From Sulfolobales archaeon (GTDB lineage: Archaea; Thermoproteota; Thermoprotei_A; Sulfolobales; NBVN01), in contig JAWBTQ010000013.1 of the NCBI GenBank assembly GCA_038841535.1, positions 1 through 26,456 of the forward strand: DNA of 26,456 bases, given 5' to 3'. A program made the translations under genes and the position numbers. Position 1 is the stretch's first letter. Each line of letters begins with the position of its first letter. Below are positions 1 to 26,456 of this stretch, piece after piece. Under the pieces are notes generated by a model. The model was not told the DNA's origin. It made no database searches and worked only from the letters and a program-made list of their open reading frames with translations.

Positions 1-65
1 AGATCAGGTGAAGCTACTCTAGTGAGTAAGCACAGAGGGTTCTTAATAGTTAAATCTTCTAGTAG

Positions 66-1274
66 CTAACTAGGAGAAGACTGCTTTAAGCAGTTAACGA
101 AGACGTCGTAGGGTCCGTTAGTACCTACAGCTGTTACGGCACCGTAGTACCTCGCAGCACTATACCCCAGAGACTTCAAGCACTCAACTACCTCCTCAAC
201 TCTGGGAGCATTAACCTTCAGCCTGCGCGCCATCTGGACTACGTCGTAAGGAACTAGAGCCCCACCTTCTGCTTCAGCTACCTGGTACTCGAGTAGCTTA
301 GAGAGCTTACTAGCAGAGCTCGTATAGGAGAAGCTAGGTAGTGCTTCCCTAGCTCTAAGAACGAGTTCTCTAGAGACCAGTCTATCTATCCACATAGGGC
401 CTACGTAGTCCAACTTACCACCACACACCCTACAGCTAGCTTCATCGAACCAGTGAGTATACTCTCTAAACCCACAGACGTTGCAGTACTTCAAGTAACC
501 TACATTCTTAGATAGCATAGCGTCAGCCGCTGTCGCACCCCTCCCCACTCTGTAGAAGACCCTGATGAAGTAGCCACCTATAGCGTAAGCAACAGGCTCT
601 ATAAACCTATCCAGCTCACTAGCGACTCTCGCAGCATATCCGACTAGAACCCGCAGGGCAATGAGCTTCGGGACATCGGTCAAGGTGAGATGACACCAGT
701 ACCTCCTACTCCCAGCCCACGGTCTCGCACCCGAGAGAGAAGCTAAGTCTGTCGCAGTAACACCCAGGAAACCCCCACTCCTTACAGCCCAGGAAGCTGC
801 CCTAAGGAACGGTGCCGGAGAACCATACGGGTCGACGTCGATTACGTCGAGTTTCTCGCCTGACTTCTTGAGTCTATACATAACCACGTTAGCATCATCG
901 TTTATAGCTTCAACTACTCCCTGAAGATCGTTCAGAGATATGTTCCTAACGATCAGGTCGTAAGCCTTCTTATCGATATCGTTGGCAAAGCACTTAACTA
1001 CGCCAAAAGCTTCTACACAGTAACGCAGAGCCCTAACGCCGCAACCAGAGAGAGCATCTAGTACTACAGCGTTCCGCAAGTCTAGAAGAGACACTACTAA
1101 AACACTGAAGTCTCTACTAAAAACAGCTGCCGGATTATAGAACACCGGTGACCAAGCAGGCTCGTATACTCCATCCGGCCTTAAAAACTTGCTTAGATCG
1201 TAGAGTAGTAGCCGAACCCTACCCTCAGTAAGCTCTACTAGCTCCCCAATGCTCGACACCTCCACAGGCCCCAC
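66..1274 (-). CDS. trm1: tRNA (guanine-26-N2)-dimethyltransferase Trm1
   Basis: 402-aa ORF with PVFYNP, RDFS, SAM-binding LDALSGCGVRALRY, DVIDVDPYGSP, VTATD, a CxxC...CxxC zinc motif and GPMW, all typical of Trm1. Confidence 0.95.
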   Translation of the reverse strand: MGPVEVSSIGELVELTEGRVRLLLYDLSKFLRPDGVYEPAWSPVFYNPAAVFSRDFSVLVVSLLDLRNAVVLDALSGCGVRALRYCVEAFGVVKCFANDIDKKAYDLIVRNISLNDLQGVVEAINDDANVVMYRLKKSGEKLDVIDVDPYGSPAPFLRAASWAVRSGGFLGVTATDLASLSGARPWAGSRRYWCHLTLTDVPKLIALRVLVGYAARVASELDRFIEPVAYAIGGYFIRVFYRVGRGATAADAMLSKNVGYLKYCNVCGFREYTHWFDEASCRVCGGKLDYVGPMWIDRLVSRELVLRAREALPSFSYTSSASKLSKLLEYQVAEAEGGALVPYDVVQMARRLKVNAPRVEEVVECLKSLGYSAARYYGAVTAVGTNGPYDVFVNCLKQSSPS

Positions 1275-1579
1275 ACCGAATCAAGTTAGTAGACAGATAT
1301 TCACCACATCCTCAGAGGAACTCTCGGATAAGACCAACATATAGGAGGAGCCCGGCATTCGCAGTATTTAACTCTGTGCACCTTCCCCTTCGTCTTACCG
1401 CCCTCCGAGCACTATCGCTATAGCCCAATGTTGATGCTCACCGTCGCTTAGGGTCCCCCCGCTCGCAATGAGAGTAAGTAGTGAAGACCTGGATTAGCAG
1501 ATGAAGCTATAGTTAAAACATTTGGTTGGGTTTTGGTCTACGTAAGAAACGTGTTAGCCGAAGGAAGACCGTGATCTAG

Positions 1580-3271
1580 CTAGTCGAACTCGGGCTTACC
1601 TAGTCCTTTTTCTTCTTCCTCTTCCTTGCCTTTCCTCTCTTTCTCCTCTTTCTTTAGTGGTGAAGCAGCTATTAGGTCATCAACCTTCAGTATAGCCGTT
1701 GCTGCCTCAGTTGCCGCTCTAATTATCTGCTTCTTAACGGAGAGCGGATCCATTACCCTCAGCTTCCTCATGTCTTCAGTTATCTTGCCCTCGATAACGT
1801 TTATTCCAGCGTACTTATTGCCGGATGCATGCGTTTTTCTGAGCTCCATTAAGGTCTCCAGCGGATCCATTCCAGCAGACTTCGCTAGAATTACGGCTAT
1901 CTCCTCAACCGCGTCAGCGAAGGCTAGAACAGCTAGCTGCTCTTTACCACTGACTGTCTCAGCCCACTTCCTCAGTCTCATAGCTACCTCTATCTCTGGA
2001 GCACCACCTCCCGGCAGAACCTTAGGCTCTCTCAGTACATTTCGCAAGGCATTTACAGCATCGTTGAGAGACCTCTCTGCGTCATCTAGGATCATGTCGT
2101 TAGCTCCACGCACTAGTATGGTAACTGCCTTCGGGTTCCTACAGCCCTCAACGAACACCATCTTGTCGTTTCCAACTCTTCTCTCTTCTACTAGTTCTGC
2201 TTGTCCTAGGTCGTTCTCACTGAGGTCGCGCACACTCGTCACTATCCTTCCTCCTGTTGCTCTCTCTAGTTTCTCCATGTCAGACCTCTTCACTCTTCTA
2301 ACAGCTAGAATACCCTTCTTAGCTAAGAAGTGCTGAGCAACATCGTCAATACCCTTCTGACACACAACTACACTAGCACCAACAGCAACGATCTTGTCGA
2401 CCATCTCCTTCAGTAGCCTCGTTTCTTCATCTAGGAACTTCTTTATCTGGTCTGGAGACGTAATGTTTATCTTTGCCGTAATATCCGGCTTCTCGATCTC
2501 CAGTGGTGCGTCTAGAAGAGCTATCCTAGCTTTCTCTACTCTCCTAGGCATTCCTGGGTGGACTACCTCCTTATCTAAGACTATCCCCTTAATGAGGCGG
2601 GTCTCCGATAAGGAAGCACCCTTCTTCTTCTCTATCTTTATGTTGTCAGACCTCACTAGATAGCCTCCCTCAGGCCTCTTCTCGGCAACAGTAGTTACAG
2701 CATCGATTACTACATTAATGAAGTGCTCTACTACGTCTGGAGAAGCTATGTACTTACTGGCTAGAGCAGCGTAAGCTAGCTCTCTAAGTATCGGTCTAGT
2801 CCTCTCTATCCCCTCCTGAGTCTCGAGGTCTACGCTTACACTATCAGCAACCTCCTCCAGTATCTCAGACGCTCTCTCAGCAGCCTTCTTAAACCCCTCG
2901 ATGATGATCGTGGGATGGATGTTCTGGTCGAGCAGGGCCTCAGCCTTAGATAGCAGAGCACCAGCTAAGACTACAGCAGATGTAGTTCCATCACCTACTT
3001 CAGCATCTACAGCCTTTGCTGTCTCCACAAGGAGTTTAGCTGCTGGATGCTGGACCTCCATCTCCTTAACTATAGTAGCACCATCGTTTGTTACAGTTAT
3101 ATCACCAAAGCTGTCAACAAGCATCTTATCCAATCCCTTAGGACCTAGCGAGCTCATTAAGACCTCAGCTAGAGCCTTTGCTGCCATAATGTTGTTCCTT
3201 AGTGCTTCACGACCGTACGTCCTACTCGCACCCTCCTTCAGGATTAAGACGGGAATACCGTAGGTCGACAT
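1580..3271 (-). CDS. thsA: Thermosome (group II chaperonin), alpha-type subunit
   Basis: [32 protein letters not shown] and PGGGAPE motifs. [18 protein letters not shown], the insertion before [10 protein letters not shown] and KVDDLIAA resemble crenarchaeal alpha subunits (from recall). Confidence 0.93.
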
Positions 3272-3306
3272 ATGTCACACCCCATTAGAATTACATTAAA
3301 GACTTC

Positions 3307-3320
3307 TATTTAAGCTTTTA
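3307..3320 (-). promoter_or_regulatory. BRE/TATA promoter of the thermosome gene
   Basis: Minus strand reads TAAAAGC-TTAAATA about 36-42 nt upstream of the ATG, with a GGGGTG RBS just before the ATG. Confidence 0.65.
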
Positions 3321-3390
3321 TCAAACTCGCCAAAAAACAGAACAACACGCACTAGTACGAGAAAACCTATAAGTAGTTAGATTGCTGAAG

Positions 3391-4389
3391 TCACACTACA
3401 GTTACTTCTCGAATACCCAGCTTCTCCATTAAGTAAGTAGCGAATTCTTCAGCACCGTTGCTTCGAGCTCTCACTACGTACACCCTACTAGGCCTTACTT
3501 GAGTTACGTACTGGATTAAACCCCTGAAGTCCGAGTGGTCACTAAAGGCTACATGCCAAGTGCGTGCGGCTAGCCTCCTAACCGGCTTCTCGAATTCCCA
3601 ACCACTCAACATAACGGAATTCGCACCTCGCGGCACTCTGTGTTGCGCTCTAGTTGTGTGATCTAAGTACACGTACCACCCGTTCCTCACCACCTCATCA
3701 GCCTCCAGACTTCCTGCAAGAAGGTAGTCTCCCACCCTACTCCCCAAGCTCTCTGCTTTCTTAGTCATCATGTAGACCTTGGAGGGTAAGATGAACGGAG
3801 CATCTACTCCACTACCCCTAAGTAGCTCCATAACCTCGTTGATCTTCCCGTAGTACCCGTAGATGTAGACACCCCCCTCAGATAGTAGCTGCCTAACTAA
3901 GTCTACTAGTAGTACCTCAATTACATCATCAAACTTTCTTACGTAAGAGGGTCTGCCATATACGGCGTCTACAACTAGGGTATCGGCTTCAACTATCGGA
4001 GTACCGTCTCCCGGTTTCTTGAAGTCACTGCTGTATAAGACCCTATGCCCCTTCTCGCACTCCACGAGAACTTGGGCTGTGCCAGGTATGTGGTGGCTTT
4101 TAACGAGCTCTACGTCTAGACTACCTATTTTAACTTTAGACCCGTAGCTTAGCTGTATTGAGCTACCGATGGAGTACCCCAGTACCGGGAGCCAGCTGAG
4201 CGTAACGTGTGTTCCCAAGATTCTATACGAGTTCCTTAAGCTCGACGCTAGATTGACTGTGTGATCACTGTGTATGTGAGTTACTACTCTAACTCTAGTT
4301 GAAACATCTCCGTGCCCATCTATGACAATGCTGTTAGAGACAACTATTGCTCCATCTCTCTCGATCCTAACACTACACTCACTCAACAC
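3391..4389 (-). CDS. Metallo-beta-lactamase fold hydrolase, beta-CASP-like nuclease
   Basis: THIHSDH (HxHxDH), SHHIPGT, YSSDF, DAVYG and C-terminal FSDHSDF motifs. Confidence 0.88.
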   Translation of the reverse strand: MLSECSVRIERDGAIVVSNSIVIDGHGDVSTRVRVVTHIHSDHTVNLASSLRNSYRILGTHVTLSWLPVLGYSIGSSIQLSYGSKVKIGSLDVELVKSHHIPGTAQVLVECEKGHRVLYSSDFKKPGDGTPIVEADTLVVDAVYGRPSYVRKFDDVIEVLLVDLVRQLLSEGGVYIYGYYGKINEVMELLRGSGVDAPFILPSKVYMMTKKAESLGSRVGDYLLAGSLEADEVVRNGWYVYLDHTTRAQHRVPRGANSVMLSGWEFEKPVRRLAARTWHVAFSDHSDFRGLIQYVTQVRPSRVYVVRARSNGAEEFATYLMEKLGIREVTVV

Positions 4390-4470
4390 ACATCAACTCC
4401 ACGCTTGCGTATCCTAACTAGTAGAGCAACCCCAGATTTTTAAAACACTAAGGGACATACCGCACTACAA

Positions 4471-4712
4471 CCGTTTGTCCCTAGATGGTCGTTTTTGTTT
4501 GTTTATGTCTGGGGACTTCCGCCTCTTACACACGGACTTAGGTATCTCTGTGGGTTTGTGAGTGGCTGTCGAGCCAAACGGCACATGGCTCCCACCTAGC
4601 ACTGCCCCGGGAGGCTTGGAGTACTGCCCCATCACTGTCCGGGTTCACCACAAAAATAAGCAGAAACAACGCTCACAAACATTTCCCCAAAACACCGAGA
4701 AGAAAACAGCCC
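4471..4712 (-). mobile_element. Non-autonomous relic carrying a tnpB 3' end and right end (IS607/IS605-like)
   Basis: Minus-strand frame 4632-4465 reads GGSHVPFGSTATHKP..KRRKSP, similar to recalled crenarchaeal TnpB C-terminal tails. An A-rich tract and terminal AGGGACAAACGG follow, with a T-rich putative left end near 4712. No transposase. Confidence 0.5.
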
Positions 4713-4872
4713 TTCAAGACGTTTGTAGACCGGCTTAGAGCAGTTTAACGCTGTCCCCGAAGAACACTCGCGGAACCCACAGCTCCCGAAACCAAGGGCA
4801 CCGGCAACTAGTAGTAGCTGAAAATTACTACCACCGAGGTGTTGTAGAGTTGCTGGACTCAGGTTTAGCTAC

Positions 4873-5460
4873 TTACTCCCAGTCTTGACATACCAGCTTC
4901 CCGCAGTTCTTTAGGAGCCAGCTGGTCAACGCTTTAAACGCTCTCGCTCTATGAGATATCTTGTTCTTTTCCTCAATACTCATCTCAGCAAAAGTCCTAG
5001 TGTAGCCTCTCGGTATAAAGATTGGGTCGAATCCAAAGCCTCCGGTGCCTCTAGGCTCTTCAGATATGGTGCCGTGTACTACTCCTTGAAAGAGCTTTAC
5101 ACCCCTAACTCGCGGGGCAGCTAGGGCTATGACTGACTTAAAGACTGCACTCCTGTCTGTAACTCCCTCCATCAGCTTCAGAACGCCGGAGATGCCTATA
5201 GTCTTAAATACGTAGCTACTTAGTGCTCCTGGAAACATGTTCAACTGATCTATGTAGAGGCCGGAGTCTTCAATAATGATAGGCTTTCTAGTCGTAAGGT
5301 AGGCTACTGTTGCTGAGTATAGAGCTACGTCTTGAAGGCTTTCAGACTGTACTTCTACCTTAGGTATGTCTAGTGGAACTATCTCTATTCCACATTCTCT
5401 AGCTAGATAGCTCAGCTCTCTTATTTTTCCCTGGTTTCTCGATACTAGGTAGAGCCTCAT
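4873..5460 (-). CDS. rdgB: Non-canonical purine NTP (XTP/dITP) pyrophosphatase, HAM1 family
   Basis: SRNQGK, EDSGL, FPG, GFGFDPIF and KNKISHR signature motifs. Confidence 0.95.
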   Translation of the reverse strand: MRLYLVSRNQGKIRELSYLARECGIEIVPLDIPKVEVQSESLQDVALYSATVAYLTTRKPIIIEDSGLYIDQLNMFPGALSSYVFKTIGISGVLKLMEGVTDRSAVFKSVIALAAPRVRGVKLFQGVVHGTISEEPRGTGGFGFDPIFIPRGYTRTFAEMSIEEKNKISHRARAFKALTSWLLKNCGKLVCQDWE

Positions 5461-5640
5461 TTCACACTACACCGGCATCAACTATATGATGCGGAGTGTG
5501 CGGTAATATGCGGAATAAGCAGAAATTGCTCGAGTAGAAGCACCATAGAGTAGAGAGTATAGGGAGTAAAGACGATGTTATTGCTTAAACTTGCTGCAAT
5601 GCTTTTAAGTAACGTAAGCAACCAAATTTACGGGGTAGAC

Positions 5641-5943
5641 TTGGGGAAAAGAAAGGAAGTCAACGAGTCCGATGACAGTAGGAGAGAGTCGAGGCTTAGT
5701 CTAGATTTTAAAGTGGTTTATGAAGATCAAGAAGTACTCGTGATTAGAGCACCTACAGAAGATGAGCTGGTGAACATAATACTGAGACTACTAAACGAGA
5801 AGCCTATGAACATTAAGGAGATACACCACTACCTACCTGGAATAGCTAGTGAGGATAAGATAAGGAAAACACTAACTAAGTTAGTTAATGAAGGCAAGGT
5901 CTACGTTCTCGAAGACGGGCGCTTCATAGTAGTCGGAAGATAA
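5641..5943 (+). CDS. Small winged-helix (ArsR-like) DNA-binding protein
   Basis: ILRLLNEKPMNIKEIHHYL..SEDKIRKTLTKLVNEGKV..DGRF wHTH pattern. TTG start at 5641 is preferred over the ORF-track start 5575 because of an upstream GGGGT RBS and TTTTAAG TATA at 5603-5609. Confidence 0.8.
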   Translation: MGKRKEVNESDDSRRESRLSLDFKVVYEDQEVLVIRAPTEDELVNIILRLLNEKPMNIKEIHHYLPGIASEDKIRKTLTKLVNEGKVYVLEDGRFIVVGR

Positions 5944-5962
5944 GCTGTTGAGGTGTAGAGCG

Positions 5963-6268
5963 TTGTCCGACCATCAGTCTTTTTCGCAAAGTACTTCATC
6001 GAAGCAGCTTACGGAGAGAGCTAAGTGGGTTGAAAAAATCATAAAGTCGGCTAAGCAGACCTACAAGCTTTGTCCCTACTTCGACAAGAAAACGAGCTCT
6101 TGCTTTATTAAGATGATGAAGTCTCAAAAGAAGGCTAAGTGCGATAGAGAAGGCAAGTTTGATACGTGCCCAGTGTTTATCGACTTTATAGGGGAGCAAT
6201 ACGACAGGCTAATGGAAACTCAAAAGGTGTTGCCTCAGGACTTTCGCGACCTCCAGCTCATTATATAG
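5963..6268 (+). CDS. Hypothetical 4-Cys (probable metal-binding) protein
   Basis: GAGGTG RBS at 5950-5955 before TTG 5963; C-x9-C-x12-C-x8-C (CPYF...CF...CDREGKFDTCPVF); starts 19 nt after the wHTH gene stop. Confidence 0.75.
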   Translation: MSDHQSFSQSTSSKQLTERAKWVEKIIKSAKQTYKLCPYFDKKTSSCFIKMMKSQKKAKCDREGKFDTCPVFIDFIGEQYDRLMETQKVLPQDFRDLQLII

Positions 6269-6524
6269 ACCATATAGACGCAGCCCCCACCGCAGCCCAC
6301 CGATTTTACGCACTCTCCACACGCTCTCCTTACGTACTGGTAGACCTCGATCTGTGCTTAGCGTTCTCCCCGTTAGGTTCGGAATGCCGTGGTCACCGCA
6401 CTTGAGGGCTGTAAACTAACTACAACAAAAACAGCATCCATAGTAAGAGAAAAACTACTGTACTCTGTGTGCGTCAGAGAGTGAGAGCTATTGTTTGCGC
6501 AGTCTTTCACGTCCTTTACGGACT

Positions 6525-6656
6525 CTATGCGCTTTTAAATACGAGGTTTCTACCCCCCTTTGAGACTACCATCTTGACCTTTCTTCCGTGGTGCTTCACT
6601 AGCTCTTCCTTCTCTGTGCTAGGTACTGAAATACCGGACTCCTAGTACTGAGCCAT
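6525..6656 (-). pseudogene. Possible relic of a small AbrB/SpoVT-like gene
   Basis: Reads MAQY*ESGISVPSTEKEELVKHHGRKVKMVVS with an in-frame TAG at 6642-6644; TATA-like TTAAAA at 6674-6679. Confidence 0.25.
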
Positions 6657-6713
6657 ACAGTCGTCGACCCAGGTTTTAAGCTTAGTCTAAATCCAACTTA
6701 TTCTAGTTGCTCG

Positions 6714-6753
6714 CAAGCACCTTCACCCTCTAAGGGGTAAAGACGCAGTTGAT
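6714..6753 (-). mobile_element. Degenerate IS200/IS605-type terminal hairpin
   Basis: Minus strand ATCAACTGC-[CTTTACCC CTTAGA GGGTGAAG]-GTGCTTG fits the recalled TCAACT-hairpin-GCTTG end architecture. Confidence 0.4.
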
Positions 6754-6933
6754 GTCTGTCTAGAGGCTGACGGGAAGGCCGAGATCTCTAACCAAAATCG
6801 TTTGGTGCGAACTTGCGCGGGGTCTAAGACTGTTTGCCGAGCAACGAGATTCTTATCTATGCTTTCGCCTCTCACTGAAGCACGTACTTGCGACTTATAA
6901 CCCTGGAATAGCTAGTAGGGTATTGGACGTAGT

Positions 6934-6985
6934 AGTGATGAGAAGAGGGTCTGGTGATTTATGAACGCTGCTGGAAATGCTGATC
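6934..6985 (+). ncRNA. Probable box C/D guide sRNA overlapping the 5' end of the next ORF
   Basis: Box C GTGATGA (6935-6941), 12-nt guide, D' GTGA (6954-6957), degenerate C' TTTATGA, 15-nt guide, box D CTGA (6980-6983); TTATAA at 6895-6900. Confidence 0.5.
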
Positions 6986-7446
6986 TCTCCGAGCAAGTGC
7001 GGAGTAAGAACGCTTACTCACAAATCGTTCTTATTTTAAGTACGTGGTTAGCTCTCTATGGAGTCCTGCTTACAACGAGAGTTCTCAACAGATTTGGAGC
7101 CGTGAGTAGTAGAGAGCTATACGATGCCGCAGCTCTCAGTTCGTTAACTATATTTATTGCCGTTCTAGTGATTACGAGTCTACTTAAGGTAAAGACAAGA
7201 GAGACCGCAATAACCTCCTCAGCACTACTAGTAGTTACATACTACGCTAGACTTCTCCACTTACTTCTGTCAGAGAGAGGTAGCGCGTTGATACTACCTC
7301 TATTCACAATCGTGAAGTTCGAGGGGACTGCGTCGGGAACTATAACTCTAGACCTAGGTCAAATAGGTCTCTATACTCTACTTTACTTCCTGATTAAAGA
7401 CCCGTTGATAAGAACCTACCTAAGAAGAACCTTTTCCCTCAAGTAG
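6961..7446 (+). CDS. Hypothetical integral membrane protein (3-4 TM segments)
   Basis: 161-aa ORF with several hydrophobic stretches; GGTGA precedes the ATG; alternative GTG start at 6997. Confidence 0.75.
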   Translation: MNAAGNADLSEQVRSKNAYSQIVLILSTWLALYGVLLTTRVLNRFGAVSSRELYDAAALSSLTIFIAVLVITSLLKVKTRETAITSSALLVVTYYARLLHLLLSERGSALILPLFTIVKFEGTASGTITLDLGQIGLYTLLYFLIKDPLIRTYLRRTFSLK

Positions 7447-7569
7447 CTTAAAGCTTTTGCGCTAACTGCTGGAAGAAGCCGAGATCGGTCGCTGAGTTCA
7501 GCTGGAAACCTACACTTCACTACGGACTATCACCACTTAAGTGGTTTACGTATCTCTCGCTACAAATAT

Positions 7570-8949
7570 ATGTCTAGTGAACAGCGTGAAGCGCGGGAAC
7601 TAGTGTTGCTTGATGAACTAATTAGGAAGTGTTCCAGAAACTCTATATGCGTAGTCGAAGGCTTTAAGCTACAGCTAGATAGAGGGTATAGTCCAGAACC
7701 CGAGGAAGTCAGGTATGTCTCGGCCTTAATGGGGGGACCTACGAAGAAAGTTGATACCTTAAAGAGCACGTATATTGACGTGTTTACTCGCTTACTAGAA
7801 AAGAACTGCTACTACTTCAACAGTAAGTCTTTATGCATTTACTCTTGGAGCCCTAGAGTGCCGGTTAGGTACTTCCCAGTATCTCTGGATGCTACTGGAA
7901 CAATTATCGCTCTCGACGAGGATGGAGTGTCTCTATTAGCGTACCCGACTCACAGGACCTACGACCTAGAAGGCAGGGGTGTGGAGCTCCCCGACCCCGA
8001 GAGAATGAGGGTAGTTGAGGTAACGTCTCGAATTGACGGATACCAGATTACTTTCTACTTCAATCCCTTACTTGATAAGTGGATTCCAGCTACTAGGTAC
8101 GCTCTCCACAATATGAGGTATATGAAAAGTAGAGTAATAATGGAAGACTTAGGTAATATAACTAATCCTTACGCAGCTGTAGCAGACCATATAGCAAGTA
8201 GCAAAGGCCTCTACGATAGAATCGAGCACTTAAGGGGGTGGACCCTCACATTCGTTCTCGAGGCCCCGGAACCCGCAATAGTTAAACCTAACGTAGAGCT
8301 ATACGACTACGAAAGCTTCAGGCTCTACCTAGTAAATGCACGCAACCCTGAGGGACACCTACTAACGACATACGAGTCTTCCCAGCTAGTGAGTTGGGAC
8401 CACGTTCCAATAGAAAAAGTTGAGGTAAGCACCGCACCAGAGCTCAAGAAGTTCGTAGAAATGTGGAGCTGGGACATATACCACAGGTCTAGATTCGTAA
8501 GGTTTCTATCGCAGGACCAGGTAAGACCATATACTATTGAGGTGAGATCTAAGCTTTACGAAAACGCTGTATACATTAAGCACTCGTCAGACCCTAAGTC
8601 ACTCCTGATCTTAGCTTCGCACGGGCTAGATGATAAGGCAGTAGAGCTACTAATAGACTACAGAGACATAAAGAGTGTTGGTAAAGAGATATGCGAGCTC
8701 TATAAAACCCTCAGAAAACTCGTCTCAGAAACTCTAAGTCTACCTATTCTCGAGGAAGCTATGAGAGATATGAGAGTACCTAGAGACCTCTTCTGGGAGC
8801 TCGAAAAAGCTAGGCGCTCTGGAGATATAGAGAGGTTCTCTAGAAAGCTATCTCTAGCTCTCGCAAGTGAGAACATATACGATACGAGGGAGAAGCTCAA
8901 GGCATTTATAGCGTCTTTAACTAGGCACCTAGAGTCGCGAGCGGCCTGA
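7570..8949 (+). CDS. RNA ligase 1 (T4 Rnl1/TS2126)-like protein with degenerate catalytic motifs
   Basis: Motif order LDATG..LLAYPTHRTYD..VTSRIDGY..WIPATR..WTLTFVL..LYLVNAR..HRSRFV..IEVRS..Y plus a helical C-terminal domain parallels Rnl1 (ExRG, KFFN, EKxDG, TxxxE, LLxxR, EGxV, KxK). Confidence 0.7.
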   Translation: MSSEQREARELVLLDELIRKCSRNSICVVEGFKLQLDRGYSPEPEEVRYVSALMGGPTKKVDTLKSTYIDVFTRLLEKNCYYFNSKSLCIYSWSPRVPVRYFPVSLDATGTIIALDEDGVSLLAYPTHRTYDLEGRGVELPDPERMRVVEVTSRIDGYQITFYFNPLLDKWIPATRYALHNMRYMKSRVIMEDLGNITNPYAAVADHIASSKGLYDRIEHLRGWTLTFVLEAPEPAIVKPNVELYDYESFRLYLVNARNPEGHLLTTYESSQLVSWDHVPIEKVEVSTAPELKKFVEMWSWDIYHRSRFVRFLSQDQVRPYTIEVRSKLYENAVYIKHSSDPKSLLILASHGLDDKAVELLIDYRDIKSVGKEICELYKTLRKLVSETLSLPILEEAMRDMRVPRDLFWELEKARRSGDIERFSRKLSLALASENIYDTREKLKAFIASLTRHLESRAA

Positions 8950-8997
8950 GGGAGTTTAAAAAGCTAGCACTAAACAAACTATGTATTGGTGGAAGGA

Positions 8998-10818
8998 GTG
9001 TGCGGCATTATAGCGATAGCAACTAGTAAGAGGAGGGAAGACCTAGGCTCCATTTTAACGGAAGCACTGAGGAGGCTGGAGTACAGAGGATACGACTCAG
9101 TAGGCATAGCTGTCATAAACGGTTGCGATCTCTATATAGCTAGGAACGTGGGAACAATCGACTCTGTAGCTAAGTCCGAAGACTTCAAGACTTTTTCCGG
9201 CAGCGTCGGCATAGGTCACACCAGGTGGGCAACACACGGAGCACCAACCAAAGAGAACGCCCACCCACACGTAGACTGCAGGAAGAAGATAGCTGTTGTA
9301 CATAACGGAATAATAGAGAACTATGCCGAGCTTCGAGAAATGCTTAAGAGCAGGGGTCACACGTTTACTAGTGATACCGACACAGAAGTCATACCTCACC
9401 TTATAGAAGAAGTCAAGTCGAGCGGTTTAGATACTTACTCAGCGTTTAAGAAAGCCGTGTCGATGCTTAGAGGAACTTTCGCTATTGTAGCTATAGACAG
9501 CGACGATGCTAGAAAGATATTCTTTGCGAGAAGAGTGTCTCCACTAATAATAGGCATAAGTAGTGACACCGTTCTTGCCTCTAGTGATATCGTGAGCATA
9601 CTCCCATTCACTAAGAACGTGATAGTGTTAAACGATGACGAAGTGGGTTTTGCTGAGCCTAGCAAAGTGTTTATAGAGGTAATTGATGGCGCTCCAGTAG
9701 ATATAGCTAGCAGAGTGCTAAGCGTTGAGTACAGCATAGAGGATTTCAGCAAGGGATCCTACGAGCACTATATGCTTAAAGAAATTCGCGAGCAACCCTA
9801 CACGCTATCTCAGACGCTCTCCGGTTTAGCTTCTGCTAAAGACGAAGTAGATAGGTCTATTAAGATCCTTAGGGACTCGAGCACTATATACTTAGTTGGA
9901 GCTGGTAGTTCGTATCATGCCTCACTAGCTGGTGCTCTTTACCTCAGGTACCATGGATTTAAGGCACACGCCGTAGTGGCCTCAGAGGCTAGCTTATATC
10001 TACGCGGAGTAAGAGCGGAAGATGCTGTATTAGCAGTAAGTCAGTCTGGAGAAACTATAGACACTCTACTAGCAGTTAGAGAATCTAAAAAGAGGGGTGC
10101 TAGAGTTATAGCAATAGTGAACAACCCACTCTCAACTATAGCTCGAGAGGCCGATACGCACATCTACATGAGGTCCGGACCCGAGATATGTGTCGCAGCA
10201 ACTAAGACATTCACGTCTCAAGTCACAACACTCTTGTATCTAGGTTTGACTCTAGCGGGAGATAGCTCGCATACGTCGAAAACACTAGAAACTCTTAAGA
10301 AGCTACCCTATATTGCGGCTTCTATCATTGAGTCTACGGAGGAAAAAGCGAAGGTTTTAGCTAAGAGAATGTCGACAGCACAATCAGCTTACTACCTGGG
10401 AAGAGCCTTCGGATACCCTATCTCAGCTGAAGCAGCACTTAAGATAAAGGAGGTAGCATACGTACACGCTGAGGCTTATCCGGCCGGTGAGTCTAAGCAT
10501 GGACCAATATCGCTAGTAGTTCACGGATTCCCAGTCGTGTTTACGGTTATCGGAGAGCTAGATGAGCTAGTAGAAGGCAATATCGAGGAGATGAAGTCTA
10601 GAGGGGCGTACGTAGTGACAGTCCTTCCGGTAGATAGAGTAACTCCAGCAATAGCGAGTAACAGCGATGAAATCATACTGCTACCTAGGGTATCATTAGA
10701 AGTATCTCTAGTAACCTACGTAATACCCCACCAGCTACTAGCTTACTATACAGCACTCGAACGAGGGTTCAACCCAGACAAACCTAGGAATCTAGCGAAA
10801 ACCGTTACAGTATTTTAA
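8998..10818 (+). CDS. glmS: Glutamine--fructose-6-phosphate transaminase (isomerizing)
   Basis: True start is GTG 8998, giving M-CGII with the N-terminal catalytic Cys; LEYRGYDS, GHTRWATHG, HNGIIEN, SQSGET, KHGP, KPRNLAK; TATA TTTAAAAA at 8955-8962. Confidence 0.97.
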   Translation: MCGIIAIATSKRREDLGSILTEALRRLEYRGYDSVGIAVINGCDLYIARNVGTIDSVAKSEDFKTFSGSVGIGHTRWATHGAPTKENAHPHVDCRKKIAVVHNGIIENYAELREMLKSRGHTFTSDTDTEVIPHLIEEVKSSGLDTYSAFKKAVSMLRGTFAIVAIDSDDARKIFFARRVSPLIIGISSDTVLASSDIVSILPFTKNVIVLNDDEVGFAEPSKVFIEVIDGAPVDIASRVLSVEYSIEDFSKGSYEHYMLKEIREQPYTLSQTLSGLASAKDEVDRSIKILRDSSTIYLVGAGSSYHASLAGALYLRYHGFKAHAVVASEASLYLRGVRAEDAVLAVSQSGETIDTLLAVRESKKRGARVIAIVNNPLSTIAREADTHIYMRSGPEICVAATKTFTSQVTTLLYLGLTLAGDSSHTSKTLETLKKLPYIAASIIESTEEKAKVLAKRMSTAQSAYYLGRAFGYPISAEAALKIKEVAYVHAEAYPAGESKHGPISLVVHGFPVVFTVIGELDELVEGNIEEMKSRGAYVVTVLPVDRVTPAIASNSDEIILLPRVSLEVSLVTYVIPHQLLAYYTALERGFNPDKPRNLAKTVTVF

Positions 10819-10822
10819 AACC

Positions 10823-11239
10823 CTATACCCCGTGAACCTGCACGATTACCGTTCTTCTGCGAGGACCATCAAACTCTAGAAGAAGCACTTCCTGCCACGT
10901 CCCCCTAGCTACTCTTCCATCGATTACCGGTAGCACCCTGGATTGACCGATTACTAGAGAAGCTATGTGGGCGTGAGCGTTGTCATCTATCTCATCATGC
11001 CTCCAACCAGCTCTAGGTGGAATCGCCCTCTTTATCCAAGAGAGATAGTCCTCTACTACTCTCGGCTCATACTCGTTAACGGCTATAGCAGCCGTAGCGT
11101 GAGGAACGAAGATCAGGACATACCCGCTTCTAATGCCAGATTCGAGAACAGAGTCTTCGACAATCCTCGTTATTTTAACTACTTCAAACTTATTTCTTGA
11201 TTCAACAGAGTACGTTTTCGAGTACACTCGATAGCTCAC
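10823..11239 (-). CDS. yjbQ: YjbQ/UPF0047 family protein
   Basis: PHATAAIAVNE, HD..DDNAHAHI, GTWQ and EFDGPRRR motifs. Confidence 0.93.
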   Translation of the reverse strand: MSYRVYSKTYSVESRNKFEVVKITRIVEDSVLESGIRSGYVLIFVPHATAAIAVNEYEPRVVEDYLSWIKRAIPPRAGWRHDEIDDNAHAHIASLVIGQSRVLPVIDGRVARGTWQEVLLLEFDGPRRRTVIVQVHGV

Positions 11240-11548
11240 ACCTAACCCAGGAATACCTTAAGCGAGATATTTAACTGTCTCATTTACAGTGCGAGTAGTA
11301 GGTAGAGACAGCGCGGACTCCTCCCAAGACCATCCCCAGATTGGCGGGAGAAACTCAAGAGGTAGGACCCTAGTGTGGACAAAGACAGCTCAAAAGTCTA
11401 ATTAAAGAGTTATTGCTATAATACACCTTGAGCTTAGTACTGTCAATACGCAGAACTCTTCGTAATATTTTATAGGGTTTGGGGACGCTATTTAGTTCAT
11501 TGGCTATTTAGTTTGGCGTGCTTATTAGAAAGAAGTGTGGTTAGGACT

Positions 11549-12070
11549 ATGAGCTACATTAACGAACCTTATGCTGTATTAAGAGAGGACTCTCAACACC
11601 GCCCGCTAGACCTAGAGTATTTAGACGGCGTCATATCGGGAATAGTATTCATTAACTCGATGCTAAGTGTAGTTAATTCTCTCGGATATTATAAGCATTC
11701 AGAAGAGCTCGTGGAGATCCTTAAGGAGTATGTCGGAGAACTCGTTGAGGCTCTATCTATTGAGGGAACTTACGTGCCTGGTTTTGCTTCTCTTTTAGCT
11801 ACGAAGGTGAGGAAGAGTCTTTGGGAACTAGACACACCTGATAGTGCTCTCATGGAGTTCTTAAACATGTTAGTTGGCTATAGGATCGAACTCACTAGAG
11901 GGAACCTAGGAGTAGAAGACTCGAAAGAGCTGCTTAAGTCCGTATGCTACTACTTACACATAACCTCGTGTGAGGAAATAGAGCAGTACTTGCATCCATT
12001 AACTCCTCCACTAGCGCTTCAAGCAGCTCTAACAAGTCTTGCTATATCTGTTGGGGGAATAGGTGTCTAA
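11549..12070 (+). CDS. Hypothetical, predicted helical protein
   Basis: Open frame 11513-12070 with the ATG at 11549 preferred; the stop overlaps the start of the downstream zinc-finger gene. Confidence 0.75.
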   Translation: MSYINEPYAVLREDSQHRPLDLEYLDGVISGIVFINSMLSVVNSLGYYKHSEELVEILKEYVGELVEALSIEGTYVPGFASLLATKVRKSLWELDTPDSALMEFLNMLVGYRIELTRGNLGVEDSKELLKSVCYYLHITSCEEIEQYLHPLTPPLALQAALTSLAISVGGIGV

Positions 12071-12392
12071 GTTGGCGATATACGATACAGACATTCTCTC
12101 TGAAAAGCTTATTGACGTAGTGATTAGGGTAGCAGTAGGATTCAAGGTCCGCAACTTCAAGTTAAAAGCTACCTCTTCAAGTTTTGAGGAAGCCGTATCT
12201 AAAGCCATAGAATACTCATCAAAACATATCGTGCGAGTACTCAATAAGCAGTTTTACTGTAACCTGTGTGGAAAAGGCCCCTATACCCGTAAAGGAATGT
12301 ACTTGCACCTCTTGAGAATGCATAAGTACGAAATCAAAAACATAGTAAGAGATGAACTAAAAGAAATAGAGTCCTCTACAGATACTAACTAA
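12063..12392 (+). CDS. C2H2 zinc-finger protein
   Basis: FYCNLCGKGPYTRKGMYLHLLRMH = C-x2-C-x12-H-x4-H. Confidence 0.85.
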   Translation: MSKLAIYDTDILSEKLIDVVIRVAVGFKVRNFKLKATSSSFEEAVSKAIEYSSKHIVRVLNKQFYCNLCGKGPYTRKGMYLHLLRMHKYEIKNIVRDELKEIESSTDTN

Positions 12393-12681
12393 GAAGCGCG
12401 GCCTCGAGATCGAGTCTTGTAAGCAAGCAGAGAGCTATTGCTAAGAGCACGTGTTTTACTCGCCCTAATGCCCGGTTCTATCTGTTGCTGCTCTCTTTAT
12501 CTTAGAGAGTATGGCCAGCTCACTACTTATGTCGCTATTAGCTACGGAACTCACCTAAGAGACCACTCACCAAGACGAAATACTGAGCTAAGTACGGCAA
12601 ACACTCCTAAGCAGACATGAAAGAGCAAGTTCGAAAGGCATTCCCTTGCCTGCATAACCTCTAAAAGCTGTGCGGGTCTGC

Positions 12682-12806
12682 GGCGGATCCCAACTTGAGG
12701 GGGCTGCGAGGCCTCGCGGACCTCACTGCCCCCCCAACGCGGCCGGCTTAACTTCCGGGATCTGACGAGTCCGGGTGTTTCCCGACCGCTATGGTCGGGA
12801 TCCGCC
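12682..12806 (-). rRNA. rrf: 5S ribosomal RNA, unlinked from 16S/23S
   Basis: Minus strand GGCGGATCCCGACCATAGCGGTCGGGAAACACCCGG..CCCGGAAGTTAAGCCGGCCGCGTT..GTTGGGATCCGCC; the termini form a 13-bp helix I. Confidence 0.97.
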
Positions 12807-12827
12807 AAACACTTATTTAGTGCCAAA

Positions 12828-12840
12828 TTTTTAAGCTTTA
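12828..12840 (-). promoter_or_regulatory. BRE/TATA promoter of 5S rRNA
   Basis: TAAAGC-TTAAAAA, with the TATA element 22-28 nt upstream of the 5S 5' end. Confidence 0.7.
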
Positions 12841-12872
12841 CATGAATATGCTGGCTGCGAAGCCTAATGCAA

Positions 12873-13060
12873 CTGCTTCGGGTTTCACGTCTTTTCATAT
12901 TGGTTGATGTATATGGAAACGTTGCTCAAGATGTGGGGTGCCCGGGGTCGCCTCGGACGCCCCTAAGGGTGGTGCAGACCCAAGACCGATGCGGGGGGAA
13001 AGTGAGGCAATGAAATCGACAAATACAAACCAACACAGGAGCTGAACCCCTTCGAGAACC
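12873..13060 (+). mobile_element. Short non-autonomous IS607-like element retaining the tnpB 3' end (omegaRNA region)
   Basis: 12926-13045 reads SRCGVPGVASDAPKGGADPRPMRGESEAMKSTNTNQHRS*, resembling recalled Thermoprotei TnpB C-termini. The ends are imperfectly inverted (GGGTTTCA..TTGGTT vs AACCAA..TGAACCCC). Confidence 0.6.
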
Positions 13061-13271
13061 TCACCGCAGAGTGTGCGAGTTCTTGTAGCTCTCAGCTATA
13101 GCCAAAAACTATTCTCTATATTAAAAGCGACAGAACTAGTGACAGCGGTCTGGGAATAGCGATAGCTCTTGAGGTATGGATATGGGAGTCATCGGGAGTT
13201 TTAGCTGGGATTAGTAGGATACGTGCGGCTTTATAAGATACTACAGTGTTTATAGAGTTTTTCTGGTGAAA

Positions 13272-14183
13272 ATGACTAAGCTAAATCTTCCTCCACCTAG
13301 TTGCCGTGAGAATTGCGACGTTGACCTTGCTGCTGAGGAGTTCTTAGCAAACCTTGAAGCGTCTGGAGCCTCGCAGAGTACCGTTAAAGCGCATAGATAC
13401 GCTATTAAGGACTTCATCGAGCATGTTGGCAAGAAATTCGCAAACGAACTAACTCCACAGGATTTTACATCTTGGAGGATTAAGCGCTTAAAGGAGGGAT
13501 TCAAGTACAGTAAGGGCAGTAAGGAGTCAAGTAGCTGGACTCTATACTACTACTCTCTCTACGTGAGGTCGTTCCTAGCGTGGTTAGGGGTTCTTAAGGA
13601 ACCCCTTCCTTCAGTCAGTAAACCTCGGAGGAGAAGACTGCATACTACACTAACTCGTGACGAAGTAAAGAAGCTTGTAGGTGCATCAAGAGACGTTATT
13701 GACGTACTGATAGTGTCCCTTCTACTGGAAACCGGTCTGAGAGCTAGAGAAGCCCTATCCCTAAGGAAGTCAGATGTCGACCTCGATAAGAGGGAGATCA
13801 GAGTACTTAACGCTAAGTTTGGTGAGAGTAGGATAGTCTTCGTAGGTCCACTCACGTATGAAGTTCTATCGAGGTACCTGCCTCTACTAAGAGATGATGA
13901 TAGAGTGCTCCAGCTATCGTACACAGGTCTATATAAGAGATTAAAGAGTCTAGCTACGAGAGCAGGAGTAGATGTGAGGAAGGTCAGACCACACGTTTTT
14001 AGGCACACCTTCGCTACAGACTCTATAAGGCGGGGCATAACACTTCCAGCTCTACAGCTTCTCCTCGGCCATAAAGACATAAAGACTACTCAGATATACC
14101 TCCACTTGGCGGTAGAAGACATCAAGAACATGTACTTCAAAGTGTTCTACAGCAACCAAACATCCCAGGAGTCAACTGCGTAG
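13272..14183 (+). CDS. xerA: Tyrosine recombinase, XerA-like
   Basis: N-terminal core-binding domain (GASQSTVKAHRYAI) and catalytic ETGLR, AK, HVFRH, LGH..TTQIY; GGTGA precedes ATG 13272 (alternative GTG 13266). Confidence 0.88.
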   Translation: MTKLNLPPPSCRENCDVDLAAEEFLANLEASGASQSTVKAHRYAIKDFIEHVGKKFANELTPQDFTSWRIKRLKEGFKYSKGSKESSSWTLYYYSLYVRSFLAWLGVLKEPLPSVSKPRRRRLHTTLTRDEVKKLVGASRDVIDVLIVSLLLETGLRAREALSLRKSDVDLDKREIRVLNAKFGESRIVFVGPLTYEVLSRYLPLLRDDDRVLQLSYTGLYKRLKSLATRAGVDVRKVRPHVFRHTFATDSIRRGITLPALQLLLGHKDIKTTQIYLHLAVEDIKNMYFKVFYSNQTSQESTA

Positions 14184-14220
14184 CGAGCATGGGTAGCGCA
14201 TGAAAAGCCCACACAGCATT

Positions 14221-14250
14221 TAAGCCCGCAGCTCAAATACACCGGGCTTA
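14221..14250. terminator. Inverted repeat between xerA and the convergent sRNA
   Basis: TAAGCCCG-N14-CGGGCTTA perfect 8-bp stem. Confidence 0.3.
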
Positions 14251-14257
14251 TGTCTAT

Positions 14258-14308
14258 AGTCAGTGTTTGCACCCCATATCATCAACTCAGCACTCTCTAT
14301 CATCACTC
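14258..14308 (-). ncRNA. Box C/D guide sRNA
   Basis: Minus strand A-GTGATGA (C) TAGAGAGTG CTGA (D') G TTGATGA (C') TATGGGGTGCAAACA CTGA (D) CT. All four boxes are near-perfect, with a TATA-like TATTATTAA about 25-33 nt upstream. Confidence 0.85.
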
Positions 14309-14440
14309 CGTACTATCCGATCCGGCGCGGGTTAATAATAGATATGAACGCTGCTTCCACTAGTGTTTAACGGCTTAGTGTTCATGTCCGAAGCTTAGTT
14401 CAGAGTAAACTTATATTGCTTCCAATAAGGTTTCATTGGT

Positions 14441-15421
14441 GTGAGCTTGCCTAAAGTTCTAGCTATATCAGGGAGAGAGCTCGAAGAACTTCTTAAACCC
14501 GAGGTCTTAGTAAGTGAGATAGAGAAGGCATTCGCCCTATACTCGAGCGGGTCTACGGTAACTCCACCCAGAACTGTGATGTGGGTTGAAGGTAATTGGT
14601 GGGGTATAATGCAGTCGTACGTACCGAATTATGGTGTTGGTGTTAAAGTAGTAAATGTTATTCCATCTAATGTCGAGAGAGGGTTACCTACGATACAAGC
14701 CATCGTTACTTTGTTCGACCCATTAACTGGCACACCCCTAGCTGTAATCGAGGGTGGAGTGCTTACAGCTCTTAGAACCGCTGCTGCGAGTGCTGTTTCA
14801 GCTAAGTACATGGCCCCTGAAGCTAGGGGACCGATAGCGATCATAGGAACTGGTTATCAAGCTAGATACCAGATCGTCTTCGTCTCGCACTTCTATAGAA
14901 CCAGTGAAGTCAGGATCTACGACATACGAGAGGAGGCAGCAGAAAACTTTAGAAAGTACGCTGAAAAACTTGGATTTAGAGTTGCGGTTTGCCGTAGTGC
15001 TCGAGAAGCTATTGAAGGAGCTAACTTAGTAATCGAGGCCTCAACAACTAGAATACCGGTAATCGAGGGAGAACACCTGAGACCACCTGCTCACGTGATA
15101 TCGATAGGGGCTCACGTAAGAGACGCTAGGGCTCTAGACGATGAAGTCATTAAGAGGGCAGAAGTCATAGTAGTTGATTCTAGAGAAGCAGTAATGTTGG
15201 AAACAGGAGACATAAGGATACCGATCGAAGCGGGAATACTGAGTAAAGAGAGAATTTGCGAGCTTGGCGAAGTTGCTTCAGGTAGGAGGCCTGGCAGAAT
15301 AACTAAAGAGGGAATTACCGTGTTCAAAAGCGTTGGATTAGCTATTCAGGATGCCGCAGCGGCTGCTGTAGCCTACAGACTAGCTCTAGAGAAGGGTTTG
15401 GGCAAGTTTATCGAGCTTTAA
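14441..15421 (+). CDS. Ornithine cyclodeaminase/mu-crystallin family enzyme, possibly archaeal alanine dehydrogenase
   Basis: GVKVVNV.P.N, LTALRTAAASA, Rossmann IIGTGYQA, VVDS..ETGD, FKSVGLAIQD. Confidence 0.9.
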   Translation: MSLPKVLAISGRELEELLKPEVLVSEIEKAFALYSSGSTVTPPRTVMWVEGNWWGIMQSYVPNYGVGVKVVNVIPSNVERGLPTIQAIVTLFDPLTGTPLAVIEGGVLTALRTAAASAVSAKYMAPEARGPIAIIGTGYQARYQIVFVSHFYRTSEVRIYDIREEAAENFRKYAEKLGFRVAVCRSAREAIEGANLVIEASTTRIPVIEGEHLRPPAHVISIGAHVRDARALDDEVIKRAEVIVVDSREAVMLETGDIRIPIEAGILSKERICELGEVASGRRPGRITKEGITVFKSVGLAIQDAAAAAVAYRLALEKGLGKFIEL

Positions 15422-15435
15422 TCGCGCTTCTAGCT

Positions 15436-15924
15436 CTAAATTAAGAACATCTTTTTCAATATCTCTAACCCCAGAACAACTGAAGTATAAACTATAAGCG
15501 ACGCTATAATCACTCCGACTTCTATCGCTAATAAAGACCTTGTCTTCGAAAGTCCCAGTAGGTAGGCTATCAAGGACCCCGTCCACGCTCCTGTAGCCGG
15601 TAGTGGAATAGCCACGAATATAGTTAAGCCTAGAAGACCGTACCTTTCAACGCTCCTCGATCTCCTGCGGGCTAGCCCGAGGGCTCTCTCATACACTTCT
15701 CCGAGTACTCTACAATGCTTAATTATCGTTCTCTCCAAGTAACCTAGTGCGTACAAGACCGCGGGTGCTATAGCGAGGTTTCCTATTACCGAGATGATGG
15801 AGGCCAATACAAACTCGTTGTCGCTAGGCAGAAGAACGCGTGCTAGAGGTATAGCTCCTCTGACTTCACTTACTGGTGCCATACTAGTGACGAACACTAT
15901 AATGTACTTAATAGCGTCCCCCAT
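15436..15924 (-). CDS. COG2426 / small multidrug export family membrane protein
   Basis: PVSEVRGAIP and FVAIPLPATGAWTG signature motifs. Confidence 0.9.
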   Translation of the reverse strand: MGDAIKYIIVFVTSMAPVSEVRGAIPLARVLLPSDNEFVLASIISVIGNLAIAPAVLYALGYLERTIIKHCRVLGEVYERALGLARRRSRSVERYGLLGLTIFVAIPLPATGAWTGSLIAYLLGLSKTRSLLAIEVGVIIASLIVYTSVVLGLEILKKMFLI

Positions 15925-16027
15925 TCTCTTTCCTAAACCTTTTGCTTACTAGCTAATTAAGTATCTAGCTCAGCTAGCGTTTCTAACCTCCTATTAGCTT
16001 TATAGGCTGTAAGCTAGAAAGTCTTAG

Positions 16028-18793
16028 ATGGGCGTCATGAGTAGAGAAGACATCTTTAGAGTCAGAATGTTCAGAGAAGCGGGGTATTCCAGGCAGGTTT
16101 GCGGGAGCTGTAAAGCCTACTTTTGGAGCAAAGTTAGTAGGCCTAACTGTGGTGATACGCCCTGTACTGATTATTACTTCGACAGGATTTCAATTAAGAG
16201 CCCCCCTCTAACATTACATGAAGTCAGAGATAAGTTTCTAAGGTTTTTCCGAGAGAGAGGTCATGAGGTCATAGACCCCTATCCAGTAGTTGCTAGGTGG
16301 AGAGAGGACTTATATCTAACAATAGCGTCTATAGCGGTATTTCAGCCTCACGTAACTAAAATGATAGTGCCGCCACCAGCTAATCCCCTAGTCATAGCTC
16401 AGCCCTGCATTAGGCTTGAAGACCTCGGGAACGTGGGCTATACCCTTGGAAGACACCTGACGAACTTCATAATGGGGGGACACCACGCTTTCAACTATCC
16501 CGACAAATACGTCTACTTTACTAATGAAACAGTAGAGTTTGCTGTTGAGTTCTTCACTAAGTACATAGGTGTTCCAGAGGAAGAGCTATCGCTGAAGGAA
16601 TCGTGGTGGGAGGGTGGTGGCAATGCGGGCCCTTGCTTCGAAGTATCTGTCGGAGGTCTAGAGGTAGCGACCCTCGTGTTCATGATGTATGATGTAGTTG
16701 ACGGCAAGTACGTAGAGATGCCACTGAAGATCGTGGACACTGGGTACGGGATTGAGAGGATCGCCTGGCTCACTCAAAAGACTCCCACAGCTTTTCACGC
16801 CATTTACGGAGCCCTAGTTGGGGACTACCATAAAGTCTTGGAGATCGAAGAGCCTCCTCCAGAGGTTCTACGAGTAGCTTTCAGGAATTCTGGGAAGCTT
16901 GACCTAAGAGACCCACAGCAGTTTGAGTTTCTCAAGAAATCTGTCGGTTACGAGCTCGGGATGCCCGAGAGCGAGGTGTCCAGATACCTAGATGGAGTCG
17001 TCTTAGTGTACAACGTGTTAGACCACGTAAAGACTGTTCTCCTTATGCTATCTGATGGCGTTGTCCCATCTAATAGTGGTGAGGGGTACCTAGCTAGGTT
17101 AGTTCTAAGAAAGGTGTTTAGAATACTATCTAAGCTTAATGTTAGTATAGATTCTACTCTAAAGCTATTCGATCTACAAGTACGTTTATGGAGAACCCTG
17201 TATCCGAGAGTCGATTCTGCTAAGGACTATATCCACGATGTTATTAGGGTAGAGTACGAAAGGTTCCGAGAGCTGGTAGAGAGAGCCCCTTCTGTAGTCA
17301 AGAGGTACTTAAGCAGGGGGACACCGGGACTGAGCCTCGAGGACTATGTAGAGCTCTACGAAAGTCATGGACTACCTCCTGAGCTAGCTGCTGAAGTATC
17401 TATTAAACTAGGTTATTCGGCCTACGTACCTAGAGAGTTTTACTCAGCTCTAGCATCAAAGCGTGTGAAGGTCCCCATAAAGAAGGTCGAGGCTCTTCCG
17501 GTACCAAAAGAAGTATACGAAAAAGCGAGAGAGTTACCTGCTACCAGGAAGTTGTTCCACGAGGACCCCTACATGAAGGAGTTTAATGCTAGAGTTGTGG
17601 AAATAATAAACGATTACGTGGTCTTAGACCAGACAGCCTTCTACCCCGAGGGGGGAGGTCAGAAGCCAGATAGGGGTATACTAAGAATAGGGGGGAACAC
17701 CTACGAAGTAGTAGATGTACAGAAGGTTGGTGATGTAGTCTTCCACAAGGTAAATCCAACTCCGCGAAATCCCTCTAAGGGGCAAGAAGCTTACGGAAGA
17801 ATAGATTGGGACCTGAGGTACTCGCACATGAGGCACCATACAGCAACTCACGTTCTCTTAGGTACACTAAGGAGAATTTATGGTGACCACATCTGGCAAG
17901 CAGGAGCTGAAAAGGAGGAAGCTAAGGGTAGACTAGATGTAACTCACTTCAGAATACCTAGTGATGAAGAACTAAAGCAGATAGAGAGAGAAGTAAATAA
18001 GGTAATTAATGATGCTAGACCCGTAGTGTATAAAGTCATGCACAAGTACGACGCAGAGAGAACCTACGGTTTTAGGCTTTACCAAGGAGGAGTACCTCTC
18101 GAGCCAACCATTAGGGTTGTAGAAGTGGAAGGTGTGGACGCAGAAGCTTGCTACGGTACCCACCTTAGAAATACTGCGGAAGTAGGGGGCTTTAAGATCA
18201 TTAATGTCGAGAAAATACAGGACGGAGTCGTGAGATTCGAGTACGTGGCTGGACCACAGCTAGTGGCGTACGCAAGTAAACTTGAAGAAAAGGTAAAGAG
18301 TGCGGAGAAGCTCATAGGTGGGGAGCTACTTGAGAGGGTCCCGAAGTTTCTAAAGGAGTTAGAGGAGCTAAAGAAGACTCTCGCGCAATATAGGGAGTTC
18401 TATAAGAACTCCTTGATCGACAGCATAAATAGAAACAAAGAAGTGCTGTCCGAGAGCTGCTCAGTATCCGTGATATCTACTGAGTTATTTGATGAGAAGC
18501 TCTTAACTGAGGCACTCAGAGAGTACGTTCGGAGAGACTCTAATACCGTAGTCGTGGTTATCTCGAGCTATGGAGGAAGAACTCGTGTAGAGATCTCCGA
18601 AGGATCTACAGCATCTGAGAGAGTAAATGCTGTTGACCTATTAAACAGTATTTCGAAATCCTTAGGGGGGAGAGGGGGAGGGAAGCGAGACCACGCCATT
18701 TTAGTTCTAGATAGAGAACTTCGAGAAAGTGACATAAGCGAGATCACGAGGGTAGTCACTAGTAGAGTGAGAGAGCTTTGCTCTATTCACTAA
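16028..18793 (+). CDS. alaS: Alanine--tRNA ligase (archaeal type)
   Basis: N-terminal CxxC..CGD.PC, YPVVARWR, IDTG-like VDTGYGIER, editing HHTATH and CYGTH, C-terminal GGRGGG. Confidence 0.97.
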   Translation: MGVMSREDIFRVRMFREAGYSRQVCGSCKAYFWSKVSRPNCGDTPCTDYYFDRISIKSPPLTLHEVRDKFLRFFRERGHEVIDPYPVVARWREDLYLTIASIAVFQPHVTKMIVPPPANPLVIAQPCIRLEDLGNVGYTLGRHLTNFIMGGHHAFNYPDKYVYFTNETVEFAVEFFTKYIGVPEEELSLKESWWEGGGNAGPCFEVSVGGLEVATLVFMMYDVVDGKYVEMPLKIVDTGYGIERIAWLTQKTPTAFHAIYGALVGDYHKVLEIEEPPPEVLRVAFRNSGKLDLRDPQQFEFLKKSVGYELGMPESEVSRYLDGVVLVYNVLDHVKTVLLMLSDGVVPSNSGEGYLARLVLRKVFRILSKLNVSIDSTLKLFDLQVRLWRTLYPRVDSAKDYIHDVIRVEYERFRELVERAPSVVKRYLSRGTPGLSLEDYVELYESHGLPPELAAEVSIKLGYSAYVPREFYSALASKRVKVPIKKVEALPVPKEVYEKARELPATRKLFHEDPYMKEFNARVVEIINDYVVLDQTAFYPEGGGQKPDRGILRIGGNTYEVVDVQKVGDVVFHKVNPTPRNPSKGQEAYGRIDWDLRYSHMRHHTATHVLLGTLRRIYGDHIWQAGAEKEEAKGRLDVTHFRIPSDEELKQIEREVNKVINDARPVVYKVMHKYDAERTYGFRLYQGGVPLEPTIRVVEVEGVDAEACYGTHLRNTAEVGGFKIINVEKIQDGVVRFEYVAGPQLVAYASKLEEKVKSAEKLIGGELLERVPKFLKELEELKKTLAQYREFYKNSLIDSINRNKEVLSESCSVSVISTELFDEKLLTEALREYVRRDSNTVVVVISSYGGRTRVEISEGSTASERVNAVDLLNSISKSLGGRGGGKRDHAILVLDRELRESDISEITRVVTSRVRELCSIH

Positions 18794-19431
18794 GAAATGA
18801 GGTTATAGAGGCAGCTAGAGATTATAGGTATCTCCTCAATAGAGGGTTTCCGCAGAAAGCCTCACTCGACTTTATTTCAGCTAACTACAACCTCACGACA
18901 GTCGAGAGAAATCTCTTATTTAGGTGTGTTCACAAAGTTACCGATTCAGAGCTCGTAAAGAGAAAGGCCATCCACAGTGTAAGAGACCTAGAACTAGTTA
19001 TTGACGGATATAACGTTATTTTGACCATTACCTCAGCTATCGAGGGACTACCGCTTTTCTTGTGCGATGATGGGTTTGTCAGAGACCTTAGGAGTACCTA
19101 CATAAGGGACTTCGAAACTCCTACTGTAGTAGAGGCCATACACTACGTAGCTAGAGCCATCAGCACTCTCGATACTAAAGACTCGCTAGTAATTCTAGAC
19201 AAAAACGTAAGTTGGAGTGCTAAACATGCTGAACTGATAAGAAGGGACTACGGCGTTAATGTGACCATGGCAGCTAAAGCCGACATAGCTGTAATAGGGT
19301 CGGGAAAGGTGGTAAGTAGTAGTGATTTCCTAATCTTATTGAGATCGGAGAAGGTGTACGACCTGGCTCAGTTCATAATCAAGAACTTTTTGCCAAGAGC
19401 TGAAATAGTCGAACTACACTATCTACTATAA
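18778..19431 (+). CDS. DUF434 (COG2454) PIN-like domain protein
   Basis: AARDYRYLLNRGF, IDGYNV..T, CDDGFVRD and SSD motifs; overlaps the alaS stop. Confidence 0.88.
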   Translation: MLYSLRNEVIEAARDYRYLLNRGFPQKASLDFISANYNLTTVERNLLFRCVHKVTDSELVKRKAIHSVRDLELVIDGYNVILTITSAIEGLPLFLCDDGFVRDLRSTYIRDFETPTVVEAIHYVARAISTLDTKDSLVILDKNVSWSAKHAELIRRDYGVNVTMAAKADIAVIGSGKVVSSSDFLILLRSEKVYDLAQFIIKNFLPRAEIVELHYLL

Positions 19432-19496
19432 TCACCCTAGAGCTAGTCAGAACTTAAGAGAGTTATGAGAAATAGCTATTAAAGGCTATCCTAGGG

Positions 19497-20186
19497 TTAC
19501 TCAGTGGAGTCATTAATCACGTTGCAAGCTTTCCTAATAATCTTGGTTGAAGAGTAGTCATTAAGCCTATCTTTAACTCTTACTACCTTCGTCGAGGGAA
19601 GACCTCTCTTCTCTAGCTCCTTAACTAAGTTGTTTTCGTCAACGGGTTGGTCTGGTCCTAGTAGAACTATATCTGGTCGTATCTCTAGTAGAGGCTTTAG
19701 GTGATCCTCTAAATCACCTAACACAGCCCTATAGACTGGCTTTAGAGAACTGACTACGAGCAGTCTATCCTGCTCGTTCATTACTGGCGGTCTACCTTTA
19801 TTTCTCAAAACATTGATGTCTCTTGAGATAACTACGTGTGGAAGGCCCAACTCAAACGCTTTATTCAAGAAGTGTAGATGTCCTGGATGTAGTATATCAA
19901 ATGTCCCAGCTACTAAGACTTTGTACACGTTCGGCTTCCTCCAGCTGAACTCAGTCAACCCGAGCATTCTAAGCGCGTCAATTAAGCCCTCTGCGTAAGC
20001 CACGCACGAAGCTGACGTTAAGTAGTCACCGAGACCGAGGTAGTACTTAGCATCCTCTAAATAGAGCTCAGCGAGCCTGATAACCTCGTTTACCTCCTTA
20101 GACTGAACTACCCTTGCTTTCACCTCCTTTAAGGCTAATTCCAGCGCGCTTATGTAGCTCCTTACTCTAGTAGGTTGCTCACTCAA
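19497..20186 (-). CDS. DUF357 domain fused to a cytidylyltransferase-family (RibL/FAD synthase-like) domain
   Basis: N-terminal LYLEDAKYYL..GD..S..YAEGLIDA (DUF357); C-terminal GTFDILHPGH, PDIVLLGPDQ, SSTKII. Confidence 0.85.
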   Translation of the reverse strand: MSEQPTRVRSYISALELALKEVKARVVQSKEVNEVIRLAELYLEDAKYYLGLGDYLTSASCVAYAEGLIDALRMLGLTEFSWRKPNVYKVLVAGTFDILHPGHLHFLNKAFELGLPHVVISRDINVLRNKGRPPVMNEQDRLLVVSSLKPVYRAVLGDLEDHLKPLLEIRPDIVLLGPDQPVDENNLVKELEKRGLPSTKVVRVKDRLNDYSSTKIIRKACNVINDSTE

Positions 20187-20976
20187 CTCTACACCACCTT
20201 GAGTTAGCTATCTTCATCATCTCTACCTCCATGGGGTGTGGTCTGGGAGATGCGAACACCAGGGTCTGAGGCACCTCCTCTATCTTTAGCATGAGTATTC
20301 TTTTAAGTTCGCCTACACAAACTGTAAAACTAGGGTGACCTAGGGACGCCACAACGGAAACCGCTCTATCGTCTCTTATGACTCCCTCGCGCCTACTCTC
20401 TTCAATACTCCTCAAGATCTCGATTGCTTCAGAAGCTCTCATTGCGACCCCTTTCTCTCCATCATATTCTAGCAGGAGCAGCGTGTGAAGGTTTAGAGAA
20501 TCGTTTGCTTTAATGACGTCGTACGCATATTCATAAACTATACCATCTTTAGGATATACAACTGTAGCTATCTTACCCATCCTGTACACCATTAGCCCAC
20601 TCATCGAAAGAGCCGTAGGCACTATGCTAACACCCGGTATAATGTGAAAGTTGTAGCCGCGTGCGCTCGCCTCGAGAAGAAGAGCTACGTGAGTTGTCGC
20701 AACTAGGGGGTCGCCTGGAACGAGAAGAACTACTCTTTTACCTTCTTCAAGCAGCTTTAGGATCACTTGGCCAGAACCTTCTTCCAACTCTCTCCTAGCT
20801 ACCTTAACTAATTTCTTTGCCGTTATCTTCTCGAGCTCTTCCAGGTCTACGCGCCCAGTATATGTATCCACAAAGACTAGATCTGCTCTAGCTATGGCCT
20901 CGAGAGCTTCGAAAGTTAAGTACCTATGGGACAGACCTATTCCGACTAAATAGAGCTCCCCTCTCTCATCCAGCAC
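20179..20976 (-). CDS. dph5: Diphthine synthase
   Basis: LYLVGIGL, DTYT, GDPLVATTH, PGVSI, GLMVYRMGK, LHTLLLL; GTG 20976 is preferred over the ORF-track start 21027. Confidence 0.93.
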   Translation of the reverse strand: MLDERGELYLVGIGLSHRYLTFEALEAIARADLVFVDTYTGRVDLEELEKITAKKLVKVARRELEEGSGQVILKLLEEGKRVVLLVPGDPLVATTHVALLLEASARGYNFHIIPGVSIVPTALSMSGLMVYRMGKIATVVYPKDGIVYEYAYDVIKANDSLNLHTLLLLEYDGEKGVAMRASEAIEILRSIEESRREGVIRDDRAVSVVASLGHPSFTVCVGELKRILMLKIEEVPQTLVFASPRPHPMEVEMMKIANSRWCRVE

Positions 20977-21181
20977 GCCGCCCCCCAGTATGAATACTGT
21001 CATCATAATAGAGTTTGCTAGCAACAACCAAGTAGTTCAATACATTACCTCTCTCAAGTCTAGCAAAAAACTAAAGACCGGCTGTTTAAGTAGAGAGCGA
21101 GCTAATTATATTGAGACTGAAACCATGTAGCTATTAAATGCGGCACTTAGAGCTCGCTTTAACTCAAGTCAGTACACGCAG

Positions 21182-22996
21182 CTATGGCTCCACCTTCTCG
21201 ACCGTTTCCTCCACTACCCTCTTTAGCTGCTTGAAGTACATCTCGACTAGCTCCTTTGTTGTTGTAGCATCTTCTGGACCTTTATCCTCCCTCCACCTGA
21301 TGAACCTCGGAAATCTAATTGATATGCCAGCACCCTTCTTAACTGCTCCTCTACAGCACGTATGTTGGGGTGACAAAGTTAGTTCTGCCCCAAGTACTTC
21401 AATAACGAGCGCTGGAACAGTCCAGATATCGGGCTCCATCTCTGAAACCACTCTTGGGTGCTTGTGCTCGATAGCGTAGGGCGATATTAGCTCGTCCAAC
21501 TTATTTAAGTCTTCGTCTGTAAATCCAGAGCCAACCTTGCATACTGTTTGAAAAGTATCTGTGTCGGGATCGTAAGCAGCAACTAGTAGCGCCCCTATCT
21601 TGCCACCCCTCCGCCCTCTCCCCTTAAATGCCCCCACCACGACTAAGTCGACAGTGTCAGTCATCTCGCTCTTGTAGTCTCGCTTATACTTAATCCAAAG
21701 CCAACCTCTAGCTCCGGCCTGGTAGACGGATTGCGCGTGCATCGCCTTCACCATAACTCCTTCAGCTCCCTCTTCGACAGCTTTCAAAAAGAACTTCTCG
21801 AGATCGGGAGCACTCGAAACAGTCAACGCTTCTGAGAGCCTAAACCTCTCATTTTCTACGACTACCTTAGTGAGAACTTCTCTTCTCGTCTTTATGGGCT
21901 CGCTTATTAGGTTCACTCCGTCTACGTATAGCGCATCAAAAAGATAGACAGCTACAGGATACTCCCTAACGGCGTCGTGAATATCGTGTTTTCTCTTTCT
22001 GTGCATTAACTCCTGGAAGGGCCTCATAGCACCAGTATCCGGGTCGACACAGACTATTTCGCCCTCAACGATGGCCTCACTCGCCTTAACGTTCTCTTTG
22101 GCTAGCTCAGCAACGTCGGGATATTGGTGAGTTATGTTCTCCAGTCTTCTCGAGAATATGAGTACCTTATCTCCGGTTTTGTGTATTTGAGCTCTCTCAC
22201 CATCGTACTTATATTCTACGAGAGCTAGTCCCCCCGTCTTATCCAGTATTTCCTGGGGGTCGCTCAGTCTCTCAGCTAACATAGGCCTAATCGGTATCCC
22301 GGGCGTTGGTGCTATACCTTTAAGTCCGTCCAATCCCTTCGTAGCCAGAATCTTCGCTACGTTTCCTAAATCTGCTCTCACGTTATACGCATACTCAACG
22401 AGCTGCCTATTCAGGGACGAGCCTGTAAAGGTTATAGATAGCGCGTCCATTATCGTGGCATCTCCGATTCCGAGCCGAAGCCTTCCTTCTACCAGTCTTG
22501 CTATATACTTAGCTTCTAGTGGAGTGGCTTTGCTAAGTAGACTCGCTATAAGGTTTATCTTAACGTCCCTACTTCCCTCACCAACAGCTAGAGCAACCTT
22601 AGCTAGAGTATCGTAAACCTCTACTACCGTGAGCTTCGTAACTTCAGCTTTCTGGATGAACTTTGCTAACCCCCCAGAAACTTGCGACGGCCTAGTTGAC
22701 TTTAAGTGCTCGGCCACCTTTCCGGAGTCCCCTAGTTTAACGTACAGCGCCTCTATATCGTTCTCTTTAACATTAAAGGCCTTAGACATGGCCTTTATGA
22801 GGAGTTTTACTCCTACTCCTAGTTCAGGTAGACCAGCCCAATCAGGCCATAGCTTGCCCTGCAGTAAGTATATTACCTTATCGATAATATCAGACTCCGA
22901 CTTCTTAAAGAGGTCAACAAGTATTGAAGTTAGCTGCGTTCTACTAGTAGTACGCTCAGCACTATCTAAAGCTTTAACTAGGACTTCAAATAGCAT
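21182..22996 (-). CDS. lig: ATP-dependent DNA ligase
   Basis: PMLAE, EYKYDGER (motif I), EGE, FDAL, EGVMVK, WIKYKRDY, GSGF and RFPRF. Confidence 0.98.
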   Translation of the reverse strand: MLFEVLVKALDSAERTTSRTQLTSILVDLFKKSESDIIDKVIYLLQGKLWPDWAGLPELGVGVKLLIKAMSKAFNVKENDIEALYVKLGDSGKVAEHLKSTRPSQVSGGLAKFIQKAEVTKLTVVEVYDTLAKVALAVGEGSRDVKINLIASLLSKATPLEAKYIARLVEGRLRLGIGDATIMDALSITFTGSSLNRQLVEYAYNVRADLGNVAKILATKGLDGLKGIAPTPGIPIRPMLAERLSDPQEILDKTGGLALVEYKYDGERAQIHKTGDKVLIFSRRLENITHQYPDVAELAKENVKASEAIVEGEIVCVDPDTGAMRPFQELMHRKRKHDIHDAVREYPVAVYLFDALYVDGVNLISEPIKTRREVLTKVVVENERFRLSEALTVSSAPDLEKFFLKAVEEGAEGVMVKAMHAQSVYQAGARGWLWIKYKRDYKSEMTDTVDLVVVGAFKGRGRRGGKIGALLVAAYDPDTDTFQTVCKVGSGFTDEDLNKLDELISPYAIEHKHPRVVSEMEPDIWTVPALVIEVLGAELTLSPQHTCCRGAVKKGAGISIRFPRFIRWREDKGPEDATTTKELVEMYFKQLKRVVEETVEKVEP

Positions 22997-23274
22997 TCTC
23001 CCCCTTGTATAAGCTAGCTTTCGAGATTAAATAAAAGTCACCAGCTTTCTAGAACTACTTAGATAGTATTCTGGCAGTGGCTCTATTCAAAATAAACAGA
23101 CTTTACCCCTAGTTTCCAGTAGGTTAAGATAGGCCCTCAATAGGTTTACATTAATGCTACATAACCCTAGAGTGGCTTGGTACTTCAGCAAATCCCTTAA
23201 TGAGAGTGCGCGAATACCCCGCAAGGTGTGAAACAGGTTTCAAAGCATTAACGAGAAGAAGCTCACTACTTTCT

Positions 23275-23970
23275 TCAGATTATCCGTAGCAATTCTTCAC
23301 AGCTGGAAATAACTCTAGAGACTACAACCCAAGTGTCTAAGGGTTTTGAGTAAATAGAGTATACGTGTTTCGCATACGACCTTACGACTGAGCTAAAATC
23401 TCCTCTGGGAAACCCGCCTATGGTTATCGGGACTCCGCCTTCTAAGGACTTGCGACATACTTCAATAGGTCTCTCCCTAGCTCCTTTTTCGTCAAGTAGC
23501 ACGACCTCGTCGACTCCAAGCTCTCTAAGAAGGCTCGGGAAATCCATCGCAGTGGCCCGTATTAGGGGCTCTTGGGAGTTCGGGGGAGCTTTGCCGAACT
23601 TGAGTACTTGCTCCATTAGTCCTAGAAACCTAAGGTAGTTCCTCGGTATTTTAGTTCGCGGGTTAACGAAAATGGTGTAATCGTTAATCGTGTGAACTAT
23701 GAACCTCAACTTACCTTCTATATTTAAAGGAGATGAAAGTGCCTCTAGTAGTGAGAAGTGGACTATATCCGGTCTACCGCGCCTTTCTCTATCTCGCAGC
23801 CTCTTCATAGCGAAGTAATGCATTGATACATCTAGTATCGTATCAGTAGGGCTCTTGCCTCTGCGAGCAGCCCACCTTTTAATTGATGGATGCCAGGTTA
23901 TTTCTCTCGGAACTAACTCTAGAGAGGATTCTGCTAGTATAATGGTTACAGCACTTCCCAAGGAATTCAT
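23275..23970 (-). CDS. nep1: rRNA small subunit pseudouridine methyltransferase Nep1
   Basis: AESSLELVP, RGRPDIVH, IPRNY.RF.GLMEQ, IGGFPRGDF. Confidence 0.95.
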   Translation of the reverse strand: MNSLGSAVTIILAESSLELVPREITWHPSIKRWAARRGKSPTDTILDVSMHYFAMKRLRDRERRGRPDIVHFSLLEALSSPLNIEGKLRFIVHTINDYTIFVNPRTKIPRNYLRFLGLMEQVLKFGKAPPNSQEPLIRATAMDFPSLLRELGVDEVVLLDEKGARERPIEVCRKSLEGGVPITIGGFPRGDFSSVVRSYAKHVYSIYSKPLDTWVVVSRVISSCEELLRII

Positions 23971-24251
23971 TTTCTGTACCTTCTCTTCACGGTCTTCCTC
24001 TGAAGAATAAAGACGTGTCCACGCACGGTAACGACATCCGCTTTAACTAACTTAGCTACTTCACCCGCGATGTACCTAACATCACTGCCTGAGCTAGTAA
24101 GGTACGACTTCAACACCCGAATTTTTATAACTTCACTTTCTTTCAGCCTTCTGTCTATTTCCTCAATTATGCCGTCATGTATACCGCTCTTACCTATTCT
24201 GAGCTGGGGTCTGCCGTGTAGCACTCTAGCCGTTCTTCTATCTCTGACCAC
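23967..24251 (-). CDS. yhbY: YhbY/CRM-domain RNA-binding protein
   Basis: LRIGKSG, E.IKIR and VRGH motifs; ATGA overlap with nep1. Confidence 0.92.
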   Translation of the reverse strand: MVRDRRTARVLHGRPQLRIGKSGIHDGIIEEIDRRLKESEVIKIRVLKSYLTSSGSDVRYIAGEVAKLVKADVVTVRGHVFILQRKTVKRRYRK

Positions 24252-24305
24252 TTACTCTACCACCACACAACTAAACTCAGCCTAACACTATTAACTGCTG
24301 TCTTC

Positions 24306-25292
24306 CTAAACGAGAAACGATAAAGCGAGCGAGAGTATAGATAAAGGCAAGGGCATCTTAAATAGTGTCCTAAGGGCTTGATCTAGTCTAACCCTCCCCA
24401 TCGAGTACGCAACTACTATAATCAACGTTAGAACAACTACGTACTTTACTAGAGAAACTATGATGTTCAGAGCACTGGGTAACATAGGTGGAACAGGTAT
24501 TAGTATATTCGAAAACAGTAAGACATAGAGTGCTAGTTCTACTTCATGGAGCAAGATCGCTAGACCGAGAGCTGGACCACTTAACTCCGCTAAATAGCCT
24601 CCCGCTACCTCCGTCTCTGCCTCAGGGATATCGAAGGGCTTCATCATGGCTTTAGAGAGAAGAGCTATGGAAAACGATAGACCAGCTATGACTAGTACAA
24701 AAACCTGGATGAGAGAGTTAAGAAGGTAGTTAAACTCGAATATCCTCGGCTTACCTAAGGCATCGTATATAGAAAGACTGTGTGGAGCTAGTACGCGCAC
24801 CATGGCTAGTAGAGATAGAGCCACCGTCGGTTCAAACACTAGCATCATGGTAGTGTACCTCACTCCCCCGAAACTCGGATATGGCGAAACACTTCCGAAA
24901 CCTACTAAAGCAAACGCTATGGAGGCATATAGCGTTAAGTATATAAACAGCAAGACATCGTAGCTCACTCCAAACGAGAACGGTGATAGAGGTAGAAAGA
25001 TGGTGCTAGTCGCGAGAGCCGCTATACCTAGTGTAAGCACGTACACCAAGAACCTGGCCGGGCTATAGGAACCTGTGACTAACTCCTTAACGAATAGCAG
25101 CTTGTAAAGGTCGGCAAATGGTTGAAGAATGCCTGCCGGACCCACGTACTTGGGGCCAACCCTGTTCTGGAGTCTAGCCACAAGCTTACGCCTATACCAC
25201 TGCGACAGTAACCCTAGAACGACCAGGAATAGAAAACCTGGATAAACTAGTGCTGTGAACAGCGCTCTCCCGAAGACGTCGGCGAGGTCCAC
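24306..25292 (-). CDS. Complex I subunit 1 family (NuoH/MbhM-like) membrane subunit
   Basis: RKLVARLQNRVGP..GILQPFADLYKL..KE and PFDIPEAETE..G motifs; multiple TM segments. Confidence 0.92.
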   Translation of the reverse strand: MDLADVFGRALFTALVYPGFLFLVVLGLLSQWYRRKLVARLQNRVGPKYVGPAGILQPFADLYKLLFVKELVTGSYSPARFLVYVLTLGIAALATSTIFLPLSPFSFGVSYDVLLFIYLTLYASIAFALVGFGSVSPYPSFGGVRYTTMMLVFEPTVALSLLAMVRVLAPHSLSIYDALGKPRIFEFNYLLNSLIQVFVLVIAGLSFSIALLSKAMMKPFDIPEAETEVAGGYLAELSGPALGLAILLHEVELALYVLLFSNILIPVPPMLPSALNIIVSLVKYVVVLTLIIVVAYSMGRVRLDQALRTLFKMPLPLSILSLALSFLV

Positions 25293-25294
25293 TT

Positions 25295-25621
25295 TTATAC
25301 ACCTCCTCTCGCTACAATAGCTACGGTGAGTAGGACTAAAAGGAGTAGTAAGTATGGGAGAGATATCGAAAACCAGTCGTTGAATACACCCGTTTGTACG
25401 TGGTTTAGTAGTGTTGAGTACAGTCTTTCAAAAACCCTCCTAACTGCCCAGGAGATCTCCGTAATACCTATGGAGAAGTGTGCTTGGGGTTCTCCCGAGA
25501 GATATACCTCAGTCCTCCTAACCCTGGATTTATTAGCTATAGGTAGCCATATGACTATAGACACGACCACGGAAACCACAGTTAATAGCCCAACTAACGT
25601 TAGTGCGTCCATTTCACCCAC
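25295..25621 (-). CDS. MbhI-like small membrane subunit
   Basis: TM segment, YLSGE loop, HVQTG..DW, second TM segment; lies between the antiporter-like and NuoH-like genes. Confidence 0.7.
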   Translation of the reverse strand: MGEMDALTLVGLLTVVSVVVSIVIWLPIANKSRVRRTEVYLSGEPQAHFSIGITEISWAVRRVFERLYSTLLNHVQTGVFNDWFSISLPYLLLLLVLLTVAIVARGGV

Positions 25622-26456
25622 CTGCTGCTACCTGGAACCCTCTAACGTATTCTAGGAAAGAACGAATAGCTTCGCCTATGTACTTATCAGCATAGACGAC
25701 GGATTCGGAAGCCTTATCCAGTAATACTCCAACAATAAGCGGATTTAGGGCTACCAATATGAATAGCAAAGGCAGGAGAGACGCCCAAAGTAAGGGCTCC
25801 TTGAGTTTAGAGGCTTCAGCATCACTAGGTGGTACGCTAAAAACTGTTGACTGAATTACTTTGAAGTACCCTAGTAGGGCTAGTCCTGAAGATATGAATA
25901 AAACAGCAACTAGATCGAAACGACCGGATTCTATAAAGGCTTGATATAGAGCGAACTTACTAAAGAACCCACCGAGTGGGGGTAAACCAACGAGTGAGAG
26001 GCAGGACATAACTATTGACGCTCCCACTACAGGGCTCAGCCTACCGACCGCCTTTAGGTCAGATATGTTCCTAGTCCTAGAGACCTCTATAGCTACTCCT
26101 GCGCTCATGAAGAGAAGCGCCTTACCTACAGCATGAGCGAGTACGTGGTATATTGACGCTCTAACTCCTAAAACGGTCCCAATGGAAAAGCCCGTAAATA
26201 CTAATCCTAAGTGCATTATAGTGCTATAGGCAATAAGCCTCTTAACATCCCTCTGTATTATCATCATTACTGACGCAAAGACTGCTGAGACAGCTCCAAC
26301 GGCAGAAAGAAGGAGCTTGAAGTAAGGAGATAGCTCATAGAATGTGCTGAGCGGGTCGTAAACCCCGAATATGGTGTATAAAAACCTCATCGAGGCGTAT
26401 GCGCCTGCGTTGACTACTAACCCGGATAGAACGGCTGAGATAGGTGTTGGCGCAGC
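25614..26456 (-). CDS. Proton-conducting antiporter-like subunit (MbhH/MrpD/NuoN family), 5' end outside window
   Basis: Frame is open to the window edge (AAPTPISAVLSG...); KRLIAYSTI, HAVGKALLF, GLPPLGGFFSK. Confidence 0.93.
   Translation of the reverse strand, partial: AAPTPISAVLSGLVVNAGAYASMRFLYTIFGVYDPLSTFYELSPYFKLLLSAVGAVSAVFASVMMIIQRDVKRLIAYSTIMHLGLVFTGFSIGTVLGVRASIYHVLAHAVGKALLFMSAGVAIEVSRTRNISDLKAVGRLSPVVGASIVMSCLSLVGLPPLGGFFSKFALYQAFIESGRFDLVAVLFISSGLALLGYFKVIQSTVFSVPPSDAEASKLKEPLLWASLLPLLFILVALNPLIVGVLLDKASESVVYADKYIGEAIRSFLEYVRGFQVAAGG

What the first reader, a model, noticed from the sequence alone, without database searches (positions are those of the whole stretch)
7570..8949. 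Full-length RNA ligase 1 homolog with a systematically rewired active site (candidate pseudo-ligase or new chemistry)
Seen: an intact 459-aa ORF. Established knowledge, aligned by eye from recall: its motifs run colinear with T4 Rnl1 and Thermus phage TS2126 Rnl1, including the helical C-terminal domain, yet each catalytic position differs. ExRG becomes DATG (T109), KFFN becomes RTYD (R129), and the adenylylated motif I Lys (EKxDG) becomes SRIDG (R154). The motif III Glu becomes V229, motif IV EG becomes RS (R306), and motif V KxK becomes EVR (E324/R326). R154 is encoded by CGA (8029-8031), at least two changes from a Lys codon, so it is not a single error or fresh mutation. Inference: the motif IV E-to-R and motif V K-to-E charge swap could form a salt bridge filling the ATP/metal pocket. 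The protein may be a virus-derived ligase fold kept as an RNA-end-binding scaffold or sensor. It lies downstream of a C/D-type sRNA and a small membrane protein on the same strand.
Basis: partly seen in the sequence, partly recalled or inferred. Interest (0 to 1): 0.78.

Follow-up and report, generated by a model that had tools for sequence, protein, structure and literature searches.

The report
Lysine-less archaeal RNA ligase 1 relative
This archaeal gene encodes a well-conserved protein with the shape of phage T4 RNA ligase 1 in which every residue needed for the ligase reaction has been swapped for another, equally conserved one, so it probably binds RNA ends or nucleotides rather than joining RNA.

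Summary
Pfam, NCBIfam and PDB sequence searches see nothing. A confident AlphaFold model (pLDDT 91.5) matches T4 Rnl1 best (Foldseek E 2.9e-12; VIA Z 19.0, rmsd 3.2, 234 residues).

Lys-bearing archaeal relatives that do carry PF09511 bridge the protein to T4 Rnl1 (hhalign prob 98.7 and 98.9). These alignments place T109/R129/R154/V229/R306-S307/E324 at T4 R54/K75/K99/E159/E227-G228/K240.

In 59 clusters of the family the replacements are fixed: R154 56 of 56, S307 58 of 58, E324 57 of 58, R306 56 of 58. dN/dS is 0.08-0.20. The Arg forms make one clade on a long stem.

The family occurs in 72 of 351 genomes of the class. It has no viral copy and no conserved neighbour.

Best reading: a neofunctionalised Rnl1 offshoot that cannot make lysyl-AMP and serves as a phosphate, nucleotide or RNA-end binder. 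A rewired catalytic site is not excluded. No paper on it was found.

The parts
7570..8949 (+). ORF of 459 aa plus stop: Arg-form (lysine-less) Rnl1-like protein. The true start may be GTG 7603 or TTG 7606.
   Evidence: The ORF is listed. It has 34 homologues. dN/dS is 0.08-0.20. Homologue N-termini are shown and the start-region codons.
7624..8568 (+). Residues 19-333: adenylyltransferase-type domain with the Rnl1-type N-terminal sub-domain.
   Evidence: VIA-align matches model 19..333 to T4 Rnl1 9do4_B 0..249 with Z 19.0, rmsd 3.2 and 234 aligned residues. Trl1-LIG 9qw7_B gives Z 16.4. Foldseek gives 2c5u_A at E 2.9e-12.
7888..7899 (+). D107-A-T109-G110, at the place of T4 E52-C-R54-G55 (ExRG). 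The ATP gamma-phosphate Arg is lost.
   Evidence: Alignment. Position 109 is R in 0 of 54 clusters with a residue. The role of R54 is taken from passages of PMC6379707.
7954..7965 (+). R129-T-Y-D, at the place of T4 K75-F76-F77-N78. The basic residue is kept (R or K) and the two Phe are lost.
   Evidence: In the family position 129 is R 41 and K 15 of 56 clusters.
8026..8040 (+). Motif I: S153-R154-I-D156-G157, at the place of T4 T98-K99-E-D101-G102. Arg replaces the nucleophilic Lys.
   Evidence: R is found in 56 of 56 clusters. Across 35 DNA copies there are 35 Arg codons of five kinds.
8089..8151 (+). Residues 174-194: motif Ia basic residue R176 (T4 K119), then an 18-residue beta-hairpin insertion beginning with invariant H180-N181.
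   Evidence: R176 is placed opposite K119 through. The insertion relative to the Ignicoccus-type family is seen. H180 is conserved in 55 of 56 clusters and N181 in 56 of 56. The same insertion is present in the Lys-bearing G089-type relative.
8248..8262 (+). Motif III strand T227-F-V229-L-E231. V229 stands at the place of T4 E159 (ribose and metal contact).
   Evidence: Position 229 is V or I in 54 of 58 clusters and is never acidic.
8485..8502 (+). Motif IV: R306-S307-R-F-V-R311, at the place of T4 E227-G228-Y-V-A-V. The metal-binding Glu is replaced by Arg.
   Evidence: hhalign shifts the register by one residue. R306 is conserved in 56 of 58 clusters, S307 in 58 of 58 and R311 in 40 of 58.
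8539..8559 (+). Motif V: E324-V-R326-S327-K-L-Y330, at the place of T4 K240-I-K242-S243-D-W-Y246. The first Lys is reversed to Glu and the second position is variable.
   Evidence: E324 is conserved in 57 of 58 clusters. Position 326 is variable. S327 and Y330 are each conserved in 58 of 58.
8569..8946 (+). Residues 334-459: all-helical C-terminal domain with a calculated pI of 8.7 and invariant R422 and K426.
   Evidence: Folded alone, the model has pLDDT 93.3 and eight helices. No clear fold match was found; the T4 Rnl1 C-domain gives Z 5.3. The domain aligns to the C-domain of the Ignicoccus-type family.

Best explanation
The gene encodes a member of an undescribed, chromosomally inherited family of Thermoproteota. 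The family descends from Rnl1-type ATP-dependent RNA ligases and has lost the whole apparatus for lysine adenylylation.

Shown:
- The fold is the Rnl1-type adenylyltransferase domain plus a helical C-domain.
- The nucleophilic Lys is Arg.
- Both metal-binding Glu are replaced, by Val or Ile and by Arg.
- The first alpha-phosphate Lys is Glu.
- The gamma-phosphate Arg is gone.
- These replacements are fixed under purifying selection in one clade.

Inferred:
- The protein cannot form ligase-AMP and so is not a classic ligase.
- The former ATP and metal pocket now carries guanidinium groups where the Lys and the Mg-water cluster used to sit (R154, R306). Retained basic residues (R129, R176, often R311) and a family-specific His-Asn (H180-N181) lie beside them.
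- Such a site would hold a phosphate-bearing ligand without metal. The most likely ligand is an RNA terminus (5'-phosphate, 5'-triphosphate or cyclic phosphate) or a nucleotide. The basic C-domain would supply RNA contacts, as the C-domain does in T4 Rnl1.
- It would therefore act as an RNA-end or nucleotide reader, protector or adaptor rather than as a sealing enzyme.
For: Fold:
- The AlphaFold model has pLDDT 91.5.
- Foldseek's best hits are T4 Rnl1 entries at E 2.9e-12 to 7.4e-12, followed by Trl1-LIG and Rnl3.
- VIA-align gives Z 19.0 to T4 Rnl1, above Trl1 at 16.0-16.4 and Rnl5, Rnl2 and Rnl3 at 11-13.
- The ESM Atlas neighbours carry PF09511.
- PHROG 562 (RNA ligase / tail fibre attachment) matches weakly at E 0.0044.

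Homology chain.

Substitutions and their conservation. R154 uses five Arg codons and S307 uses both Ser codon boxes.

Roles of the lost residues (Lys nucleophile; motif III and IV Glu hold the catalytic metal through water; motif V Lys pair on the alpha-phosphate; R54 and K75 on the gamma-phosphate; F76 on adenine) come from passages of PMC6379707.

Selection: dN/dS is 0.083-0.204 in 14 pairs.

One origin: the Arg forms are one side of a branch with SH-aLRT 100 and a stem of 1.6-2.0 changes per site. This holds for 76 Arg rows against 17 others and for 29 against 18.

The gene is housekeeping-like and not mobile:
- 72 strong single-copy matches in 351 genomes of the class.
- Varied core-gene neighbours.
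- No PADLOC match.
- No viral copy.

Presence in RNA libraries: contig pieces of a near strain in run X1, and 8 reads at 99% or more in X4, all in one orientation.
Against: - No binding or activity data exist, and no residue-level structural superposition could be made because coordinates are not returned. Pocket geometry, the position of H180 and any R306-E324 pairing are therefore inferred.
- The whole protein is not basic (pI 6.4; the NTase domain 5.9).
- Invariance of polar residues at a former active site suits catalysis as well as binding.
- No conserved gene neighbour or fusion points to RNA metabolism.
- RNA-library support is thin, and DNA carry-over is not excluded.
- Two of the 72 strong genome matches carry an in-frame TAG (G112, G115), and one locus copy is split into two ORFs (L032).
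Confidence: 0.55

Rival explanations
1. The site is rewired, not dead. The invariant constellation R154, R306, E324, E150, E234, D156, R176 and H180-N181 would catalyse a different reaction on RNA ends or nucleotides. This could be a metal-independent phosphoryl or nucleotidyl transfer, with a nucleophile other than the motif I lysine, such as H180.
For: - The replacement residues are as conserved as a catalytic site: R154 56 of 56, S307 58 of 58, E324 57 of 58, H180 55 of 56, N181 56 of 56. E150 and E234 are family-specific invariants.
- D156-G157, T152 (T or S in 55 of 56 clusters) and R311 (40 of 58) are kept. Their Trl1 counterparts contact adenine or lie in motif I (passages of PMC6379707).
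- A long stem followed by strong constraint is the pattern of neofunctionalisation.
Against: - Both acidic metal ligands of the superfamily are lost.
- As far as I recall, no member of this superfamily is known to use Arg or His at this site.
- H180 lies in an insertion that a Lys-bearing relative also has, with Trp in place of His, so the insertion itself is not tied to new chemistry.
- Nothing here tests activity.
Confidence: 0.25
2. The ligase fold is kept only as a structural scaffold or chaperone for protein partners, with no nucleic-acid or nucleotide ligand. Two precedents are recalled: T4 gp63 (Rnl1) promotes tail-fibre attachment independently of ligation, and the poxvirus processivity factor carries a ligase-like domain.
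For: - The T4 record annotates RnlA as 'RNA ligase 1 and tail fiber attachment catalyst'.
- A poxvirus polymerase-complex chain appears among the fold matches (8wpf_B, Z 8.2).
- The NTase domain is acidic (pI 5.9).
Against: - A scaffold would not need invariant charged residues exactly at the former catalytic positions.
- No conserved neighbouring gene suggests a partner.
- The motif Ia basic residue and the basic C-domain are kept.
Confidence: 0.12
3. It is a decaying ligase gene: a recent pseudogene-like loss of function in this lineage, or a sequencing artefact.
For: Two strong genome matches carry an in-frame TAG (G112, G115), and one locus copy is split (L032).
Against: - The ORF is intact.
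- 34 homologues were found down to 45% identity, and 72 genomes across at least nine GTDB families hold a strong match.
- dN/dS is 0.08-0.20.
- The same replacements occur in every clade.
- Synonymous codon turnover occurs at R154 and S307.
Confidence: 0.02

Closest known systems
Bacteriophage T4 RNA ligase 1 (RnlA/gp63; Rnl1 family, PF09511; PDB 2c5u, 5tt6, 9do4)
   Same: - Best structural match: Z 19.0, rmsd 3.2, 234 residues; Foldseek E 2.9e-12.
- Same N-terminal sub-domain and the same order of motifs.
- D101-G102, R182, S243 and Y246 counterparts are kept.
- An all-helical C-domain sits at the same place.
   Different: - K99, E159, E227, G228, K240, R54, F76 and F77 are all replaced.
- There is an 18-residue hairpin insertion after motif Ia.
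- The Pfam model does not match.
- The C-domain fold match is weak (Z 5.3).
- It is a cellular archaeal gene, not a phage gene.
Lys-bearing Rnl1-like proteins of the same archaeal class: the Ignicoccus-type family (A3; one source names it 'RNA ligase [Ignicoccus hospitalis]') and the G089-type proteins
   Same: - They are the closest sequence relatives outside the family: hhalign prob 98.7 and 94.9.
- They share the Cys pair C80/C89 and the C-domain.
- The G089-type also shares the hairpin insertion.
- They are chromosomal genes of Thermoproteota.
   Different: - They keep R, KFFN, KxDG, FEL, EG and KxK and so look catalytically competent.
- To my knowledge they are themselves uncharacterised.
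- In both trees they fall on the other side of the long stem.
- Three genomes hold both a Lys form and an Arg form (G056, G058, G111).
Fungal tRNA ligase Trl1 ligase domain (Rnl6; PDB 6n67, 6n0t, 9qw7)
   Same: - Second-best fold match: Z 16.0-16.4.
- It has the same Rnl1-like N sub-domain.
- The spacing T-x-[K/R] in motif I, and an Arg five residues after the first motif IV residue, match Trl1's TLK and EGFVIR (passages of PMC6379707).
   Different: - Trl1 has the full catalytic set and a different C-domain.
- It is fused to kinase and phosphodiesterase domains.
- No fused form of the Arg family was found (weak evidence).
Snurportin-1 m3G-cap-binding domain (PDB 1xk5), a nucleotidyltransferase fold without the catalytic Lys that binds an RNA 5' end. 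The role is recalled from the literature; the title is as listed.
   Same: It is a precedent for this superfamily's fold being reused as a non-catalytic reader of an RNA 5' end. It appears among the fold matches (Z 7.4, rmsd 4.2, 154 aligned).
   Different: - It derives from the capping-enzyme branch, not from Rnl1.
- It is eukaryotic.
- It has no sequence relation to this family.
- Its cap ligand does not exist in archaea.

Membership tests
Rnl1 family of ATP-dependent RNA ligases (PF09511, T4 RnlA type) | Adenylyltransferase fold with the Rnl1-type N-terminal sub-domain | tested here: met
   VIA-align gives Z 19.0 to 9do4_B over model 19..333. Foldseek gives E 2.9e-12 to 2c5u_A.
Rnl1 family of ATP-dependent RNA ligases (PF09511, T4 RnlA type) | Match to the family's curated sequence model | tested here: not met
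   Pfam gives 0 families at E up to 10. PHROG 562 matches only at E 0.0044. The link to PF09511 is indirect, through profile-profile alignment to PF09511-bearing relatives (prob 98.7).
Covalent lysine nucleotidyltransferases (ligases and capping enzymes) | Motif I KxDG with the nucleophilic lysine | tested here: not met
   R154 aligns to T4 K99. Arg is found in 56 of 56 family clusters. Whether another Lys reaches the site could not be tested without coordinates.
Covalent lysine nucleotidyltransferases (ligases and capping enzymes) | Motif III and motif IV glutamates that hold the catalytic metal | tested here: not met
   V229 aligns to E159 and R306 to E227. Position 229 holds no acidic residue in 58 clusters. 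Residues 305-308 hold none in either alignment register.
Covalent lysine nucleotidyltransferases (ligases and capping enzymes) | Motif V KxK on the nucleotide alpha-phosphate | tested here: not met
   E324 aligns to K240 and is E in 57 of 58 clusters. Position 326 (K242) is variable, with K in 20 of 58.
Rnl1 family of ATP-dependent RNA ligases (PF09511, T4 RnlA type) | Rnl1-specific N-sub-domain contacts to ATP (R54, K75, F76 of T4) | tested here: not met
   T109 stands for R54 (0 R of 54 clusters). A, T, S or P stands for F76. Only the K75 position stays basic, as R or K.
Rnl1 family of ATP-dependent RNA ligases (PF09511, T4 RnlA type) | T4-type all-helical C-terminal domain | tested here: inconclusive
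   Folded alone, the C-domain has pLDDT 93.3. The T4 C-domain matches at Z 5.3, rmsd 3.7 and 100 aligned residues, rank 11, within the noise for helical bundles. Foldseek gives nothing at E 0.001 or better.
Rnl1 family of ATP-dependent RNA ligases (PF09511, T4 RnlA type) | Formation of ligase-AMP and sealing of 5'-PO4/3'-OH RNA ends | not testable with these tools
   This needs a biochemical assay.
Rnl3 family (PF09414, Pab1020/MthRnl type) | Match to PF09414 and the Rnl3 dimerisation and C-domains | tested here: not met
   There is no Pfam match. The fold match is lower than to Rnl1 (Z 11.3). True Rnl3 genes exist elsewhere in the class and co-occur with the Arg family in 8 genomes.
Non-catalytic NTase-fold readers of RNA 5' ends (snurportin-1 type) | NTase fold lacking the Lys and binding an RNA 5'-terminal structure in the former nucleotide pocket | tested here: inconclusive
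   Lack of the Lys is shown. Fold similarity to 1xk5 is only Z 7.4. Binding cannot be tested here.

The most novel reading that the evidence does not exclude
The family is an enzyme with a rebuilt active site in the ligase fold. Guanidinium groups (R154, R306) would replace the lysine and the metal, and a family-specific histidine (H180) or a bound water would act on an RNA terminus or nucleotide. This would be metal-independent phosphoryl or nucleotidyl chemistry never seen in the covalent nucleotidyltransferase superfamily. It might underlie an archaeal RNA-end processing step that currently has no assigned enzyme.
Probability: 0.2. Interest if true: 0.9.

Novelty: new variant of a known kind. 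Interest (0 to 1): 0.62.

Why it matters
All characterised members of the ligase and capping-enzyme superfamily work through a lysyl-NMP intermediate. This is a whole clade of hyperthermophilic archaea that keeps the Rnl1 fold under strong selection after exchanging the lysine, both metal-binding glutamates and the phosphate-clamping lysine for other invariant residues.

Lys-bearing sister proteins survive in the same class, and in three genomes they coexist with the Arg form. This gives a natural before-and-after pair. It can be used to ask how a ligase pocket is repurposed, either into a metal-free reader of RNA ends or nucleotides or into a new catalyst.

It also assigns a fold and a testable hypothesis to a family annotated only as 'hypothetical protein' and invisible to Pfam and NCBIfam. 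It further uncovers Lys-bearing Rnl1-like ligases in Thermoproteota that Pfam also misses.

Tried and rejected
- **Sequence libraries.** Pfam, NCBIfam, PDB sequence search (single protein and A1 profile) and PADLOC gave nothing for the protein.
- **Related loci with A2.** The search for related loci failed for lack of a conserved stretch. It was rerun with A1.
- **Synteny.** No neighbour is shared across the family. glmS is downstream in 6 of 35 loci and the membrane ORF upstream in 2 of 35. Other sub-clades sit beside a ribosomal S13 operon with DUF72, desulfoferrodoxin, an FkbM methyltransferase with TFIIB, PEBP, or an alpha-mannosidase.
- **Fusions.** No longer relatives were found (the tool itself calls this weak evidence).
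- **Viral origin.** The Arg form has 0 relatives among 107 pattern matches in viral contigs. The Lys-family query finds 303 ordinary viral Rnl1 genes at 24-40% identity.
- **Replacement of Rnl3.** By my count, strong PF09414 matches (E below 1e-16) occur in about 86 of 351 genomes. They occur in 8 of the 72 Arg-form genomes. Within one genus the two are complementary (g18: 2 against 4), and in another they co-occur (g35: 3 of 4). There is no clear rule, and related genomes are not independent.
- **Own genome.** RtcB is present. No PF09414 or PF09511 match was found, but the genome is only 83.8% complete.
- **C-domain alone.** No convincing fold match was found.
- **Reads.** Runs X2 and X3 gave 0 reads, which is no test.
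- **Tree.** The careful tree search did not finish in time. The quick trees were used instead.
- **Papers.** Six searches found no description of a lysine-less Rnl1 family. Only listings and abstracts were seen for those hits. Passages were read from PMC6379707, and a term search in PMC11494293 found none of the residue names. Supplementary files were not consulted.
- **Complex prediction.** It was not used, because the report makes no claim of protein binding.
Full report
**1. The observation**

The window holds an intact ORF at 7570..8949 on the + strand, 459 aa.
- DATG at residues 107-110
- RTYD at 129-132
- SRIDG at 153-157, with R154 = CGA at 8029-8031
- V229
- R306-S307
- E324-V-R326

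The protein has no match in Pfam or NCBIfam at E up to 10. It has none among PDB sequences, either alone or as a family profile.

**2. The fold**

A family alignment was built from 31 of the 34 homologues found. The three partial sequences P0005, P0030 and P0034 were left out. This alignment gave an AlphaFold2 model with mean pLDDT 91.5 and pTM 0.86.
- Foldseek against the PDB ranks three T4 Rnl1 entries first (E 2.9e-12 to 7.4e-12). Fungal Trl1 ligase domains, archaeal Rnl3, Naegleria Rnl5 and T4 Rnl2 follow.
- An independent all-against-all structural search puts T4 Rnl1 first. It scores Z 19.0, rmsd 3.2 A and 234 residues, matching model 19-333 to chain 0-249.
- Trl1-LIG scores Z 16.0-16.4. 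All other ligases score 13 or less.
- ESM Atlas neighbours by features and by structure are PF09511 clusters.

The covalent-nucleotidyltransferase fold of the Rnl1 kind, including its special N-terminal sub-domain, is thus well supported.

The C-terminal 126 residues were folded alone (pLDDT 93.3, eight helices) and give no convincing match. The T4 Rnl1 C-domain appears at rank 11 with Z 5.3, rmsd 3.7 and 100 aligned residues. That is within the noise for helical bundles.

**3. Residue equivalences**

An exhaustive HMMER search of 1.84 billion representatives found 17 relatives. The weakest informative one, P0050 (337 aa, E 6e-5), matches PF09511 above its cut-off (49.4 against 28.3 bits). It carries the full canonical motif set.

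P0050's family has 16 proteins, all with PF09511 precomputed, and one is named 'RNA ligase [Ignicoccus hospitalis]' by a source. This family aligns as follows:
- to the Arg family with hhalign probability 98.7, E 2.4e-16, over 289 columns
- to T4 RnlA, taken from the annotated T4 record, with probability 98.85, E 4.1e-17
- P0050 also aligns directly to PDB 2c5u over the ExRG, KFFN and KxDG segments

A joint MAFFT alignment of 81 family rows, 16 Lys-family rows and T4 RnlA gives these equivalences:

| This protein | T4 Rnl1 |
|---|---|
| D107-A-T109-G110 | E52-C-R54-G55 |
| R129-T-Y-D | K75-F-F-N |
| S153-R154-I-D156-G157 | T98-K99-E-D101-G102 |
| V229 | E159 |
| R306-S307 | E227-G228 |
| E324-V-R326 | K240-I-K242 |
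| S327 / Y330 | S243 / Y246 |

Through, R176 corresponds to the motif Ia K119.

The one disagreement is that hhalign sets motif IV one residue later. No acidic residue exists at 305-308 in either register. TS2126 Rnl1 was not examined.

**4. What the lost residues do**

Passages of PMC6379707 describe the homologous Trl1 and T4 Rnl1 sites:
- The motif I Lys is the nucleophile.
- The motif III Glu binds the ribose 2'-OH. Together with the motif IV Glu, it holds the catalytic metal through waters.
- The two motif V Lys contact the alpha-phosphate.
- T4 Arg54 and Lys75 contact the gamma-phosphate, and Phe76 contacts adenine. Arg54 and Lys75 are essential in vitro.

All of these except the basic character of position 129 are gone here.

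Some features are kept:
- D156-G157
- T152 two residues before position 154, the spacing of Trl1's adenine-N6 contact in TLK
- R311 five residues after R306, the spacing of Trl1's adenine-N1 contact in EGFVIR (R in 40 of 58 clusters)
- R176, R258, S327 and Y330

**5. Conservation**

After collapsing the 81 rows to 59 clusters at 90% identity, the counts are:

| Position | Residues found |
|---|---|
| 154 | R in 56 of 56 with a residue |
| 156 | D 55, E 1 |
| 157 | G 56 of 56 |
| 229 | V 35, I 19; N, S, M, L one each; never acidic |
| 306 | R 56, P 1, Q 1 |
| 307 | S 58 of 58 |
| 324 | E 57, D 1 |
| 109 | never R (0 of 54) |
| 129 | R 41, K 15 |
| 326 | variable |
| 180 / 181 | H 55 of 56 / N 56 of 56 (family-specific) |

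Across 35 DNA copies, R154 is written with AGA 20, CGT 7, CGA 4, AGG 3 and CGG 1. S307 uses both the TCN and the AGY codon boxes.

Pairwise dN/dS (Nei-Gojobori) is 0.083-0.204 in the 14 of 16 pairs where dS could be estimated. This is a protein under purifying selection, not decay in one lineage.

Against full intactness, two strong genome matches show one in-frame TAG (G112, G115). One locus copy is split into two ORFs (L032).

**6. Distribution and origin**

In 351 genomes of the class, 79 have a match to the family profile:
- 72 are strong (E 1e-70 or better), single-copy and full-length. They are spread over at least nine GTDB families.
- Family f11 has none (0 of 47).
- The six genomes of family f8 match only weakly, through their Lys-bearing Ignicoccus-type gene.
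- The remaining weak match, in G089, led to a 399-aa ORF that Pfam does not recognise. It carries ARG, TKFFN, VKLDG, FEL, EG and KFKS.
- The G089 protein also shares the Arg family's 18-residue hairpin insertion after motif Ia (hhalign prob 94.9, 322 columns).

Relatives of the G089 protein at 40-46% identity occur in G056, G058, G083, G085 and G086. More distant Lys forms occur in G111, G270, G277 and G278.

G056, G058 and G111 hold both a Lys form and an Arg form, so the two are paralogues there.

In quick maximum-likelihood trees the Arg forms are one side of a branch with SH-aLRT 100 and a stem of about 1.6-2.0 changes per site. This holds for 76 against 17 rows (five fragments dropped) and for 29 against 18 rows. 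One ancient transition followed by constraint is the simplest history.

No Arg-form relative was found in viral contigs (0 of 107 pattern hits). The Lys-family query finds 303 ordinary viral Rnl1 genes. The immediate ancestry is cellular, and a deeper viral origin of archaeal Rnl1-like genes was not tested.

**7. Context**

Context gives no functional lead.
- glmS follows the gene only in the six closest of 35 related loci.
- The 161-aa membrane-like ORF precedes it only in two.
- Other sub-clades have unrelated housekeeping neighbours.
- There is no PADLOC match, and no longer, fused relative was found (weak evidence).
- Strong Rnl3 genes occur in 8 of the 72 Arg-form genomes and, by my count, in about 78 of the other 279. 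The pattern is complementary in one genus and co-occurring in another, so no rule can be claimed.
- The window's own genome (83.8% complete) has RtcB. It has no PF09414 or PF09511 match.

In metatranscriptome libraries, contig pieces of a near strain cover parts of the ORF in X1. In X4, 8 reads at 99% or more identity lie on the laid stretch, six or so within the ORF. All have the first mate on the minus strand, as expected for a + strand RNA in the usual stranded libraries. X2 and X3 gave no reads and are no test. This is thin support for expression.

**8. Mechanism**

*Shown:* the Rnl1 fold, the loss of all residues for lysine adenylylation, and the fixation of the replacements.

*Inferred:*
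- The protein cannot form ligase-AMP.
- Two guanidinium groups (R154, R306) now stand where the lysine and the hydrated metal were.
- They are flanked by the retained R129 (or K), R176 and often R311, by new acidic invariants (E150, E234, E324), and by H180-N181 at the start of the hairpin next to motif Ia.

Such a site suits metal-free binding of a phosphate-bearing ligand. Given the ancestry and the basic C-domain (pI 8.7 against 5.9 for the NTase domain), the ligand is most likely an RNA terminus or a nucleotide.

My estimates for the four readings are:
- 0.55 for a non-catalytic reader, protector or adaptor of RNA ends or nucleotides
- 0.25 for a rewired catalytic site
- 0.12 for a pure protein scaffold
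- 0.02 for decay

**9. Comparison with known systems and novelty**

The protein works from the Rnl1 scaffold but fails the defining tests of a covalent lysine nucleotidyltransferase. It should not be filed as an RNA ligase.

The nearest precedent in kind, recalled rather than tested, is snurportin-1. There a capping-enzyme fold without the lysine binds an RNA 5' cap (fold match Z 7.4).

Six literature searches found no description of a lysine-less Rnl1 family. Sources call all members 'hypothetical protein'. I rate it a new variant of a known kind, of moderate to high interest. Pseudoenzymes are common. A whole clade with every catalytic residue exchanged for another invariant one, beside surviving active-looking paralogues, is an unusually clean case and is directly testable.

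Noticed in passing
window 6931-6985 (+): There is a sub-threshold match to the C/D-box sRNA family sR20 (RF01140): 39.1 bits against gathering 44, E 1.9e-6 in a 1.4-kb search. It has a C box at 6935 and a terminal CTGA at 6980-6983. It overlaps the ATG at 6961 of the 161-aa membrane-like ORF, so that ORF may start further downstream. A metatranscriptome contig piece spans 6935-7438.
   Followed up: partly
L120:1277-2473 (G089:C36), L122-L126, L127-L130: These are Lys-bearing Rnl1-like ORFs in the same archaeal class. Pfam does not detect the one scanned, G089. They carry the complete canonical motifs. The G089-type shares the Arg family's hairpin insertion. Genomes G056, G058 and G111 carry both a Lys form and an Arg form.
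   Followed up: partly
window 7630-7650 and 7807-7836 (residues C21, C27, C80, C89): The Cys pair C80/C89 is conserved both in the Arg family (C in 73 and 75 of 81 rows) and in the Ignicoccus-type Lys family (14 and 15 of 16), but not in T4. C21/C27 are conserved only in the closer sub-family. This may be a disulfide or a metal site in the N-terminal sub-domain.
   Followed up: no
window 7561-7608: AAATATA lies directly before ATG 7570. Homologues begin at about residue 13. GTG 7603 and TTG 7606 are possible real starts, perhaps of a leaderless mRNA.
   Followed up: no
window 6000-6284: In the metatranscriptome contigs of run X1, the piece over the small ORF 5948-6268 has much higher mean word depth (97.7) than the pieces over the ligase-like gene (about 4). 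The ORF has no Pfam or PADLOC match.
   Followed up: no
window 12685-12802 (-) and 13266-14183 (+): A 5S rRNA gene (73.2 bits) lies a few hundred bases from a tyrosine recombinase ORF of the phage-integrase or Xer type (PF00589, E 4e-29).
   Followed up: no
window 5575-5943 (+): This 122-aa ORF has no Pfam match. It gives a weak PADLOC match to a CARF-type model (CARF3--CARF_TM, E 0.00082). It is conserved upstream only in the two closest loci.
   Followed up: no
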